This document shows, piece after piece, positions 1-64,000 of a stretch of 64,000 bases of DNA (its first letter is position 1; each line of letters starts with the position of its first letter). The stretch spans positions 18,060 through 82,059 of the forward strand of contig JBAZKN010000003.1 in the NCBI GenBank assembly GCA_041650755.1, given 5' to 3'. Below the pieces are notes generated by a model. That model did no database searches. It was given only the letters and a program-made list of their open reading frames with translations, and had not been told where the DNA came from. This DNA comes from Patescibacteria group bacterium. GTDB lineage: Bacteria > Patescibacteriota > Patescibacteriia > UBA1558 > GWA2-36-10. Made by a program: the position numbers and the translations under genes.

Positions 1-165
1 AGCTCGTGAATTTTCTGCACACATAGTCTATCTTTGTGCTGAAATGGGTATAGATCATCTAGACAAAAAATTATCTGGCAAGCTAGGAGATGTTTTGGAT
101 TTTAAAAAATAATAAATTTACGGCGCCCAACACCGCGTATGCGGTTCGCGGACTAAATAAAATTT

Positions 166-690
166 ATGATTGATAATTGGAAAAAAATTAAAGAAGAACC
201 ATTTAAAGCAGGATTTAGAAAACTAATAAAAAAGACATTTCAACTACCTAATAATAAAATAGTAGATTTTGATATAAAACAAGAAGGCCCGGCAGTTTGT
301 GTACTGGCCCTTACTAAAGATAATAATGTAATACTTACTAAACAATTTAGACCTGGGCCAGAAAAAATACTTTTAGAACTACCTGGTGGATTAATTGACA
401 AAAATGAATCTCCGGATGAAGCTGCCAAAAGAGAACTTTTAGAAGAAACTGGTTATAGTGGAAATTTCCAATTGATAGGAGAGAGTCTAGATTGCGCATA
501 TTCAACAATGGTAAGATATAATTTTGTAGCCATAAACTGCCATAAGATACAAGAACAAAGATTAGAAGAAAATGAATTTGCAGAAATAGTTGAAATATCT
601 TTAGGGAATTTTAAAAAACATTTAAGAAGTGGCCAATTAACAGATGTTGAATCCGGATATATGGGGCTGGATTATTTAAAATTACTATAA
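166..690 (+). CDS. NUDIX hydrolase (ADP-ribose pyrophosphatase-like)
   Basis: 174-aa ORF; Nudix box GGLIDKNESPDEAAKRELLEETG matches GX5EX7REUXEEXGU. Confidence 0.8.
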   Translation: MIDNWKKIKEEPFKAGFRKLIKKTFQLPNNKIVDFDIKQEGPAVCVLALTKDNNVILTKQFRPGPEKILLELPGGLIDKNESPDEAAKRELLEETGYSGNFQLIGESLDCAYSTMVRYNFVAINCHKIQEQRLEENEFAEIVEISLGNFKKHLRSGQLTDVESGYMGLDYLKLL

Positions 691-790
691 ATTTTATTTA
701 TTAGTCGGTCCACCCAAATATTTCGAGTCGTCGCACACACATCTGTCAGATGAAATAAATTTTTTTGAAATATATACTTTACCACAAATT

Positions 791-1237
791 ATGAAACATA
801 TTCATTTGGAGGGTTCGTGGATAATAAAAGCCCCTATTGATAGGGTTTTCAACATCGTCACTGATTTTGAAAACATGCCGAAATATTTTCCTAAAGTTGC
901 CAAGTCAATCATCGTTACGAAACGAGAAGCTAATAATTTGGAAATTGACGCTCAAGTAAAATCTTTTGGGACTATTCTTCCTGTCAAAATGAAAACCAAA
1001 ATTCTCCCACAAAGGGGTTTTATTTCTGATAACCAGAGCTCTAAGTTTGGCACATCGGGACATGAGGAACTTTTATTGAACGAGGTAGGGGTTGGCACAA
1101 AAATCAACTATTTTTATGAGATTGATATTCATAAAAAATGGCTGCGAATTATTGCTAAACCACTTATCGGATGGTTTGCCATGAAAGCATGGGAAAGGGC
1201 TTTTGTGAATGAATTGAAAAAAATTTTAGAAAAATAG
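791..1237 (+). CDS. SRPBCC-superfamily protein (polyketide cyclase/dehydrase-like ligand-binding fold)
   Basis: 148 aa; N-terminal WIIKAPIDRVFNIVTDFENMPKYFP pattern typical of Polyketide_cyc2/START-like proteins; no catalytic motif to verify. Confidence 0.45.
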   Translation: MKHIHLEGSWIIKAPIDRVFNIVTDFENMPKYFPKVAKSIIVTKREANNLEIDAQVKSFGTILPVKMKTKILPQRGFISDNQSSKFGTSGHEELLLNEVGVGTKINYFYEIDIHKKWLRIIAKPLIGWFAMKAWERAFVNELKKILEK

Positions 1238-1249
1238 TTTACCATAATT

Positions 1250-1435
1250 ATGCTGCCAGAAAATAAATCAAAAAAAATTTCCGGTTATGCAATGGCTGTT
1301 ACTGGGCTCATAATGCTTGTAATTAATGCCGTAGCATATATCTTCCATTTTAACTTCAAGGCACCTGCCCTAATTGTGCTGGGGATTGTATTTGCCGTAA
1401 TAGGCATGAGTCATGTCCGTAAATCCAGAAAATAG
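1250..1435 (+). CDS. small membrane protein, hypothetical
   Basis: 61 aa with two hydrophobic helices; starts 13 nt after the preceding stop. Confidence 0.3.
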   Translation: MLPENKSKKISGYAMAVTGLIMLVINAVAYIFHFNFKAPALIVLGIVFAVIGMSHVRKSRK

Positions 1436-1582
1436 ATCTTAAAATTCAACATTGCCCATGCCTGCTGGCAAAGAATAAATTCTGGTGGCAGCCATGTAAA
1501 TAAAGGTGTTAAATTTATCATTGACATAAACATTGGATAGCTATAAGCTAGCCAGGGACCAATCATATGGCGTTCTTTTGTC

Positions 1583-2011
1583 TTGAGCTTTGGAGGATCA
1601 GTCATGAGCACGGAAATTGTCATCCCAAGCACACCCTCGCCCTTTGGCAAAACCCTGCGCATGGATCTTGGGACATTCGACTCCTCTGCCGATGAATACC
1701 GCGTCGGCTTTACCCCGGGCAAGGACTTGTTGACCAACCTTCTGCGCACCGTACACGGCGGCGCCCTGGCCGGCATCTTTGATGAAGGCTCGGCCATGTG
1801 CATCTACTTCAAGTACGGCATCAATTCGGCAGTCACGCAACAGCTGTGTGTCGAGTACCACAATCCAGTCAGGCCGGGGCTGCCTCTAACCCTGGTGGCC
1901 AGAATTGTCAAGGAGGAGGACAGCACTATCATTGTAGAGGCGACTATATATAGCGGCTCACGCCTGATTGCTTCTTGCATCAGTCACTGGCAACGTCGCC
2001 ACCTGCCGTGA
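1583..2011 (+). CDS. PaaI/4HBT-family hotdog-fold thioesterase
   Basis: 142 aa; HGGALAGIFDEGSAM motif of PaaI-type thioesterases; segment is clearly GC-richer than flanks; true start may be M8 (1604). Confidence 0.6.
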   Translation: MSFGGSVMSTEIVIPSTPSPFGKTLRMDLGTFDSSADEYRVGFTPGKDLLTNLLRTVHGGALAGIFDEGSAMCIYFKYGINSAVTQQLCVEYHNPVRPGLPLTLVARIVKEEDSTIIVEATIYSGSRLIASCISHWQRRHLP

Positions 2012-2371
2012 CCGGTGACTTATCGAGAACAGCTACGGACTTCATTCCCTGGTTTAGGGGGTGTTGTCCGTTTTTTTGTCAATATTTACAAAAAAACCAA
2101 CTTGTAGTAATGTTAGATTAAATACGGGGGAATAATGTAAAAAGGCGAAAAATCGCATAAAAAGAATGGGGGTGACAAATTATTTATGAAAAACGCAGGC
2201 ACAATAGGTGTCGCTAAACCAATCAAACAATCCAAGAAAACACCACGTTTACGAGTAATAAAAATTACTCGGAATACTGAATGCTCTATTAATCAATTTT
2301 AAATAAGATTTAATAACGATCTAATTTAATAATTAACGGAGCATTATTCCCCCCAGTTTGAGTGTTATTAA

Positions 2372-3403
2372 ATGTTTGTGCCTAAATATCTTTATATTTT
2401 TTTAACCGAGAATTGCAACCTCAATTGTCGACATTGTTATGGTGATTTCTCAAAAAATAAAAAGGTCAAAAACTTAAATTTGCCAGAATGGCAAAAAATA
2501 TTTGAACAATGCGCAAGTCTGCGTATTTTTTATTATGTAATTTCTGGAGGCGAACCAACAACCCACCCGCAATTTAAAGAGCTGGTTGAATATCTATCTA
2601 AATCAAATCAATATTTTGCCTTAGTCACCAATGGTCACTTTAACAAAAATATTGAAGATTTGCTTATAAAAAATAAAAAACATATTATTGAGCTAAAATT
2701 TTCTTTGGACGGATATGATTTTGATACTTATAATTATCTACGCCAAATAAATAATAGGCTACTATTTGATAATTTTATCGCCAGAATAAAAAGGTTTTCT
2801 CGGGCTGGCGTAAAAATTTCCCTAGGTATAAATATCCATAGCCGAAATATCAATCACATAAAAAAATTCAGCAAATTTATAAATAGCCTTGGACCTCAAC
2901 ACATAGAAATATCCACTATTGCCAATACTGGCAGGGCAAAATTATTGCCCATAAAAGACAAGAATATTTCCCTAAAACAAATAAAAAAATTACAGGAACA
3001 ATTCACTTTATATCTGGATAAAAAAATCACTACCAGTTTTGTTGATATGCCATTCAATCACAGCCGTTTTGGTTTTAGCTGCCCAGCCATCACTGATTTT
3101 ATGGCGATCAGCAGCCGGGGCATATTACTGCCTTGCCCCCTGTTTAATTCGCCTGACATAAAAAAATACTGCCATCATCTAAATGCTCACAATCTTGGCC
3201 TCAAGAAAGTTTTAAGTAGTCCGGTCTTAAAAAAATTATACTTGGCCAAATTAACACCCTGTCTATATAGAGAGCGCGGCTGCCACAATGCCAAAAATTG
3301 CCAACGCTGCCTGGCTCAAAGCTTGATGAAGGGAAACCCCCAAACGCCACCTGACTTTTGTTTGCAATATAAAAAAATTCTATTTCAAAAAAATGCTGTA
3401 TAA
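2372..3403 (+). CDS. radical SAM enzyme with C-terminal SPASM-like cysteine-rich domain
   Basis: CNLNCRHC (CxxxCxxC) at aa 15-22; GGEPT; C-terminal Cys cluster CPLF..CHH..CLYRERGCHNAKNCQRC. Confidence 0.8.
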   Translation: MFVPKYLYIFLTENCNLNCRHCYGDFSKNKKVKNLNLPEWQKIFEQCASLRIFYYVISGGEPTTHPQFKELVEYLSKSNQYFALVTNGHFNKNIEDLLIKNKKHIIELKFSLDGYDFDTYNYLRQINNRLLFDNFIARIKRFSRAGVKISLGINIHSRNINHIKKFSKFINSLGPQHIEISTIANTGRAKLLPIKDKNISLKQIKKLQEQFTLYLDKKITTSFVDMPFNHSRFGFSCPAITDFMAISSRGILLPCPLFNSPDIKKYCHHLNAHNLGLKKVLSSPVLKKLYLAKLTPCLYRERGCHNAKNCQRCLAQSLMKGNPQTPPDFCLQYKKILFQKNAV

Positions 3404-3704
3404 ATGGCAAAACCACGTTAAGTGGCGCAAAGAAAAAAAATCTGTTTTGGTATGTAACTGCCAAACTACTCAGATTTTTGAATTACCCTTAAAATACTCC
3501 GGCATATGCAAATCCTTAGATCGTAGTTACCGAATGCCGAAGAAATATAATGATCTACTCTCGGACTTACTAGAGCTCAAACTTCTTAAAAAAGTATAGC
3601 CTATTTTGCCGGGGTGTTTTATTTTCACCAAAAATATTGTATAATATAACTACTGGTAAAATAAAAATTTTTAATATAAAGACAAAGATTACAAACAAAA
3701 AAAT

Positions 3705-4112
3705 ATGGAACCATTTTATCGCAAAATTTACGGCCAAACTTGGCAACTAATAAAACAAAATCTACATCTACTATTCTTCGGGCTGTTTGCTTCACTCTTG
3801 GGTTTCAATGAAATCAAGATGATAATCAACTGGCAAGAGTCCAGCCCAGATCTAGTAAGTAATGGCCTGGCTAATTTATGGCTCTATCTCAAGATCATTG
3901 TGGTCAATGGCATTAATCTGCAAAACATGGACCCTTTTGTAGCATCCATCGGCCTGTTTATCCTGTTTGGCATTATTCTGGTGCTGTCCACCTGCTCCCA
4001 AGGCGCACTGATGTATAGCGCAGCTGAAAAAAATAAATCTGCTCAAGGCAAAAAGAAAATGAACAGTGGATTACAAATTGCCCTGCCAGAACACAATAGT
4101 ATCGAAGGCTGA
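3705..4112 (+). CDS. membrane protein, hypothetical
   Basis: 135 aa with 3-4 hydrophobic segments; downstream of the rSAM gene. Confidence 0.35.
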   Translation: MEPFYRKIYGQTWQLIKQNLHLLFFGLFASLLGFNEIKMIINWQESSPDLVSNGLANLWLYLKIIVVNGINLQNMDPFVASIGLFILFGIILVLSTCSQGALMYSAAEKNKSAQGKKKMNSGLQIALPEHNSIEG

Positions 4113-4388
4113 CCTAAAAGGCTAAAGCTATTCAGATTTTCGTCAGTAATATTAATTCATCCACAGCCTCTAATGCGGGACTGGCTCTGGAGAGGCATTC
4201 ATACTATAATGATAATATGGAAAAAAGGGGATCAGAATTACTAAAGAAAAATGAGAGTAAATATAGTGAGTTTTTTATTTTTAAAAAAAATATTAGCCAG
4301 GGGGATAATCATATTAATTTTGATCATAATCTAGGTGATGAATCTTTTTTTTGGATTGTAGCGGACTCTAGAGCAGATTTTAAAAATA

Positions 4389-5315
4389 TTGCAACAGATC
4401 ACAATGGCTAATTGGAAAAATATTCTCGAGGAACTAAATGCGAATGGAAGTAATTTTGATATTATTAGAAGATCTTATTTAAAAAAACTAAGCAAGTTAA
4501 CGGGTAGGAATGTAATCGCTTATTATAGTGGCTGGCTGCAGAAAAACGCACCGGATTTGCGTTTTTCTCTCTCTATTAATGACAATGATAAAAATGGTTT
4601 TATGAATGCGCTCGCTGGAGTGAATTGTAGCAAGGGCCTAGATTTAGTTCTTCATACTCCGGGTGGCGATGTTGCGGCTACTGAATCAATTATTGATTAC
4701 TTGAAAAGCAAATTTGAAGATATTAGAGTTATTGTGCCTCAACTTGCTATGTCTGGGGGCACTATGATAGCGTGCTGTGCCTCTAGGATTATTATGGGTA
4801 AACATTCAAGCCTTGGTCCAATCGATCCTCAAATTGGTGGCTTACCAGCCCATGGCGTTGTAGAGGAATTCCTGCGTGCCTATGAAGAGATAAAAGCCGA
4901 CCCTGTTAAGCAGGCAGTCTGGGCTCCAATTATACAAAAATATCACCCTACTTTTATTGGAGAGTGTGAGAAAGCAATTGAATGGTCACAAAAAATAGCG
5001 GAAAATTGTTTGCGAGACAGAATGTTTAAGGGTCAAGCTGATGCTAATGAAAAGGTAAAAAAGATAATTGATGAACTCACTGATCACTCAATTAGTTTAT
5101 CTCATTCTAGACATCTCTCGTTTAAGAAATGTAGTGAGCTGGGATTTATGGTTGATGATTTGGAGAGTGATAGTAAGTTGCAAGATGCTGTGCTTAGTGT
5201 GCATCATTCTTTTATTCATACATTAACATCGACCCCAGCGATAAAAATTATTGAAAATCATAATGGTGTAGCTTTCATACAAAGCGTGCCCCAATACTTA
5301 ATGAATAGAAACTAA
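4389..5315 (+). CDS. ClpP/crotonase-fold serine peptidase, S49/SDH-family-like
   Basis: 308 aa; LHTPGGDVAATESII and AMSGGTMIACCA segments resemble SppA/SDH Clp-fold peptidases; family assignment from memory. Confidence 0.5.
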   Translation: MQQITMANWKNILEELNANGSNFDIIRRSYLKKLSKLTGRNVIAYYSGWLQKNAPDLRFSLSINDNDKNGFMNALAGVNCSKGLDLVLHTPGGDVAATESIIDYLKSKFEDIRVIVPQLAMSGGTMIACCASRIIMGKHSSLGPIDPQIGGLPAHGVVEEFLRAYEEIKADPVKQAVWAPIIQKYHPTFIGECEKAIEWSQKIAENCLRDRMFKGQADANEKVKKIIDELTDHSISLSHSRHLSFKKCSELGFMVDDLESDSKLQDAVLSVHHSFIHTLTSTPAIKIIENHNGVAFIQSVPQYLMNRN

Positions 5316-6631
5316 ATCTGTAAAGTAATTTTTCGATTAATATAAACCAGCTTACTTTTCAGTAGCGACAACAACTCTCGTTTTTCCGAAATATTTCCAT
5401 TTTGCAGCAGATATTTGGCGTAGGTTCTTACGTCAATTTTTTTACCTTTAATTTTTTCAGGATTACCGCCGAGCACAGATGTTTGTAGATTGTTTAATCT
5501 TCTTACTTCATCCTCAAATTTCCCTTGAACTCCAAGTTGATCAATTTCAACCTTGTCAATTATTTTTGCCAATTCGTTTATGAGTGCTTCTTCCCTGATA
5601 TAAGTGTTTTTACATTCGGGGTTTTTGGCTCTGGTGCAACCGTAGTAAATATATTTGGCGGTCGTTCCGTCAGTCAATTTTTTGAATTTTTCTTGTCCGG
5701 TGATACTGGATCCGCACAGGCCACAAACCATGAGTTTGGTAAAGGCAAATTCTTTGTTTTTGGCGCCGCATGTAGCCTCGATTGTTTTGATGTTGGCTTG
5801 TGCCTGATCAAAAAGTTTTTGAGTGATAATCGGTTTGTGCTTTCCTTGATACCACTTGCCACTGTTTTTCGGGTACTCAAACATACCGTAGTAGAACGGG
5901 TTTCTCAGCAGATTATATATTCCGCTCAGAGCCAGGGTTTTTTGACCTCTGGTTTTAAAATTAAGATCAAACTTCAGCCAGTTGTATATCTTTCTACCGC
6001 TCCAACGCTCATTGGCGACTTTTTCGAATACTTGTTTGATTATTGGTGCGCGCAGGGGATCAACGATGATCTGGCACTTCTTATCCATTCGGTTTTGGTT
6101 CAGATAGCCCAAAGGCGCCATGCCTGGCCACAAACCCATTTCTACCCTCGTTCTCATGCCTCTTTTGACGTTTTCTCCGCGATGATCGTTTTCCAGTTTG
6201 GCGGTACTTCCCAAAATCATCAGCATGAATTTTTCATTTGGGTTATTGGTGAATGTTTGTCCGTGGGTTCTTATTTCCGCCAACAATCCTTGATCCATAA
6301 GATCGACGATGGCGCCTAAGTCACCGGCGTTACGACTTAAACGATCCGGCGCCCAAGTGATGATGCCGTTGAATCTGCCGGTTCTAATGTCACCCAAAAG
6401 CTCATTAAAGATTTCCCGCTGTCCCGTGTCCTTGGCCGAGTGACTTTCCCGTTTGATTTCAACAATATCCAAATTTTCCCGAACGGCAATATCCAACATT
6501 TCCTTAACTTGGGAATCGATGGACAGCACCTGGCGCTCCTCGGATTCCGTTGATTTTCTCGCGTAAAGGCAGTATTTGATTTTTTGTTCCGTTGTGGTTG
6601 CGTTTTCCATACAACAACATTGATGACGCAA
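5312..6631 (-). CDS. large serine recombinase (resolvase catalytic domain + recombinase domain + zinc ribbon)
   Basis: N-terminal YARKSTESEERQ..SIDSQ catalytic-serine context, DRLSRN, C-terminal CGLCGS..YYGC zinc ribbon; likely start MENATT at 6610; convergent with the protease gene. Confidence 0.85.
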   Translation of the reverse strand: MRHQCCCMENATTTEQKIKYCLYARKSTESEERQVLSIDSQVKEMLDIAVRENLDIVEIKRESHSAKDTGQREIFNELLGDIRTGRFNGIITWAPDRLSRNAGDLGAIVDLMDQGLLAEIRTHGQTFTNNPNEKFMLMILGSTAKLENDHRGENVKRGMRTRVEMGLWPGMAPLGYLNQNRMDKKCQIIVDPLRAPIIKQVFEKVANERWSGRKIYNWLKFDLNFKTRGQKTLALSGIYNLLRNPFYYGMFEYPKNSGKWYQGKHKPIITQKLFDQAQANIKTIEATCGAKNKEFAFTKLMVCGLCGSSITGQEKFKKLTDGTTAKYIYYGCTRAKNPECKNTYIREEALINELAKIIDKVEIDQLGVQGKFEDEVRRLNNLQTSVLGGNPEKIKGKKIDVRTYAKYLLQNGNISEKRELLSLLKSKLVYINRKITLQI

Positions 6632-6782
6632 CCCTTTCAGTGAGTCCAGAGTGGGTGATTAGGTAAGCTGTAGATAACTTTTTTTTGTAAGCCCGCATGT
6701 TTTTATTGACTTTTTGGCTTAAAAGTGGGAAAATTAAAGAAACAAATCGACACGGCGCTTTTATTTTTAACATATAAGCGCC

Positions 6783-7718
6783 ATGCAAATGCAAATGATA
6801 TTTATGACTCAAAAAAAGGTTAAAAAAACCGGAAAAAAAGACACCCTTACATTCATTGATCTGTTTGCCGGAATAGGAGGTTTTCACGTTGCCTTTCACA
6901 ATGCCGGAGCGGATTGTGTTTTTGTTTCGGAGTGGGATGAGTTCGCTCAAAAAACATACAGACACAATTTTTACAAAGTGTCTCCGGAGGTTTTCGATCT
7001 CGGCAATTTTGTCGGAGACATCACCAAGGTTGATCCGAAAAAAATTCCCGATTTTGACGTTTTGACCGCCGGGTTTCCTTGTCAGCCTTTTTCTCAGGCG
7101 GGATTTAAAAAAGGATTCAATGAAACTCGCGGCACTTTATTTTTCGATATCGCCAAAATAATAAAAGAAAAGAAACCAAAAGCTTTTTTTCTAGAAAACG
7201 TCAGAGGCCTGTACAATCACGACGGAGGCAAAACTTTCAAAACGATCAAGAGAATAATCACCGAAGACTTGGGTTATTCGTTTTTTTCACAAATCGTCAA
7301 AGCGTCCGATTTCGGTTTGCCGCAACACCGCCCACGTCTTTTCATGGTCGGATTTAAAAACAAGAAGATTGACTTTAAATTTCCCGAGCCCGCCAAAAGT
7401 CTGAAATACACCATGTCGGATATTTTCAAGGGCAAGTGCAACAAAGAAATCGGCTACACCTTGCGTGTGGGTGGTCGCGGAAGTAAAATTGACGATCGCA
7501 GAAATTGGGACGCATATATTGTCGATGGAAAGGTCGTTCAGCTCGGTCCGAACGAGGGATTGAAAATGCAGGGCTTTCCCGGTTGGTTCAAATTTCCTTC
7601 GGGGCTTTCTCCCGTGCAATCCATGAAGCAACTCGGTAATTCCGTTGCGGTACCCGCCATTGAGGCCGTTGCGGGAGAAATCGTCAAAACATTGAAAAAA
7701 TATGGGAACAAAAAATAA
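6783..7718 (+). CDS. DNA (cytosine-5)-methyltransferase
   Basis: Motif I FIDLFAGIGGF, motif IV GFPCQPFSQAG, motif VI ENVRGL, motif X QLGNSVAVP; likely start at M8 (6804). Confidence 0.9.
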   Translation: MQMQMIFMTQKKVKKTGKKDTLTFIDLFAGIGGFHVAFHNAGADCVFVSEWDEFAQKTYRHNFYKVSPEVFDLGNFVGDITKVDPKKIPDFDVLTAGFPCQPFSQAGFKKGFNETRGTLFFDIAKIIKEKKPKAFFLENVRGLYNHDGGKTFKTIKRIITEDLGYSFFSQIVKASDFGLPQHRPRLFMVGFKNKKIDFKFPEPAKSLKYTMSDIFKGKCNKEIGYTLRVGGRGSKIDDRRNWDAYIVDGKVVQLGPNEGLKMQGFPGWFKFPSGLSPVQSMKQLGNSVAVPAIEAVAGEIVKTLKKYGNKK

Positions 7719-8790
7719 CAAAGGCGAATGGTCGGAGTTATACGCATTTTTGAAAATTCTTGAAGAAAGAAAACTCTTCGCCGCGGACAAAAATTTGGAA
7801 ATAATCGAAGGAAAGTTTTTTGTGTTTCACAAAATCATCAGGGAAGAGAAAGATGAACCCGTGAAGATTTATGACATTTCCGAATCGCCGACGCAAATTT
7901 TGATCACAGACGAAAACGGAAAATTGTTGAAAGAATTAGATTCCGCCGGACTGAAAGAAAAAACTTTGAAGATTTTTAAAAAAATAAAGAGCGAGAAAAG
8001 CAGTTCTTTCGGGATTCCCGAAGCGAGCAAATTGATGAAGGAACTTCTGTGCACCAAGGTGAAAGCGGGCAGCGGCAAAAAAGCCGACCTGGTGGCCGTC
8101 ATTTACGACAGAATTTCAAATACCATGCCGATGTTGGGGTTTTCCGTCAAATCGATGGTGGGAGGAGCGTCGACTTTATTGAATCCGGGCAAGACAACAA
8201 ACTTCATTTACGAAATCAAAGGGTTCAAGGGCAATGTCGATGAAGTTAATCACATTGACACCAAATCTCAAATTCGGGATCGCGTGAGAAAAATCGTCGA
8301 GCAAGGCGGGTTGTTCGAGTATGTCGGCGTTTCAAATGAACAGTTTGAATTCAACATGAAAATGATCGATACGGCTTTGCCCGAGTTTGTCGCGCAAATG
8401 CTTTTCAATTTTTTCTCAAATTCCAACAGAACGATGTCGGATTTGACGGAAGAACTTTCCGGGGATGAGAACATAACCAAAAAATTCGGTTTGTCGCTGA
8501 CCAATTACGAATACAAAGTGAAAAATTTTCTGGATGCGGTGGCTTTGGGTATGGTTCCAAGCAAACCTTGGGACGGATTTTCAAAAGCCCACGGCGGCTA
8601 TATCGTCGTAAAACAAAACGGTGAAGTCGTTTGCTACCATCTTTACAACCGAGACGAGTTTCGGTCGTATCTGTACGAGAACACCAAGTTTGACGCCGCC
8701 AGTACGACTCGTTACGATTACGGCAAATTGTATGAAAGAGACGGGAGATTGTTTTTCAATCTTAACTTGCAAATCAGATTTGTGAAATAA
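7702..8790 (+). CDS. type II restriction endonuclease, HpaII-family-like
   Basis: 362 aa; overlaps the MTase stop by 17 nt and is followed by vsr, the same M-R-vsr order as the Haemophilus HpaII locus; N-terminal KGEWSELYAF; family membership recalled, not verified. Confidence 0.5.
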   Translation: MGTKNNKGEWSELYAFLKILEERKLFAADKNLEIIEGKFFVFHKIIREEKDEPVKIYDISESPTQILITDENGKLLKELDSAGLKEKTLKIFKKIKSEKSSSFGIPEASKLMKELLCTKVKAGSGKKADLVAVIYDRISNTMPMLGFSVKSMVGGASTLLNPGKTTNFIYEIKGFKGNVDEVNHIDTKSQIRDRVRKIVEQGGLFEYVGVSNEQFEFNMKMIDTALPEFVAQMLFNFFSNSNRTMSDLTEELSGDENITKKFGLSLTNYEYKVKNFLDAVALGMVPSKPWDGFSKAHGGYIVVKQNGEVVCYHLYNRDEFRSYLYENTKFDAASTTRYDYGKLYERDGRLFFNLNLQIRFVK

Positions 8791-8800
8791 CGGAATCATC

Positions 8801-9220
8801 ATGGCGGACATTTTCACAAGAAAAAAAAGAAGCGAAATAATGTCCAAAATAAAAGGCAAGGACAGCAAGATCGAAGTTGCCTTCAGAAAAAAGCTTTGGT
8901 CAAAAGGATTTCGTTACAGCAAAAATTCAAAAAATTATTTCGGAAAACCCGATCTGGCTTTGCCGAAGTACGAAACGGTCATTTTCGTCGATTCTTGTTT
9001 TTGGCACGGGTGTAAAAAACACGGCTCGATTCCGTCGACAAGAAAGAAGTTTTGGACGGAAAAAATAAATCGAAACAAAGCCAGAGACGGGGAAGTCGAC
9101 AGACATTATAAAAAGAAGGGATGGATCGTCATTCGGACATGGGAACACGAGATGCGTAAAAACCCCGACGAATTAATTGATAGGATTGTTTTGATTTTAA
9201 AAAATGTCTCCAGAGTTTAA
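8801..9220 (+). CDS. vsr: very short patch repair endonuclease
   Basis: 139 aa; FVDSCFWHGC motif; starts 10 nt after the REase stop. Confidence 0.85.
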   Translation: MADIFTRKKRSEIMSKIKGKDSKIEVAFRKKLWSKGFRYSKNSKNYFGKPDLALPKYETVIFVDSCFWHGCKKHGSIPSTRKKFWTEKINRNKARDGEVDRHYKKKGWIVIRTWEHEMRKNPDELIDRIVLILKNVSRV

Positions 9221-9377
9221 AACAGGTGGAATATTTTGAATAATTTAAACTAGAAGTATGAATAAAGAAACACCGGTTGAAAGTTTAGAGGTATGGCTAT
9301 CAAACAAACCATTTTGGGAAAAGTTTGTCTAGAAAATTAATCTTGAAAAGGAATTATTAACGGACGAAGATATTGAT

Positions 9378-11933
9378 TTGTGTTACAAATATTTATCCGA
9401 ACACTTGAGTTTGACAGATTCAATTTCCGACACTAAACCGGAGATATCTTTTAAGAATGAAATATTCACTGACACCGCAAACGCAGAATACGGACCTGTT
9501 TCGTGTGCTCAAAAAAAGAAAATCATTGAAGTTAAAGATTTTTCTGATGTTAACGCTATCTCTGGTACTTGCTCTATAAAATTTGGATCAAACTTAACTT
9601 TGATTTATGGCGGAAACGGTAGTGGTAAAAGCGGAGTTAGCAGACTTTTATGTAATGCTTGTTTTTCAAGGGGAGAGCGTGAGATTTTGCCAAATGTTAA
9701 AGTTGCTTCAATACCCGGACCGCAAGCAAAGGCCACTTTTGTTATTGATGACGGTTCCGGAAGCACACAAGATGTCGAGTATTCTCTTGGTGATAATATT
9801 GACGATCTTAAATGTTTCTCAGTCTTTGATTCAGAAAGTGTTTTGATACATCTTGATCAATCAAATAATGTTAACTTTACACCGGCACAGATAAAAATAT
9901 TTGATAAGGTTGCCGATACCATATCAAAACTTGAAGAGAAACTTCAGAATGAAAAAAATGAAAAGAAAAAGGATAATCCTTTCGCCTCAATGTTTTTATC
10001 TGATGATGCCACATCAGATACAGCGTTGTTTTGTAAAAACATAAGTGCGTCTACGGAAGTGGATGATTTTCTTAAACATGCAAATTTTAATGCAACAACA
10101 GACGAACCAAAAATATCGGATTTAAGCAAGCAGATTGATGAAAAGAAAAAGCTTGATATAACAAAAAAGAAAGCTCAGCTGGCATCGGATAGACAAAATT
10201 TAACAGCATTAAAATCTACACTGCAATCAACGGTTGATCGTTTCACTGAAGTTAAGAGAGATGCCATAAACAAAATAATTTCTGACATCACCGAAAAAAA
10301 GAAAATCGTTGAAAGTCTGAGCGTCCAAAGCTTCAACGATGGAATTATAAAAACTGTTGGTAGTCCTGAATGGAAAGCCCTTATAACAACAGCCAAGACT
10401 CTCTATGATAATGAAAAAGCAGCTAACGAGAATAACGATCTTGATAACTGCATCCTTTGTCATCAGAAATTATCATCTGATGCAAAAACTCTTTTTCAAA
10501 AATATTGGAAATTTCTCGAAAGCAAGGCAGAGTCGGAGCTTGCTTTGTTGGTGTCTCAACAAAGGTCTGCTTTAGAAGATCTTAAATCGGCAAAAACTTT
10601 GTATCCAAAATTTTTGGCAACGGATGCCGGTGTAAAAACACTGAATGAAGAAAATTCCACCTATCTGTCTGAGTTAAAAACACAATTTTCGGCCGTGTCT
10701 GATGTTCTTGATGATTGGATTGATAAACTTGGAAAATATGAGTCTGTCAGTACGGACGGCGTACCGACGATAAATTTAGAAAAAATTACCGAAATAGTAA
10801 ATGCAAAGACTACGGAAGAATCTAAACTTGTTGATCCGTCTGTTGAAATTGCCACACTTACCGCAAGGTTAAATTCTCTAAAACATAAAAAAGACGCTAC
10901 CGCCGTCAAAGATGCAGCTCTTGAGTATTTGTCTTTCTTGAAATGGTCATCAAAAACAAGCGGTGTCAGTTTCTCCGGTATTAAAATGGCTACTACCAAA
11001 AAACGAACTGAATCATTTTTGGTTCGTGTCGGAAATAGTTATAAAGGAGTATTTAATCAAGAATTAGCCAGTCTCGGTTGCGATTTTAATTTAGTAATGA
11101 ATACGAGCGGAGAGCAAGGAAATACCGTCAAAGAATATCGTTTAGATTTTGCAGAGGACTATAATCCCAGCCAGATATTGAGTGAGGGCGAACAAAACGC
11201 TTGTTCATTAGCCGACTTCCTCACTGAAGTTCAATTGGATAACAAAAATTGCGGTATTATTTTTGACGATCCTGTGACATCGCTTGATCATGAACGAAAA
11301 GATAAAATTGCCGAAAGACTGACGAAGGAGGCTAATCAGAGACAAGTATTAATTCTTACCCATGACATGGTGTTTATGAGCCAGCTCGTTAAATATGCAA
11401 ATAAATTTATTATTCCTTTCGTAGCTCACTGGATGAAAAAAGTTGATGGTATCCCTGGTTGCGTTGAAGACAATGCCAGTCCGAAGCTTGCAACATTAGC
11501 GAATTTAAAAGCCAAAGCACAAGAAGCGATCAAAGATATTAATACTCTCGATTCCACAACACAAGAGATCCATCTTGGATCAGCTTTTGATTATTTGCGT
11601 AGTGCTTGCGAGGCTTTAATCGAGGAAGTTTTGTTTGCCGGGACGATTCAAAGATATGATGATCATATCAAAGTGCAGAATTTAGAAGAAGTTGTCTTTG
11701 ATAAAGATTTGGCATTAAAAATTACCGACTTGCATGGAAGAATCTCAGGATTTTTATTAGCCCATAACCGTAGCGATTTACAGCGAGAAAATCCTCCTCA
11801 ATTGAGTGACTTTGAATCATTTCAGAAAGAATTCAATGAGCTTGAGACCAGCCTTCGATGCTCCTTAAAGACCGCTCGAAGCGAACGAAATCAAAGAAAA
11901 GAGGAAAAGGCTGCAGCTCAAGCTGGTTGGTAA
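9378..11933 (+). CDS. RloC/PrrC-like ABC-type ATPase with zinc-hook coiled coil; putative anticodon nuclease / defence ATPase
   Basis: Walker A GGNGSGKSG; ABC signature LSEGEQ; Walker B/D-loop IIFDDPVTSLD; H-loop LTHD; about 400 aa K/E-rich coiled-coil insertion with CILCH (CxxC) at its centre; C-terminal ~230-aa non-ATPase domain containing LRSACE (R-x3-E) and downstream His. Confidence 0.5.
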   Translation: MCYKYLSEHLSLTDSISDTKPEISFKNEIFTDTANAEYGPVSCAQKKKIIEVKDFSDVNAISGTCSIKFGSNLTLIYGGNGSGKSGVSRLLCNACFSRGEREILPNVKVASIPGPQAKATFVIDDGSGSTQDVEYSLGDNIDDLKCFSVFDSESVLIHLDQSNNVNFTPAQIKIFDKVADTISKLEEKLQNEKNEKKKDNPFASMFLSDDATSDTALFCKNISASTEVDDFLKHANFNATTDEPKISDLSKQIDEKKKLDITKKKAQLASDRQNLTALKSTLQSTVDRFTEVKRDAINKIISDITEKKKIVESLSVQSFNDGIIKTVGSPEWKALITTAKTLYDNEKAANENNDLDNCILCHQKLSSDAKTLFQKYWKFLESKAESELALLVSQQRSALEDLKSAKTLYPKFLATDAGVKTLNEENSTYLSELKTQFSAVSDVLDDWIDKLGKYESVSTDGVPTINLEKITEIVNAKTTEESKLVDPSVEIATLTARLNSLKHKKDATAVKDAALEYLSFLKWSSKTSGVSFSGIKMATTKKRTESFLVRVGNSYKGVFNQELASLGCDFNLVMNTSGEQGNTVKEYRLDFAEDYNPSQILSEGEQNACSLADFLTEVQLDNKNCGIIFDDPVTSLDHERKDKIAERLTKEANQRQVLILTHDMVFMSQLVKYANKFIIPFVAHWMKKVDGIPGCVEDNASPKLATLANLKAKAQEAIKDINTLDSTTQEIHLGSAFDYLRSACEALIEEVLFAGTIQRYDDHIKVQNLEEVVFDKDLALKITDLHGRISGFLLAHNRSDLQRENPPQLSDFESFQKEFNELETSLRCSLKTARSERNQRKEEKAAAQAGW

Positions 11934-12073
11934 TAGGAATTTATGTTAAGTGGTCGTACTTAAATTGAAATATTTAATTTTAAAATAAATTGTTGTAATT
12001 ATCCGTAGTTATTAAGATTATTACCTGTAGATAACTCAGCCTTCGCAAAAACCCTAACCTAAGCTAATATACG

Positions 12074-12094
12074 ATGGACATTTGTCCATTTTTT
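12074..12094 (+). terminator. rho-independent terminator after the RloC-like gene
   Basis: ATGGACA-TT-TGTCCAT perfect 7-bp hairpin followed by TTTTTT. Confidence 0.6.
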
Positions 12095-12294
12095 GGTTAA
12101 AATGTAATTGACAATTAAGTGACCTAAACCCGTCGTTTTCGGCGGGCATGGTCTCAAATCGTAACTCACATACAACCCGTCATTCAGGGCGTGAGTTACG
12201 TTATGCAGGGAAACTTGCATAGGGGCTTTAAAACCCTCCTGGTGGCGGGCTTTATGTTTGGCCCGCGTTTCCGGGAAAAGCGAAAGGAAACGTC

Positions 12295-13356
12295 ATGTCT
12301 TTAATCATCTCTCAGGGCGGAAGAAACGCCCGAAAAATCGACAAGACCGGTTTTGACAAGGAAGACTATCTGCAACAATACATTCGGGAAAATCCCGAAG
12401 CCATTCCGGTCTATGAAATCGCCCAAGACAAAAGGTTGTTTGTCGCCGCCCGTGAATTTCCGACCGAATCCGGTCCGATTGACGCGCTGGCCGTGGACAA
12501 AGACGGCGACATCTATGTCGTTGAAACCAAACTGTACAAAAACCCCGACAAAAGAACCGTTGTCGCCCAAGCGCTGGACTACGGCGCTTCGCTCTGGAAA
12601 CATTCCGGCGACTTTTCCGAATTTTTGAGCCTGCTTGACTCTGAAATTCAAGACAAATTCAATCTCACTTTTCCCGAAAAGGCAAAAGATTTTTTTGGTT
12701 TGACCGACGAGCAGTCAAGCGCCCAACTTGACGCCATGCAAAGAAATCTGCGCGAAGGCAATTTGAAGTTTGTCATTTTGATGGACTCAATGGAAGAAAG
12801 ACTCAAAGACCTCATAATCTATGTCAACCAAAACAGTCAGTTTGATATTTACGCCGTGGAATTGGAATACTACAAATTCAACGACTACGAAATCATGATT
12901 CCCAAGATTTTCGGGGTGGAAGTCAAAAAGAACGTCGGCACAACCGCAAACGCCAAAAGATTCAAATGGGACGAAGCCAAGTTTTTCAACTACGCCAAAC
13001 AAAACCTGTCCCAAGACATCTGTGATCAAGTGTTCAAGCTTTTCGCTTTCAGTAAAGACAAAGCTTCATCAATCAATTACGGCACCGGCAGTTATCCAGC
13101 ATTTTCACCCGTCTTTTCAAAGATAAGCGACAAATCGCTTTTCACTTTGACTTTGGACGGCGTTATCAGATTAAGCTTTAACTTTGAGTGGGCTTTTCGC
13201 GACAACGAAGCGTTGGCCAAAAAGTTCAACACCAGACTCAAAGAAATCGGAGTTATTATGCCCAAAGATTTTTTGCAGCTTCGTCCCAGCGTTGAATTCA
13301 AACAGTGGGGAAACAAGACGCAAGATATCATTAAAATAATAAAAGAATTAACATAA
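12295..13356 (+). CDS. PD-(D/E)xK nuclease-fold protein (NucS/DUF4263-like core), function unknown
   Basis: [21 protein letters not shown] = D..D/E-x-K restriction-endonuclease-like motif at aa 60-82; about 270-aa C-terminal extension without motifs; GC-richer than flanks. Confidence 0.45.
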
Positions 13357-13367
13357 CAAAAAACCAT

Positions 13368-13685
13368 ATGAAGAAATGTCCGTTTTGCGCCGAAGAAATC
13401 CAAGACGAAGCCGTCAAATGCAAACATTGCGGCAGCGATTTGGTCAAGCAGGAAAAGAGTGCGCCGCTTCAGGCCCAATCGATTTCCAATCCCAAGAGCG
13501 GGAAAAACAAGATGGTCGGCGGTTGCGCTTTGATCATCCTCGGCTTCATTATTGTTTTCTCAAGCGCTGCTTCCGGCGCTCAAGAAGGTTTAGGTTGGTT
13601 GGTGGTGCCGGCCGGCATGGCCATTTTGGCCGGATTGATAATTCTTTTGCTCGGCAAATTCGAAAATTGGTATCATTGGAAATAA
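13368..13685 (+). CDS. zinc-ribbon membrane protein
   Basis: N-terminal CPFC..(11)..CKHC zinc ribbon followed by two TM helices; 105 aa; starts 12 nt after upstream stop. Confidence 0.45.
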
Positions 13686-13724
13686 CGAGGTAAAAGATTG
13701 AACAACCGATTGTCTTTGACTTTT

Positions 13725-14309
13725 TCAAGTCGCGGTTTCATGCCCGTCCAGTTTTCGGTCGGGTTTTGAATTTTCTTCATTTTTGTCATCATTCGACTTT
13801 TTTGTATTGTCATCGGGATTTTTGTTTTTCAAAGTTTTTTCGATCTTTACCTGCTTGTTCAAGTTCGGATCACGCCAAGCGATCATCATGTCTTTTATTT
13901 TTTCTAAGCGCTCATTGGTCAGCAGACCCGCTTGATCATTTACCTGAATCGCATGGTTGTGATTGTGGGTGACTTTTTCCACGAATTCTTTGCTTCTGGT
14001 TTTCAGCCAAAACAAGACATAAGTGGGAACGCCGTCTTTGATTCCCTGAATGACTCTGCTTTGCGCCATGTCCGATATCAGCAAGGTGCCTTCTTTGCAA
14101 GCGTCTCTGACTTCGGCGGCGAATTTCCGGTCTTCTTGTGTCCAGCGATAAAAAGTGGAGGGATTGATACCAGATCTTAAGCAAGCCGTTGCGATAATCG
14201 GATTTTTTCGCAGTTCTTCAAGCAAGTCTTTTTTTATTCGACTTTTTCTTTTTTTGACGGTGATGGCCCGAGTTTTTGTCGGGTCCTTTTTTGGTTTGTT
14301 TATTGTCAT
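13725..14309 (-). CDS. HTH DNA-binding protein, phage terminase small-subunit-like
   Basis: N-terminal HTH IIATACLRSGINPSTFYRWTQEDRKFAAEV resembling terS-type HTH; K/D/E-rich tail; 4-nt overlap with upstream ParB-MTase gene. Confidence 0.35.
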   Translation of the reverse strand: MTINKPKKDPTKTRAITVKKRKSRIKKDLLEELRKNPIIATACLRSGINPSTFYRWTQEDRKFAAEVRDACKEGTLLISDMAQSRVIQGIKDGVPTYVLFWLKTRSKEFVEKVTHNHNHAIQVNDQAGLLTNERLEKIKDMMIAWRDPNLNKQVKIEKTLKNKNPDDNTKKSNDDKNEENSKPDRKLDGHETAT

Positions 14310-15703
14310 ATTTTTTTAGTTAACATCGGTTGGTTTATTTTTTTCGGTTTTTGTCCGGTTGTTTTTTCCCATCTTCGCAAAATCACCTGGGCATACACCG
14401 GTGACTTTTCCATCAAAAAGCAACGGCGCTTCATGGCGGTGGCGGCTATGAGCGTTGAACCCGAACCCCCGAACGGTTCGATTATGATGTCGTCTCGTTT
14501 GGTCAGCACTTTGACATAGGGGATGAGTATTTCAACGGGTTTGGTGCCAAAGATTATACCTTGCCCCGATGACTTTTGATCATCGGCTTTGTAACTGATG
14601 AAATCTGTCGGACAGATTTTTTTACCTTTTTCATAGCCTTCCCAGTGCGGTTTGCCGGAGATGGCAAACAAAGCGTTTTCGTATTCTTGTTGAAGCAAAG
14701 AATCGGCTTCTTGATCAACATTCAGTTCAATATCACCTTCGGTTCCCACCAAAGCGATATCGTGCTTGTTGAAGAATCGATGCTTGGCGGAAAATCCCTG
14801 GGTGCGGTTGGGCAAATGCCAAACAATGGTGTTTCGGTATTTCCAGTGTTTCTCCAGCTCGTTCCATATTATTTTTAGATTCTTGGGATTTTCAAAAACA
14901 ATGATGGAAAAGTCCGGTTTTTGAATTTTGGCGATATTAGTCATCCAAAGTTCGGTGAAGTTGTCGGGCAAAATATCGGTTTCCAAATATCGGCGGTTTT
15001 TCTTCACGCCAAAGCCGGTGGTGACCCCGTCCTTTTGTTTGGTTTTGCCTTTGAGATAATCAAGCAGGTAAGGAGGATCGGTAAGACACATGTCGGCTTT
15101 TTCATTGCCCATGAGTTTCAGGACATCGGCTTCAACGGTGCTGTCGCCACACATCAGTCTTGAACCGTTCAGTTCGTAGATGTCGCCTTTTTGCACGGAA
15201 ATGTTTTTGATGTCCAGTTTTGCCAATTCCTTGTTTAAATCAAACATTTCCGGTTCGCTTTCGAGTCCGAAAATTTCGTCCAGTTCTTCCGAGGAAAAAC
15301 CAACGTCTGAAAGCAGCGATTCGTCAAACTCGGCAAGCAGGGAATAATCGAATTCGCCGACATTTTTATTCAACCTGATATTGAGCTCTTTTTCTTTCTT
15401 TTCGTCGGGAATGTTCACATATACCACCGGGACTTCTTTGTAGCCCAAAGCTTTGGTGGCTTTCAGGCGCATGTGACCTCCAATCAGAATATTTTTGCGG
15501 TTTTCGGCCCCGTTGGCAATCAGCGGATCGCACAAGCCGAAGCGTCGTATCGATTCGGTCAGTTGTTCCATGGCTTCTTTATTATGTTTGCGGGGATTAT
15601 ACTCCGCCGGTTTCAACGTTGAGATCGGTAAATGAATGATTTTAAGATTGTTTGTTTCAGTCATAATTTTTTGATTAATTTTTAGCGATAAATAAAACGA
15701 CAC
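14306..15703 (-). CDS. ParB-like nuclease domain fused to beta-class DNA amino-methyltransferase (N6-adenine or N4-cytosine)
   Basis: N-terminal ParB/Srx motifs (LKPAEYNPRKH, IGGHMRLKA); motif IV CLTDPPY precedes motif I FGGSGST (beta-class order). Confidence 0.8.
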   Translation of the reverse strand: MSFYLSLKINQKIMTETNNLKIIHLPISTLKPAEYNPRKHNKEAMEQLTESIRRFGLCDPLIANGAENRKNILIGGHMRLKATKALGYKEVPVVYVNIPDEKKEKELNIRLNKNVGEFDYSLLAEFDESLLSDVGFSSEELDEIFGLESEPEMFDLNKELAKLDIKNISVQKGDIYELNGSRLMCGDSTVEADVLKLMGNEKADMCLTDPPYLLDYLKGKTKQKDGVTTGFGVKKNRRYLETDILPDNFTELWMTNIAKIQKPDFSIIVFENPKNLKIIWNELEKHWKYRNTIVWHLPNRTQGFSAKHRFFNKHDIALVGTEGDIELNVDQEADSLLQQEYENALFAISGKPHWEGYEKGKKICPTDFISYKADDQKSSGQGIIFGTKPVEILIPYVKVLTKRDDIIIEPFGGSGSTLIAATAMKRRCFLMEKSPVYAQVILRRWEKTTGQKPKKINQPMLTKKI

Positions 15704-16140
15704 GAGAATTCGCTCGTGCCGTTATGACTTGTTTATTTTAATTATTTAAAAAAGCTATATTAAATCAACAACAAAAACGAGCGAATCAATAAATGATATT
15801 ACGGTAAATGTCTTGTTGATTTAATACAGCTTTCTTGTTTCTTGTCGCCGTATTTGAATCTAGTCAGGCCAGGTAAATGCAAAATGTCGATAAATGTCTG
15901 ACTAACCGTCCGTTTTGGAAAAACAGTTCGGTTTTTCACCCTGCTGAGCTTTTGTCTAGCTAAGGTGGACTCAGTTACGATTGAAAAGAGCGGGTACCAT
16001 ATTAAATATAGCGCCAATTCTTAAAAAACTCAATATAAAGTATAATAATAGGGTGTGGATAACTTTTTTGACACTGGTGATACTATCGGCACTATTGTTT
16101 GTGGTCTTAATATTTTTTTAAACTGGTCAATTTTTTTTAT

Positions 16141-17067
16141 ATGATTTATGAATTAAAAGTAAGGGTTGACGGGCATTCAACTATCCGTGATTCTTATATC
16201 ATGAATGTTGATCCGTATTTATTGAAAATAGATTGCAATGAATATGGAGGCGTTGATTATTTATCTGTCGGTGTTAGGGTAAAAGATTTCCGTAATTATT
16301 TGCCCAAATTAAATATTTCTAAAGATGACCGTGCTCACACCTTGAATATTCCCGATAATCATTTTCATGCAGACATAATAAATTTATTGCAACACATTGA
16401 ATCCTTAGGCAGTTTTTGGCTTGGTGTTAAAAAAATTTATTGGGATAATCCAATATCAACATGGATTCCAGAAAATGAAGAGGAGGAGAAAATTTTAAAA
16501 AACGACAGCACCATTAACGGTTATAGTTTTGATAAAAAATATGAACCAAATATTGTTGAGTTTAGTTCCGGCATTCTTAGACAAATTATAGATAATAGAA
16601 ATTTTTATAAACGTTTGGTGATCCCGCTATCTTTTTACAGGGAAGGCAGAAATGAATTTGAATCTAAAAGATATATTCAGGCTTTTTATAATTTTTATTT
16701 TTATCTTGAGGATTTATACGGTAACGGCAAAACGAAGAATAATCAAATTGAGAATGAATTTTTAAATTCCAAACAATTCGTTGAAGCAGTGGAAGAAACA
16801 TTGGTTTTATTTAGCACCAATGGTTATGAAAAGCATTTTAGAAAACTTCAAGAACTTTTGTCTTCAAAAAAGTATGACTATCGCACGGAGGGCGTTGTCA
16901 AATTGATTGTTAGTATCAGGGGCAACTTGCACCACTTTTCTCAGAAAAGTACGTTACGGCTTGGACATTATTTCAATCAAGAAGAATTTAAAACGATGGC
17001 TTTTCTTCTGATGTCAATTTGCTTAAAGACGTTTACATATTTAACAACGGGAGTAAATCCTGAATAA
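16141..17067 (+). CDS. hypothetical protein (AT-rich island cargo)
   Basis: 308 aa, no recognisable motif; very AT-rich, Y/N/K-rich composition. Confidence 0.35.
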   Translation: MIYELKVRVDGHSTIRDSYIMNVDPYLLKIDCNEYGGVDYLSVGVRVKDFRNYLPKLNISKDDRAHTLNIPDNHFHADIINLLQHIESLGSFWLGVKKIYWDNPISTWIPENEEEEKILKNDSTINGYSFDKKYEPNIVEFSSGILRQIIDNRNFYKRLVIPLSFYREGRNEFESKRYIQAFYNFYFYLEDLYGNGKTKNNQIENEFLNSKQFVEAVEETLVLFSTNGYEKHFRKLQELLSSKKYDYRTEGVVKLIVSIRGNLHHFSQKSTLRLGHYFNQEEFKTMAFLLMSICLKTFTYLTTGVNPE

Positions 17068-17071
17068 TGTT

Positions 17072-17473
17072 ATGGCTGATATGTGTTCAATAATTTCGAT
17101 ATCAACAGTGAGCTCATTTTCCGTTTTTATATGGAAAATTATAGTATTGCTTTGGCCATGGTATTGGTTTGTCATTTTTTTATGTCTTGCAACTTGGATG
17201 ACTTGGGAAATAATTACCCGCAATGGTTCAGCGCATTATAATTCTGCAAATGGTTTTTCGCCTGGTTTTAATCGGTTTGTTGGTAGTGGAACTTATATGC
17301 TATTGCAGTCTTTGCTTTTTTTACTTTTTAAAATATTTTTTGGTGAATCCGTCTACTGTATGATTTGGCCTTATCCGGTTCATCTGGTATTATTTTTATC
17401 GACAGGATTGCTTTTGCATTTATCAGGATTTTGGCCTTATCTGAAAGAACCTGGTTACCATCGTCGCAGGTGA
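17072..17473 (+). CDS. hypothetical membrane protein
   Basis: 133 aa with four hydrophobic segments; 4 nt after preceding stop. Confidence 0.3.
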   Translation: MADMCSIISISTVSSFSVFIWKIIVLLWPWYWFVIFLCLATWMTWEIITRNGSAHYNSANGFSPGFNRFVGSGTYMLLQSLLFLLFKIFFGESVYCMIWPYPVHLVLFLSTGLLLHLSGFWPYLKEPGYHRRR

Positions 17474-17615
17474 AGGTAAATGCCGAGTATAATTGAATTC
17501 TTTAACCATAAGGTATTTACTTGTTGTTTAATAAAAAATAATGGATAAAAAAATGAGGACAGATGTGACTCCGTCCTCAGCAGTTGTGTTGTGACCGGTT
17601 ATTCCGGTTGTTTTT

Positions 17616-18866
17616 TTACCCTCCAAATTTCCAGGTGACACCGGCCGAGATGACATGAACGTCGACTTCGTATTTTCCCGGTGCCAGGAAGCCGAAGTGT
17701 TTTTCAACTTCTCTTTTACCCCAGCCGTAGGTATAGCCGAGATCGAAATCCAAGTTGTCGTTCGGTCTGTATCCAAGGCCGAAAGAAATTCCCGGGCCGT
17801 CCACTTCCGGTGCGGTCGGCGTGGTGGTTTCCCGCGGAATGGCCGCGGTATGCCAGCAGACGCCGCTTCTCAAAAGCCACTTTTCGGTCAGCTCGTACTC
17901 GGCGCCGAGATGGAAGCTGAAGTTGTCATGCCAATTCAGCTTTTGGCCGTATTCAAGCAGCTCGCCGATTTTGGCCGTCATCTGTTTGGCCGCCGAATAG
18001 TCGTACCAGTTGGCGTCAGCCAGAATTCTCAACCTGTTATTCGGTTCAAACTTCAAGCCGAGTCCGAGTCTTCCCGGAAAGTAGACCGAAGCGGTCATGC
18101 CGTATTTTCCAAGAGGCAAGCCCAGCAGCTCCGGCTTGGTTGATCCTTTCAGGCGGACCTCCATGGGCAGACTGTAGGACGCGCCGACAGTCCATTGGTC
18201 GTTGAGCCGGTAGAGAATTCCGATTCCGCCACCCAGTCCGATGCCGTCAGCTTCAGCTTCCATACTTGCCATGTCCAGTCGAAAGTTTCCAAGTTGGAGA
18301 CTGCCGGCATTGATAAACTGGGCGTAGCCGATATTCAGGCTCAGTCCGACGGAGAGTTCATTATTGACCCGGTAGGCCATTGCCGGAACCAGCGAAGTCA
18401 GACTCAGCATTCCTTCTTTCCAGGGAAAGTCGCCGTCATACTTGCTGCCAAGACCGCCAACAACGTGCCAGCCCGCTCCAATCGTCAACCGGTCGTTCAG
18501 GCGTGTGGAAAATCCGCCGAAAGGCAGAGGGATGATTCCTCCCTCCGAATTTTTGGATAATTCTCGGCCGCATTCCGACCACTGATATGTCCCTTCGGCG
18601 ATAATTGATTCCATTCCGAGTTGTAGTGAAGTACGCTTGATGTTGCTTAACCCCGCAGGGTTGTAGTAGAACGCCGAAGCGTCTACCGGATCGGCGATTT
18701 GAGCACCGCACATTCCCATGGCTCTGGGACCGACACTGCCGCTGACGCGGTTGACTCCTCCGGCTATTGCCGAATTGACGGTCAACAAGACCAGCATAAA
18801 TACCGCAATCGTTATCTTTTTCATCGTTTGTCCTCCCTTGGTAAAGGGTTTCGGTTTAAGGTTCAT
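17616..18866 (-). CDS. FadL/TodX-family outer-membrane transporter for hydrophobic compounds
   Basis: Signal peptide MKKITIAVFMLVLLTVNSAIA (probable start 18824 preceded by AGGGAGG RBS); glycine/aromatic-rich beta-strand pattern and C-terminal WKFGG barrel terminus typical of the FadL/Toluene_X family; GC-rich. Confidence 0.7.
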   Translation of the reverse strand: MNLKPKPFTKGGQTMKKITIAVFMLVLLTVNSAIAGGVNRVSGSVGPRAMGMCGAQIADPVDASAFYYNPAGLSNIKRTSLQLGMESIIAEGTYQWSECGRELSKNSEGGIIPLPFGGFSTRLNDRLTIGAGWHVVGGLGSKYDGDFPWKEGMLSLTSLVPAMAYRVNNELSVGLSLNIGYAQFINAGSLQLGNFRLDMASMEAEADGIGLGGGIGILYRLNDQWTVGASYSLPMEVRLKGSTKPELLGLPLGKYGMTASVYFPGRLGLGLKFEPNNRLRILADANWYDYSAAKQMTAKIGELLEYGQKLNWHDNFSFHLGAEYELTEKWLLRSGVCWHTAAIPRETTTPTAPEVDGPGISFGLGYRPNDNLDFDLGYTYGWGKREVEKHFGFLAPGKYEVDVHVISAGVTWKFGG

Positions 18867-18983
18867 TCAAGATACAATCCAACAGGTTATAGTACTCTTA
18901 TTTGTTGAAAAAGTCAAGGTTGGCTGGACATTTTTTGAAAAATGTGCTATTATGCTTTGTTGCCTGAATTTGGTATAATTTAG

Positions 18984-20027
18984 GTGGTTCTTTTGAAAGT
19001 CTGTCAACAATTACAACCCATAGGAGGAGTCGAAATGAACAGAACCGTGTCGATTCAGCGACGATCTGTCAAAGCGGCTCCTTCAGTAAATGGAGCCGAA
19101 AAGAAACGCAGTTGGTTGAATGCCGTAAAACTGCACACGAGGCGCATTGCCATTGAGTTGTTGAATCTCCTGATTAATCATGACTTGCTGTTCTGGTTGG
19201 TCGGGTTGGTCAACAAAAAGGTTAATCTGATTGAGTCCGTATTCCTGGTTTATCCGGCGAATGAGAAATATGCGCTGGCGTATGTATACCCGTGTCGCCT
19301 ACCAAAGGTAAAGTGGAATCCCATCCCGGGCGGGCTGTTGTGGCAAAACGGAAAATTAACCGTCATGTTCATGATTTCCGCAACCAATGGCCAATTCACT
19401 GATCCACAGAATACGGAAAATCTCCGTCGGATGTCCGATCGAATGGAAAGGCTGCGCCAACTGTTTGGTGCCAGGAGAAAGACGTTTGCCGGAATAGTAC
19501 CCGGAGTCCTGTACGCAGGGAAAATCATCCGGGAAGCTCCGGAAGCGGATTTGACCGCCCAGGCGGTTGCCCAGGCAATTGATTCAGTGAAAGTTGAAGA
19601 ATCGCTTGGCGACGACACGCCGGTCATCATCCTTGGTGGCAGAGGTTTTATCGGCCGTCGAGTAATCGGGTTACTCAAAGATTCTAATGTCTTCAGTATT
19701 GACTCGTCAGACGGTCAGGGCAGTAAAGATTGGCCAAACCACCTTCGCGGGCAGCGAGTCATCGTTGTCAACATCACTCTCAACAATGCCCTTAAGGATT
19801 ACCTTGACGTAATCTGGCCGGGCACGGTGGTGATCAATGAGGTTTATCCTGAGCCGAACTCGGCTATTCTGGAGAGACTGAAAAACAATGGCTGCAGCTG
19901 TCATCACGTGGTTGGTGTCCAAGCCAACGCCTTTCCGTCTTTTCCGGCAGCTTATCATGGAGCGATTCCTTGTTGCGCGGCATGGCCTTCGTCAGAAATG
20001 AAGGTCGTCGTGCGAAGAATCGTTTAG
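18984..20027 (+). CDS. NAD(P)-binding Rossmann-fold protein, function unknown
   Basis: ILGGRGFIGRR (GxGxxG); probable start MNRTVS at 19035 with AGGAGG RBS; GC-rich, co-oriented islet with the FadL gene. Confidence 0.4.
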   Translation: MVLLKVCQQLQPIGGVEMNRTVSIQRRSVKAAPSVNGAEKKRSWLNAVKLHTRRIAIELLNLLINHDLLFWLVGLVNKKVNLIESVFLVYPANEKYALAYVYPCRLPKVKWNPIPGGLLWQNGKLTVMFMISATNGQFTDPQNTENLRRMSDRMERLRQLFGARRKTFAGIVPGVLYAGKIIREAPEADLTAQAVAQAIDSVKVEESLGDDTPVIILGGRGFIGRRVIGLLKDSNVFSIDSSDGQGSKDWPNHLRGQRVIVVNITLNNALKDYLDVIWPGTVVINEVYPEPNSAILERLKNNGCSCHHVVGVQANAFPSFPAAYHGAIPCCAAWPSSEMKVVVRRIV

Positions 20028-20104
20028 CAGGCGGGTGTCTTTCCGAAGATGCCCGTCTTTTTTATTAGCTTAAAATGTTGTATAATAAACTTAGTTAATA
20101 AAAT

Positions 20105-22036
20105 ATGAGCATACTTTTTGATAAAATTAACATTCTATTGCTAGTTACCGCTTTATTAAATCTTTTTTTAGGGTTTATTATTTTTTTTAATGGTCGTAAT
20201 AAAAAGATTAATATTGTTTATACTTTGAATATCGTAACAATTATTAGCTGGGTTTTAGGGATGGTTTTATATCGTTCAGCTCCTTTAGAAACAAGTTTAT
20301 TCTGGTGTACAGTTTTATACATAGCGCCTACTTTGATTGCCAGCAGTTTTTTATATTTTACTTACATTTTTCCAATGAAGATTGATAGTAATGTGACTTT
20401 AAAGAGTGTCATAATTTTTTCTATTAATACGATTATCATAATAATGTTAGCTTGGCCTGGGTTGGTTATTAAAGCAGTGAATATTAATCCTGGATTTGAA
20501 AAAGAAATCATATTTACAAAGTTCTATTGGTTTTACTTTTTGTATATTGCCGGATTTTTTTCTTATGGTTTTCAAAGACTATTTTTGCGGTATTTAAAGA
20601 GTTCAGGAATAGAACGTCTGCAAATAATTTATTTTTTATTGGGATATGCTATAGCGTCCAATTTAGCGTTTGTAACTAATTTGATAATGCCATGGATTGG
20701 TTATTTCTTTTTGAATTGGCTTGGTCAAGTATTTACAGTGACCATGGTTGGATTTACGACATATGCCATTCTCCGTTATCGCTTGATGGATATTCGTATC
20801 GTCGCCAGAAAACTTTTTATTTATATCGGAATAGCCGGCTTTGCTTATGGTATTTTTTATTTTTTAATTTGGTTTTATAATCATGCATTCGGTAGTGTAT
20901 TTTCTTCCGCCGCCTACGTTACTGGTTTGGTTGTAGCCCCGTTTTTTGTTTTAGCATTTTATAGTTTAGATAGGTACTTAAAGATTTTCGCAAATAAGTA
21001 CCTTTTTGTTTCTCTGTATAATTATCAAGACACCATAAGCAAACTAACCGACAAATTAAATTATTATATTGATCTGGATGAGATTATAGGTTTGATTGTT
21101 GATACTATCAAAAAAACAATGCAGTTAGACCGCGCAGGTGTTTTGTTGGTCAATTCGCAAACAGATCCTATTAAATACCAAATTGCCAAAGTAATTGGTT
21201 TTAATCGTCAAAATGGTATTTCGTTGGTTCAAGACAATTTCCTCACGAAATATTTGTCAAAAACACAGAAACCGTTAGTTCGAGATGAGCTTAATTTTTT
21301 AGTTAGAAATTTTAAAACTGTCGAAGAAAAGCAAAATTTTGAAAAATTATATGATCACATGAAGCATATTGAGGCATCTATATGTTTACCCTTGATGAGC
21401 AATCAAAAATTAATTGGCATTGTCGTCTTGGGGTCAAAAATATCAGGTGATGCTTACAGCAAGGAAGATTTGGAATTGCTTAATACGCTTGCCAATCAAG
21501 CCGGTATCGCCGTTGATAATGCCCGGCTTTATAAAGAAGTCCAGGACTTCAGCCAGACTCTAAAACAAAAAGTTAATGAGCAGACCAAAGAAATCAAAAC
21601 TCAAAGCAAAGACATTGAAGAGAAAAATAAATATCTTCAAGAGTTGCTGAATATGAAGACTGATTTTTTGCGGGTAGTCAACCATCAATTAAATACGCCG
21701 TTGGCGGTAATGAAAGGTTATTTTTCCATGATGGAAGAAGGATCATACCCGAAAGAAAAAGCGATGAAATCAGTCAAAGGCGGGTTGGAGAGGATCAGCT
21801 CAACGGTGTCAGACTTCTGGGATGCCTATGAGCTTGAAGGCGAAAGAATGAATATGGAGCCGCAAAAAACCGATATCACAGAAATCGTCAACCGTTTGAT
21901 TCCGGAAAAACAAAAGTTGCAGTTGGCCCAGGAAAGAAATTTGGAAGTATCCGTTAAAAAGCCTAATTTCAAAATACCCCTTGTTTGGTGCGACTACAAA
22001 AAAAACCGCTCATGTTATTTCCAACCTTTTGGATAA
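20105..22036 (+). CDS. sensor histidine kinase, N-terminal part (multi-pass membrane sensor + GAF-like + HisKA); frame broken near 3' end
   Basis: More than 7 hydrophobic helices, then H-box VNHQLNTPLAVMKGY; ORF terminates shortly after an A8 tract and the ATP-binding domain continues in another frame. Confidence 0.75.
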   Translation: MSILFDKINILLLVTALLNLFLGFIIFFNGRNKKINIVYTLNIVTIISWVLGMVLYRSAPLETSLFWCTVLYIAPTLIASSFLYFTYIFPMKIDSNVTLKSVIIFSINTIIIIMLAWPGLVIKAVNINPGFEKEIIFTKFYWFYFLYIAGFFSYGFQRLFLRYLKSSGIERLQIIYFLLGYAIASNLAFVTNLIMPWIGYFFLNWLGQVFTVTMVGFTTYAILRYRLMDIRIVARKLFIYIGIAGFAYGIFYFLIWFYNHAFGSVFSSAAYVTGLVVAPFFVLAFYSLDRYLKIFANKYLFVSLYNYQDTISKLTDKLNYYIDLDEIIGLIVDTIKKTMQLDRAGVLLVNSQTDPIKYQIAKVIGFNRQNGISLVQDNFLTKYLSKTQKPLVRDELNFLVRNFKTVEEKQNFEKLYDHMKHIEASICLPLMSNQKLIGIVVLGSKISGDAYSKEDLELLNTLANQAGIAVDNARLYKEVQDFSQTLKQKVNEQTKEIKTQSKDIEEKNKYLQELLNMKTDFLRVVNHQLNTPLAVMKGYFSMMEEGSYPKEKAMKSVKGGLERISSTVSDFWDAYELEGERMNMEPQKTDITEIVNRLIPEKQKLQLAQERNLEVSVKKPNFKIPLVWCDYKKNRSCYFQPFG

Positions 22037-22406
22037 CGCCGTTTATTATACCCGCAAAGGTGCAGTCACTCTTTCGTATGAAATGGCAGGCAAAGATTAT
22101 TTGAAAATAAATATCAAAGATACCGGTGTGGGCATATCCGAAGAAGGCAAGAAAAAACTGTTTCAAAAATTTTCCCGCGGTCAGAACGCCACCGACCTTC
22201 GGCCGGACGGTTCCGGGCTCGGACTGTTTATCGCCAAAAAAATCGTTGAAGGAAACAACGGGGAAATATCCTGTTTCAGCGAAGGCATAGGCAAAGGCTC
22301 AACTTTCAGTTTTACTATTCCTATTTACAAAAACCAGCAGACAGCCATAGGACAAGAAAAGCCGGTTACCAGAGAAAAAAAGATTGTCATATTCGACCAA
22401 GATTAA
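21981..22406 (+). CDS. histidine kinase HATPase_c domain (out-of-frame continuation of 20105..22036)
   Basis: N-box NLLDNAVYYT, G1 DTGVGI, G2 GSGLGLFIAK. Confidence 0.7.
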   Translation: MFGATTKKTAHVISNLLDNAVYYTRKGAVTLSYEMAGKDYLKINIKDTGVGISEEGKKKLFQKFSRGQNATDLRPDGSGLGLFIAKKIVEGNNGEISCFSEGIGKGSTFSFTIPIYKNQQTAIGQEKPVTREKKIVIFDQD

Positions 22407-22425
22407 TTAATTTAAAAATTGACAT

Positions 22426-22863
22426 ATGAAACCTACCAACATAATGAAGTCAGACAAAGGCCGAATCCTTTTGGTTGAAGACGAACAGGGTTTGGTTGAC
22501 ATTTACCATGATTTTTTGCTGAATAACGGCTATGATTTTTTATCCACCAAAAACATTGAAGAGGCTTTAACGCTGACTGAATTTGAGCAGCCCGATTTGG
22601 TCTTGCTTGATATCATTATTCCCAAGCCGGAGAATACCATTGCCGAACAGGGCTGGGAATATTTGGAGGCGGTGAAAAAAAATCCCAGGACCAAGGACAT
22701 TCCGATTGTCATTTTCACCAATCTTGATACGCACCGAGACAGAGTGAGAAGCCAAGAGATGGGCGCGGTGGCTTATATTTTTAAAAGGGATTGTACACCC
22801 AGAGAAGTGATGGAAGCAATCGATGAAATTATTAGAAGAGACAGGGAAAAGAAGAAAAAATGA
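22426..22863 (+). CDS. stand-alone response regulator receiver domain protein
   Basis: LLVEDE..DLVLLDIIIP phospho-acceptor Asp context; 145 aa, no output domain. Confidence 0.8.
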   Translation: MKPTNIMKSDKGRILLVEDEQGLVDIYHDFLLNNGYDFLSTKNIEEALTLTEFEQPDLVLLDIIIPKPENTIAEQGWEYLEAVKKNPRTKDIPIVIFTNLDTHRDRVRSQEMGAVAYIFKRDCTPREVMEAIDEIIRRDREKKKK

Positions 22864-23047
22864 TAATTTGACAATCAAGATCATTTTTTATTAAGATAAA
22901 AACATAATTGAATCAATCGACATGGCGCGCCGGTTTTTGGTGCGTTTTATTTAAAATTGATTGACGTTGCCCATAGCATGCAGTGAATCAATGTGAAGTT
23001 TATTCAAGCGGTATAATTAAGTTTATAGTAATCACTAATCGGTATGT

Positions 23048-24046
23048 ATGGATAAAGTTATAGAATTGATAAAATTAAATTACGGCCTATTGCCCAGGTT
23101 AGTTAAGATAATTGACGGGGGCTATTTAGGTAATAATTATTTTCTCACAAGCGGAAAAGGCAACTTTTTTCTTAAGGGATATTGTTATCAAGACATTAGT
23201 AAAGTAGAGGAAATACAGAAGATTGAGTTTTTTTTGGCTGATGGTGGTATCCCCGTGATATTACCCATAAAAAATAATCAAGGATTATATATTTTTACAG
23301 TCGAAGGAATTCATTATTCCTTGTTCCCTTATATTGAAGGGCGCATTGTCCATCGCGACGATCTCACTCAAAAGGTATTTGAATCGGCTGGAAAAATGTT
23401 GGCGCGTATTCATTTACTGAGTAAAAATGGTATTCCTGATTTTGTAACTGAAATAATAAGTCCATATAATAAAAGTATATTTTCAGAAGAATTACAACTT
23501 ATCGAAAAGAAGTTAGAAGATAAGACTCAATTGGATAGCTTTGATCAATTAGCAAGAGAGGCAATTTATTTTAAGAAAAATGCTGTTGAAAGGAATAAAA
23601 TTAAGTATCAAGATCTGAATTTACCTGATAGCCACCTTATCCACGGAGATTACCACGAAGCAAATTTATTCTTTGACGGAAACGAGAATGTAAGTCATGT
23701 CTTTGATTTGGAAAAAGCCAAACGTGCGCCGCGGGTTTATGATATTATTCGTGCGATGGATTCCATGTGTTTTTTTACTCATTTTGAAAACCATAATTTT
23801 GAAAATGCTAAAAGTTTTATTCAGGCGTATGGCTCAATATATCCGCTTGATCAAGTTGAATTTGAAACAGGCATAAAGTACTATTATCTTAAAAAAATAC
23901 ACTCGCTTTTGATTGAGAAAGAACATTATCTTAAACATAATAACCGACTAAATGATTTTTTAAAAAGCGATTTAGTTTCATTATCTTATTATTCATCAAA
24001 TTTAGAAAATTATACCAAACGTCTGATGGAATTTTTGAGAACCTAA
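23048..24046 (+). CDS. phosphotransferase-family kinase (APH/CotS/homoserine-kinase-II-like)
   Basis: Brenner motif HGDYHEANLFFD; downstream DLEKA. Confidence 0.6.
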   Translation: MDKVIELIKLNYGLLPRLVKIIDGGYLGNNYFLTSGKGNFFLKGYCYQDISKVEEIQKIEFFLADGGIPVILPIKNNQGLYIFTVEGIHYSLFPYIEGRIVHRDDLTQKVFESAGKMLARIHLLSKNGIPDFVTEIISPYNKSIFSEELQLIEKKLEDKTQLDSFDQLAREAIYFKKNAVERNKIKYQDLNLPDSHLIHGDYHEANLFFDGNENVSHVFDLEKAKRAPRVYDIIRAMDSMCFFTHFENHNFENAKSFIQAYGSIYPLDQVEFETGIKYYYLKKIHSLLIEKEHYLKHNNRLNDFLKSDLVSLSYYSSNLENYTKRLMEFLRT

Positions 24047-24058
24047 ATATATTATTAA

Positions 24059-25381
24059 ATGTATAGTATGATTTTAAATGAAGACAAAATCATAATCGAA
24101 ATTGATACCATTATTATAGGAGGTGGTATTTCAGCCATCTTTGTTGGTTTGGAATTTATTAACAAGGGTTTTAATGATTTCGTGATTTTAGAGAAAGAAG
24201 ATAGACCGGGCGGCTTATGTCGCTCTTTTCAGTTTGGAGAATTATATTACGATTTGGGCGCTCATGCTTTGCATAAACAAGCTATATTGTCGTCTGACAA
24301 ACTAAGGGAAACTATTAATCCAAATAAACTATATTGTCAGAAGAGAAAAGCTAAAGTATTTATCTTTGATAAATTGATTCCGCACCCTTTTCAATTGCAT
24401 ATTTTTTACGCCCCAATGAATATCAAGCTCAAATGTTTTTATGGTTATTTAGTCAAGAAGAATATAATGCCAGGTAACCTTAAAGAGTGGTTATTATCTA
24501 AATTTGGCAAACAGGTTTGTGAATATTTTCTATTTCCCTATAATGAAAAAGCGTGGCGAACCGATTTAAGTAATATATCTTTGAATTGGATCAACCGAGT
24601 ATCGGCCGGTAATTCAAAATTTATAAAAGGATTATTTTTTAAAGGTGATAAAAATTATAGTTCAAACGAATTTGTTTGTTATCCGTCAAACGGTGGCTTT
24701 GAAAATTTATTTTCAGACGGCATAAAAAAATTATCCAGTTTTATTAAGATTAATGAAGAGGTGATTGGAGTTGATTTGGAAAATAAATTAGTACAGGTTA
24801 AGAATGGGGTCGTATATCATTACGATAAATTAATTTCAACGGTGCCAATAGATATTTTGGTAACAAGACTAATCGAGACCAAGGATAATGAAATTATCAA
24901 ATTGGTAAGTGGGCTGGAAAAAGTTTCCACATGTATCGTCACTTTTTTGACGACAAAGCAATCGACTGATTTACAAAGAGTTTATGTTCCTGAGAAAAAG
25001 TATCTGAGTCAAAGAATTACCATTAATTCCAATTCGAGCGGATTTTTTAAGGAAAAGAGCGAGTCATTATTCTCTTTAGAAATTTCTTACAAAAAAAGAA
25101 ATGATTTACCTGCCGAAGATATTATTATCGACGACTGTAAAAAATTGCTCAAAGATGTCGGTTTGGTAAAATCTAATAATGACATTAAGAATTTTAAAAT
25201 AGAGTTTTTCGAGTATATGTATCCCACACAGACCGTTCGACTGGACAATATAATTTTGCAGACAAAATCATATTTGCAGAAATACGATTGTTATACAATT
25301 GGTCGATTTGGATCATGGAATTATGCCAATATTGATGGTATACTGGATGAAGGAATTGAATTAATTGATAAATATTTTTAA
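24059..25381 (+). CDS. FAD/NAD(P)-binding oxidoreductase (amine oxidase/protoporphyrinogen oxidase-like)
   Basis: Dinucleotide-binding IIIGGGISAIFVGLEF..ILEKEDRPGG at N-terminus; 12 nt after upstream stop. Confidence 0.55.
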   Translation: MYSMILNEDKIIIEIDTIIIGGGISAIFVGLEFINKGFNDFVILEKEDRPGGLCRSFQFGELYYDLGAHALHKQAILSSDKLRETINPNKLYCQKRKAKVFIFDKLIPHPFQLHIFYAPMNIKLKCFYGYLVKKNIMPGNLKEWLLSKFGKQVCEYFLFPYNEKAWRTDLSNISLNWINRVSAGNSKFIKGLFFKGDKNYSSNEFVCYPSNGGFENLFSDGIKKLSSFIKINEEVIGVDLENKLVQVKNGVVYHYDKLISTVPIDILVTRLIETKDNEIIKLVSGLEKVSTCIVTFLTTKQSTDLQRVYVPEKKYLSQRITINSNSSGFFKEKSESLFSLEISYKKRNDLPAEDIIIDDCKKLLKDVGLVKSNNDIKNFKIEFFEYMYPTQTVRLDNIILQTKSYLQKYDCYTIGRFGSWNYANIDGILDEGIELIDKYF

Positions 25382-26567
25382 AATTATGACAATAAATACT
25401 GATGCAAAAAAAATTGAGGAGCTTCTGACACGCGGAGTCGAAGAGGTAATTGAAAAAGATATCTTAAAAAATAAACTGAGGACCGGAAGGCAATTGAGAG
25501 TGAAATTAGGTATTGACCCCACAAGTCCAAACATTCATATCGGCAGATCAATCCCTCTGCTTAAATTGCGAGATTTTCAGGAGTTGGGGCATAAAGTAGT
25601 TTTTATAATTGGTGATTTTACCGGAGTGATTGGCGATACATCCGACAAAGACAGTGAACGGCCGATGCTAAGTGAGAGACAGGTTAATGAAAATATGAAA
25701 AGTTACATTGAGCAGGCCAAGAAAATCATTGATATAGAAAAGTGCGAAGTTCACTATAATAGTGAATGGTTAAAAAAATTGGATTATCATGAAATTGGCA
25801 GGCAAGCGGACGTATTTTCCTTAAATGAATTTATTTCAAGAGAAAATATTAGAAAGAGGCTGGATTCTGGTAAAACCATATCGTTGAGAGAGTTACTGTA
25901 CCCATTAATGCAGGGTTATGATTCCGTAGCAATAAAAGCGGATGTAGAAATTGGCGGGACAGACCAAAGATTTAATTTATTGGCTGGCAGAGAATTGCAA
26001 AGACACTATAAACAAGAACCCCAGGATATTATTACTAATCCTCTAATTGAAGGACTAGATGGTAGGAAAATGAGTTCTAGCTGGGGTAATACTATCAACT
26101 TATTTGATTCAGCTAATGATATATATGGTAAAGTCATGTCTTTGCAAGACGAACTAATTGTAAAATATTTTGTTTTAACAACCAGAGTGGATTTGGCTGA
26201 AATTAATAAGTTGGATAATGAAATGCGATCAGGTAAAAATCCCAGAGATTTGAAAATGAGGTTGGCTTTTGAGATCGTTAAATTTTATCATTCAGCAGAC
26301 CAAGCCAAAGAAGCTGAAAAATATTTTATTAATACTTTCAGCAAAAAAGAAATTCCGGATAATATTCCTTCGTTAAAGCCAAGCCAATATGATATCGTGA
26401 CTGTTCTCTTGGAATCTAAAATTTCACCGACAAAGTCCGAAGCCAGACGGGTTATTGAACAAGGTGGAGTTAAGGTTAATAGTACGGTTGTTGATGATTT
26501 AAAAAAGATAGTAGAAGTAGGGGACGTTATTCAGAAAGGTAAAAGATTTTTTGTAAAAATTGCTTAA
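25365..26567 (+). CDS. tyrS: tyrosine--tRNA ligase
   Basis: Class I signatures HIGR (HIGH variant) and KMSSS (KMSKS variant); C-terminal S4-like domain; overlaps the oxidoreductase gene by 17 nt (alt start M8 at 25386). Confidence 0.85.
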   Translation: MINIFKIMTINTDAKKIEELLTRGVEEVIEKDILKNKLRTGRQLRVKLGIDPTSPNIHIGRSIPLLKLRDFQELGHKVVFIIGDFTGVIGDTSDKDSERPMLSERQVNENMKSYIEQAKKIIDIEKCEVHYNSEWLKKLDYHEIGRQADVFSLNEFISRENIRKRLDSGKTISLRELLYPLMQGYDSVAIKADVEIGGTDQRFNLLAGRELQRHYKQEPQDIITNPLIEGLDGRKMSSSWGNTINLFDSANDIYGKVMSLQDELIVKYFVLTTRVDLAEINKLDNEMRSGKNPRDLKMRLAFEIVKFYHSADQAKEAEKYFINTFSKKEIPDNIPSLKPSQYDIVTVLLESKISPTKSEARRVIEQGGVKVNSTVVDDLKKIVEVGDVIQKGKRFFVKIA

Positions 26568-26588
26568 TTAATCAACTAATTAAATAAC

Positions 26589-28265
26589 ATGAGACTAAAA
26601 TTTAAATTGGATAAATATTTTTTGAATCCACAAAATGATAACTGCGATGAGCTTTTTAAACAGATATCCATTTTAGACAAAGCGATTCAGAAATTAAAAA
26701 AAGTAAATCAATCTAGGATTCCCGGAATAGTATCTAAAAAGTACGAAAGTTATTTAAAAAAATCTTTCATACCGCAAAATGAACAAAATCCAGCGAAAGT
26801 AATGGCCGAATTATCGGAGCTCTTTAAGGGCGCAGTTAGATGGCATCATCCTGGCACGATGATCAACGTAACACCGCCACCGTTAATTTCGACAGTAGCG
26901 GCTTCGACAATGACGATGCTATATAATCCTAATCTGGCAATTGATGTTTCTTGTGGCGGTCTAAGCGTCTCTGAATTAGAGGTGACTAAACATATGGCGA
27001 CATTAGTAAACTGGGATTGGCACAAAGCTTTTGGCGTCTTTACCTTTGGTGGTAAGGGAACCAATTTATATGCCGTTAAGGTAGCTTTAAATCGGTACCG
27101 TTCTGATTTTAAAGAGAAAGGACTGCAGGGCAAAGTCGCAATAACCTCAACCGAGCAGGGCCATCCTTGTCATATTGAAGTATGCGATTGGCTTGGCTTA
27201 GGCAGATCCAATTGCCTTAGATTGCCTCTAGATTCCACGGGAAGAATTGACTCAAAACAGGCTGAAAAAATAACCTCATCTTTTATTGAAGAAGGAGGCG
27301 CTATTCCATGCATGATAGTCAACGGTGGAACCACGCTGCATAATACCGTTGATCCGATTAAGAAAATGGTGCAATTAAGAGATCGGTTGGTTAAGAAGTA
27401 TAAATTAAAATATAAGCCTCATGTTCACGTTGATTCAGTTTTGGGTTGGGCTTGGCTTTTCTTTAAAGATTATGATTTTAAAAGTAATCCAGAGAAATTA
27501 AATAAAATAGCAATCAAGAAATTAGAGAACATGTATAAGCGGTTGTCAGAAATTGAATTTGCCGATTCTTTTGGAGTGGATTTTCATAAAACCGGTTTTT
27601 GTCCTTATCTATCAAGTGTGTTTATCGCAAAAGATAAAAAATGGATTGATAATCTTGGTGTGTCCCCACAACCATCATTGGCTGAATTGCAATTTGGTAA
27701 TTATTCGCCCTTTACTTATACCTTAGAATCATCCAGACCTTTAACTGGGTCGGTATCGGCTTTAGTCGCTTTAAGATCGCTGGGCATGCGAGGTTTCAGA
27801 AAAATTATTTCCGATTTGGTGAGTAGTACGGAAATAATCAAAAGACGATTTAATGAGATGAAGGGGTTTTGCGTGGCAAATCCCGAAGATGAAAATTTCG
27901 TTACCCTGTTTATGGTGTTGCCGCCAGATATTGATAGTAGCTATAAAGAAGCTTTAAATGCTGGTCGCGCTGTTGCCATTAGAGTTGCCGAGTATAATTA
28001 TAAATTTTATTTATTTTTAATGGAGAAACAAATTATTGGCGGCAGTTCTTTGGCCATTGACTACATTAGCGGCTACGAAAAATCGAAGTCAGACATCAAA
28101 CTGGGAGTGTTGAAAATGTATCCAGTTTCACCATATTTTGATACCAAATATGTCGACCAGTTATCAAAGGAATTAGTTAAGTATAAAAAGGAATTTGAAA
28201 AAGTAGCCGATAAATTTAAACCCAAGGCCTGTCCTCACGTGCCAAAAAATTTAGTCCTAAGATAA
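26589..28265 (+). CDS. group II PLP-dependent decarboxylase (tyrosine/aromatic amino-acid decarboxylase-like)
   Basis: HHPGTMINVTPPPL and NPNLAIDVSCGGLSVSELEV segments characteristic of TDC/MfnA-type decarboxylases; 558 aa. Confidence 0.65.
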   Translation: MRLKFKLDKYFLNPQNDNCDELFKQISILDKAIQKLKKVNQSRIPGIVSKKYESYLKKSFIPQNEQNPAKVMAELSELFKGAVRWHHPGTMINVTPPPLISTVAASTMTMLYNPNLAIDVSCGGLSVSELEVTKHMATLVNWDWHKAFGVFTFGGKGTNLYAVKVALNRYRSDFKEKGLQGKVAITSTEQGHPCHIEVCDWLGLGRSNCLRLPLDSTGRIDSKQAEKITSSFIEEGGAIPCMIVNGGTTLHNTVDPIKKMVQLRDRLVKKYKLKYKPHVHVDSVLGWAWLFFKDYDFKSNPEKLNKIAIKKLENMYKRLSEIEFADSFGVDFHKTGFCPYLSSVFIAKDKKWIDNLGVSPQPSLAELQFGNYSPFTYTLESSRPLTGSVSALVALRSLGMRGFRKIISDLVSSTEIIKRRFNEMKGFCVANPEDENFVTLFMVLPPDIDSSYKEALNAGRAVAIRVAEYNYKFYLFLMEKQIIGGSSLAIDYISGYEKSKSDIKLGVLKMYPVSPYFDTKYVDQLSKELVKYKKEFEKVADKFKPKACPHVPKNLVLR

Positions 28266-28294
28266 GTTAAAATATTATCATCTGTCCTAAAAAA

Positions 28295-28340
28295 ATTGAG
28301 CCCCTTTTTCGTAGTTTGCAACTGACAGAAAAGGGGCCCG
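28295..28340. terminator. bidirectional terminator hairpin between convergent decarboxylase and tyrS-2 genes
   Basis: GAGCCCCTTTTTC..(loop)..GAAAAGGGGCCC stem with an A-run upstream and U-rich stem arm. Confidence 0.5.
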
Positions 28341-28345
28341 AGGTT

Positions 28346-29680
28346 TCATTGCTCGACAACATTGATCGCGAAGAATTTGAGCTTACCAACTCGCAGCTTA
28401 CACGTTTCCGTGATTGATGCAGAGGAGGCGAGAATTGATTCTCCGGAGTCCGATATCAACCGAACCGCGTTCTGATCGAAGAGTCGGCGCAACTCCCCTT
28501 TGCTTTTGAAATGACCAGAGTTAACGAGTAAGTCAAGTAAGTTTTGGCCGCTACTGGCCGTTAGGGGAATGCAGTCCGCGTCCGTGACGATCCGTTTGGA
28601 GAACTTCCGCTCAAAGTTCTCTCGTTCCTGGAGACCCGCTGCGAGGTCTTTGGCTTCGAGCGCAACCAGGAACGTCGCCAATTGCTTTTTCGCTTCCATC
28701 GGATCAGAGTCGATTAGCTGTTTGAGCGCCTCGACCTCACGTTCGTGGACATCGGCGAAACTGCAGAAGTACTGGAAGATGAGCTGGTCGGGGATTGACA
28801 TGATTTTGCCGAACTTGTCTTCCAAACTGGCGTTGACGGGTACGGTGTTGCCGAAACTCTTGCTCATCTTACGGCCTGCTCCGTCCGTGCCTTCGAGCAA
28901 CGGGACCATCAGTGCAACTTCTTCCTCTATTCCTTTTTCCTGCATGATCTTGCGACATTGCTGGAAGTTGAGAAGCTGATCGATGCCTCCGATCTCGACG
29001 TCGGTTGACAGTTGGACTGAATCAATTCCCATCAACACGCCGTAGCACACTTCCGCCAGAGAAACACCCTGTTCGTTTCTCATCCTCTTGCGGAAGTCTT
29101 CCCTCTGCATCGCCTCGGTCAGGTTGATCCGTTGAAACACTGCGAATACATCTCGCAGCGTCATGGGGTTTAACCACTCCGAGTTGCGGTGAAGATGGAG
29201 CCGTGACAGGTCAATGTACCTGCCGATCTGGTCCTGGTAGGTTCGCATGTTTTCGACGATTTGTTCATTGGTGAGCGGTACCCGACCCGTATCTCGTTCG
29301 GTCGGATCACCAATGATCGCGGTGAAGTCACCAATGATAAAATCAATGTGGTGACCCGCCTTAGCGAATTGGTTGAGGAGCATAATCGGCACGATATGAC
29401 CCAGGTGGATGTTTGAAGCGGTTGGGTCAATGCCAAACTTCACTCGCAGCTTTCTGCCTGCTTCCAGGAGACGCTGCAGCTTGCCCGCGGTAATGATTTC
29501 CTGACACTTGGGGTACAGGAAACCGACTAGCTCGCTGGCATTCATTCCTTCCCACGACTCGCTGATGCGTGGGAAAAACTGCTGGTCGAACCTAGTTTTG
29601 GTATTCATGGTTCCTGTTCCCTTCTGTGACTGTTGTTGAATGTTCAAAGCTACCCAATGTAGCATTGTATTGTATATCAA
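28346..29680 (-). CDS. tyrS: tyrosine--tRNA ligase, second GC-rich paralog
   Basis: HLGH, KMSKS, S4-like C-terminus; clearly homologous to 25365..26567 (for example LRVKFGIDPTASNIHLGH versus LRVKLGIDPTSPNIHIGR) but very different codon/GC usage; probable start MNTKTRF at 29608. Confidence 0.8.
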   Translation of the reverse strand: MIYNTMLHWVALNIQQQSQKGTGTMNTKTRFDQQFFPRISESWEGMNASELVGFLYPKCQEIITAGKLQRLLEAGRKLRVKFGIDPTASNIHLGHIVPIMLLNQFAKAGHHIDFIIGDFTAIIGDPTERDTGRVPLTNEQIVENMRTYQDQIGRYIDLSRLHLHRNSEWLNPMTLRDVFAVFQRINLTEAMQREDFRKRMRNEQGVSLAEVCYGVLMGIDSVQLSTDVEIGGIDQLLNFQQCRKIMQEKGIEEEVALMVPLLEGTDGAGRKMSKSFGNTVPVNASLEDKFGKIMSIPDQLIFQYFCSFADVHEREVEALKQLIDSDPMEAKKQLATFLVALEAKDLAAGLQERENFERKFSKRIVTDADCIPLTASSGQNLLDLLVNSGHFKSKGELRRLFDQNAVRLISDSGESILASSASITETCKLRVGKLKFFAINVVEQ

Positions 29681-29884
29681 ATTATGATATTTGTCAAGGA
29701 GTTTTTTGCTTATTATAGGTATAAATTTTTTTAATTACCATTGACAAAAATGGCTTTATTGTTCTAAAGTTAATCAGATCAGTCGATTCGTAAATGGCTG
29801 GTTACAATGTTTTCATGCTCCTTACAACTGGAGTAAGGTGAAATTATAGAGCTATATGAGTCAAACACCAAGGAGAAAACAGCG

Positions 29885-30766
29885 ATGAACACTCTGCAAA
29901 TAAAAGCAGTGGCATATAAGAGCAAGTATTATTACCAGGGACTCGATTACCTTGCAAGGAATCACCCGGATAATTCTCATTTGCTCTCGTGCTACGAAGG
30001 AACCAGTTTCAGGGATTTGGCTAGGCACGTGACGTTCGACAAAACCGGCAAAGTTCTGAAGTTGAACGGATATCTGGCAAGACCGCGCCGATTCGTTTTG
30101 ATTGCGGCTGATGAAAGAATCGCTGGTGTCATGGTTACAATTTCTTTGCCCGAGTTTTACAAAGAGATTGACTATGAAGACTACGCCGTGATCGACACCC
30201 AGACCATTTCTGGATATGAAAGATTTTTGGATCATCTGTCTTTCGGCGGACGGGCGGAAATCGTGACCTTTGATGCAAATCAGGTCAAGTCGGTGAAATC
30301 AAGATTTCCCATCAGGGGAATTCACCACTGGACTGTTTTTGCTTCTCAAGGAAAAACTTCGACTCGTTCTGTCAACGCTGTCTTGATGGACAGAGGTGAT
30401 CTGAAAATCGCTAGAGAGTTGGCACAACAAGTGCCGGAAGAATCGTCGCCGTTTCGTTTGTTGATGTTTCAACTCAGAGGGTTGCCGTACAGAAACTACG
30501 CCTTTAGCTACAACGGCAGACCAGCGGTTTTTGTGGGTATTTGCCCTTACAGTCGGGGAGTCTACCAGGTCAATTACTTCATAAGACTTTCCGGCAGTAC
30601 CGCTTTCTCGCTCGCTGCTTTAGAGTCCATAAGTAGATTAGTCAAAACCGAAAGGTGCAGATTAATCTGGCGATTGAGAAAGAAAGAAGTATTGAAGAAC
30701 AAAGTTCTGATTGCGAGATCGAGCTTTGGGAAGTTGACCGATGAACAGCATTTGCATTTGAAATAG
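29885..30766 (+). CDS. hypothetical protein (GC-rich islet)
   Basis: 293 aa; AGGAG RBS 8 nt upstream; no motif recognised. Confidence 0.35.
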   Translation: MNTLQIKAVAYKSKYYYQGLDYLARNHPDNSHLLSCYEGTSFRDLARHVTFDKTGKVLKLNGYLARPRRFVLIAADERIAGVMVTISLPEFYKEIDYEDYAVIDTQTISGYERFLDHLSFGGRAEIVTFDANQVKSVKSRFPIRGIHHWTVFASQGKTSTRSVNAVLMDRGDLKIARELAQQVPEESSPFRLLMFQLRGLPYRNYAFSYNGRPAVFVGICPYSRGVYQVNYFIRLSGSTAFSLAALESISRLVKTERCRLIWRLRKKEVLKNKVLIARSSFGKLTDEQHLHLK

Positions 30767-30812
30767 CCTTTGTTCCACACTGACTAGACGGTGTAGTTGG
30801 AATAAGGTAAAT

Positions 30813-32405
30813 TTGAATGCATCACAAGCCCAACACCAAGGAGGAATAGCGATGAAAGGTCGTATAACGTTGATTAGTCCGAACACGCCAGGTTCGTACC
30901 GTTCCGCGAAAATCAATGATGAAAACCTCGCCCTTGGTTATTTGGCAGCCGTGCTTGATATGCATGGTTATGAGGTAGAAATTGTTGATGCGCGGATGAG
31001 TCAGCTCTCCCCAGAACTAGCAGCAGAGCAGATTCAGAGATTTCAGCCCTTCTTTCTCGGTATTTCTACGATTTCCGAGGAGTCAGTGCCGTGGATTGAG
31101 GCATTGTGGGCGTTGCTCGGTTCGCCGAGCTATCTGAAACACGTCTGCATGGGTGGCTATTATCCATCCCTGCAACCGGAGACAGTGTTGCACCGATTGC
31201 CTTTCGTTGACTCGGTCGCCAGAGGAGAAGGCGAAATTACTGTCGTGGAGTTGACTGAAAAAGTTAGGCTCGGCGAATGTTGGGATAATGTCATGGGGAT
31301 TGCCAGAAGATTAGCTGACGGATCCGTCGCAATGAATCCGCGTCAGGCCGTCATCGCCAATCTTGATTCCTTGCCTTTCCCGAAACGTTATGCCAACAGC
31401 AACGGCACGGAGATCGTCATCGAGGGGGCCCGAGGATGTTTTGGCCGGTGTTCTTTTTGTGCCGTAGGTCCCCACTTCGAAGCGGGTTGCAAACTCGCCT
31501 GGAGGGGTCGTTCACCAGAGCACATCATTGCGGAGATAATCGAGCTTCGTCAATTGTTCCCCGGTAATTTCCGATACCGCTTCATTGACCCTGACTTTTT
31601 CGGATCAGCATCTCGAGTTCACTCGGATAGGATTGAAAGAATTGCTACCCTCGTCCGCGAGAAAGTCCCTGGGATTGAGCTCTACGTTGAAGCGCGAGTA
31701 ACCGACATTTGCCGAAAAGACATCTTGGAGTCCTTGAAACAAGCTGGGCTTAAAGAGGTCTATCTCGGCATTGAATCGGGTAGCAATAAGATCCTTGCCC
31801 TTATGGGTAAGTGCGCTTCGGCGGCTGATGCAATCAGGGCGACGAGCCTTCTCGAGGCAGTGGGGATTAACTATCAGTATGGTCATATGATGGTTACTCC
31901 TTGGACCGAATACCAAGACGTGCTCGACAGTCTAGCTCTTCTGCGAGTAATTGGCAGAGTGCAATTTGATAAGTTGTTTAACGAGCTCTATTTGATTCCC
32001 GGGACCAAACTCGTGGATCAAGTAGGGAGCGAACATCAACTTGTCAGAGAGGAGGGCACAGGGTACTACTTCTACGAGGCCAATCAGTTGGTCAGAAACA
32101 TCCGCGCCATTGGCGTTGCCTTTGAAACAGTATACAAATCGTTCTCTGAAAGCCTTTGGTATTTATACAAAGACGTTCAGCGGCACGAGCAGTGTAATGT
32201 TAAAGGGGCGACAGCCATTCAACGCGAGTTAAGCGGTTGGTTCATTGCCGCCTTCGAGTTTTGTTTAGAGAGAAGCAAGGATAAACCACTTAGCACTTCG
32301 CAAGTGCACGGCATCGTGGAAGAAGCGATCGCTCGCTTCCAAGCAGTCTTTGAGACAATCCGGGAAAAGTTGGATCAGGACATCACCTTCCCCAGAATGA
32401 TTTAG
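30813..32405 (+). CDS. B12-binding-domain radical SAM protein (class B rSAM)
   Basis: CFGRCSFC (CxxxCxxC) at about aa 210, preceded by an N-terminal cobalamin-binding-like Rossmann domain; probable start MKGRITL at 30852 with AAGGAGG RBS. Confidence 0.75.
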   Translation: MNASQAQHQGGIAMKGRITLISPNTPGSYRSAKINDENLALGYLAAVLDMHGYEVEIVDARMSQLSPELAAEQIQRFQPFFLGISTISEESVPWIEALWALLGSPSYLKHVCMGGYYPSLQPETVLHRLPFVDSVARGEGEITVVELTEKVRLGECWDNVMGIARRLADGSVAMNPRQAVIANLDSLPFPKRYANSNGTEIVIEGARGCFGRCSFCAVGPHFEAGCKLAWRGRSPEHIIAEIIELRQLFPGNFRYRFIDPDFFGSASRVHSDRIERIATLVREKVPGIELYVEARVTDICRKDILESLKQAGLKEVYLGIESGSNKILALMGKCASAADAIRATSLLEAVGINYQYGHMMVTPWTEYQDVLDSLALLRVIGRVQFDKLFNELYLIPGTKLVDQVGSEHQLVREEGTGYYFYEANQLVRNIRAIGVAFETVYKSFSESLWYLYKDVQRHEQCNVKGATAIQRELSGWFIAAFEFCLERSKDKPLSTSQVHGIVEEAIARFQAVFETIREKLDQDITFPRMI

Positions 32406-32408
32406 TCA

Positions 32409-32447
32409 GGCCTCTTTGTTATTTCACGATAACGAGAGGCTTTTTTT
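32409..32447 (+). terminator. rho-independent terminator after the B12-rSAM gene
   Basis: GGCCTCT..AGAGGC stem followed by TTTTTTT. Confidence 0.6.
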
Positions 32448-32505
32448 CATAAATTCATAACATGCTATAATAATTCAGTATAGTCAAATGAGACACGCCC
32501 CTTTT

Positions 32506-32643
32506 TGTGTCCCACTTCGAAAAACCTCAATTTTATTGGCTAATGTGATAAAATATCGTTAAAATGTGACACTTCAAAAAACCCTTTAATAGTGTTGCAT
32601 TTGTCTCATTTTTCCTTTTTATACTGTTGCATTCATCTCATTT
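32506..32643. repeat. two pairs of ~20-bp direct repeats in intergenic region (possible operator sites)
   Basis: TGTGTCCCACTTCGAAAAACC / ATGTGACACTTCAAAAAACC, and TGTTGCATTTGTCTCATTT / TGTTGCATTCATCTCATTT. Confidence 0.4.
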
Positions 32644-32714
32644 ACCCCGACCTATGTGGCTCAAATCCCGTTATGGTAAAATAGCTAAATAACCCTTATA
32701 ATACCTTATATACT

Positions 32715-33335
32715 TTGGCACCCAACAATAGTGGCCTGGACAGATTTTGGTCTTTACTAGGGCTCAACATTGTCAATTCCCTTATAGGCTACTTTTTCCT
32801 AGTCATGGTCATCAAACCCCTGGTAGAGATAGCCGCTCTCAACACCAATTTGCCTTATTACTTTTTGATCACGGTGGTCATATTTTTCCTGCTCATACCC
32901 ATAGTAATAGCCATCTCTTTTGCTACCCGCTATGGCGTAGGCTACGTCATGATTTATAAACAACCATTCAAAACAGCTTTTAATAACGGCTGGGAATTAT
33001 TCAGGATAAATTGGCTGATCACTGTCGAGAGCGCTCTAGCCATCATGCTAACCACTATATTATATTTCATTATTATGTTTGCGGTGGTGGCCATAGTCTT
33101 TGCCCCATTCTTGATACTAGCCTATATGCTGGCCGTGAACCTCACCATGTTCCAAGTCTTCATAGTCTTGGGCGCTATCATATCTATAATACTCCTGCTC
33201 TTGGGCACTGCTTTTTATGGCGCTTACTACAATCTCCTTTGGTCATACATTTTCTTGCGTCTGACCAGTCGCACGCCCAGCTACAGCAAAATACATCGTC
33301 TAGCTCACAAACATCTGCCCTCACTGGCGCGCTAG
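32715..33335 (+). CDS. polytopic membrane protein, hypothetical
   Basis: 206 aa with 6 hydrophobic helices. Confidence 0.35.
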   Translation: MAPNNSGLDRFWSLLGLNIVNSLIGYFFLVMVIKPLVEIAALNTNLPYYFLITVVIFFLLIPIVIAISFATRYGVGYVMIYKQPFKTAFNNGWELFRINWLITVESALAIMLTTILYFIIMFAVVAIVFAPFLILAYMLAVNLTMFQVFIVLGAIISIILLLLGTAFYGAYYNLLWSYIFLRLTSRTPSYSKIHRLAHKHLPSLAR

Positions 33336-33374
33336 AAAATATCATTATTCTAAGCTTTACCCTGCACTTTACTG

Positions 33375-35165
33375 GTGCAGGGTAAATTGACTTTATCTAG
33401 CGTCCTAAGTATAATTAGTGAAGAAACGCAAATAAAATATATGACTGATGCACCAAAAATAAATCCCTTCCCAGAAGAAACCAGCCAAAAACTTTCCAAT
33501 AAGTTGACTGCTTTGCAACTCAAAGAAAAAGAAAAAGAAGTGGAGGTCAAGGCCAATCAAATGAACCTGCCCTATATAAACTTGGATAAATTTCCTATCT
33601 CACAAGAGGCTCTCAAAGTAATACCGCAGGATCAAGCTGATAGTTTGCAGACTATCTGCTTTTTATACACTGGAGAAGAAATGCGTTTGGGCTCCCTCAA
33701 CCCCCAAAATCCTCAAGTTGCCAATTTAGCCAAAGAGTTGATTGACACTTACCATGTCCGACTAAAAGTGTATCTAATCTCGGAAAATAGCTTCCAGTAT
33801 GCCTTTCAAATTTATGACAAAATACCAACTATTATCCAAATTGAAGGTGTCAATATATCCGAGGAAGACTTAAATAAATTTGATGACAAGCTGACTGATT
33901 TCAGCTCTTTGAAAACCTTGATCAAGGAAACTAGTTTGACTGAAACTATCAACCTAATCATTGCTGCTGGCTTAAAATTTGCTGCCTCTGATGTGCACAT
34001 CGAAGCTGAAGAGCAAGATGTCAAAGTCAGACTGAGAATCGATGGCGTCCTCCACGACGTAGTCAGTCTAGATAAGGACTCTTGGAACAAAGTAAACTCC
34101 CGCATAAAACTACTAGCCGGACTCAAACTAAACTTGGGCAATAGGCCACAAGATGGCCGCTTTACAATCTCTCTGACTAAAGACAAGGTCGATGTTCGTG
34201 TCTCTATCATACCTTCAGTTTATGGCGAAAGTATAGTTTTGCGTCTTTTGCGGGCTTCTAGTGTCGGCCTAAAATTTGAAGACTTGGGCCTGCGTGGTAA
34301 AGCCTTTAATGATCTGGCCAACCAAATGCGCAAACCCAATGGCATGATCCTAGCTACCGGTCCGACTGGTTCTGGTAAAACTACTACCCTCTATGCCATT
34401 TTGAATAAGCTCAACCGCCCAGAGAATAAAATCATCACCCTTGAAGATCCCATTGAATACAAGCTCCCTGGCATAGTCCAGAGTCAGGTGGAAAACAAGT
34501 CAGTTGATGATAGCCGCGCAGAGTCAAACTCGGAAAAAACTAGCCACTATACTTTTGCCAAAGGCCTACGAGCCATCCTGCGCCAAGATCCGGATATTGT
34601 CATGGTTGGCGAAATCCGCGACTTGGAAACGGCAGATACGGCAATCAACGCCGCTCTGACTGGTCACTTGATGCTATCCAGCATGCATACTAATTCAGCC
34701 GCCGCTACCATACCCCGCATATTGGCTATGGGCGTGCAATCATTTTTATTGGCCCCAGCCCTCAATGCTATTATTGGTCAACGCTTGGTGAGGCGCCTCT
34801 GTGCCCATTGTAAAGTAGAAGATGATACTATTGATAATGCCAAAATGACAGACATCCTCAACTCCCTCAAGTCTATCAGTCCTGAATCCGGCCACGCCGT
34901 TGATCTGAATAATTTAAAATTTTATAAAGCAGTTGGCTGCAGTGAATGCCACAACCTCGGTTATCGTGGCCGAATCGGCATCTATGAAATTTTCACCATG
35001 TCACCGGCTATAGAAAAAAAGATACTGGCCGGCAATGTCTCTGAATATGAAATAGAGAATCTAGCTATATCAGGCGGCATGATCACTATGCTGCAGGATG
35101 GTTTACTTAAAGCCCTGGACGGCATCACCTCAGTTGACGAGGTTTGGACTAAAGTTAGAGATTAA
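33375..35165 (+). CDS. type IV pilus / type II secretion ATPase, PilB/GspE family (paralog 1)
   Basis: Walker A GPTGSGKTTT; C-terminal tetracysteine CAHC..CSEC..GYRGRIGIYE; probable start MTDAPK at 33441. Confidence 0.85.
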   Translation: MQGKLTLSSVLSIISEETQIKYMTDAPKINPFPEETSQKLSNKLTALQLKEKEKEVEVKANQMNLPYINLDKFPISQEALKVIPQDQADSLQTICFLYTGEEMRLGSLNPQNPQVANLAKELIDTYHVRLKVYLISENSFQYAFQIYDKIPTIIQIEGVNISEEDLNKFDDKLTDFSSLKTLIKETSLTETINLIIAAGLKFAASDVHIEAEEQDVKVRLRIDGVLHDVVSLDKDSWNKVNSRIKLLAGLKLNLGNRPQDGRFTISLTKDKVDVRVSIIPSVYGESIVLRLLRASSVGLKFEDLGLRGKAFNDLANQMRKPNGMILATGPTGSGKTTTLYAILNKLNRPENKIITLEDPIEYKLPGIVQSQVENKSVDDSRAESNSEKTSHYTFAKGLRAILRQDPDIVMVGEIRDLETADTAINAALTGHLMLSSMHTNSAAATIPRILAMGVQSFLLAPALNAIIGQRLVRRLCAHCKVEDDTIDNAKMTDILNSLKSISPESGHAVDLNNLKFYKAVGCSECHNLGYRGRIGIYEIFTMSPAIEKKILAGNVSEYEIENLAISGGMITMLQDGLLKALDGITSVDEVWTKVRD

Positions 35166-35212
35166 ATAAAAAAACAGTCCGACAAATTATATGGAGGGCT
35201 GTTTTTTGTTAT
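35166..35212. terminator. bidirectional terminator between convergent pilB-like and tsaE
   Basis: AAAAAACAGTCC..GGGCTGTTTTTTG imperfect hairpin flanked by A- and T-runs. Confidence 0.45.
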
Positions 35213-35635
35213 TCAACTTATCTGGATGCGACGCTGATCATTGGCAATATGATCCAAACTAACACGAATAGCATTGGCTGGCAAATTTTTTATACGATCA
35301 GCCCATTCGATTACTACCAAATTTTCTGGATCAGATAAATAGTCGCCCAGACCAATGTCATGCAAATCCTCCTGGCCTTCTAGACGATAGCAATCAACGT
35401 GGATAAAACGTTTTATTTTTTTGTATTTTAAATTATATACCTTCAACAAAACAAAAGTTGGGCTATTGATGTTATCTTTTAAGCCCAGGGCTTTGGCCAG
35501 ACCCCTGACCAGGACCGTTTTGCCGGCGCCCAGATTTCCAGACAAGGCGATCACTTCACCACCCCGCAGGTCTTTGGCTAGCTGAGCGGCAATTGATTCA
35601 GTCTCCTTAACACTCTTTGATATGTATTCAATCAT
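35213..35635 (-). CDS. tsaE: tRNA threonylcarbamoyladenosine biosynthesis protein TsaE
   Basis: P-loop SGNLGAGKT; 140 aa; adjacent to tsaD. Confidence 0.75.
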   Translation of the reverse strand: MIEYISKSVKETESIAAQLAKDLRGGEVIALSGNLGAGKTVLVRGLAKALGLKDNINSPTFVLLKVYNLKYKKIKRFIHVDCYRLEGQEDLHDIGLGDYLSDPENLVVIEWADRIKNLPANAIRVSLDHIANDQRRIQIS

Positions 35636-35655
35636 GTCTATAAATTTATTATAGT

Positions 35656-36705
35656 TTATTTTTTACTTAATTGCCAATTAGCATCCGGCTCCAAAAAAAA
35701 TAACTTTTGACCCCCCAAGCCTTTGCTAGAATGGCTGGCTAGGCGGTAATAAGCGGCCGCGGCTATCATGGCGGCGTTATCACCGGTCAAAGATTTTAGC
35801 GGCGCAAAAAAAGGCGTATCTATCTCACGGGCCGCATCAGCCAGACTGACTTGTAATCTCACATTAGCCGCTACCCCGCCAGCTAGCATTATTGACTTGG
35901 CCCGATACTTTTTGGCAGCCCCAATAGTTTTTTTGACCAAAACTTCGACAATCGCCTGCTCAAAACTGGCGCAGATATCAGCCACGTCTAACTGGCTAAT
36001 ATGCTTTTTCTTTTCTAAAATATACAGCACTGCCGTCTTTAGGCCAGATAAACTAAAATCAAAATCCTGGGTGTTTATCATCGGTCTGGGCAAAAGAAAC
36101 TTATCTGCTTGGCCACTTATAGCCCAGTGGCTGACCACTGGCCCTCCGGGATAACCGAGCGACAAAAGTTTAGCCACTTTATCAAAAGCTTCACCCACAG
36201 CATCATCTAAGGTCTGACCCAAAAGTTGATATTGACCGTGGCCGCGCATCAAAACCAATTCAGTGTGCCCACCGGAAACGACCAAAACAATGGCTGGCAA
36301 ATATTTTTCTGTATTATCTACCAAATCTTGATGCGTCAACCAATTGGAATATATGTGCCCCTCCAAATGGTTGATAGCTAGCAACGGTTTTTGAGCAGCA
36401 TAGGCCAAGGTTTTAGCTGTAGCCACTCCTAGCAGCAGAGAAGTAATCAAACCCGGCCCAACTGTCACCGCTAAATAATCAATATTTTTCAATTTATCTT
36501 TCCCTACAGCCTCATTAAGCAAGGGGATGATTGTCTGCAGATGCTTACGGGCAGCCACTTCGGGGATGACACCGCCATATTTTTTGTGAATATTTACCTG
36601 AGAATAGATGAGGTTTTTTTCCAAAACTAATCTTGAGTCGCTACCACGCAAAATGGCAATGGCTGTTTCATCACAAGAGCTTTCAATGGCTAATATTCTG
36701 GTCAT
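35656..36705 (-). CDS. tsaD: tRNA N6-adenosine threonylcarbamoyltransferase TsaD
   Basis: N-terminal ILAIESSCDETAIAIL; HLEGH metal-binding motif; Kae1/YgjD family. Confidence 0.9.
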   Translation of the reverse strand: MTRILAIESSCDETAIAILRGSDSRLVLEKNLIYSQVNIHKKYGGVIPEVAARKHLQTIIPLLNEAVGKDKLKNIDYLAVTVGPGLITSLLLGVATAKTLAYAAQKPLLAINHLEGHIYSNWLTHQDLVDNTEKYLPAIVLVVSGGHTELVLMRGHGQYQLLGQTLDDAVGEAFDKVAKLLSLGYPGGPVVSHWAISGQADKFLLPRPMINTQDFDFSLSGLKTAVLYILEKKKHISQLDVADICASFEQAIVEVLVKKTIGAAKKYRAKSIMLAGGVAANVRLQVSLADAAREIDTPFFAPLKSLTGDNAAMIAAAAYYRLASHSSKGLGGQKLFFLEPDANWQLSKK

Positions 36706-36872
36706 TTTTCTATTATAGCAGATTTATTAATTTACTGAAAAAAATGCTAGCTGTCAAGAAAATATAGTATACCACCAAGCCTTGACATTATTGTGTCATG
36801 TGTCAAAATAATCACGTTTTCTGTTCGTTTACAGCTCAAGGGACCAATCAAAACCCGAGGGGAGGTGAGGAG

Positions 36873-37211
36873 ATGAAGCGAAAAAACGCCGCATCTAAAA
36901 GTCCCCGGATCATAGAAGCTGATGATTTTGTCTCGCCCTTGGCTTCGTGCGTAGCCAGCCGGCTAAAAAGGGAGGCAGGCGACTGGGTACATGAGATACT
37001 CATCTTGCCGGCAGAAAATATAGGGCGACATGGATCCGCACACCTTTGTTTCACAGCTAGTGCTGATCGAGCCTATGTGTGCGCCTACCAGCCACTATAC
37101 GGGCAATACCAAGCTATGGTTATCAATCCTCGTTTCGGCGTGACTGCCTCTATTTTTTTACCAAAATGTAGTAGAATAATAATATGCCCAGAAGAAAATT
37201 ACAAAAAATAA
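36873..37211 (+). CDS. hypothetical protein
   Basis: ATG at 36873 preceded by strong RBS GGAGGTGAGGAG; 112 aa; locally GC-rich; 3' end overlaps trmB. Confidence 0.3.
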   Translation: MKRKNAASKSPRIIEADDFVSPLASCVASRLKREAGDWVHEILILPAENIGRHGSAHLCFTASADRAYVCAYQPLYGQYQAMVINPRFGVTASIFLPKCSRIIICPEENYKK

Positions 37212-37826
37212 AGGAATTGCACGATTTGTCTAATGTAGCCGAGATGCAAGACCTTAATTTAAAAAACAAATTGGCCGATTTTTTAAAAAATAAAAAACCG
37301 CTCACTTTAGAATTGGGTTGTGGTAAAGGAGAATATACTTTAGCACTGGCCAAAGAAAACCAAACAGAAAATTTTATTGGTATTGATATCCAGGGAGAAA
37401 GACTATGGCACGGCGCCAAAATAGCTCAAGAGCAAAAATTAAATAATGTCTTTTTTTTTGCGCTTGCCCATAGAAAATATAAATCAATTCTTCGCGCCCA
37501 CCAGCATAAGTACAATTTGGTTGACTTTCCCCGATCCCCAGCCGCGCCAAGGTGATGCCAACAAGCGCTTGACTGGCCCTGATTTTTTGGCTAAATATAA
37601 AAAAATACTGGCTACCGGCGGCCAGCTAAACCTTAAAACCGATGATCAAACTTTCTTTGCATACTCCCTTGACTCCATCGCCTTTAGCGGCGGAATAATC
37701 CTGCAGAAAAAAATAATCGACCCCCTAAATGAGGCCGATCAACGGCTATTAATCAGCACCTTTTATGAGCAACTGCACCTTCGGGCTGGAAAAAATATCT
37801 ACTATCTACAAGCTAAATTTATCTGA
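37184..37826 (+). pseudogene. trmB: tRNA (guanine-N7)-methyltransferase TrmB, reading frame interrupted at a T9 tract
   Basis: ORF 37184..37555 has the SAM-binding N-terminus (LELGCGKGEY); ORF 37446..37826 in another frame carries FPDPQP (equivalent of FPDPWPK) and the C-terminus; switch at the T9 run 37451-37459. Confidence 0.65.
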
Positions 37827-37836
37827 CCACCAATCC

Positions 37837-39369
37837 CTATTTAAGCGCCTGAGCTGTCAAATATTCTACCGGCGCATAATTATCAACCAAAAGTGTATAC
37901 TGGCTTAAAGCAAGCCCATCCAAATCTACCAAATGCTCGGACAAACTGCGGATTATTGGGTCGGCGCTATTTTTTATATCGGGATCAGTAAAATCTATTT
38001 TTTGCTCGCCATTTATTCCTAAAACAATAATATTCTGCACGTTAGGAAAATCCGGCGATTTTACGGCAAAAACATAAGTGTTGGAAAAGACTGATTGAAA
38101 GGTGCGCAGCTCTGATAAAATGAAAGAATTTTTTGACATGCTTAAATCGCCGATAAAATTACCCATAAAAATCCCGTTTTTGCTGAGACGCTGCTTGGCC
38201 AACTCAAAAAATTCTTTAGTGGTCAGGTGAGCTGGTATCGAATACAGGGAAAGAAAAGCATCGCCAAAAATGACATCATATTGGCTATCGCTTTTGGCTA
38301 AAAAGCGCCTGCCATCCTCCACATAATTGTTTAAACGATCGTCTTTTGACAAATTAAAATATTTGTAAGCCAAATCAAGCAGGGCTGGCTCAATTTCAAC
38401 CACATCAACTCGGCTGGCTTTTGGATTTGATAAGAATACTTTTGGCAAAGTATAGCCGGCCCCACCGATCACCAAAAAATCTTTAGCCAAAGGATTGAGC
38501 AGATGATACAGGACATAATACTTACTATAATCAAAGGCCAAATCATGAATATCGTCTTGACTATCCAAAAAAATACCGCTGGACAGATTCCTGTCCTGCA
38601 AAAAAAAGCGGGTTGGCCGATTATTATACTGGCCATCAAGTATGACTATCCTGTCATAAACGCCGTCGTGGCTATAAACGACCTTAGTGCTGGGTTGGAA
38701 AACATTCAACAAAAAATAGGTGGCCGCGCCAACCAATAAAACTGCCAAAACAAAAATTAATTTTAATTTAAATTTGTTTGTGGAAAATAATATCGGAATT
38801 AAGCTCAATAAAACCAAAATTGAACCGACAATGATAATAATTTTATCTACGCCCAAGCGCGGTATTAAAACAAAACCGGTCAACAGACTACCGACAATGC
38901 TCCCACAGGTTGACCAAAAAAAAGCTTGGCCAGACAGCGAGCCGACACCCACCTCTGGATGCAAAACCTGCTGCAATTTGATGGCATAGGGCGATAGGGT
39001 GCCCAAGAGTAAGCTGGGCACAAAAAACATAATCAAAGAATTAACTAACGGACCCCACATAATCGACATCTGGTATCCTATTAAAGGCAAGAGTAATTTG
39101 ATAAAAACTTGCAGCAGCCAAATGAACAAGGCGCCCAATAAAATAATGCCAAAAAACCAGATAAAGTCTGGATGGCGATCGGCTAATTTTCCACCCCAAT
39201 AATAACCCAAGCTTAGGGCCAACAAGATAACTCCCATCACGCTAGAAGCAGAAAAAATAGTATTGCCATAATAAGGGGACAAAATCCTTAATGCCAAAAC
39301 TTCCACCACCAAAACTGCCGCACCGGTCACAAAAACCGTAAAAAGCAAACCAGCTTTTTTACTAAACAT
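37837..39369 (-). CDS. membrane-anchored spermidine-synthase-like (aminopropyltransferase-family) protein
   Basis: About 200-aa multi-TM N-terminus, then VIGGAGYTL..VDVVEIEP and DVIFGDAF motifs of spermidine synthase family. Confidence 0.65.
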   Translation of the reverse strand: MFSKKAGLLFTVFVTGAAVLVVEVLALRILSPYYGNTIFSASSVMGVILLALSLGYYWGGKLADRHPDFIWFFGIILLGALFIWLLQVFIKLLLPLIGYQMSIMWGPLVNSLIMFFVPSLLLGTLSPYAIKLQQVLHPEVGVGSLSGQAFFWSTCGSIVGSLLTGFVLIPRLGVDKIIIIVGSILVLLSLIPILFSTNKFKLKLIFVLAVLLVGAATYFLLNVFQPSTKVVYSHDGVYDRIVILDGQYNNRPTRFFLQDRNLSSGIFLDSQDDIHDLAFDYSKYYVLYHLLNPLAKDFLVIGGAGYTLPKVFLSNPKASRVDVVEIEPALLDLAYKYFNLSKDDRLNNYVEDGRRFLAKSDSQYDVIFGDAFLSLYSIPAHLTTKEFFELAKQRLSKNGIFMGNFIGDLSMSKNSFILSELRTFQSVFSNTYVFAVKSPDFPNVQNIIVLGINGEQKIDFTDPDIKNSADPIIRSLSEHLVDLDGLALSQYTLLVDNYAPVEYLTAQALK

Positions 39370-39514
39370 AAATTTTTGCTATTTAATGATTACTAAAAAA
39401 TTATAACATTTTTAGTAAATTAAAAATAGCATTATAATGAATCATGAGGGTAGTAATACCTCAATATTGACAAGATAGATAAAATATTGTATACTTATAT
39501 ATTACATAATAAAT

Positions 39515-40873
39515 ATGGCTAAAAAAGTAACATTTTACTTAATTATTGCTACCCTAATGATCGGCTTATTGCCTACCTCTAGCCGGGCTTTGATTATTAT
39601 AACTAACACCCAAGTTAGTAATTTTAAAAATGGCACAGCTGAAATGACCTGGACCACAGATAACCCGACCAAGGGCACTGCCTATTATGGTTTAGCTGCC
39701 AACCAGCTAGATAGCTGGCTCAGCTATGGCCCTTATAGCTACCAACACAGCCTAATTTTGACCGGCCTGACCAAGGACAAAACTTATTACTATAAAATAA
39801 TTGTTGAAGGACAAGATGGATCGCAAACCGAAACCTATGTCCAAACTTTTTCCACCAAGGGCATGACAGATACAGTTGCCCCGAATTTTGTGCAAATCAA
39901 ATTGTTGCAGGCTACCGGCAATGCCGTAGCCCTATATTGGAGAACCGACGAGAAGAGTCGAGCTACCATAAATTATCGGCCGGATAATACTGAAATCAGT
40001 AAAAGCACCAGCTATGGTAACTATGACTTGGAGCACGTCCTGTTTATTTATGACCTGACACCAAGAAAAAATTATTTAGCGCAAATCATTGCTCAGGATT
40101 CAACTGGAAATAAAAACACTGATTCTGTTTATTTTTATACTAGCGATGGCATCCGTGATGCCTCTAACTTTACAATAAGTGATATCCAGCCGGCCAGCTT
40201 TGATCCTAGTATGATCTTTTCTGATACAGCGATCATCAGCTGGGAAACCAGCATTGCTGTTCGCAGCAGTCTTACTTATGGCACCAGAAGCGGCGCTTAT
40301 GGCAAAACTCTGACCGCCAGTGACATACCTAACACCGAACACAAGGTGATTATCGCTGGCCTAAACCCAAATACCACTTATTTTTATAAAATAAAAACTT
40401 GGGGCGGCATCTATAATAGAAATGTGGACAGCTCCGAACGTAGTTTTACTACCATACCGGTCCAATCAACGGTGGTGCCGGCTCAAACAAGCAACAACCA
40501 ATCTAATTCTTTGGTTGATTCCTATAAGGACAGTGATAATGACGGCTATCCTGATAGCCAAGAAATAAAGAACAGCTATAACCCCTATGGTTATGGCCGC
40601 ACCCTGACTACTGTCGCCAACAATATAAAAAAAGCTAACACTCCGGAAAACAAACAAGACCAGCGGCTCAAAAAAATTGTCCAACAGACTTTGGGTAAAA
40701 CAAAAATTAATTCTCGCCTCTGGCTGGCCCTTATCAATGCCGCTACCTACGGCGGCTATTCAGACCAAGCTATTATCCAGGCTATAAAGCATAAGGGTAA
40801 AACTGTACACGCTACCATTTCAGCTGAAAACTGGCAAAATAGCAGCGATTATCAAAACTATATTAATAGGTAA
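39515..40873 (+). CDS. secreted protein with three Fn3-like (purple-acid-phosphatase-N-type) repeats
   Basis: Signal/anchor MAKKVTFYLIIATLMIGLL; three repeats of (W/Y)-T-(T/D)..YG..Y(Y/F)YKI. Confidence 0.5.
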   Translation: MAKKVTFYLIIATLMIGLLPTSSRALIIITNTQVSNFKNGTAEMTWTTDNPTKGTAYYGLAANQLDSWLSYGPYSYQHSLILTGLTKDKTYYYKIIVEGQDGSQTETYVQTFSTKGMTDTVAPNFVQIKLLQATGNAVALYWRTDEKSRATINYRPDNTEISKSTSYGNYDLEHVLFIYDLTPRKNYLAQIIAQDSTGNKNTDSVYFYTSDGIRDASNFTISDIQPASFDPSMIFSDTAIISWETSIAVRSSLTYGTRSGAYGKTLTASDIPNTEHKVIIAGLNPNTTYFYKIKTWGGIYNRNVDSSERSFTTIPVQSTVVPAQTSNNQSNSLVDSYKDSDNDGYPDSQEIKNSYNPYGYGRTLTTVANNIKKANTPENKQDQRLKKIVQQTLGKTKINSRLWLALINAATYGGYSDQAIIQAIKHKGKTVHATISAENWQNSSDYQNYINR

Positions 40874-40881
40874 AAATAAAA

Positions 40882-40917
40882 CCAGCCCCACACCATACGG
40901 TGCAGGGCTGGTTTTTT
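40882..40917. terminator. bidirectional rho-independent terminator between Fn3 gene and csp
   Basis: CCAGCCCCACACC-ATAC-GGTGCAGGGCTGG hairpin followed by TTTTTT. Confidence 0.65.
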
Positions 40918-40933
40918 AAACTATCACAGAAGC

Positions 40934-41134
40934 TTAGGCTCTCTGTACTTTGACAGCGGCTGGACCTTTTGGAGTATCGGTCAATTCAAAGGTAACCATG
41001 TCACCTTCATTGATCTCATCAAAAGTCACACCCACTAATTCAGAAGCGTGAAAAAACAGATCCTTGGCTTCGCCTTCGCGACTGATAAAACCAAAGTTTT
41101 TACCAATCACTTTCTTTGCGATTTTTCCTTGCAT
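40934..41134 (-). CDS. cspA: cold-shock protein (CspA family)
   Basis: 66 aa MQGKIAKKVIGKNFGFIS..; RNP1-like K-G-F-G-F-I and RNP2-like FFHAS motifs; the listed ORF 40934..41269 has a spurious N-terminal extension. Confidence 0.85.
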   Translation of the reverse strand: MQGKIAKKVIGKNFGFISREGEAKDLFFHASELVGVTFDEINEGDMVTFELTDTPKGPAAVKVQRA

Positions 41135-41292
41135 GTTTTTTGAAATAAAGTGAATTAAGATATAGTAATTTCGAAATTCGACTTTATTTCTAAACTTACT
41201 ATACTTGTGAACATATATTGTAAATGTCCACAAAACAGTATGGCATAAATCTAGAAAAAAGTCAACCAAACACCAAAAAAATTATTATAAGG

Positions 41293-41367
41293 CGTTCTGG
41301 CTTGGTGACCCCACGGGGAATCGAACCCCGATTGCCAGGATGAAAACCTGGTGTCCTAACCATTAGA
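41293..41367 (-). tRNA. tRNA-Glu (anticodon UUC)
   Basis: 75 nt incl. CCA; GGCCCTATCGTCTAATGG..; anticodon arm CCAGG-TTTTCAT-CCTGG; T-loop GGTTCGATTCC. Confidence 0.85.
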
Positions 41368-41437
41368 CGATAGGGCCATAAAAGTAAAATAACGCCGATA
41401 TCATACCTAAAAATAAGATTTATGTCAATCGTACTAG

Positions 41438-43294
41438 CTATTCTACTGTCACAGACTTGGCTAAATTCCTAGGTTTATCAACGTCTAGGCCCTTGGCATT
41501 GGCTATATAGTATGATAGTAGTTGCAAGGGGATAATATTTACAATGGGTGATAAAAACTCACTGACTGTGGGCACAATAATAGTGTAGTCAGCTACTTTA
41601 TAAACATCCTCCTGACCGCTATTTACCACAGCAATGATCTGCCCACCCCTAGCTTTAACTTCTTGCATGTTGCTCAAAATCTTGGGCGACAATATATTTT
41701 TTGTAGCTATAAAGACCACGGGCATGTTTTTATCGACCAAAGCAATTGGACCATGCTTGATCTCAGCGGCCGGATACCCTTCAGCATGGATATAAGAAAT
41801 TTCTTTTAGCTTCAAGGCACCCTCTAAGGCTACTGGAAAATTTAAGCCCCGACCCAAATACAAAAAATTATTTCTATCTTTAAAGGTATCGGCGATTTTT
41901 TTAACTATTTGATCGGTAGCCAAAGCCTGCCTTATCAACTCCGGCAAAGTATTTATTTCAAATAATAAATCTTTGTCTATTGCCCAGCCTTTTTGTTGCC
42001 TAATATATAAAGCTAAAAGCAATAAAGAGGTCACTTGGGCCGTAAAAGCCTTAGTACTGGCCACGCCAATCTCTGGGCCAATGTGCAAATAAATGCCGGA
42101 CTTAACTTCGCGAGTGATAGTAGAGCCGACCACATTGACTATGCCCAAAGTTTTGGCCAGTTTTTCTTTAGCTAGCCTCACGGCAGCCAAAGTATCGGCT
42201 GTCTCCCCAGATTGAGATATGGCAATCAACAAATCATCTGACCCGATGATGGGTTTGCGATAGCGAAATTCAGAAGCATAATCAACCTCAACCGGAATAT
42301 TTAATAAAGACTCAAAATAATGCTTACCCACTAGGCCAGCGTGCCAGCTGGTGCCACAGGCGGTGATAATTATCCGCTTTATTTGTTCGGCAGCAAAATC
42401 AACGGATAATTTGATTTGCCCATCTTTGATGCGACCGCGCAAAGTGTTATTCAATGCCTCGGGCTGCTCAAAAATTTCTTTGAGCATAAAATGCTCATAG
42501 CCTTTCTTTTCCAGTTCAGCCACTGACCACTTGATATCATCAATTTGTTTATCTATTTTTTCACCATCCAAATTCTTTATCACATAGCCGTCTTTATATA
42601 GAACAGCCATTTCATTATCTTGCAAATAAATCACTCTCTGAGTATATGATAAAATAGCTGGGATATCAGAGGCCACAAACATCTCGCCTTCACCCACGCC
42701 GATCACCAACGGCGAACCGCGCCTAGCTACCACGATTTTGTTTTCCCCTCGATGAATTACGGCCAAACCAAATGCGCCGTCAACTAGCTCCAAGGCCTGA
42801 CGCACAGCCAACTCCACATCCCCCTGATAAAATTTTTCTATCAAGTGAGCAAAAATTTCTGAATCAGTTTCTGATATTATAGTATGCCCTTCATTGACCA
42901 ATAAATCCTTAAGAGCGGGATAATTTTCTATAATACCGTTATGAACTATGGCAATATCGCCACGGCAATCAAGATGCGGATGAGCATTGGCCTCATTGGG
43001 CTCACCATGGGTAGCCCAACGGGTGTGGGCAATGTCCACTAAACCAGATAGATTATTTGACTCAAGTCGCTTGGCCAATCGGGCTATTTTGCCGACCTCT
43101 TTGATAACTTGTAAACTATCATTTTGCAAAACACAAATACCGGCACTATCATAGCCTCGGTATTCTAATTTTTCTAAGCCCGTAAGCAATACGCTCACTA
43201 GCGGCCTCTGGCCTATATAACCGACAATCCCGCACATAAAAATGCCATTATTTGTTCTTCTTTCTATTGTAGGCTTTAAAAATAAAACTGGCAA
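41438..43294 (-). CDS. glmS: glutamine--fructose-6-phosphate aminotransferase
   Basis: Catalytic N-terminus MCGIVGY (probable start 43237); two SIS domains; C-terminal ..KSVTVE. Confidence 0.9.
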   Translation of the reverse strand: MPVLFLKPTIERRTNNGIFMCGIVGYIGQRPLVSVLLTGLEKLEYRGYDSAGICVLQNDSLQVIKEVGKIARLAKRLESNNLSGLVDIAHTRWATHGEPNEANAHPHLDCRGDIAIVHNGIIENYPALKDLLVNEGHTIISETDSEIFAHLIEKFYQGDVELAVRQALELVDGAFGLAVIHRGENKIVVARRGSPLVIGVGEGEMFVASDIPAILSYTQRVIYLQDNEMAVLYKDGYVIKNLDGEKIDKQIDDIKWSVAELEKKGYEHFMLKEIFEQPEALNNTLRGRIKDGQIKLSVDFAAEQIKRIIITACGTSWHAGLVGKHYFESLLNIPVEVDYASEFRYRKPIIGSDDLLIAISQSGETADTLAAVRLAKEKLAKTLGIVNVVGSTITREVKSGIYLHIGPEIGVASTKAFTAQVTSLLLLALYIRQQKGWAIDKDLLFEINTLPELIRQALATDQIVKKIADTFKDRNNFLYLGRGLNFPVALEGALKLKEISYIHAEGYPAAEIKHGPIALVDKNMPVVFIATKNILSPKILSNMQEVKARGGQIIAVVNSGQEDVYKVADYTIIVPTVSEFLSPIVNIIPLQLLSYYIANAKGLDVDKPRNLAKSVTVE

Positions 43295-43356
43295 ATAAAA
43301 TCTAAGGGTAGCGATTTAAACCGATTTCTGTTATAATATAAAAGTAATACAAAAAT

Positions 43357-43956
43357 ATGCCCGACATCAACCCGACGGTTGCTAAAATTTTAAATCAAGG
43401 CAAACCAGTCAGCTCCGGCCGCAGCGAATTATTGGACGCCGGCCAAATTTTAAGAGAGATCGTCAAGCTCAAAGTGGGCGACATGGTCGGAGACTTGGGC
43501 GCTGGCGGCGGCTTATTTTTATTAGAAGCGGCCCGCTTGGTCGGCGACCAGGGGCAAGTATATGCTGTCGATGTTGTCAAAAATATTTTATCGGAAATAG
43601 AATCAAAGGCAAGACTCAATGGCCTCAACAATATCAAAACTATTTGGAGCAATCTAGAAATTGTCGGCGCTACTAAAATAAATGAGGGCACCCTGGATGC
43701 CAACATCCTGGTCAATGTGCTCTTCCAATCTCAAAAACACTATGAAATTCTAGCTGAAGCCACCAGACTACTAAAACCAGGCGGCAAACTATTGATAGTT
43801 GATTGGGCTAATAACGATCTGGGTGTTGGCCCACCAAATAACAGAATTGTCGACCAAAATCAAGTCAAAAATCTAGCTCAACAACTTGACCTAGTTTTAG
43901 CGCAAGAATTCAAGGCCGGCAAATATCATTTCGGTCTCCTATTTGCTAAAAAATAA
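43357..43956 (+). CDS. class I SAM-dependent methyltransferase
   Basis: Motif I VGDLGAGGGLF, motif II-like VYAVDV, post-I acidic residue; 199 aa. Confidence 0.6.
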   Translation: MPDINPTVAKILNQGKPVSSGRSELLDAGQILREIVKLKVGDMVGDLGAGGGLFLLEAARLVGDQGQVYAVDVVKNILSEIESKARLNGLNNIKTIWSNLEIVGATKINEGTLDANILVNVLFQSQKHYEILAEATRLLKPGGKLLIVDWANNDLGVGPPNNRIVDQNQVKNLAQQLDLVLAQEFKAGKYHFGLLFAKK

Positions 43957-43979
43957 ATTTATAATGTCCCTGGTTTCCA

Positions 43980-44255
43980 ATGGAAACAAATAAAAAAATA
44001 TTTTATCCTTTGTTTATCCTAGAAATTCCTCTTATCGGAGTCATTTCTCTTATGATAGCATTGTTTATTGGTGATATAGTAGGATCTGGAGAAATTATTA
44101 TTTATATCGCTACCCTGATATTCACTGTTGTTTTTAGTTTTATATTATTTAAAATAGGTAAGAAATCAAAATTAGCCTTCTATCTTTTATCTATATTAAT
44201 CAGCGCCCTTGCCGTATTGGTTCTAAATTTCATTTTCTCGCCATTATATAGCTAG
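43980..44255 (+). CDS. small membrane protein, hypothetical
   Basis: 91 aa, three hydrophobic helices. Confidence 0.3.
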   Translation: METNKKIFYPLFILEIPLIGVISLMIALFIGDIVGSGEIIIYIATLIFTVVFSFILFKIGKKSKLAFYLLSILISALAVLVLNFIFSPLYS

Positions 44256-44370
44256 CCCTCTTTACTGAGCAACAAAACAGTCAAATGATTTATCTCTGCC
44301 CACACCCCTAAAAAGGCGGAGTTGACTTTATGTTTAAAATTATTTACCATATACTCGTTAAAGAAAACTT

Positions 44371-44781
44371 ATGGATTTAACTAAATTAACACATTGGTCA
44401 TATTTATTTCAGATTTATACTTATGAGCAGCTCTCTTGGCCTACTTTGATTGGCTTATTGGTCATTTTCGTAGGATCTATAGTATTAGCTATATACTCCC
44501 ACAAAAAAGTCAAAAACAGCTCAGGCGTCATGAAAGTAGTCTGGCAAAAACTGACTGCCTGGGGCTGGTCAACTGGCTTGGTCGGCCTATTACTGGTATC
44601 TTTTAGGGCTGCCACGGCTATGTATTTGAGCGCTAGGCTTTGGCTGTTATTATGGTTATTGATAATATTGGTTTGGCTTGGCTATATATTATTTTACCGC
44701 CTATCCATCGTCCCCAAAAAACAAGCTGAGCGGGAAAAAAATATTGAATACAATAAATGGCTACCTAAGCCAAAAAAATAA
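44371..44781 (+). CDS. membrane protein, hypothetical
   Basis: 136 aa, four hydrophobic helices, basic C-terminus. Confidence 0.35.
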   Translation: MDLTKLTHWSYLFQIYTYEQLSWPTLIGLLVIFVGSIVLAIYSHKKVKNSSGVMKVVWQKLTAWGWSTGLVGLLLVSFRAATAMYLSARLWLLLWLLIILVWLGYILFYRLSIVPKKQAEREKNIEYNKWLPKPKK

Positions 44782-44829
44782 TTTGTTATAAAAAATTAAA
44801 AAACGGGCAAAATTTTAAGCCTGTTTTTT

Positions 44830-45183
44830 ATGCACAAAAATAATAAACAAATAATCGGCCGCCTGGGTGAACAGTTGGCGGAAAAATATTATCAAACTTT
44901 AGGTTTTAAATTAATCGCTAAAAATTTTTACACCCGCTATGGCGAACTTGATTTGGTCTTTAAAAAAAGACGGCGAATCTTGCTGGTAGAAGTAAAAACT
45001 CGGACCAATCAAAATTTTGGTTGGCCAGAAGAAGTTATCAATCCAGCTAAAATAGAAAGGATGCTGCGAGCTTATGCAATTTTAAGAAATCAACTAGCCC
45101 TTGACCCAGACCCAGAGATAGAAATCTGCGCTATTGTGATCAAAGGCAGACAAGCTGCCCTAAGGCGCTACCCGCTGGTTTAA
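44830..45183 (+). CDS. YraN/UPF0102-family endonuclease-like protein
   Basis: GEQLAEKYY..GELDLVF..LLVEVKTR pattern of UPF0102. Confidence 0.7.
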   Translation: MHKNNKQIIGRLGEQLAEKYYQTLGFKLIAKNFYTRYGELDLVFKKRRRILLVEVKTRTNQNFGWPEEVINPAKIERMLRAYAILRNQLALDPDPEIEICAIVIKGRQAALRRYPLV

Positions 45184-45339
45184 ATTTTGACCCTTGACGA
45201 AAGCTGGAAAAAAAAGTATACTACCATTGTTGTAAGCTAGTTTATATTTAAACTAGCTTATTTTTATTCCCTTTTGCCTAAATCGCCAAGATTTACCATG
45301 GGATAATACAAAATATTTCATCAATTAAAAACAAACAAG

Positions 45340-46629
45340 ATGTCTAGCAACAACAATCTGTCGGCCGCCATCAAACAAATTTGTCAAGAAAAAAATTTGT
45401 CTATGGAAGCTGTTATTGGTGCCATCGAAGCGGCTCTGGCAGCTGCTTATCGCAAAGAATTTGGCACACCCAATCAAAACGTCAAAGTTGTTTTCAATGC
45501 CGATAATGGCCAAACAGCTGTTTTTGATGTAAAAACCGTCGTAGAGGATGTTGACCTCGAGGCCCAAGAAAAAGCTTGGGAGGAGCAGCACTTGCGCAAA
45601 GAGGCTGGTGAAGAAATACCCGAGGATGAACAAATTAAAAAATTTAATCCCCGCACCGAAATCATGCTATCGGAAGCCAAAAATGTCAATCCTGACCATA
45701 AAATCGGCGATGTGATTGAAACTAAATTAACCGTGCCTGATGAATATGGACGCATGGCCGCTCAAACCGCTAAGCAGGTCATTATTCAGCGCCTGCGTGA
45801 AGCTGAACGCGATCATATCTTCAATGAATATCAAGACAAGGAAGGCCAACTAGTCTTAGGCACTATCCAGCGACGCGAAGGTCGCCGCTACATTGTCGAT
45901 CTTGGGCAGGCCAGCGGCATATTAGCGCCCGAGGAGCAAATCAGAAACGAAAGTTATAATATCGGCTCTCGCCTCAACTTTTACATTTTACAGGTGCGCA
46001 TGGGCAGTAAAGGGCCGGAAATTATTCTGTCCCGCACCCATCCTGATATAGTCAAGGAATTATTCGCTACCGAAGTGCCAGAAATTGCAGCCGGCACCGT
46101 AGAAATCAAGGCTATTGCCCGCGAAGCTGGCGCGCGCTCTAAAATCGCCGTCTTTACAACAGAAGAAAATATCGACCCAGTCGGCTCCTGCGTGGGCCAA
46201 CGCGGTTCACGCGTACAAACTGTCATCAGTGAACTAGGTGGAGAAAAAATCGATATTATCCAGTGGAATGCCGATTCCAAGGTATTTATTGCCAATGCCT
46301 TAAGCCCGGCTAGCATCAGCCAAATTATTATCAACGAAGAAGCCAAAACTGCTACCGTCAAAGTCAATGAAGACCAGCTATCCTTGGCTATTGGCCGCAG
46401 TGGCCAAAACGCTAGATTGGCCGCTAAACTGACTGGCTGGAAAATCGATATCGTATCCAATCAAGCTGCCCCGGAAAGCAAGACTGACGAGCCGATTGAA
46501 ACCCCGGTAGAAAACAAAACTGAACCGGAAAATACAGTGGCTGAAGAAATTGAAAAACCAGCTAAAAAAGAAAAAACTGAAAAAAAGACAAAAGCAAAAA
46601 CCAAAAAAACAAGCAAAACATCTAAATAA
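45340..46629 (+). CDS. nusA: transcription termination/antitermination factor NusA
   Basis: N-terminal NusA domain (MEAVIGAIEAALAAAYRK), S1 and two KH domains, K-rich C-terminal tail. Confidence 0.9.
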   Translation: MSSNNNLSAAIKQICQEKNLSMEAVIGAIEAALAAAYRKEFGTPNQNVKVVFNADNGQTAVFDVKTVVEDVDLEAQEKAWEEQHLRKEAGEEIPEDEQIKKFNPRTEIMLSEAKNVNPDHKIGDVIETKLTVPDEYGRMAAQTAKQVIIQRLREAERDHIFNEYQDKEGQLVLGTIQRREGRRYIVDLGQASGILAPEEQIRNESYNIGSRLNFYILQVRMGSKGPEIILSRTHPDIVKELFATEVPEIAAGTVEIKAIAREAGARSKIAVFTTEENIDPVGSCVGQRGSRVQTVISELGGEKIDIIQWNADSKVFIANALSPASISQIIINEEAKTATVKVNEDQLSLAIGRSGQNARLAAKLTGWKIDIVSNQAAPESKTDEPIETPVENKTEPENTVAEEIEKPAKKEKTEKKTKAKTKKTSKTSK

Positions 46630-46656
46630 TTAAACATTAAACTAATAATTAAAACT

Positions 46657-48690
46657 ATGGTTAGTATAAAACTTTTAGCGATTTTGGCCTCCTTGTTATC
46701 ACTAATTTTTGGGGCCTGGATGATTAAAAAAATCCTGAAATTACCAAAAGGTAATGACAAAATGCAGGCTATTGCCCAAGCCATTCAAGCTGGCGCCAAG
46801 GCTTATCTAACCCGACAATACAAAACTATTGCTTATTTGGCAGTTGTATTATTTTTGCTCCTGGGGTTTGCTATTGATTGGAGCACGGCTCTAGCCTTTA
46901 TCATTGGAGCTGCCTTATCAGCCGCTGCAGGCATCATCGGCATGAATGTATCAGTCAGAACCAATGTACGCACTACTGAAGCTGCCAGGAGCGGTTTATC
47001 GGCTGCTCTAAGAGTAGCCGTCTTAGGCGGTTCAATCACTGGTATGTTGGTAGTCGGTCTGGCTCTTTTGGGCGTAGCTGGCCTTTATGCTTTACCATTT
47101 ATTACTGTCAAAAATTTAGTTGGCTTGGGTTTTGGTGGCAGCTTAATCTCGGTATTTGCCCGCTTGGGCGGCGGCATATTCACCAAGGCAGCCGATGTCG
47201 GCGCTGACTTGGTAGGTAAAGTAGAGGCTGGTATTCCGGAAGATGACCCGCGCAACCCAGCTGTGATTGCTGATAATGTCGGCGATAATGTCGGCGATTG
47301 TTCTGGTATGGCTGCTGATTTATTTGAGACTTATGCTGTCACACTGGTGGCTGCCATGCTTTTAGGCTCTCTAACTTTCAATAATGTCAGCAATGCTGTC
47401 CTGTATCCTCTGGCCTTGGGCGGCATGGCTATCATCACTTCTCTGGTTGGTTTATTTTTTATTAAATTAAATAAAGGTCATTCTCTAGAAGAAGTAGAAA
47501 AAAAGGGGCTCATCATGAAGGCTTTATACAAAGGTCTGATCGCTGCCGGATTACTGACCATAGTGGCTTTCTACTTCATTACTAAATACATGATGTCCGA
47601 TCTTATCAGCTATCGTTTTACTGATATTTATTATGCCAGCTTAGTTGGTCTAGTGGTCGCTGGCCTGATTGTCTGGATTACTGAATATTATACCTCTACC
47701 AAATATAATCCGGTAAAATCAATTGCCAAAGCATCTGAGACCGGACACGGCACCAATGTCATCCAAGGACTAGCTATCAGCATGAAGGCCACTGCTTGGC
47801 CGGTGCTAGTCATTGTGGCGGGTATTATTGCCGCCTATTATTTCGCCGACCTCTATGGCATCGCCATCGCAGCTATGAGCATGCTTTCTTTAACCGGTAT
47901 TATCGTCACTATTGATGCTTATGGTCCGATCACCGATAATGCCGGCGGCATCGCTGAAATGTCTGGCTTACCAGAAGATGTGCGTAATGTTACTGATCCT
48001 TTGGATGCGGTTGGCAATACCACCAAAGCTGTCACTAAAGGCTATGCCATTGCTTCTGCTGGTTTAGCGGCCCTAGTATTGTTTTCTGCTTATACCCAAG
48101 AGCTTGATGCCTCCAATAAGGGCGTAATTTTTGCCCTAGACAATCCTTATGTATTGGTCGGTTTATTCATCGGCGGTTTATTGCCTTATATCTTCGGAGC
48201 GCTCTCCATGGAAGCGGTTGGCAAAACTGCCGGCTATATAGTACAGGAAGTTCGCCGCCAATTTAGAGACAAACCGGGCATTATGTCTGGCCAAGAAAAA
48301 CCAGATTATGGCACGGCGGTAGACATTGTCACCAAAGGCGCTCTCAAACAAATGATTATTCCTGCTTTAATACCGGTTCTAGTACCGATAATCATCATGT
48401 TGATTTTTGGCAGTCGTGGGTTTACGGTCTTAGGCGGTGCTTTGGTGGGCAGCATCATCACTGGCCTATTTATTGCCATTTCTATGACCTCGGGTGGCGG
48501 TGCCTGGGATAATGCCAAAAAATATATTGAAAAAGGCAATTATGGCGGCAAGGGATCTGATGCTCACAAAGCCGCTGTCACCGGCGATACTGTCGGCGAC
48601 CCCTACAAAGATACTGCTGGGCCGGCCATCAACCCGATGATAAAAATATTAAATGTCGTTGCCCTACTATTGATTGCCATGATGTTATAA
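46657..48690 (+). CDS. hppA: membrane-bound H+/Na+-translocating pyrophosphatase
   Basis: [26 protein letters not shown]-type motif (here ..[17 protein letters not shown]); 677 aa polytopic. Confidence 0.9.
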
Positions 48691-48704
48691 AGATTCAAAA
48701 AACT

Positions 48705-48737
48705 GCCCCGCACCGTACGGTGCGGGGCTTTATTTTT
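48705..48737 (+). terminator. rho-independent terminator after hppA
   Basis: GCCCCGCACCG-TAC-GGTGCGGGGC perfect hairpin followed by TTTATTTTT; shared with convergent downstream gene. Confidence 0.8.
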
Positions 48738-48747
48738 ATTTATAAAA

Positions 48748-49728
48748 TTATGGTACTAATTCGCTCCAAACACAATTATCAATTTCTTGATTGCAAGTAT
48801 ACCTTACCTCACGGGTAGCATTGGTGGTGCTGGCACTGGCTTCAATATTTGAATTGCATTGTGCATCCTCGCCACACCCCTCTGGCCAAGGTGTGATAAT
48901 CAGACTTGGATTATCAAAATAAAAACGAAAGCCGGACTCCACAGTGTGCCGCTCAGCAAAATAAAGTTCAACTATATTATTACTACCGGCGGCTAAATAT
49001 ATAGTGCCGGTTTTAGTAAAAGCAGCATGCGTACCACTATTATTCACTACCACGATGCCATTCAAAAGCACCCAGGAATCGTCATCAGAGGCTAGACTAT
49101 AGCTATAATTGCCTGCCTGTGGAGCTGTCACTCTAGCGCGCCAATGAATACCAAAAAAATAATCATGAGCCAAACCTTCTTTATTTTCCCATTGCGTCCC
49201 ATCATAAGGAAACCACATGCTCACCGGAAACAAAAGATTGGCATCTATTTGCTCGTGCGTCTTATAAGTATTATCGTACCAATCATGTTCTGTCGGGGTT
49301 GGCGTCGGCCCAGGATAAGGATTAACCTCCATGTCGGGGTGCTTCTGAGCGCCAACACCTAAATAATTAAAATATTCGCCCCACCAACCACTGCCGGGCA
49401 CAAATTGACATTCTGGTGGCGGATCACAGGCTCCCGGAATTTCTACAAACTGACTGATGGTCGACACGCCGCCCACTATCAAATTGGGGAAAATAAAATT
49501 ATTCGGCTCCCTTCTTAATTGTATCAGGGCTTCGCCCACGCCCGATTCAGCAGCATAAAAACTTTGCAGAGCAGAAGCAAATGATTGCAAGCTAGCTCGG
49601 CTATTAATGGTAATAGCCAGCACCGATAATACAATGGAAAGCACGACCGCTGACACAACAATAGAGGCAATCAAAGCAGCTGAACCATTTTGGCTATAAT
49701 AATTAAATTTAAAATCGGATTTTTTCAT
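48748..49728 (-). CDS. pilus-associated membrane-anchored protein, hypothetical (minor-pilin/PilX-like?)
   Basis: Single N-terminal TM; last gene of the pilin operon; no clear prepilin cleavage motif. Confidence 0.3.
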   Translation of the reverse strand: MKKSDFKFNYYSQNGSAALIASIVVSAVVLSIVLSVLAITINSRASLQSFASALQSFYAAESGVGEALIQLRREPNNFIFPNLIVGGVSTISQFVEIPGACDPPPECQFVPGSGWWGEYFNYLGVGAQKHPDMEVNPYPGPTPTPTEHDWYDNTYKTHEQIDANLLFPVSMWFPYDGTQWENKEGLAHDYFFGIHWRARVTAPQAGNYSYSLASDDDSWVLLNGIVVVNNSGTHAAFTKTGTIYLAAGSNNIVELYFAERHTVESGFRFYFDNPSLIITPWPEGCGEDAQCNSNIEASASTTNATREVRYTCNQEIDNCVWSELVP

Positions 49729-50277
49729 CTATCTAATACTCAAAAATGTATTAAAACTTTTTTGGGCAAAACTCTTGGGATCACTGGGATCACCAGCCGC
49801 AATAGTAAAACTAATAAGCACTCCCTGATTTTCTTCACCCCGATTATCGGCCAGTGGCACCAGACTAAAGTCACTCACCCTGACATTTTTAGTATTGAGC
49901 GACAGGGGCGTAGCTGTACTTTGGTCCGGAAAACCACTGCCCGTATCTTCGGTTTGGCGGAAAAAAAGATTATTTGACTCAAGAGCTAGATTAAATCTAT
50001 AGCTGGGTAGGTTATAAAAATAAACATTGGCCGGATCACCGCCCCCATCCGATATAATATCCACATTATGAACTTTGTTTAGAACAAAATTCATAATATA
50101 TCTGGCATTGCTATCAACTGCATCTGAAACTTGAAATTTTTTGCGGGCATAAAATATATTCATCACTAAGCTGACTATCATGATGAGCAACATGCAAGTG
50201 ATAAATAAATAGGCTAACAATTCTACTAGCGTAAAACCATTCGCTCTATTGATTTTTGGTAAAAAATCGTATTTCAT
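49729..50277 (-). CDS. prepilin-type N-terminal cleavage/methylation domain protein (minor pilin)
   Basis: NRANG|FTLVELL prepilin peptidase motif with conserved E5. Confidence 0.55.
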   Translation of the reverse strand: MKYDFLPKINRANGFTLVELLAYLFITCMLLIMIVSLVMNIFYARKKFQVSDAVDSNARYIMNFVLNKVHNVDIISDGGGDPANVYFYNLPSYRFNLALESNNLFFRQTEDTGSGFPDQSTATPLSLNTKNVRVSDFSLVPLADNRGEENQGVLISFTIAAGDPSDPKSFAQKSFNTFLSIR

Positions 50278-52175
50278 GGATAAATCGAATAACTTATAGT
50301 TACATCCTCTAGGATGGGCACCTGTAATTCTGAACTGGTATCCAAATAAAGACGATAGCGCAAATAACGCTGATTGAGATGACTTTGATAGTTAATGTAT
50401 TCCTGGGACGCATTAGTATAATAAGTATTACTGCTGCCATCAGGTCCCAAGAAATTCCACGGACCAGCTTGATTTTGGCTGGTGGCTATTTGAAACTTTA
50501 TATTTGTGCCCAGTGGCTCAAGTCCAGACCAACGAATCCAGTTGTAGGCTACGGTGCTAGTGCCAGTATCAAAAGTGGATGATTCTAGCATGCCGGCCGA
50601 GGCATATTGGCAATCAGTATCTTCCGTGGAAATAATGGCAAACTCCCCCAAATCACCAGTAGTAGCCGCATAAATAACTGCGCAATTAGCTGACATGCCC
50701 AAAATTGATCCAAACAAATCAAATCCGGAAACCTTATTAATGGTGGACGGGAAGCTAATATCTATCACTCTTAGTTCTTCTGTGCTAATTGCTGTGCCAA
50801 GAAGCGCATATGGACCGACTATGCCAAAGGCGTTGATGTCGGCACCCACCTCGTATTGACCGATTAATTCTGGGCTAATTGGGTCCTCAATGTTAAATAT
50901 AAAAAACTCTGGGCCGCTATAATTGACCTTGGTTGAAACATAGGCTCTGGTGCCACGAACATTTACATCGGTTGCCCTTAGCGAACCCGATAGATCATAT
51001 TGGCCGGCCAAAAACATATTAGCCGGATTAGTAATGTCAACAATCTGCAATTCTTTGCTAGAATCCTCTGTGGCTACATAGACATAATTACCGGAAACAA
51101 ATAACTCATTGCCAGTGGCGCTTACACTTAAGGTATGTGAATATTGAGTCGGGTTAGATGGATTAGTGATATTGAAAGCATACAAGGTGCTACCCTGAAT
51201 AATATAAGCTTGAGTATTATTAACCACAATGTCTCTAGCGTCGCTACTGCCAGATAAATTACGAGTAACTTCTACATGCAGATTGTGCGGATCAGCCACA
51301 TCTATCACCTGAAATTCTGCACCATCAGATCGGGTAGAAACATAAGCAAAATTACCCTGAACCATTACAGCCGTTACACCGGTACCAATATTCAAAGATC
51401 CCAGAGGTTGAGGATCGCGAATATCGCTGATATTTAAAACATAAAACTCACTGCCCGAACTATTATTTTCAGTCACCACATAAGCTATGCCGTCTGTCTC
51501 ATAAACATCATTGTCATCAGAACTGCCCGGAGTATTGTAAAAAGCAGTAGTAGTAGCATTGTTCCAATTCAAAAAACCTGCGATTAAAGTTGATACGCCA
51601 GGTATAGTAACATCAATACCAGCATTTTTTGAATAAAACTTGGTATCATCTGACCAATCAACTTGACCTGTACCACCCACCCAATTCTCTTGAGACCAGC
51701 GGCTGGCCTGAAAACGATAAACGTAGGTTTCCAGCTGTTCTTGCCGCTGCCTGCCAGTGCGGCTCAACCAGGAAATGGTGACGGTAATTTTTTTAGTGTC
51801 AGGGTCAATATTTTGGCTACCTCCCATCAGACCATAAACATTGCCATTCTCAACATCGGTCCGATAGACATCAGATACTGTGACTACTCGGGAAAATCTA
51901 TTATCTAAGAGTGGTTCATTGGCCGCCAAAGCCCAGGTGCCATCTTGCTGGACTAGGCCATGGTCACCAATAACCAAATTTTCCCAAGAAATTAACTTAC
52001 TAGCCTCTATGCCTTCAACAGCATAAAATAGGGCCTGCGTCCGCTCTTCATTGAGACGACGGATAGAACTATTAAATGAGCTAATGTTAAAAATAGCTAC
52101 AATAATCACACCCACAAAAGAAATGGCCACTAATAACTCTACTAAAGAAAATCCGGCTGATTTATTTCTAAACAT
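50274..52175 (-). CDS. large pilin-like protein with LVIVD-repeat beta-propeller region
   Basis: N-terminal KSAG|FSLVELL prepilin motif; at least six repeats of (V/I)xDI(S/T)(D/N)P..P..(G/S). Confidence 0.55.
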   Translation of the reverse strand: MFRNKSAGFSLVELLVAISFVGVIIVAIFNISSFNSSIRRLNEERTQALFYAVEGIEASKLISWENLVIGDHGLVQQDGTWALAANEPLLDNRFSRVVTVSDVYRTDVENGNVYGLMGGSQNIDPDTKKITVTISWLSRTGRQRQEQLETYVYRFQASRWSQENWVGGTGQVDWSDDTKFYSKNAGIDVTIPGVSTLIAGFLNWNNATTTAFYNTPGSSDDNDVYETDGIAYVVTENNSSGSEFYVLNISDIRDPQPLGSLNIGTGVTAVMVQGNFAYVSTRSDGAEFQVIDVADPHNLHVEVTRNLSGSSDARDIVVNNTQAYIIQGSTLYAFNITNPSNPTQYSHTLSVSATGNELFVSGNYVYVATEDSSKELQIVDITNPANMFLAGQYDLSGSLRATDVNVRGTRAYVSTKVNYSGPEFFIFNIEDPISPELIGQYEVGADINAFGIVGPYALLGTAISTEELRVIDISFPSTINKVSGFDLFGSILGMSANCAVIYAATTGDLGEFAIISTEDTDCQYASAGMLESSTFDTGTSTVAYNWIRWSGLEPLGTNIKFQIATSQNQAGPWNFLGPDGSSNTYYTNASQEYINYQSHLNQRYLRYRLYLDTSSELQVPILEDVTISYSIYP

Positions 52176-52176
52176 A

Positions 52177-52647
52177 TTAATTTACTTGTCCATCAGCTGT
52201 CACCATAATGGTTTTTATTGGGGCATCCTCAAACTGTGGCGACAACTCTATGGCACCGACATTTGGTGTTTCGCCAGTAAATTTCGTAAACACTACATCT
52301 GGTCCATGGCCCCCTGCCCCATCAGATATGGCTGTGTTCAAATTTATTATTCTGGCGCCAATGATATTTTTGGTCTGATTAGCGGGGTTATCCATATCAT
52401 AAAAGCTTCCTGGAAAAACAACATAAGTACTAGTTGCCAAATGTATTCCCCAATTTGTCCCACCGGCAGCTGCTACGGCTTTACTTTGAGCCAGTCTCAA
52501 ACTGCTTTTCAATTCATCAACCGCATTTAGAGTCTGCACCTCTCTCTGCCAAAGCCGGTATGAAGTCAAAGACATAGAGGCCAAAAGAGCAACAACAAAA
52601 AATGTTATCATCAGCTCTAAAATAGTAAATCCTTTTTTGTTAAACAT
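52177..52647 (-). CDS. type IV pilin (candidate major pilin)
   Basis: KKG|FTILELM prepilin motif; 156 aa. Confidence 0.7.
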   Translation of the reverse strand: MFNKKGFTILELMITFFVVALLASMSLTSYRLWQREVQTLNAVDELKSSLRLAQSKAVAAAGGTNWGIHLATSTYVVFPGSFYDMDNPANQTKNIIGARIINLNTAISDGAGGHGPDVVFTKFTGETPNVGAIELSPQFEDAPIKTIMVTADGQVN

Positions 52648-52667
52648 CCTAAAAAATAACTAAAACT

Positions 52668-53876
52668 CTACTGGGCAAAACTTTGGGTTAATTCATACAT
52701 TGGAGCAATCACCGACAGGGCAATAAAGCCAACTGCTACTCCGACTGTCACTAGTAATATTGGCTCAATGATCGAAGACAGGTTAGTCAAAACATTGCTC
52801 ACTCGCTCTTCATAGTATTCGGAAATTTTCTTGAGAATATTTTCCAGCTCACCAGTATCCTCGCCCACATGGGATAGCTGTACAGTCAAAGAAGTAAATA
52901 ATTGTGGCCGATCGGCCATAGAAGCTGCCAAAGATTTACCCTTTTCCAGCTCTTTGGCCATTATCAAAATCTCTTGCCTATATTTCAAATTGGGCACAGT
53001 TTTGGCAACTATTTCCAAGGAGCGAACTATGGACAAACCTGAGGCCAAAAGGGCATTTAAATTGCTGGCAAAACGAGATAGGTTTAGCTCCCTGACTAGA
53101 TTACCAACAAAGGGAAATCTTAATATTATGGTCGCAGACCAAAGTCTTACTGCTCGCAGACGAAATACCAAACTAATAATCAGGATCAGCCCCAAAGCAC
53201 CAGATAAAACATACCAGCCATATGTTTGTATGGCCCAGGTCAAAAATTGAACAGCCAGCAGAATGGCGGGTAATTTTACTTCCGCTTCATTGAAGGTGTC
53301 TATCAATTGAGGAAAGACAAAAAATGCCAAAAATACCGAAATGCCTACCATAGCCACTACTACCACACTCGGATAAATCAAGGCGCTAATAACTTTGCTG
53401 CGCATCTTTTTTTGTGAAGACAAAATGTCAGCCAAGTGCGCCAATGATTCAGCCAAAGCGCCGGTATTTTCACCCACCTCAACCGCTGATACTATCATAT
53501 CAGAAAAGCTCTTGGGATATTGCTTCATGCCGTCCGATAGGCTCTGGCCATTTTCTATCATCTCATATAAGTGTTCCAGGATCTTTCGGAAATATTGATT
53601 CTTAATTTCTTTGGTCAAGGTAAGTAGGGCTGGGGCTAGCGCCAAACCAGCCTTAATCATGGTAGACAGGTTATCCAAAAAAACCATTTGATCGGTCATA
53701 GTGACCCGACCAAAAAGTAAAATTTTTGACCTAGATTTAGTAGTCTTTTTCAAAGGCTTTTTGCCCGGCCTGGTGATAGCTGCCGGTTTATTGACTGGAG
53801 TACCAAGCTTTGATTTGACGACATTAAATTTGCTAGTATCATCAATTTTTCGATGCTTAGTGTCCAAATATTCCAT
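52668..53876 (-). CDS. pilC: type IV pilus assembly platform protein PilC/GspF
   Basis: Two T2SSF-like repeats, three TM segments; 402 aa. Confidence 0.85.
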   Translation of the reverse strand: MEYLDTKHRKIDDTSKFNVVKSKLGTPVNKPAAITRPGKKPLKKTTKSRSKILLFGRVTMTDQMVFLDNLSTMIKAGLALAPALLTLTKEIKNQYFRKILEHLYEMIENGQSLSDGMKQYPKSFSDMIVSAVEVGENTGALAESLAHLADILSSQKKMRSKVISALIYPSVVVVAMVGISVFLAFFVFPQLIDTFNEAEVKLPAILLAVQFLTWAIQTYGWYVLSGALGLILIISLVFRLRAVRLWSATIILRFPFVGNLVRELNLSRFASNLNALLASGLSIVRSLEIVAKTVPNLKYRQEILIMAKELEKGKSLAASMADRPQLFTSLTVQLSHVGEDTGELENILKKISEYYEERVSNVLTNLSSIIEPILLVTVGVAVGFIALSVIAPMYELTQSFAQ

Positions 53877-53932
53877 ATTTACCCTGTTAAATAAATTTAT
53901 TTATCTTTGTTTATTATACTAAATTTTTACAA

Positions 53933-55672
53933 CTACTCGCGCTTAATGCGCAAAACCTCTTCTATGGTAGTGATGCCCAACAGGGCTTTTTGCAAGCCAT
54001 CTTCAAAAATAGTCACCATACCGTAGTCCATAGCGGCCTTGGCAATCTCTGCGGATGAAGCATTGCGAATAATGCACTTTTGCACAGCCTCTGTATTCTG
54101 TAATATTTCCATCACGGCCACACGCTTGGCATAGCCGGTATTATGGCAACGAGCGCAACCCTTGCCTCGATAAAAAGTAAGTTCCGCAAAAGACTTTACA
54201 TTGTCCTTGACGACACCTAGGGTTTTGAATCTAGCCAGCATGTCGACTAAATTTATTTCCTTGCTTAGGCTCTCAATTTCTTCTTTTTTTAGCTTAAAAC
54301 TATAAATACAGTCCTGACAGATGCGGCGCACCAAACGCTGAGCAATCACTACGTTCAGGGTAGAGGCCACCAAAAAAGGCTCTACATCCATGTCCAGCAA
54401 GCGTGGTGGAGCGCCTGAAGCATTGTTGGTATGCAAAGTGGAAAGAACCAAGTGACCAGTCAAGCCTGCCCGCACAGCGATTTGAGCAGTTTCATTATCG
54501 CGAATTTCTCCAATCATGATAATATCTGGATCCTGGCGAAGCAATGAACGCAAACCGTTGGCAAAGGTATAACCAGCCTGTGTGTTGACCTGGGTCTGAT
54601 TGACGCGATGAACGCCATATTCTATCGGATCCTCAATAGTGCAAATATTCACATCCTCGGTATTCAAAATATTTAAAACAGCGTACAGAGTGGTGGTTTT
54701 ACCAGAGCCAGTTGGTCCGACCACTAAAATCATACCATAAGGCTTTTCTATCTGTTTTTCCATGATCTTAGCATTTTTTTCGGAAAAACCAATATCTTGT
54801 AAGTTTAAATTTTGAGCCTCATCTGTCAATAAACGCATCACTACCTTTTCTCCATAAAAAGCTGGAATTACCGAGACGCGAACCGATTCTTCTTCATTGG
54901 CAATCTTAAAAGAAAAACGACCGTCTTGCGGTATGCGATGTTCGTCAATGCGCAAATTGGATAATATTTTGACACGCGCCACAATAGCATCATGTAAAGA
55001 TGCCGGCAGCTCAACCTCGTCATGTAAATCACCATCAACCCTAAATCTCACTACCACCGCATCGGGCAAAGCCTCAATATGGATATCTGATGCCTGCTCA
55101 AACATAGCATACTCTAAAATGGCATCGACAATTTTTATGATTGGCACATCAACTTCTTCGTGGCCACCATGGTTGCCATCACTGGCTACGCTATTGATAA
55201 TATTATTGAGCTCTTCCTTGATATCGCGCTGATAAAGCCGAAAGGCAAAGGCAAAATTGCGCTGGCTAGTCATAAAGACCTTAATAGATTTATTGAGAGA
55301 CGACTGAACCGCTTCTACATTTTGCTTATTGCGCGGATCAACAAAGGCAATTTTTATTGCATCATTATCAGCGGCAAAAGGTATGGCCTGGGCCGCCTCG
55401 GCCACTTTGGCATCCAGCTGAGCAATTGCCTCGGGATCAATGCGACGCTTGCGTAAATTTACATAAGGTATTTTTATGGCATCACCAATAATTTCATATA
55501 AATAACGCTCATTAAAAAACCCGCGCTCAATTAAAACTTCGTCAATGCCTCGACGGCGACGTTGTGAATTCTTTTCTGCCTCTTGCCAATCAGTTTCTTT
55601 GATAACACCTGATTTAAGCAATATGGCCTTTAGTTCTTCTTGGCTAATTGGTAATGTTGAAGCCATATACAT
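53933..55672 (-). CDS. pilB: type IV pilus assembly ATPase PilB/GspE (paralog 2)
   Basis: GspE N-terminal domain, Walker A GPTGSGKTTT, tetracysteine CQDC..CARC; probable start MASTLPI at 55666. Confidence 0.9.
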   Translation of the reverse strand: MYMASTLPISQEELKAILLKSGVIKETDWQEAEKNSQRRRRGIDEVLIERGFFNERYLYEIIGDAIKIPYVNLRKRRIDPEAIAQLDAKVAEAAQAIPFAADNDAIKIAFVDPRNKQNVEAVQSSLNKSIKVFMTSQRNFAFAFRLYQRDIKEELNNIINSVASDGNHGGHEEVDVPIIKIVDAILEYAMFEQASDIHIEALPDAVVVRFRVDGDLHDEVELPASLHDAIVARVKILSNLRIDEHRIPQDGRFSFKIANEEESVRVSVIPAFYGEKVVMRLLTDEAQNLNLQDIGFSEKNAKIMEKQIEKPYGMILVVGPTGSGKTTTLYAVLNILNTEDVNICTIEDPIEYGVHRVNQTQVNTQAGYTFANGLRSLLRQDPDIIMIGEIRDNETAQIAVRAGLTGHLVLSTLHTNNASGAPPRLLDMDVEPFLVASTLNVVIAQRLVRRICQDCIYSFKLKKEEIESLSKEINLVDMLARFKTLGVVKDNVKSFAELTFYRGKGCARCHNTGYAKRVAVMEILQNTEAVQKCIIRNASSAEIAKAAMDYGMVTIFEDGLQKALLGITTIEEVLRIKRE

Positions 55673-55787
55673 CTAAACGCTATCCACAACAGTGGAAAAT
55701 TTCTTTAATTATAACATTTTTTGGCCAAAAACCAAAATGAAAATCAAGGCTCCGATAATTGACTAAAATCCCCTTTTCCGTTATACT

Positions 55788-57116
55788 TTGGAACGTTATA
55801 AAAATCAATTTTTATTATTTCTAAAAACAGATATCATGCAAATAACTAAAAATGATTTGGGCAAAAACCAAACAGAACTCACTATCGAAGTGTCAGTTGC
55901 TGAAATTAAACCACACCTCACCAAGGCGGCCAATCAATTATCCCAAAAGACAAAAATTCCGGGTTTTAGACCTGGCAAAGCGCCCTATGATTTGGTAAAA
56001 AGTCGTTTTGGGGAAATGGCCATACTCCAAGCGGCCCTCGATGATATCGTTAACCAAACATTCTTTCGGGCTGTCACCCAAGAAAAACTGATGACTGTCG
56101 GGCGACCGGAAATCAACATAGAAAAGCTGGCTCCAGAAAATCCTATCGTTTACAAGGCCAAAGTATCTTTGCTGCCAAATGTGGTTTTGGGTGATTGGAA
56201 AAAATTGAATATCAAGAAAAAAGAAGCCAAGACCAGCAGCGAAGATATAGAAAAAACTCTAAAGCAACTCCAGGAACTCAATGTTAAAGAGACTAGGGCT
56301 GACCGCCAAGCTAAAAGCGGCGATAAACTAGAGGTAGATTTTGAAGCCAGTATTAATAAGGCGATAATTGAAGGCGGCAAAAGCTACAAATATCCGGTAG
56401 TCATCGGCGAGCAACGCATGATACCCGGTTTTGAAAATCAACTGATCGGTTTAAAGGCGGGTGAAGAAAAAGAGTTTGATCTAAAATTTCCGGAAAAGTA
56501 CTTCCAAACACATGTGGCTGGTAAAAATGCTCACTTCAAAGTCAAGGTAATAAGTGTTTTTGATCGTGAACTCCCCAAACTAGATGATGCTTTTGCTAAA
56601 AATATCGGTTTTGATACTCTAATGGCCCTCAAAGAGCAACTAGAAAAAAATATCACTCAAGATAAAATCAGCAAAGAAAATCAGCGTGTAGAAAGTGAGG
56701 CCATTCAGGAAATTATCAAGCTAGCAACCATTAATGATATCCCGGAAATTCTAGTTGACAATGAAATTCACAAAATGATCCATGAGCTAGAAGACAGTGT
56801 GCGGCAACAAGGAATGGATATGGCCGGCTACCTAAAATCCATAAATAAAACTCACAAGGATTTTCATACTGATTTTCGCAAACCAGCCATAGAGAGAATA
56901 AAAGCTGCCTTGGTTTTAAGAAAAATTGCTAATGAGGAGAAAGTGAATGTATCTGTTGATGAGCTCAATGCCGAAATCACCAAGCAAGAACAAATGTATA
57001 AAGATCACCCAGAAGCTCTGGCCAATATCAATTCCCAACAATACAAAGATTATTTGACCAATGTGCTGCTCAATCAAAAAGTAATCAAGTTGATCACAGA
57101 AAAAATCATAAAATAA
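55788..57116 (+). CDS. tig: trigger factor
   Basis: N-terminal ribosome-binding GFRPGKAP motif, central FKBP-like PPIase; probable start MQITKN at 55836. Confidence 0.85.
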   Translation: MERYKNQFLLFLKTDIMQITKNDLGKNQTELTIEVSVAEIKPHLTKAANQLSQKTKIPGFRPGKAPYDLVKSRFGEMAILQAALDDIVNQTFFRAVTQEKLMTVGRPEINIEKLAPENPIVYKAKVSLLPNVVLGDWKKLNIKKKEAKTSSEDIEKTLKQLQELNVKETRADRQAKSGDKLEVDFEASINKAIIEGGKSYKYPVVIGEQRMIPGFENQLIGLKAGEEKEFDLKFPEKYFQTHVAGKNAHFKVKVISVFDRELPKLDDAFAKNIGFDTLMALKEQLEKNITQDKISKENQRVESEAIQEIIKLATINDIPEILVDNEIHKMIHELEDSVRQQGMDMAGYLKSINKTHKDFHTDFRKPAIERIKAALVLRKIANEEKVNVSVDELNAEITKQEQMYKDHPEALANINSQQYKDYLTNVLLNQKVIKLITEKIIK

Positions 57117-57133
57117 ACCACACACAATAAACC

Positions 57134-57166
57134 CGCTCCGAGAATAGTCGAGGGGCGGCTTTTTTG
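57134..57166 (+). terminator. terminator-like hairpin after tig
   Basis: CCGCTCC..GGGGCGG stem followed by CTTTTTTGATTTTT. Confidence 0.45.
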
Positions 57167-57211
57167 ATTTTTATTATTACCAATGTTAAGATACAAAAGT
57201 AAACCAAAAAT

Positions 57212-58432
57212 ATGAGCAATTCTTCCCCCTTAGCTGACCGCCTACGTCCCACCAAACTTAGCCAATTTTATGGCCAAGAACACATTTTGGGTTCTGGAAA
57301 AATTTTGACGCAAATGGTCAAAAACCAATCCTTGAGTTCTTTAATATTCTGGGGTCCGCCCGGCGTGGGCAAGACTACTCTGGCAAAAATTTTGAGCCAT
57401 GAATTAAAATATAAATTTATAGCTACTAGCGCTGTGCTGATCGGTACACCAGAGATTAAAAAAATCGCCGAAGCAGCCAGGCAAGATGCTGACTTCCTAA
57501 AAACCAAAACCATTTTATTTTTAGATGAAATTCACAGATTCAACAAAGCCCAACAAGATGTGCTTTTGCCTTATGTAGAGCAAGGCATCCTGACTCTAAT
57601 AGGTGCAACTACCGAGAATCCATCTTTTACTATAAACTCGGCCCTGCTTTCCCGCTGCCGGGTTTTAGTTTTAAAAAATTTAGCCAGAGCCGATCTCAAA
57701 AAAATACTAGACCAGGCTTTGGCTGATGAAAAAAATGGTCTTGGTAAAGACAAAATATCCCTTGACCCAGAAGCGGAAAAAATATTATTGGCTTTTGCTG
57801 GCGGCGATGCCCGCCGGTTGCTAACTGCTTTGGAAATTGCCAGCACTGGCCAAAAAAATTATCAGCTGCAAAGTCAGGATATCAGAGAAGCTATCCAGAG
57901 CTCCATCCTCTACTATGATAAAAATGGCGAAGAGCACTACAATATTATTTCTGCCCTGCACAAATGCCTACGCGATTCTGATCCGGATGCGGCTCTCTAC
58001 TGGCTGGCTCGGATGCTGGAAGCTGGCGAGGACCCGCTCTATGTGGCCAGGCGTCTGATACGTTTTGCCAGCGAAGATGTGGGGCTAGCTGACCCCCAGG
58101 CTCTGATTTTGGCTGTGGCTGCCAAAGATGCTGTACATTTTATTGGTATGCCGGAAGGCAAGTTGGCTCTTGCCCAAATCGTCATTTACCTAGCCAAAGC
58201 TCCAAAATCAAACAAGCTATATACTGCTTACATAGAAGCTGGTCGCGATGCCAAAAGCACCAGCCACTATGGCGTGCCTTTGGTCTTACGCAATGCACCC
58301 ACTAAACTAATGAAAGACTTAGGCTATGGCCAGGGCTACAAATATGCTCCAAATAGTTCCGAGGGTGAAATAAAAAAACAACAGCATTGGCCAGATGGTT
58401 TTAAACCAAAAAAATATTATTCTGAAAAATAG
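57212..58432 (+). CDS. rarA: replication-associated recombination protein A (AAA+ ATPase RarA/MgsA)
   Basis: Walker A GPPGVGKTT, Walker B LFLDEIHR, sensor-1 GATTENP, MgsA C-terminal helical domain. Confidence 0.9.
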   Translation: MSNSSPLADRLRPTKLSQFYGQEHILGSGKILTQMVKNQSLSSLIFWGPPGVGKTTLAKILSHELKYKFIATSAVLIGTPEIKKIAEAARQDADFLKTKTILFLDEIHRFNKAQQDVLLPYVEQGILTLIGATTENPSFTINSALLSRCRVLVLKNLARADLKKILDQALADEKNGLGKDKISLDPEAEKILLAFAGGDARRLLTALEIASTGQKNYQLQSQDIREAIQSSILYYDKNGEEHYNIISALHKCLRDSDPDAALYWLARMLEAGEDPLYVARRLIRFASEDVGLADPQALILAVAAKDAVHFIGMPEGKLALAQIVIYLAKAPKSNKLYTAYIEAGRDAKSTSHYGVPLVLRNAPTKLMKDLGYGQGYKYAPNSSEGEIKKQQHWPDGFKPKKYYSEK

Positions 58433-58437
58433 GCTAC

Positions 58438-58956
58438 TTGTGTTATAATATTCTTATTATGCCCACTCTAGCTGTCATTTCTGACGTTCATGATAATTTA
58501 GCCAATCTGCAAAAGGCCTTGGATTATATTACTGATCATAAAATTGATTATTTGATTTGCCTGGGCGACCTGCAGAGCTTGGAGGCCTGGCAAATGCTGG
58601 ATGCTCTAAGTATGCCTGCCTGGGGCGTGCATGGTAATGCCGACAGCTATGGCTGGCAACTAAAAGATTTAAAAAACATCAAAGTATTTGAAGAGTTTGG
58701 CGAAGTCACTTTAGCTGATAAAAATATAATTTTCTGCCATTACCCAGAAATTGTAAAAAAATTTATCATGGATAAAGTGGGTAAATATCAGCTGGCTCTT
58801 CATGGACACAGCCATAAGCCGTGGGAAGAAAATTATCATGGTACAAAAATATTAAACCCTGGTAACGTAGCCAATATACGCTATGCACCCAGTTTTGCTA
58901 TAATTGACTTAGATACCCTGCAAGCTAAATTAATATTAATCAATGAAATAAAATGA
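58438..58956 (+). CDS. metallophosphoesterase (YfcE-like)
   Basis: VISDVHDN, GD, GNAD, HGHSH metal-ligand motifs; probable start MPTLAV at 58459. Confidence 0.7.
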   Translation: MCYNILIMPTLAVISDVHDNLANLQKALDYITDHKIDYLICLGDLQSLEAWQMLDALSMPAWGVHGNADSYGWQLKDLKNIKVFEEFGEVTLADKNIIFCHYPEIVKKFIMDKVGKYQLALHGHSHKPWEENYHGTKILNPGNVANIRYAPSFAIIDLDTLQAKLILINEIK

Positions 58957-59741
58957 CCTATCAACTAGAATTAAGCAGCGCCAAAAAGGCCGCCCTAAAA
59001 GCCGGTAAATATCTGGCTAAAGAGTTTATAAAATTCCACCGTCAGCAAGCAGATCACAAAAGCCGCCATGAATTAGTGACTAAATGTGATAAACGGGCAG
59101 AAAAAATAATCCTGCAGACTTTGAAAAAACGCTTTCCTAAACTAAACTTTTTATCTGAAGAAAAAGGCGCCAATCACAAAAACCCAGAATATCTATGGAT
59201 AATAGACCCTTTGGATGGCACTAATAATTTTGTTGTCCATAATCCACTTTTCAGCGTAGCCATTGCCCTAGCGCACGATAAACAAATTGTGATGAGCGTC
59301 ATCTATGTGCCTATGCTCAAAGAATTATATTGGGCAACTAGTAGGGGCACCTATAAAAATGGACGGAAAATATCCGTCTCTCGCCACCACGATGTCAAGG
59401 AAATGTTTTTGACATATTGCCATGGCAAAAGTTTGGCCGATAATAAAAAAGCTTTTAAGCTATACGAATACTACCACTTGCATGCTCATGAGTGCCGACA
59501 CTTTGGCAGCACATCGATAGAATTAGCCATGGTGGCTAGCGGCCAGACTGACAGCCTGGTAGTATCTGGACCAAATCTTTGGGATGTGGCGGCTGGCATC
59601 ATGCTGGTCAAAAATGCTGGTGGCCATGTCACTGATTGGCAAGGCAGACCATGGCAACTGCATTCAAAATCTGTATTAGCTAGCAATAAGAAATTACAAC
59701 CCCAAATACTCAGAGAGTTAAAAAAACTTAGAGTTGCTTAA
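58953..59741 (+). CDS. suhB: inositol monophosphatase family protein
   Basis: WIIDPLDGT and WDVAAG motifs; 4-nt overlap with upstream gene. Confidence 0.8.
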   Translation: MTYQLELSSAKKAALKAGKYLAKEFIKFHRQQADHKSRHELVTKCDKRAEKIILQTLKKRFPKLNFLSEEKGANHKNPEYLWIIDPLDGTNNFVVHNPLFSVAIALAHDKQIVMSVIYVPMLKELYWATSRGTYKNGRKISVSRHHDVKEMFLTYCHGKSLADNKKAFKLYEYYHLHAHECRHFGSTSIELAMVASGQTDSLVVSGPNLWDVAAGIMLVKNAGGHVTDWQGRPWQLHSKSVLASNKKLQPQILRELKKLRVA

Positions 59742-59842
59742 AACCTAAAAATCTGCTAAATTACTGCGAGTTAATAAATAGGGTCACGTAACCAAGTGGT
59801 AAGGCATGGGTCTGTCCCTCGACCCCGCACAAATTTAAATAT

Positions 59843-59917
59843 GGCCTGGTAGCCAAGTGGTAAGGCATGGGTCTGCAAAACCCTCATCCGGCGGTTCGAT
59901 TCCGCCCCAGGCCTCCA
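59843..59917 (+). tRNA. tRNA-Cys (anticodon GCA)
   Basis: 75 nt incl. CCA; acceptor GGCCTGG/CCAGGCC; anticodon loop CTGCAAA; T-arm GGCGG-TTCGATT-CCGCC. Confidence 0.7.
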
Positions 59918-60024
59918 TAATTTTAATGACTCGGGATCCTCGCAACCAGATGGGCTCACTTCGTTCGTCTCATCGTTGCGGGACAAAACCCTTATTCACC
60001 GGTTCAATTCCGCCCGTGACCTCC

Positions 60025-60047
60025 ATCGAGCTTAGCTCGATTTTTTT
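60025..60047 (+). terminator. rho-independent terminator ending the tRNA-Cys locus
   Basis: ATCGAGC-TTA-GCTCGAT perfect hairpin followed by TTTTTTT. Confidence 0.75.
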
Positions 60048-60099
60048 GATACAAAAAAACTGGGCTTGAATTGCCTTCAAACCCAGATATTGGTCTCGC

Positions 60100-60759
60100 T
60101 CATACACCAACCAATGTACTTCTAAGCTGATCAATGATCTCCAAAAATTCTTGCCCACGTATGCTAAAATTACGCTTAGCGTAATTTTTTGACACTCTCT
60201 CATCGGCCAAAAGCGTAGACAAAGAATTAATAGGGTCTTTCCTTTCTGGGCTACCGCACCATCTAACAGCAAAAAAACTATTAAACCCCCTAAAACGAGC
60301 CGAATTTTGTGCCAACCAACTAGCCGAGTGCCACCTGACATTGGCCAAAGTAGCTACCATGGGGTAGTCTGCCAAACGAACACCCCTTATGGTAAGGCCG
60401 GAAGAAACCACATCATCCAACACCACTATATTGGCTATTCCTATATAAAACCGCTCGGAATAAACAATTTTCCGACACTCCACAATCGGACCTTTATCGG
60501 ACCAGTACCGCTTGGCATATATACTAATATTATGCCAACGATCAAGCCAGCCGTCCGGCAAATAACTTTTAACAATACTGGCGCCGTTGCCAGGCAAAAC
60601 AAGCAGGGTGTCTTGAGGGGAAAACCTGCGCCAAGCTTCCCATCCCAACAAGTTCTTGGTCAAATCTTCCGCCCAAACCAGCTCCAAATCAAATGAACTA
60701 AAACTATTCTGCCATTTTCTAGATACACCCGGTACGTCGATGATGATGTGGTTAGCCAT
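60100..60759 (-). CDS. phosphoribosyltransferase-domain protein
   Basis: PRPP-binding motif IVVLDDVVSSGLT; 219 aa; GC-richer than neighbours. Confidence 0.55.
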   Translation of the reverse strand: MANHIIIDVPGVSRKWQNSFSSFDLELVWAEDLTKNLLGWEAWRRFSPQDTLLVLPGNGASIVKSYLPDGWLDRWHNISIYAKRYWSDKGPIVECRKIVYSERFYIGIANIVVLDDVVSSGLTIRGVRLADYPMVATLANVRWHSASWLAQNSARFRGFNSFFAVRWCGSPERKDPINSLSTLLADERVSKNYAKRNFSIRGQEFLEIIDQLRSTLVGV

Positions 60760-60806
60760 TTCTGACCTCCTTTTTCGAGAATTATTGTAAAGAACAAAAA
60801 CACGAT

Positions 60807-61337
60807 CTATATTAATGTCTCTTCGGCTATCTTTATAGCCAAATCAACAGCTTCTTTTGCGTTTAAAGTAACGTAACTTGGATAATCTTTGGGTAAGCTG
60901 TCAAATAAATTTCCTAAAATACTTTCACCAAAGTCTTTAATAAAAATGAGCGGCTTTCTATAACGATAGGCTATAGCTAGTTCTGCTATCGTACCTGCAT
61001 CGCCAGGAAGAACTATAATAACATCTGCACTTAAAATGCCGGCAAATAAATAATCGCCAACATCCATGGGAGTACAAATCTCAACAGTCACAAAATCATT
61101 GCTTGTCAATCTGTTTCTGCCTGGTGTGCCAACTGTAATACCGCCATTCTCAAATGCTCCGCGACAGGCTGCCTCCATTACGCCGCTACATCCACCGGTA
61201 ATCAAAATTGCCCCAGCTTGTGCTAGTTGCTTGCCCATGGCAAAAGACATATCTAACATGGTTTTGGCTGAATTATTTTTAGGTAAATTCTTTTTTTCTG
61301 GGCCAATAATGCCAATTTGTAATTTTCTTTTCTGCAT
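60807..61337 (-). CDS. LOG/TIGR00725-family Rossmann-fold nucleotide-binding protein
   Basis: ITGGCSGVMEAACRGA and PGDAGTIAEL (LOG-like GGGxGxM and PGGxGTxEE motifs). Confidence 0.6.
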   Translation of the reverse strand: MQKRKLQIGIIGPEKKNLPKNNSAKTMLDMSFAMGKQLAQAGAILITGGCSGVMEAACRGAFENGGITVGTPGRNRLTSNDFVTVEICTPMDVGDYLFAGILSADVIIVLPGDAGTIAELAIAYRYRKPLIFIKDFGESILGNLFDSLPKDYPSYVTLNAKEAVDLAIKIAEETLI

Positions 61338-61409
61338 ATTATTTATTTACAAATTAAAAAACTCCCTCCATCGGGAGAGAGCTGCTTTTATTTCTAAAAA
61401 TAGACCAAA

Positions 61410-61733
61410 TCAAAGCAATCCTTTCCCGGGGGAGGGATTTCTGTGGTGAGAATTTAATTCCTGCCAAACAGAATTATAACCACCACGGCCATTTTTTAAC
61501 CAAAAGGCGACTCGAGCTACTGTGGTAGTGCTAGTTTTCATTCTTTTAGCAATATCTCGGTAGGATAAACCTTTTTGTAAATAAGTCACAATCCGCCAAC
61601 GATCGCGCATATCTTTGAGCTCTTGAATAGTGCATAAATCACGAAAAAATGCCTCACAGTCGGCTATGTTTTTGAGGCTTAAAACAGCTTTAAACAATTC
61701 ATCGCTACGCTTATCAAATTTGAAATCGTTCAT
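61410..61733 (-). CDS. TrpR/YerC-YecD-family HTH protein
   Basis: 107 aa; RWRIVTYLQKGLSYRDIAKRMKTSTTTVARV HTH typical of Trp-repressor-like YerC family. Confidence 0.6.
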   Translation of the reverse strand: MNDFKFDKRSDELFKAVLSLKNIADCEAFFRDLCTIQELKDMRDRWRIVTYLQKGLSYRDIAKRMKTSTTTVARVAFWLKNGRGGYNSVWQELNSHHRNPSPGKGLL

Positions 61734-61889
61734 ATGTCTGTATTAATGTATTAATACATTATCACAAAATAAAATGCTTGTCAAGTGCAAACAAAAAACC
61801 AGCGATTTTAGCTAGTTCGTACAAAGGTACCGGCAGTCTGACTTGCCACCGCGCAGCGGGGTCCCGCTTCGCGGGAAACCCAAATTTTG

Positions 61890-61976
61890 TGGTACCGGCG
61901 GTCGGACTTGAACCGACACACCCTTGCGGGTACAGGATTTTAAGTCCTGCGTGTCTACCAATTCCACCACGCCGGC
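61890..61976 (-). tRNA. tRNA-Leu (anticodon UAA), class II
   Basis: 87 nt incl. CCA; GCCGGCGTGGTGGAATTGGTAGACAC..; anticodon arm CAGGA-CTTAAAA-TCCTG; long variable arm; T-arm GTCGG-TTCAAGT-CCGAC. Confidence 0.85.
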
Positions 61977-62065
61977 AGGATTATAGGTAAAAAAATGGAG
62001 CGAGTGACCCCTCGACTCCGCTCGGGATCGATACTTATTTAAACGTCCTACTGCAATCATCACAG

Positions 62066-62317
62066 TCTTCGACATCCTGAGCTTGTCGAAGGATGGAGCG
62101 AGTGATCCATTCGGCTCACTCCGTTCGCTCAGGATCTTTTGTTGGCAATTAATGCCATCAATTTATTTTTATCTTCGACATCCTGAGCTTGTCGAAGGAT
62201 GGAGCGAGTGATCCATTCGGCTCACTCCGTTCGCTCAGGATCTTTTGTTGGCAATTAATGCCATCAATTTATTTTTATCTTCGACATCCTGAGCTTGTCG
62301 AAGGATGGAGCGAGTGA
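62066..62317. repeat. 106-bp tandem repeat array (2.4 copies) abutting and overlapping the 3' end of tRNA-Gly; degenerate partial copy at 61995-62029
   Basis: Units start at 62066, 62172, 62278 (identical by eye); each unit ends (tRNA orientation) with TCACTCGCTCCA = tRNA-Gly acceptor 3' strand + CCA and contains nested inverted repeats (CTTCGACA/TGTCGAAG; ATCCTGAGC/GCTCAGGAT; GAGCGAGTGA/TCACTC..GCTC). Confidence 0.8.
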
Positions 62318-62382
62318 CCGGGCTCGAACCGGCGACCTTTTCCTTGGCAAGGAAACGTTCTAGCCAACTGAACTACACTCGC
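62306..62382 (-). tRNA. tRNA-Gly (anticodon GCC)
   Basis: 77 nt incl. CCA; acceptor GCGAGTG/CACTCGC; D-arm GTTC-AGTTGGCTA-GAAC; anticodon arm TTTCC-TTGCCAA-GGAAA; T-arm GCCGG-TTCGAGC-CCGGT. Confidence 0.85.
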
Positions 62383-62529
62383 TCGATATAAAATTTATTT
62401 ATAATGAATCAGGGCTATTAATGTATAAAACACAAGTATTATACAATAAAACCACAAAAAGTCAACCCTATTTACCCTTGTCTAAACCCCTATAAATGGT
62501 ATGATAAAATAAAGAAATAAAAGCAAAAT

Positions 62530-64000
62530 ATGCCCGGCAAACAAAAAAAACTAGTAATAATTGACTCCAATGCCTTGCTCCACAGGGCCTGGCATGCCGT
62601 GCCGCCACTATCCACCAAAGATGGTCTAGTAGTCAATGCAGTATTTGGTTTTACCTCTTTACTCTTAAAAACAATATCTGAACTAAAACCTGATTATATC
62701 CTGGCAGCTTTTGATCTGGCAGGAAAAACTTTCCGCCACGAAGAATACGCTGATTATAAAGCGCAACGTATCAGGCAGGCTCAAGAATTTTATGATCAAA
62801 TTCCTTTGGCCAAAGAAGTGCTGGCTGCTTTTCATATACCGGTGATCACTAAAGAGGGCTTTGAGGCTGATGATGTTATTGGCACTATCGCCAACACTGT
62901 TTACAAAAAATACCCAACTATCCAGACCATTATCGTCACTGGAGACTTGGATGCCTTGCAATTAGTCAATGACAAAATAAAAGTTTTAACTCTCAAGCGC
63001 GGCTTCAATGACACTATTGTTTATGATGTAGCAGCTATCAAAGAGCGCTATGGTTTGACACCAAAACAATTGATAGACTTCAAAGCTCTACAAGGAGATA
63101 GTTCGGACAATATCAAGGGTGTCAAAGGTATCGGCGAAAAGGGCGCGAGCGATTTAATCGGGGAGTTCGGCTCTTTGGATAATTTGTACAAAAAAATTGC
63201 ACAAGCAAAAATCAAGGATAGAATCAAAGAATTATTGACTAAATATAGAGCCGAAGCCCTGGCTAGCCGTAAGCTAGTCAGCATTGTGACTGATCTTCCT
63301 CTGGCTTGGAAATTGACCGACGCCGAATGGCACCAATTTGACCCCGAGGATGTTTATCAAATTTTCCAAAAATTTGAATTTAACTCCCTACTCAAGAAGG
63401 TGCCCGGCACAAAAAAAGAGCACCAGATGTCTTGGGAGATATCCCAACCCAGCAAAAATCATAATTATCAAATTATCGATAGCCTGGCAGCTTGGAAAAA
63501 ATTATTAGCCGAGCTAAAACAACAAAAAATATTTTCTCTAGATACCGAGACCAGCGGCCTGGATCTTTTCAACGATTATCTTTTGGGCATCTCTTTGTCT
63601 TGGCAAGATCAGTCTGCTTATTTTATAAATTTGAAAAATCAGGATTTAAAATCTTTGGTGCTAAAAAATTTACAGCCGATTCTAGAAAATCCAAACATCA
63701 AAAAAGTTGGCCACAACATAAAATTTGATTATAAAGTTTTGAAATTACTGGGCATAGAAATCAAAGGTTTGGAATTTGACACCATGATAGCTGCCTACTT
63801 GATAAACCCCAACCGGGGTTTGAGACTGGAGGAACTGGCCTTTGCTTATTTGGGCTACCGCAAGCTAAAATTAAGCGATTTACTGCCGAATCAAACGAAA
63901 AAAAAGGACATAGAGGTGGCTGGCATACCCTTGGAAAAACTGGGTTGGTATGCCTGTGAAGATGCCGATATTACTTGGCGGCTTTACCAAAAAATCCTAC
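62530..64000 (+). CDS. polA: DNA polymerase I, N-terminal part (5'-3' exonuclease and 3'-5' exonuclease-like domains), truncated by window end
   Basis: LVIIDSNALLHRAWHA 5'-nuclease start, GVKGIGEKGA helix-hairpin-helix, FSLDTETSGLD exo I motif; open to the end of the window; short ORFs listed inside it on either strand are shadows. Confidence 0.9.
   Translation, partial: MPGKQKKLVIIDSNALLHRAWHAVPPLSTKDGLVVNAVFGFTSLLLKTISELKPDYILAAFDLAGKTFRHEEYADYKAQRIRQAQEFYDQIPLAKEVLAAFHIPVITKEGFEADDVIGTIANTVYKKYPTIQTIIVTGDLDALQLVNDKIKVLTLKRGFNDTIVYDVAAIKERYGLTPKQLIDFKALQGDSSDNIKGVKGIGEKGASDLIGEFGSLDNLYKKIAQAKIKDRIKELLTKYRAEALASRKLVSIVTDLPLAWKLTDAEWHQFDPEDVYQIFQKFEFNSLLKKVPGTKKEHQMSWEISQPSKNHNYQIIDSLAAWKKLLAELKQQKIFSLDTETSGLDLFNDYLLGISLSWQDQSAYFINLKNQDLKSLVLKNLQPILENPNIKKVGHNIKFDYKVLKLLGIEIKGLEFDTMIAAYLINPNRGLRLEELAFAYLGYRKLKLSDLLPNQTKKKDIEVAGIPLEKLGWYACEDADITWRLYQKIL

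What the first reader, a model, noticed from the sequence alone, without database searches (positions are those of the whole stretch)
59781..60047. tRNA-Cys nested between complementary halves of a second, disrupted tRNA gene
Upstream of intact tRNA-Cys (59843..59917) lies a 5' tRNA half at 59782-59825. Its D-arm and anticodon-stem 5' strand are 25 of 26 identical to tRNA-Cys, and it closes an anticodon arm GGGTC-TGTCCCTC-GACCC with an 8-nt loop. The matching 3' piece lies 170 nt further on at 59998-60025: T-loop TTCAATT, T-stem strand CCGCC, acceptor strand CGTGACC that is exactly complementary to the upstream GGTCACG, discriminator, CCA, then a perfect terminator. Between lie further decayed tRNA-like bits. 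The compensatory acceptor halves indicate one ancestral tRNA gene now split around tRNA-Cys. The cause could be tandem-duplication decay, an insertion event, or, more speculatively, a split or intron-containing tRNA whose halves are joined post-transcriptionally.
Basis: seen in the sequence. Interest (0 to 1): 0.55.

Follow-up and report, generated by a model that had tools for sequence, protein, structure and literature searches.

The report
tRNA-Cys gene nested inside split tRNA-Cys
In this Patescibacteria genome the resident cysteine tRNA gene has been cut exactly in the middle of its anticodon by a 169-base insertion carrying a second, complete cysteine tRNA gene between two conserved structured arms; a related species has the same layout, and it fits no known type of tRNA intron.

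Summary
59782-59814 and 59984-60025 are the two halves of one tRNA-Cys(GCA) gene, which I call X. They abut exactly at anticodon positions 34/35. An orthologous locus in a relative (L134) carries the same gene uninterrupted. Between the halves lies a 169-bp insertion. It consists of a 15-nt left arm, a spacer, the intact tRNA-Cys B (59843-59917), a spacer, and a 54-nt right arm holding a long hairpin. A different species (L133, 69% SuhB identity) has the same nested layout at the same site. Between the two species the arms are 96% identical, like B at 99%, while the spacers are about 52% identical (p=3e-6). The arms are therefore under selection and are not "decayed tRNA bits". The insertion is not a group I intron: Rfam finds nothing, the boundaries are G|U...A|C, and only 94 nt lie outside B. 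It has no bulge-helix-bulge (BHB) motif, no target duplication and no integrase nearby. In this window X looks degenerate: it has A10 where 118 of 118 real tRNA-Cys genes have G10, and two T-stem mismatches. B is therefore most likely the working gene and X a co-transcribed relic. In L133, however, the X halves are 100% identical to the intact gene in L134, so RNA-level function or site-specific mobility is not excluded. The function of the arms is unknown.

The parts
59734..59762 (+). Promoter-like TTGCTT, 17-nt spacer, TAAATT, directly after the SuhB-like gene. Presumed start of the transcription unit.
   Evidence: The same TTGC(C/T)T ... TCTGnTAAATT block is conserved at this position in all orthologous loci. 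The generic sigma-70 scan did not call it, so this is inferred from conservation only.
59782..59814 (+). X 5' half: nucleotides 1-34 of the resident tRNA-Cys(GCA) gene (acceptor GGTCACG, D-arm, anticodon stem strand, C32 U33 G34).
   Evidence: Identical at 29 of 33 positions to the 5' half in L133 and to the intact L134 gene. It carries A10, whereas 118 of 118 real tRNA-Cys genes have G10.
59815..59829 (+). Left arm of the insertion, TCCCTCGACCCCGCA. 59815-59818 belong to helix H1 and 59821-59827 to helix H2.
   Evidence: 14 of 15 identical to L133. Pairings come from the consensus fold.
59830..59842 (+). A+T-rich spacer 1 (leader of B).
   Evidence: Only 8 of 13 identical to L133.
59843..59917 (+). 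B: complete tRNA-Cys(GCA) with acceptor GGCCTGG/CCAGGCC, U73 and encoded CCA. The probable working gene.
   Evidence: ARAGORN and Rfam 64.8 bits. 74 of 75 identical to B in L133. Differs by 1-2 nt from the sole tRNA-Cys of L034 and L141.
59918..59929 (+). A+T-rich spacer 2 (trailer of B).
   Evidence: Only 5 of 12 identical to L133.
59930..59983 (+). Right arm of the insertion. CGGGATC (59932-59938) pairs with the left arm to form H2. A long hairpin spans 59941-59980: CGCAAC, C, AGATGGGC, loop TCACTTC, GTTCGTCT, CATC, GTTGCG. The final GGGA pairs with TCCC to form H1.
   Evidence: 52 of 54 identical to L133. One of the two changes turns a G-U pair into A-U and the other lies in the loop. Single copy in the window. 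Absent from all other fetched loci. No Rfam family matches.
59984..60025 (+). X 3' half: nucleotides 35-76 of the resident tRNA-Cys (C35 A36, anticodon stem strand, variable loop, T-arm, acceptor CGTGACC, U73, CCA).
   Evidence: 35 of 42 identical to L133. The T-stem ACCGG/CCGCC has two mismatches, and no real tRNA-Cys among 118 has two.
60025..60048 (+). Intrinsic terminator ATCGAGCTTAGCTCGAT plus a T run, closing the transcription unit.
   Evidence: The same terminator directly follows the single tRNA-Cys in the ortholog L034.

Best explanation
**What it is.** The locus originally held one tRNA-Cys(GCA) gene (type X) between a conserved promoter and a terminator. A single 169-bp block was inserted blunt between G34 and C35, at the centre of the TGCA palindrome of the anticodon loop, with no target duplication. 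The block carries its own complete tRNA-Cys(GCA) gene (type B), so the cell never lacked tRNA-Cys. Patescibacteria genomes normally have only one tRNA-Cys gene.

**How it most likely works (inferred).** The whole unit is transcribed as one RNA. In that RNA four sets of pairings would form a long interrupted stem with B at its tip and a conserved hairpin as a side branch:
- the X acceptor strands (7 bp);
- the X anticodon-stem strands;
- a 6-bp helix H1 (U33 G34 UCCC with GGGA C35 A36);
- a 7-bp helix H2 formed by the two insertion arms.

B would be released by the ordinary tRNA 5' and 3' processing enzymes and is the working tRNA-Cys.

**Status of X.** In this window X is a degenerating relic whose D-stem and T-stem have taken damaging changes.

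**The arms.** They are kept by selection for a role not yet known. Possibilities are processing or stability of the precursor, or an independent small RNA.

**Shown versus inferred.** Shown: the split, its exact position, the uninterrupted ortholog, a second species with the same layout, and conservation of the arms. Inferred: co-transcription, which copy is functional, and the role of the arms.
For: - **Exact abutment.** The halves meet at 34/35, and the joined sequence is called tRNA-Cys(GCA).
- **Uninterrupted ortholog.** L134 carries the gene intact at the same place after the SuhB-like gene and the same promoter block.
- **Second species.** L133 has the same nested layout at the same site, with SuhB 69% identical.
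- **Conservation by segment, window versus L133**. The arms match at 66 of 69 positions, B at 74 of 75, the X halves at 64 of 75 and the spacers at 13 of 25. Arms versus spacers gives p=3e-6.
- **Arms specific to the nested layout.** B-type tRNA-Cys is the only tRNA-Cys at this locus in L034 and L141, and the arms are absent there.
- **X outside the functional range.** Window X has A10 and two T-stem mismatches. Among 118 real tRNA-Cys genes G10 is invariant and none has two T-stem mismatches. With B masked, ARAGORN intron mode still does not call the window's X.
- **Predicted fold.** The consensus fold gives the X acceptor, X anticodon stem, H1, H2 and the hairpin. The scaffold without B is strongly structured in L133, z=-3.9.
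- **Terminator** follows directly after the X 3' half.
- **No mobility genes.** No integrase or transposase lies within 3 kb.
- **Copy number.** Patescibacteria usually have a single tRNA-Cys gene (supplement of PMC13011429).
Against: - The X halves of L133 carry no change at all relative to the intact L134 gene, although non-conserved sequence between L133 and its closest relative L130 has diverged heavily. A long-dead pseudogene should have decayed.
- Window X keeps a perfect 7-bp acceptor stem, including a lineage-specific T3-A70 pair. All long-range helices are kept while only the local D-stem and T-stem are damaged.
- No function is demonstrated for the arms.
- The window's scaffold is only weakly structured (z=-1.3).
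- The insertion mechanism is unknown.
- The nested layout is seen in two species that are not sisters. This requires either several precise losses or repeated site-specific gain.
- Only two nested loci could be retrieved, so covariation support is minimal.
Confidence: 0.6

Rival explanations
1. The 169-nt block is a true intervening sequence of a new kind. B would be cut out of the precursor by the normal tRNA end-processing enzymes. The arms would hold the two X halves together through H1, which places the two junctions opposite each other. The ends would then be trimmed and ligated, for example by an RtcB-type ligase. One transcript would thus yield two tRNA-Cys molecules.
For: - The X halves of L133 are 100% identical to an intact ortholog.
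- The arms are conserved as strongly as B.
- H1 juxtaposes the junctions, and the scaffold is strongly structured in L133.
- Window and L133 differ by paired changes at 3:70 and 28:42 across the insertion.
- Patescibacteria are unusually rich in anticodon-loop introns (PMC13011429).
Against: - No group I core was found by Rfam even at E<=10.
- Only 94 nt lie outside B.
- The boundaries needed to restore GCA are G|U...A|C, not U|...G|. The U/G-compatible frame gives anticodon ACA.
- There is no BHB motif and no known bacterial pathway for such a removal.
- Window X has A10 and two T-stem mismatches, outside the range of 118 real genes.
- An intron-less gene with the same anticodon sits in the same transcript, which the survey paper calls rare.
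- The paired differences can simply reflect different resident alleles if the block was gained separately.
Confidence: 0.13
2. The block is a small non-autonomous mobile DNA cassette, or the stump of a larger integrative element, that targets the tRNA-Cys anticodon loop. It carries a replacement tRNA-Cys so that insertion is not lethal. The conserved arms would be its recombination ends. On this reading it was gained independently in the window lineage and the L133 lineage.
For: - The same site is used in two non-sister species, while closer relatives have the empty site.
- The L133 halves are undecayed, which suggests a recent gain.
- The termini are inverted repeats, TCCC...GGGA, extended to TGTCCC...GGGACA by the target.
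- Integrative elements are known to target tRNA anticodon loops and to carry replacement tRNA sequence (own knowledge: Williams 2002).
- tRNA fragments next to mobile elements are documented in PMC9897764 and PMC3293823.
- Relatives show other partial 5' copies of tRNA-Cys.
Against: - No recombinase gene lies nearby.
- No second copy of the arms exists in the 64-kb window.
- Nothing matched in viral contigs.
- No core sequence is duplicated at the junctions, as tyrosine or serine integrases would leave.
- The spacers of the two copies have diverged to about 52% identity, so the copies are old rather than recently spread.
Confidence: 0.2
3. This is the decay of a tandem array of three tRNA-Cys copies (X, B, X). 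The first copy lost its 3' half and the third lost its 5' half.
For: Partial tRNA-Cys duplications are common at this locus in relatives.
Against: - It needs two independent deletions whose ends happen to abut exactly at 34/35.
- The sequence in front of the 3' half is not decayed tRNA but a conserved hairpin.
- The same boundaries recur in L133.
- No relative shows an X-B-X array.
Confidence: 0.03
4. This is an assembly artefact caused by the 23-26-nt repeat shared by the two 5' regions.
For: Short-k Logan assemblies break inside the locus.
Against: - A k=141 contig spans the locus, and the two Logan contigs overlap it without a single difference.
- An NCBI genome of another species has the same layout.
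Confidence: 0.01

Closest known systems
Group I introns in anticodon loops of Patescibacteria tRNA genes (Nakagawa et al. 2026, PMC13011429)
   Same: Same phylum. An intervening block sits inside the anticodon loop of a tRNA gene. It is co-transcribed and has no protein gene inside. The annotation tool misses the outer gene.
   Different: No group I catalytic core is detectable. Only 94 nt lie outside the embedded tRNA. The boundaries that restore the anticodon are G|U...A|C instead of U|...G|. A complete tRNA gene is embedded. tRNA-Cys is not among the reported hosts. An uninterrupted gene with the same anticodon is present.
tRNA gene fragments left by integrating genetic elements that carry replacement tRNA sequence (Williams 2002, from memory; PMC9897764; archaeal model in PMC3293823)
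   Same: Pieces of a tRNA gene flank foreign DNA. The foreign DNA supplies tRNA sequence that keeps the cell viable. The anticodon loop is a known target.
   Different: Here the cargo is a whole tRNA gene rather than a partial copy fused to the resident gene. Both resident halves are kept and abut exactly, with no duplicated core. The insert is only 169 bp and has no recombinase. Its arms are conserved between species.
Archaeal split and intron-containing tRNA genes processed at bulge-helix-bulge motifs (reviewed in PMC4090602)
   Same: Two tRNA halves have matching acceptor strands, and a helix forms next to the junction.
   Different: This is a bacterium. The halves lie in cis, 169 nt apart. 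The junctions lie opposite each other inside a continuous 6-bp helix, with no 3-nt bulges. A second tRNA is embedded.
Long-range processing stems that bracket mature RNAs in rRNA operons (own knowledge)
   Same: Leader and trailer sequences pair over a long distance around an embedded stable RNA that is then cut out.
   Different: Here the bracket is built from the two halves of a former tRNA plus two dedicated arms. No RNase III-type long duplex is present, and no processing has been shown.

Membership tests
Group I intron in a tRNA anticodon loop | Catalytic core (P3-P9) recognisable by the Rfam group I covariance model RF00028 | tested here: not met
   cmscan of 59600-60200 at E<=10 with permissive filters returned no intron family. 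Only 28 + 66 nt are available outside the embedded tRNA. Caveat: PMC13011429 reports divergent tRNA-Thr introns that RF00028 also misses.
Group I intron in a tRNA anticodon loop | U as the last base of the 5' exon and G as the last base of the intron, in the frame that restores the native anticodon | tested here: not met
   Comparison with the intact L134 gene fixes the junctions at G34|U and A|C35. The only U/G-compatible frame gives anticodon ACA.
Group I intron in a tRNA anticodon loop | Located within the anticodon loop | tested here: met
   The insertion lies between positions 34 and 35.
Group I intron in a tRNA anticodon loop | Self-splicing in vitro | not testable with these tools
   Needs transcription of 59770-60050 and incubation with GTP and Mg2+.
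Archaeal-type BHB intron or split tRNA | Two 3-nt bulges separated by a 4-bp helix, with the cleavage sites in the bulges | tested here: not met
   In the consensus fold both junctions lie inside a continuous 6-bp helix, U33 G34 UCCC with GGGA C35 A36.
Archaeal-type BHB intron or split tRNA | Splicing endonuclease (EndA) and ligase encoded by the organism | not tested
   Only 64 kb of the genome was available, and no systematic protein family scan was run.
att-site scar of a tRNA-targeting integrative element | Direct repeat of the crossover core (part of the tRNA) at both junctions | tested here: not met
   The halves abut with neither overlap nor duplication.
att-site scar of a tRNA-targeting integrative element | Integrase or recombinase gene, or other element genes, between or beside the fragments | tested here: not met
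   The insert is 169 bp with no ORF of note. The neighbours are trigger factor, RarA, a metallophosphatase, the SuhB-like gene, a PRT-like protein, an LDcluster4 protein and a TrpR-like protein.
tRNA pseudogene (outer gene X in this window) | Loss of invariant nucleotides or stem pairing relative to functional orthologs | tested here: met
   A10 against G10 in 118 of 118 genes. Two T-stem mismatches against at most one in 118 genes. ARAGORN intron mode fails on the window but succeeds on L133.
Functional tRNA-Cys (inner gene B) | Canonical cloverleaf, GCA anticodon, U73 discriminator, high covariance-model score, conservation in relatives | tested here: met
   B differs by 1-2 nt from the tRNA-Cys of L133, L034 and L141. 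Aminoacylation is not testable here.

The most novel reading that the evidence does not exclude
The 169-nt block is a previously undescribed class of bacterial tRNA intervening element that is not a group I intron. It houses a complete tRNA and is bracketed by conserved arms. It would either be removed at the RNA level, so that one transcript yields two tRNA-Cys species, or it would be a site-specific self-rescuing mobile cassette that inserts into the anticodon of the single-copy tRNA-Cys gene and supplies the replacement itself. The undecayed halves in L133, the selection on the arms and the patchy distribution among relatives do not exclude either version.
Probability: 0.3. Interest if true: 0.85.

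Novelty: new variant of a known kind. Interest (0 to 1): 0.6.

Why it matters
Patescibacteria have tiny genomes, usually with a single tRNA-Cys gene, and they are already known for unusual tRNA introns. Here that essential gene is interrupted in its anticodon by a block that carries a spare copy of the same gene, and the flanks of the block are conserved as tightly as the tRNA itself. If the arms turn out to direct RNA removal or DNA mobility, this would be a new route by which bacterial tRNA genes are split, replaced or spread. There is also a practical lesson for annotation. Standard tRNA finders report only the inner gene, and short-k assemblers break at this locus. Such nested loci are therefore probably under-counted.

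Tried and rejected
- **ARAGORN intron modes** on the native sequence report only B. With B shuffled, the outer gene is called in L133 but not in the window.
- **Rfam**, at gathering threshold and at E<=10, finds no intron, ribozyme or other family over the insert.
- **Similarity between the right arm and the leader element of relatives** looked real by eye. It is not significant: an nhmmer profile gives no hit and pairwise scores fall within shuffles.
- **Genome scan with the shared 23-mer** returned only ordinary tRNA-Cys genes from many phyla. It did yield the ortholog L034.
- **Metagenome scan with the terminator junction** returned only L034's own contig and one unrelated tRNA cluster.
- **Viral-contig scans** with arm and junction motifs gave either nothing or unrelated protein-coding matches.
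- **Pseudo-ORF searches** to find further nested loci gave no further nested locus. One gave four weak hits from loci with other kinds of partial tRNA-Cys duplication. The other gave two irrelevant repeat proteins.
- **Models considered and set aside.** Group I boundaries do not fit (wrong bases, ACA anticodon). There is no BHB motif. Two successive integrase events (a 5' and a 3' replacement) should leave an overlapping core, which is absent. Serine-recombinase dinucleotide duplication is absent. IS200/IS605-type insertion lacks a transposase and the hairpin positions do not fit. A triple tandem array needs two coincident deletions.

Full report
**1. What is in the sequence**

The window comes from a Patescibacteria (CPR) genome. 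The proteins flanking the site are named "Patescibacteria group bacterium" by their source, and their nearest relatives are Magasanikbacteria-like.

Downstream of a SuhB-like inositol monophosphatase gene (58953-59741), ARAGORN and Rfam find one tRNA, tRNA-Cys(GCA), at 59843-59917. I call it B.

These are a 5' tRNA part starting GGTCACG at 59782, a 3' part ending CGTGACC-T-CCA at 60025, and a terminator (60025-60048).

The 3' part begins at 59984 with CAAA-ACCCT, the 3' side of the anticodon loop and stem. The 5' part stops resembling a tRNA exactly at G34 (59814). The two pieces therefore abut without gap or overlap. Joining 59814 to 59984 gives a 75-nt tRNA-Cys(GCA) that ARAGORN accepts. I call this outer gene X. 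The intervening block is 59815-59983, 169 nt.

**2. Not chance, not artefact**

- The sequence is identical in a k=141 ENA contig and in two Logan contigs from another run. The Logan contigs break inside the locus only because of the short repeat.
- The 25/26 identity between the X 5' half and B is not a sign of recent duplication. The shared 23-mer occurs in intact tRNA-Cys genes of more than 120 species from many phyla.
- The informative features are the three paired differences between the acceptor stems of X and B, and the exact abutment.

**3. Orthologous loci**

I took homologs of the SuhB-like protein and looked up their contigs. I added one hit from the genome scan (L034). This gave nine related loci with the same promoter-like block after the SuhB gene.

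- **L134** has an uninterrupted X-type tRNA-Cys (GGCCACG...CGTGGCC).
- **L133** (NCBI GCA_964992075.1; SuhB 69% identical to the window) has the same nested layout as the window:
  - X 5' half to G34;
  - TCCCTCGATCCCGCA;
  - a spacer, then B, then a spacer;
  - CTCGGGATCC...GTTGCGGGA;
  - X 3' half from C35.
  Its joined halves are 100% identical to the intact L134 gene.
- **L034 and L141** have a B-type tRNA-Cys as the only gene, without the arms.
- **L130, L138 and L140** have an X-type gene.
- Seven of these loci (L034, L130, L133, L137, L138, L140, L141), and evidently L136 whose contig ends there, also carry an upstream partial copy plus a hairpin element (see section 9).

X and B types are scattered over the SuhB tree, and the two nested loci are not sisters.

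**4. Selection on the arms**

Identity between window and L133, segment by segment:

| Segment | Identical positions |
|---|---|
| X 5' half | 29/33 |
| Left arm | 14/15 |
| Spacer 1 | 8/13 |
| B | 74/75 |
| Spacer 2 | 5/12 |
| Right arm | 52/54 |
| X 3' half | 35/42 |

- Arms versus spacers gives p=3e-6. Arms versus X halves gives p=0.05.
- Because the spacers have diverged this far, the two copies are old. The arms are held by purifying selection about as strongly as B.
- The two changes in the right arm are a G-U to A-U switch in a predicted pair and a loop change.
- The region between B and the 3' half is therefore a conserved element, not decayed tRNA.

**5. Predicted RNA structure**

The two-sequence consensus fold gives these helices:
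- the X acceptor stem, 7 bp, with one paired change at 3:70;
- the X anticodon stem, with a paired change at 28:42;
- helix H1, 6 bp, formed by U33 G34 UCCC with GGGA C35 A36, so that the two junctions face each other;
- helix H2, formed by GAYCCCG with CGGGAUC, which encloses B;
- a long hairpin in the right arm.

With B replaced by a tetraloop, the scaffold is strongly structured in L133 (z=-3.9). It is only weakly structured in the window (z=-1.3).

**6. What it is not**

- **Group I intron.** Rfam finds nothing at E<=10. Only 94 nt lie outside B. The junctions fixed by the intact ortholog are G|U...A|C. The U...G-compatible frame that ARAGORN picks in L133 yields anticodon ACA. Patescibacteria group I tRNA introns are known for Asn, Asp, Met, Phe, Tyr and Thr, not Cys (PMC13011429).
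- **BHB intron.** The junctions lie in a continuous helix.
- **Integrase scar.** No duplicated core is present and no recombinase gene lies nearby.
- **Tandem-array decay.** This needs two deletions abutting by coincidence, and the same coincidence in two species.
- **Prior description.** I found none of a tRNA gene nested inside a split tRNA gene in bacteria. The nearest analogues are archaeal fragment-plus-element loci (PMC3293823) and fragments left by integrating elements (PMC9897764).

**7. Which copy works**

Among 118 genuine tRNA-Cys genes, G10 is invariant. T-stem mismatches number 0 in 112 genes and 1 in 6 genes, and never 2.

Window X has A10 (an A-C mismatch in the D-stem) and two T-stem mismatches. 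With B masked, ARAGORN intron mode still rejects it, while it accepts X in L133. B is canonical and nearly invariant across relatives. Patescibacteria normally have one tRNA-Cys gene.

I conclude, by inference, that B is the working gene in this window and that X is degenerating.

Three observations cut the other way:
- The L133 halves are undecayed.
- The window's long-range helices (acceptor, anticodon stem, H1, H2) are almost intact, while only the local D-stem and T-stem are damaged.
- The arms are conserved even though X looks dead here.

Together these suggest that the halves and arms now serve as a long-range bracket around B, or that the block is gained site-specifically.

**8. Verdict**

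The best explanation (confidence 0.6) is a single blunt 169-bp insertion at the centre of the anticodon TGCA. It carries a replacement tRNA-Cys and two selected arms of unknown function, and X in this window is a co-transcribed relic. A new kind of intervening sequence (0.13) and a site-specific self-rescuing cassette (0.2) remain open. RNA data would settle the question.

**9. Seen in passing**

- In seven relatives (and evidently L136, whose contig ends there), the first 12-25 nt of the tRNA-Cys gene and its leader are repeated upstream. The repeat is followed by a hairpin whose inner stem covaries and then by a conserved AAGTGGGCAA box.
- The repeat matches the acceptor type of the complete tRNA downstream. 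In L133 it matches B, not the adjacent X half.
- The X tRNA of L130 carries a B-type T-arm, which suggests recombination between the two types.
- Spurious ORFs in public data point to further loci with a partial tRNA-Cys copy upstream of an intact one.

Noticed in passing
L130 3329-3425; L133 3341-3436; L138 3147-3244; L140 3340-3434; L141 1398-1495; L137 3169-3259; L034 minus strand 6169-6067: A conserved leader element sits upstream of tRNA-Cys in relatives but not in the window. It begins with an exact repeat of the first 12 nt of the tRNA (up to 25 nt including leader in L140). A CCCGCC...GGCGGG stem follows, whose inner hairpin covaries (4 pairs with double changes). Then comes a conserved GCAAGCAAGTGGGCAA box and an A+T spacer. 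The repeat always matches the acceptor type of the complete downstream tRNA, and in L133 it matches B rather than the adjacent X half. This could be a structured leader RNA or the scar of another insertion.
   Followed up: partly
L130 3426-3500, L134 3342-3415, L133 halves, window 59984-60025: Two tRNA-Cys types (X: GGCCACG acceptor; B: GGCCTGG acceptor) are patchily distributed among close relatives. Mosaics occur: the X gene of L130 has the B-type T-arm, and L133 shares an unusual T-arm (GCCGG/CCGAC) with the more distant L134. This suggests recombination or exchange of alleles at the locus.
   Followed up: partly
P0172-P0175 (ENA contigs, DNA not retrievable): Spurious ORFs that translate the reverse strand of tRNA-Cys show other contigs where a partial 5' copy of tRNA-Cys lies about 60-80 nt upstream of an intact tRNA-Cys. 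That copy extends past the anticodon stem, so its break point is different. Partial 5' duplications of this tRNA may be recurrent.
   Followed up: partly
window 59789-59814 and 59850-59875; L002 and L004 ends: Logan (short-k) assemblies of the same organism break inside this locus because of the 25/26-nt repeat. Standard ARAGORN and Rfam report only the inner gene. Nested loci of this kind are likely under-represented in assemblies and annotations.
   Followed up: yes
window 12121-12237 (+): Strong match to the Rfam LOOT RNA family (83 bits, gathering score 46), a candidate structured RNA of unknown function.
   Followed up: no
L128 10804-10826; L034; window 60022-60044: The junction TCCA-TCGAGCTTAGCTCGATTTT (tRNA 3' end plus terminator) is identical behind tRNA-Cys in the window and in L034. 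It is also identical behind a different tRNA at the end of a tRNA cluster on an unrelated metagenome contig.
   Followed up: no
window 18001-20000 and 28001-32000: Local G+C rises to 0.46-0.50 against a background near 0.40. The cause was not examined.
   Followed up: no
window 61890-61976 and 62306-62382 (-); L034, L130, L133, L134: tRNA-Leu(TAA) and tRNA-Gly(GCC) lie close to the tRNA-Cys locus in the window and in all longer orthologous loci. Their orientation and the intervening genes differ, which points to local rearrangement around a conserved tRNA neighbourhood.
   Followed up: no

What the first reader, a model, noticed from the sequence alone, without database searches (positions are those of the whole stretch)
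61820..62382. tRNA-Leu/tRNA-Gly locus decorated with tRNA-3'-end-containing tandem repeats
Downstream (in tRNA orientation) of tRNA-Gly are 2.4 identical 106-bp tandem units. Each terminates in TCACTCGCTCCA, the tRNA-Gly acceptor 3' strand plus CCA, and each folds into nested hairpins that mimic an acceptor/T-arm minihelix ending in CCA. A diverged partial unit (61995-62029) sits between the array and tRNA-Leu. A degenerate copy of the tRNA-Leu T-arm/acceptor 3' end (about 61825-61855, GGTACCGGCAGTCTGACTTGCCACC versus GGTACCGGCGGTCGGACTTGAACCGAC) follows tRNA-Leu. Perfect identity between units implies very recent amplification. The candidate explanations are reiterated att sites from serial integration or excision at tRNA-Gly, a tRNA-derived SINE/MITE-like element, or a processed small-RNA array using the tRNA-like end for RNase P/Z or CCA-enzyme recognition.
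Basis: seen in the sequence. Interest (0 to 1): 0.6.

Follow-up and report, generated by a model that had tools for sequence, protein, structure and literature searches.

The report
tRNA-linked repeat array in a CPR bacterium
Between two tRNA genes of an uncultured Patescibacteria bacterium lies a real, recently amplified 106-bp repeat whose units each end in a copy of the tRNA-Gly tail; it has the same architecture as the long-known but still unexplained "tRNA-linked repeats" of E. coli, so it is a new example of a known oddity, not a new kind of system.

Summary
On the minus strand, tRNA-Gly(GCC) is followed by two identical 106-nt units, one diverged 98-nt unit, then tRNA-Leu(UAA). All three units end in TCACTCGCTCCA, the tRNA-Gly 3' end. 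A decayed tRNA-Leu 3' end lies 65 nt past tRNA-Leu.

Related genomes have only 4-15 nt between the two tRNAs, so the array is a lineage-specific insertion into a conserved two-tRNA operon. Each unit is an inverted pair of GC-rich hairpin modules around an AT-rich core, plus 12 nt of tRNA end. The module family is widespread, multi-copy and usually in inverted pairs, which is REP/REPIN-like behaviour.

The closest known class is the E. coli tRNA-linked repeats (TLRs; tyrT/rtT). I reproduced their architecture here, but there is no sequence homology.

Most likely history: a small hairpin-bounded segment inserted at the tRNA-Gly 3' end and duplicated that end. The segment was then amplified by unequal recombination between 40-nt repeats. 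It is probably transcribed and trimmed as spacer RNA.

No integrase, dispersed copies, phage/plasmid match or canonical tRNA-like minihelix was found. Copy number from short reads is uncertain.

The neighbouring tRNA-Cys sits inside an older tRNA-Cys gene, which marks a tRNA recombination hotspot.

The parts
62438..62465 (-). Promoter-like site TTGACT-16-TATAAT of the tRNA-Gly/tRNA-Leu operon
   Evidence: It matches 11 of 12 consensus positions. The same sequence, TTGACT..TTGTATAATACTTGTGTTT, is conserved upstream of tRNA-Gly in L210, L214 and L086.
62383..62425 (-). 43-nt lineage-specific insert in the leader, between the conserved promoter segment and tRNA-Gly
   Evidence: In L210 and L214 the tRNA starts directly after TATAATACTTGTGTTT(T/C)A(C/A). 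In the window 43 extra nt intervene.
62306..62382 (-). tRNA-Gly(GCC), with CCA encoded
   Evidence: ARAGORN; Rfam tRNA 67.6 bits.
62200..62305 (-). Unit 1 (106 nt). It contains hairpin module H1 (62278-62305), an AT-rich core with a small hairpin, hairpin module H2 (62210-62242) and a copy of the tRNA-Gly 3' end (62200-62211).
   Evidence: TRF, the repeat finder, folds, alignment A1.
62094..62199 (-). Unit 2 (106 nt), identical to unit 1. H1 is 62172-62199, H2 is 62104-62136 and the tRNA-end copy is 62094-62105.
   Evidence: 100% identity.
61996..62093 (-). Unit 3 (98 nt, diverged). It has the identical H1 (62066-62093), an unrelated core, the hairpin module gatccc-GAGCGGAGTCGA-ggggtc (62006-62029) and the tRNA-end copy GGTCACTCGCTCCA (61996-62009). 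A T7 tract follows.
   Evidence: Alignment A1, module scan, terminator-like call at 62011-61997.
61890..61976 (-). tRNA-Leu(UAA), with CCA encoded
   Evidence: ARAGORN; Rfam tRNA 59.8 bits.
61862..61876 (-). Triloop hairpin TCCCGC-GAA-GCGGGA. It starts a ~35-nt module that also occurs next to tRNA fragments in L085, L086 and L211.
   Evidence: This is the only exact copy in the window. Relatives are shown.
61826..61851 (-). Decayed copy of the tRNA-Leu T-loop and acceptor 3' strand (CAAGTCAGACTGCCGGTACC)
   Evidence: 18 of 20 positions match, chance expectation 0.00. It is absent downstream of tRNA-Leu in relative L004.
61796..61818 (-). Terminator-like hairpin plus T-run that ends the tRNA operon

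Best explanation
**What it is.** This is a tRNA-linked repeat (TLR)-type array in a Patescibacteria (CPR) genome.

**Ancestral state (shown by relatives).** A conserved promoter drove tRNA-Gly(GCC), then 4-15 nt, then tRNA-Leu(UAA), then a terminator.

**Origin (inferred).** In this lineage a short segment was inserted right after the CCA of tRNA-Gly. The segment is bounded by two inverted copies of a widespread REP-like hairpin module. The insertion left a second copy of the last 12-14 nt of the gene. The distal copy, at 61996-62009, still carries a T-run downstream flank like the one that follows tRNA-Gly in L210 and L086.

**Amplification (inferred).** A 106-bp segment bounded by the 40-nt direct repeat (tRNA end plus hairpin H1) was later duplicated in tandem. 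The mechanism was unequal homologous recombination or replication slippage. That gave the two identical units.

**Fate of the RNA (inferred, by analogy with E. coli TLRs).** The array lies inside the operon, so it is transcribed with the tRNAs. Each 40-nt block re-creates the exact sequence context of the tRNA-Gly 3' processing site. The spacer is therefore predicted to be cut into by-product RNAs of about 106 nt ending in ...CUCGCUCCA.

**Function.** No separate function is shown. The default reading is a tolerated scar of recombination at a tRNA hotspot.
For: - **Array and repeated tRNA end.** These are confirmed.
- **The array is an insertion.** The Gly-to-Leu spacer is 4 nt in L214, 15 nt in L210, 131-156 nt in L086, L085 and L211, and 329 nt in the window. 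The promoter is conserved.
- **The distal pseudo-end keeps a native-type flank.** CCA is followed by a T-run there, as after the real tRNA in L210 and L086.
- **Units share ends but not cores.** H1 is identical at 28 of 28 positions and the end at 12 of 12, while the ~36-nt cores are unrelated.
- **The two modules of a unit are inverted relative to each other.** GCUCAGGAU pairs with AUCCUGAGC in the minimum-free-energy fold.
- **The module family is widespread and REP/REPIN-like.** The H1 core 17-mer occurs in at least 120 IMG/VR contigs, and a sister 18-mer in 101. Of 200 loci, 93 carry at least 2 copies. Neighbours within 200 nt are inverted 61 times and direct 17 times.
- **The same hairpin follows another tRNA-Gly.** In L080 it sits directly after the CCA of a tRNA-Gly(UCC), with a compensatory stem change.
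- **The E. coli precedent was reproduced.** The tyrT/tyrV locus has a 178-bp repeat in 3.1 copies, and the last 19 nt of tRNA-Tyr occur 6 times. The class definition and the processing of some members come from PMC8144298.
Against: - There are no expression or processing data.
- The identity to the tRNA end is 12-14 nt here, against 18-19 nt in E. coli.
- There is no sequence homology to RtT (positive control).
- The mosaic pattern of identical ends and unrelated cores would also arise if units 1/2 and unit 3 were separate insertions of related mini-elements.
- The T7 tract after unit 3 looks like a weak terminator inside the operon.
- The exact copy number rests on a short-read assembly. An independent MEGAHIT contig simply stops inside the array.
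Confidence: 0.55

Rival explanations
1. The array arose by serial site-specific or transpositional insertion of small non-autonomous elements (REPIN/MITE/CIME-like) at the tRNA-Gly 3' end. Each unit is then a separate insertion flanked by the 12-nt att or target duplication. Units 1/2 and unit 3 are related elements with the same ends but different cores.
For: - The layout is DR-E-DR-E-DR-E'-DR, with imperfect terminal inverted repeats TCC(A)TTCG...GCTCAGGAT.
- The ends are conserved while the cores are unrelated.
- The module family behaves like REP/REPIN elements elsewhere.
- Neighbouring tRNA genes show clean insertions. A 169-nt insert carrying an intact tRNA-Cys splits an older tRNA-Cys exactly at G34|C35. 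In L085 an 18-nt direct repeat of the tRNA-Gly 5' end flanks a hairpin/promoter insert.
- Nine of nine insert junctions begin with TCC.
Against: - No tyrosine integrase, RAYT or transposase was found among the 20 mid-size ORFs scanned. The only recombinase is a serine recombinase 55 kb away.
- No further copy of the unit or its modules occurs in 64 kb.
- There are no phage, plasmid or viral-contig matches to the unit.
- Direct-repeat lengths differ between events (0, 5, 12-14 and 18 nt), unlike a single transposase.
- Perfect identity of units 1 and 2, including the repeat, is more simply explained by unequal crossover.
Confidence: 0.25
2. The array is a functional small-RNA or tRNA-mimic array. 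Each unit yields an RNA whose tRNA-like CCA end is recognised by RNase P/Z, the CCA-adding enzyme, a synthetase or a tRNA-targeting toxin. The RNA would act as a decoy or regulator.
For: - The 40-nt block is strictly conserved in all three units while the rest diverged.
- Some E. coli TLRs are processed and bind Hfq and CsrA (PMC8144298).
- The 621-nt region folds better than shuffles overall (z = -7.2), although that region includes two real tRNAs.
Against: - The unit-level hairpins are not better than shuffles.
- The predicted helix pairs part of the NCCA tail and lacks a T-loop.
- The Rfam tRNA model finds nothing in the units at E<=10.
- The array is absent from all five syntenic relatives, so it is not conserved.
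- Most E. coli TLRs still have no known function.
Confidence: 0.1
3. The tandem duplication, or its copy number, is an assembly artefact. The genome really has one unit (40 + 66 + 40 nt) or a different number of units.
For: - The two units are perfectly identical, and the 252-bp repeat is longer than typical short reads.
- An independent k141 MEGAHIT contig of 75,654 nt ends at window position 62201, inside the array. A Logan contig ends in tRNA-Leu.
Against: - A single unit with only a 40-nt repeat would not break a k=141 graph, so the break argues for a repeat of at least 141 nt or a copy-number polymorphism (inference).
- Unit 3 and all four tRNA-end copies are unique in context, and they stand regardless of the copy number of units 1 and 2.
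Confidence: 0.1

Closest known systems
E. coli tRNA-linked repeats (TLRs), e.g. the tyrT/tyrV 178-bp repeats encoding rtT/RttR RNA (Egan & Landy 1978; Rudd 1999; Stenum et al. 2021, PMC8144298)
   Same: - The repeats lie inside a tRNA operon, directly downstream of a tRNA gene.
- Each ends in a copy of that tRNA's 3' end including CCA.
- There are one to five per locus, and the rest of the unit is unrelated to the tRNA.
- I reproduced the E. coli case here: 178 bp in 3.1 copies, with the 19-nt tRNA-Tyr end present 6 times.
   Different: - There is no sequence or covariance-model similarity: RF00391 hits E. coli four times and the window not at all.
- The identity to the tRNA end is 12-14 nt, not 18-19 nt.
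- The unit is 106 bp and is built from an inverted pair of REP-like hairpin modules.
- The host is a Patescibacteria genome.
- Transcription and processing are untested here.
REP / BIME / REPIN elements (repetitive extragenic palindromes; REP doublets mobilised by RAYT transposases, Bertels & Rainey 2011; from my own knowledge)
   Same: - The modules are short GC-rich intergenic hairpins with a conserved core and variable stem.
- They typically occur as inverted doublets separated by tens of nt. Here that is H1...H2 with 9-bp long-range pairing; in viral contigs the count is 61 inverted against 17 direct neighbours.
- They are multi-copy in many contigs.
   Different: - The module is not high-copy in this 64-kb window: it occurs only in the array.
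- No RAYT gene was seen.
- REP insertion is not known to duplicate 12 nt of target.
- The module sequence matches no Rfam family.
attL/attR duplications from integrative elements that target the 3' part of tRNA genes, and their integrase-less derivatives (CIMEs) (Williams 2002; from my own knowledge)
   Same: - Direct repeats made of the tRNA 3' end flank the inserted DNA.
- The gene-proximal copy keeps the tRNA intact, and the distal copy keeps a native-type T-run downstream flank.
- Tandem accretion at one site is known for such elements.
   Different: - The inserted DNA is only 86-94 bp and carries no genes.
- No integrase is adjacent.
- No matching phage, plasmid or viral contig was found.

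Membership tests
tRNA-linked repeats (TLR class, defined by architecture) | Located in a tRNA (or rRNA) operon, immediately downstream of the tRNA gene and on the same strand | tested here: met
   The units start at the base after the CCA of tRNA-Gly and fill the space up to tRNA-Leu. Both tRNAs are on the minus strand behind one conserved promoter.
tRNA-linked repeats (TLR class, defined by architecture) | The 3' end of each repeat is identical to the 3' end of the upstream tRNA (18-19 bp in E. coli) | tested here: met
   The match is 12 nt (units 1 and 2) or 14 nt (unit 3) including CCA, against a chance expectation of 0.07. This is shorter than the 18-19 bp given for E. coli. The 19-nt E. 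coli repeat was verified.
tRNA-linked repeats (TLR class, defined by architecture) | Transcribed as part of the tRNA precursor and released by processing at the repeated 3'-end sequence | not testable with these tools
   Only promoter and terminator consensus scans are available. There are no RNA data.
RtT RNA (Rfam RF00391), the homology-defined E. coli family | Match to the RtT covariance model | tested here: not met
   There is no hit at E<=10 in 701 nt or in 5 kb. The positive control gave 4 hits of 133-138 bits in E. coli L209.
tRNA-like minihelix (substrate mimic for RNase P or the CCA-adding enzyme) | A coaxial helix of about 12 bp (7-bp acceptor plus 5-bp T-stem), a 7-nt T-loop, and a single-stranded NCCA 3' tail | tested here: not met
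   The predicted fold is a 4+6-bp helix interrupted by a 5-nt bulge. It pairs U and the first C of the NCCA tail and leaves only CA free. It has no GGUUCGA-type loop. Its z-score is -1.7. There is no Rfam tRNA hit.
REP/REPIN elements | Inverted doublet of a short conserved palindromic module | tested here: met
   H1 (UCC-UUCGACAAGCUCA-GGA) and H2 (GAUCC-UGAGCGAACGGAGUGAGCCGAA-UGGAUC) are in opposite orientation and pair over 9 bp.
REP/REPIN elements | Many dispersed copies in the same genome and a cognate RAYT transposase | tested here: not met
   Within the 64-kb window the modules occur only in the array. No Y1 transposase was found among the 20 ORFs scanned. The rest of the genome was not available.
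tRNA-targeting integrative element (att duplication) | An integrase gene and cargo lie between direct repeats made of the tRNA 3' end | tested here: not met
   The direct repeats are present, but only 86-94 bp lie between them. The neighbours are housekeeping genes (YerC-like, LOG-like, PRT-like, PolA). The only recombinase is a serine recombinase at 5312-6631.
tRNA-derived SINE/MITE | The element body derives from a tRNA and is dispersed at many loci | tested here: not met
   Only the last 12-14 nt, plus a degenerate T-arm position, relate to the tRNA. No dispersed copies were found.

The most novel reading that the evidence does not exclude
tRNA genes in this Patescibacteria lineage may be the preferred targets of a hairpin-bounded mini-element with REPIN-like TCC...GGA termini. 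On this reading the element inserts at or into tRNA genes and carries or regenerates the displaced tRNA segment. In the extreme case it carries a whole replacement tRNA-Cys, nested in the anticodon of the resident tRNA-Cys gene. The 106-bp array would then be a tandem accretion of such elements at the tRNA-Gly 3' end. This would give a mechanistic origin for tRNA-linked repeats, which have been unexplained since 1978.
Probability: 0.2. Interest if true: 0.65.

Novelty: new member of a known kind. Interest (0 to 1): 0.4.

Why it matters
tRNA-linked repeats have been known in E. coli since 1978. According to the one review-like source I could read (PMC8144298), most of them still have no known function or origin.

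An architecturally equivalent array in a Patescibacteria genome, unrelated in sequence, suggests the phenomenon is general and not an enterobacterial quirk. Here the relatives preserve both the 'empty' state (a 4-15-nt spacer) and intermediate states. The origin is therefore visible: insertion of hairpin-bounded DNA at the tRNA end, followed by unequal recombination.

The same 2.6-kb cluster also holds a tRNA-Cys nested within a tRNA-Cys, pseudo-tRNAs with a swapped T-arm, and a variable gene islet. tRNA genes may therefore be major recombination anchors in these tiny genomes.

The practical consequences are modest. The array is a caution for tRNA and small-ORF annotation, because its 42-aa ORFs look like translated repeats. 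It also breaks short-read assemblies.

Tried and rejected
- **Genome scan for two tRNA-Gly ends 70-100 nt apart.** The 66 hits were mostly from Lentisphaerota/Victivallales. In the one such locus checked, the two ends are tandem complete tRNA-Gly genes; no tRNA was called at the match in the other five loci scanned.
- **Metagenome scan for the tRNA-Gly end plus the hairpin loop.** Only one informative locus came back (L080). The other four hits were chance matches in coding sequence.
- **Viral-contig scans.** The full H1 gave 0 hits. The triloop-hairpin module gave one chance hit in GC-rich coding sequence. That count alone is near chance, though the flanks show a real GGC...GCC hairpin motif.
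- **blastn of two units against phages and plasmids.** Nothing significant was found.
- **Rfam.** No family matches the units or the widespread module.
- **Literature searches.** Searches by sequence strings and by the peptides these repeats would encode found nothing relevant. Papers on group I introns in Patescibacteria tRNAs do not apply, because no RF00028 hit occurs here.
- **Synteny through the YerC-like gene.** This mostly failed: its relatives have other neighbours. Synteny through PolA worked.
- **The 42-aa ORFs at 62083-62211 and 62189-62317 (+).** I considered them as a tpr-like gene. I set them aside without a database test, because they have a TTG start, no Shine-Dalgarno sequence, and their sequence is the translation of the hairpin modules.
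Full report
**1. The observation**

The region was read directly. ARAGORN and Rfam place tRNA-Leu(UAA) at 61890-61976 and tRNA-Gly(GCC) at 62306-62382, both on the minus strand and both with an encoded CCA.

Tandem Repeats Finder reports 62066-62317 as 2.4 copies of a 106-bp unit with 100% matches. The 12-mer TCACTCGCTCCA covers the last T-stem base, the acceptor 3' strand, the discriminator and CCA. It occurs four times on the minus strand, against 0.07 expected by chance.

A 40-nt block is present three times without a mismatch. It consists of this 12-mer plus a 28-nt hairpin, which I call H1.

Read in the tRNA direction, the layout is:
- promoter-like site (62465-62438, 11 of 12 consensus positions)
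- a 43-nt leader
- tRNA-Gly
- unit 1 (106 nt)
- unit 2 (106 nt, identical)
- unit 3 (98 nt)
- T7 plus 12 nt
- tRNA-Leu
- 13 nt
- triloop hairpin TCCCGC-GAA-GCGGGA
- a decayed tRNA-Leu 3' end (18 of 20 positions, chance 0.00)
- a terminator-like hairpin
- a YerC/YecD-type gene

Unit 3 shares H1 (28 of 28) and the 3' end (12 of 12) with units 1 and 2. It also shares GATCCYGAGCG, but its ~36-nt core is unrelated (alignment A1).

**2. The minihelix claim**

Folding the unit's 3' part gives an interrupted helix: GAGC/GCUC stacked on GAGUGA/UCACUC, with a 5-nt bulge. It pairs U and the first C of the NCCA tail and leaves only CA free.

It has no T-loop motif. Its energy is not unusual (z = -1.7; 15 of 200 shuffles fold as well). 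H1 and the unit-3 hairpin are likewise unexceptional (z = -1.5 and -1.4).

The Rfam tRNA model does not touch the units at E<=10, even in a 701-nt search. So the units end in the tRNA's tail, but they are not convincing tRNA mimics.

**3. Organism and independent assemblies**

The adjacent YerC-like protein is 100% identical to an NCBI protein from a 'Patescibacteria group bacterium' MAG.

An independent ENA MEGAHIT (k141) contig of 75,654 nt is identical to the window from 57410 and stops at 62201, inside the array. A Logan contig stops inside tRNA-Leu.

A break at that point is what a repeat of at least 141 nt, or a copy-number polymorphism, does to a k=141 graph. A single unit with only a 40-nt repeat would not cause it. 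This is my inference, and the contig end is 4-10 nt from the ideal branch points. The exact copy number therefore remains uncertain.

**4. Relatives show that the array is an insertion**

Synteny through the neighbouring PolA gene recovered five related loci with the tRNA-Gly/tRNA-Leu pair. The Gly-to-Leu spacer lengths are:

| Locus | Spacer (nt) |
|---|---|
| L214 | 4 |
| L210 | 15 |
| L086 | 131 |
| L085 | 139 |
| L211 | 156 |
| window | 329 |

The promoter TTGACT...TTGTATAATACTTGTGTTT is conserved, and in L210 and L214 it abuts tRNA-Gly directly. So the ancestral operon was compact, and the array is lineage-specific inserted DNA.

In the window, the distal tRNA-end copy (61996-62009, GGTCACTCGCTCCA) is followed by a T-run. 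The real tRNA-Gly in L210 and L086 is followed by a T-run too. The intact gene in the window is followed by H1 instead.

A simple tandem duplication that started inside the tRNA would put the same sequence after both copies. The first event is therefore better described as an insertion right after the CCA that duplicated 12-14 nt. The perfect 106-bp duplication is most simply explained by later unequal recombination or slippage between the 40-nt repeats.

**5. What the units are made of**

H1 is UCC-UUCGACAAGCUCA-GGA. H2 in units 1 and 2 is GAUCC-UGAGCGAACGGAGUGAGCCGAA-UGGAUC. The equivalent in unit 3 is (GAU)CCC-GAGCGGAGUCGA-GGG(GUC).

H1 is the inverted short form of the same motif. The two modules pair over 9 bp in the minimum-free-energy structure. 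Each unit core therefore has imperfect terminal inverted repeats, TCC(A)TTCG...GCTCAGGAT.

The motif is not private to this genome:
The sister 18-mer CCTGAGCGAAGTCGAAGG occurs in 101. I estimate single-digit chance expectations, but that rests on my guess of the collection's size.
- In 200 of those loci, 93 carry two or more copies. Neighbours within 200 nt are inverted 61 times and direct 17 times.
- Only 1 of 227 occurrences is within 150 nt of a tRNA.

That is REP/REPIN-like behaviour. No Rfam family matches, and I found no paper by sequence or peptide strings.

In the 64-kb window, modules with stems of at least 6 bp occur only in the array.

One metagenome contig (L080) has the same hairpin directly after the CCA of a tRNA-Gly(UCC). 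Its stem is CCAUCCC/GGGAUGG where the window has CAUCCU/AGGAUG, which is a compensatory change. An inverted second module follows.

**6. The known precedent**

[quoted passage not shown] There are 22 in ten loci, with one to five per locus. Their hallmark is that 18-19 bp of their 3' end are identical to the 3' end of the upstream tRNA or rRNA. Most have no known function. Three rRNA-linked members are processed and bind Hfq and CsrA, and RNase E recognition of the repeated end has been proposed (PMC8144298).

I reproduced the type case:
- At the tyrT/tyrV locus of K-12, TRF finds a 178-bp repeat in 3.1 copies.
- The last 19 nt of tRNA-Tyr occur six times.
- The record annotates rttR and tpr.
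- Rfam RtT hits four times.

The window's array meets the architectural definition with a shorter identity of 12-14 nt. It has no homology to RtT.

**7. Mobile-element and phage links**

The genes around the array are housekeeping genes: PolA, YerC-like, LOG-like, a PRT-like 219-aa protein, IMPase, RarA and trigger factor.

Pfam scans of 20 mid-size ORFs found one large serine recombinase (5312-6631) beside an HpaII restriction-modification system, 55 kb away. They found no tyrosine integrase or transposase.

The unit has no significant match in phage or plasmid collections or in viral contigs.

**8. The neighbourhood is a tRNA recombination hotspot**

This was noticed in passing, but it bears on mechanism.
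- **Nested tRNA-Cys.** tRNA-Cys (59843-59917) lies inside a 169-nt insert (59815-59983). That insert splits an older tRNA-Cys gene exactly between G34 and C35. Deleting the insert in silico makes ARAGORN call a 75-nt tRNA-Cys(GCA). The outer gene's acceptor (GGTCACG) resembles the tRNA-Cys of relatives (GGCCACG). The insert starts with TCCCTCGAC and ends in an H2-like hairpin ...GCGGGA.
- **L211.** A full pseudo-tRNA-Gly has its T-arm replaced by TCCCGC-GTT-GCGGGA.
- **L086 and L085.** These have shortened versions, plus 12-nt 5' fragments of tRNA-Gly and tRNA-Leu followed by the same triloop hairpin.
- **Junctions.** All nine insert junctions I listed begin with TCC.
- **Variable islet.** The genes between tRNA-Cys and tRNA-Leu differ completely between the window, L085 and L086, and are absent in L214.

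These facts keep a mini-element or site-specific insertion model alive. However, the direct-repeat lengths (0, 5, 12-14 and 18 nt) are inconsistent with one simple transposase.

**9. Verdict**

The array is real. It is best filed as a new, non-homologous member of the tRNA-linked-repeat class. Its likely history is insertion of a REPIN-like hairpin doublet at the tRNA-Gly 3' end, followed by recent unequal-recombination amplification.

Co-transcription and trimming into by-product RNAs are inferred. An independent function is unproven and is not supported by conservation.

My confidence in this reading is about 0.55. For the rivals it is: serial insertion of mini-elements about 0.25, functional tRNA-mimic RNA about 0.1, and copy-number artefact about 0.1.

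Noticed in passing
window 59782-60025 (+): The intact tRNA-Cys(GCA) at 59843-59917 sits within a 169-nt insert (59815-59983). The insert splits an older tRNA-Cys gene (halves 59782-59814 and 59984-60025) exactly between G34 and C35 of the anticodon. ARAGORN calls the outer gene once the insert is removed in silico. Inner and outer genes are 63 of 75 identical. The outer D- and T-stems are weakened. There is no group I intron hit.
   Followed up: partly
L211:1400-2120 (-), L086:1800-2350 (-), L085:1850-2400 (-): Relatives carry pseudo-tRNA-Gly copies in which the T-arm is replaced by a triloop hairpin TCCCGC-NNN-GCGGGA. The copy in L211 is full length. L086 has a minihelix-like remnant, GCGAGTGTAGTT + hairpin + TCACCCGCT. 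L085 and L086 also have 12-nt 5' fragments of tRNA-Gly and tRNA-Leu followed by the same hairpin. The window has this hairpin once, at 61862-61876, next to the tRNA-Leu fragment.
   Followed up: partly
window 62073-62095, 62179-62201, 62285-62307, 62006-62029; IMG/VR loci L215-L414: A hairpin module with a conserved core (U)GAGC(UU/GAA)GUCGA(A) and variable stem is very widespread. The exact 17- and 18-mers occur in at least 120 and in 101 viral-collection contigs. The module is often multi-copy and preferentially in inverted pairs (61 against 17). It is not tRNA-linked there and matches no Rfam family. It behaves like a REP/REPIN-type element that I could not find described.
   Followed up: partly
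window 59917-61890 versus L085:134-1996, L086:1334-1955, L214:893-961: The segment between tRNA-Cys and tRNA-Leu carries entirely different genes in each relative. The window has PRT-like, LOG-like and YerC-like genes. L085 has MarR-like, flavodoxin-like and unknown genes. L086 has no called gene, though I read one small unannotated ORF there. L214 has nothing. This is a variable islet bounded by tRNA genes.
   Followed up: partly
L210:560-1000 versus window 61780-62530: In the closest PolA relative (68% identity), the whole promoter-Gly-Leu-terminator cassette is inverted relative to PolA. The breakpoint lies right at the conserved PolA promoter segment CCCTTGTCTAAA.
   Followed up: no
window 61362-61438: A near-perfect long palindrome of about 77 nt sits at the 3' end of the YerC-like gene, between it and the LOG-like gene. 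It produced spurious miRNA-precursor hits on both strands and several terminator-like calls.
   Followed up: no
window 62083-62211 and 62189-62317 (+): Each unit junction creates a 42-aa TTG-start ORF (MSKDGASDPFGSLRSLRIFCWQLMPSIYFYLRHPELVEGWSE) antisense to the tRNAs. It has a weak promoter-like site upstream (62142-62169 and 62248-62275). It is probably a translated repeat, comparable in position to E. coli tpr, but it was not tested against protein databases.
   Followed up: no
window 5312-8790 and 14306-15703: A large serine recombinase (Resolvase + Recombinase + Zn_ribbon_recom) lies next to an HpaII-type C5-methylase/endonuclease pair and near a ParB-N6/N4 methylase fusion. This is a likely mobile restriction-modification islet, unrelated to the tRNA array.
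   Followed up: no
window 17616-18866 (-): One ORF is a confident FadL/TodX-family outer-membrane beta-barrel (E = 7.6e-52). That is unexpected for a Patescibacteria genome, since these bacteria are thought to lack an outer membrane. It could be horizontal transfer or a chimeric or mis-binned contig.
   Followed up: no
L085:134-240 (+), L080:2340-2425 (-): In relatives, long perfect hairpins start within the tRNA's own 3' end. In L085, CUCCA pairs with UGGAG in a 24-bp stem after tRNA-Cys. In L080 a 14-bp stem includes the CCA. Sequestering the CCA end in the 3' trailer seems recurrent in these tRNA loci.
   Followed up: no
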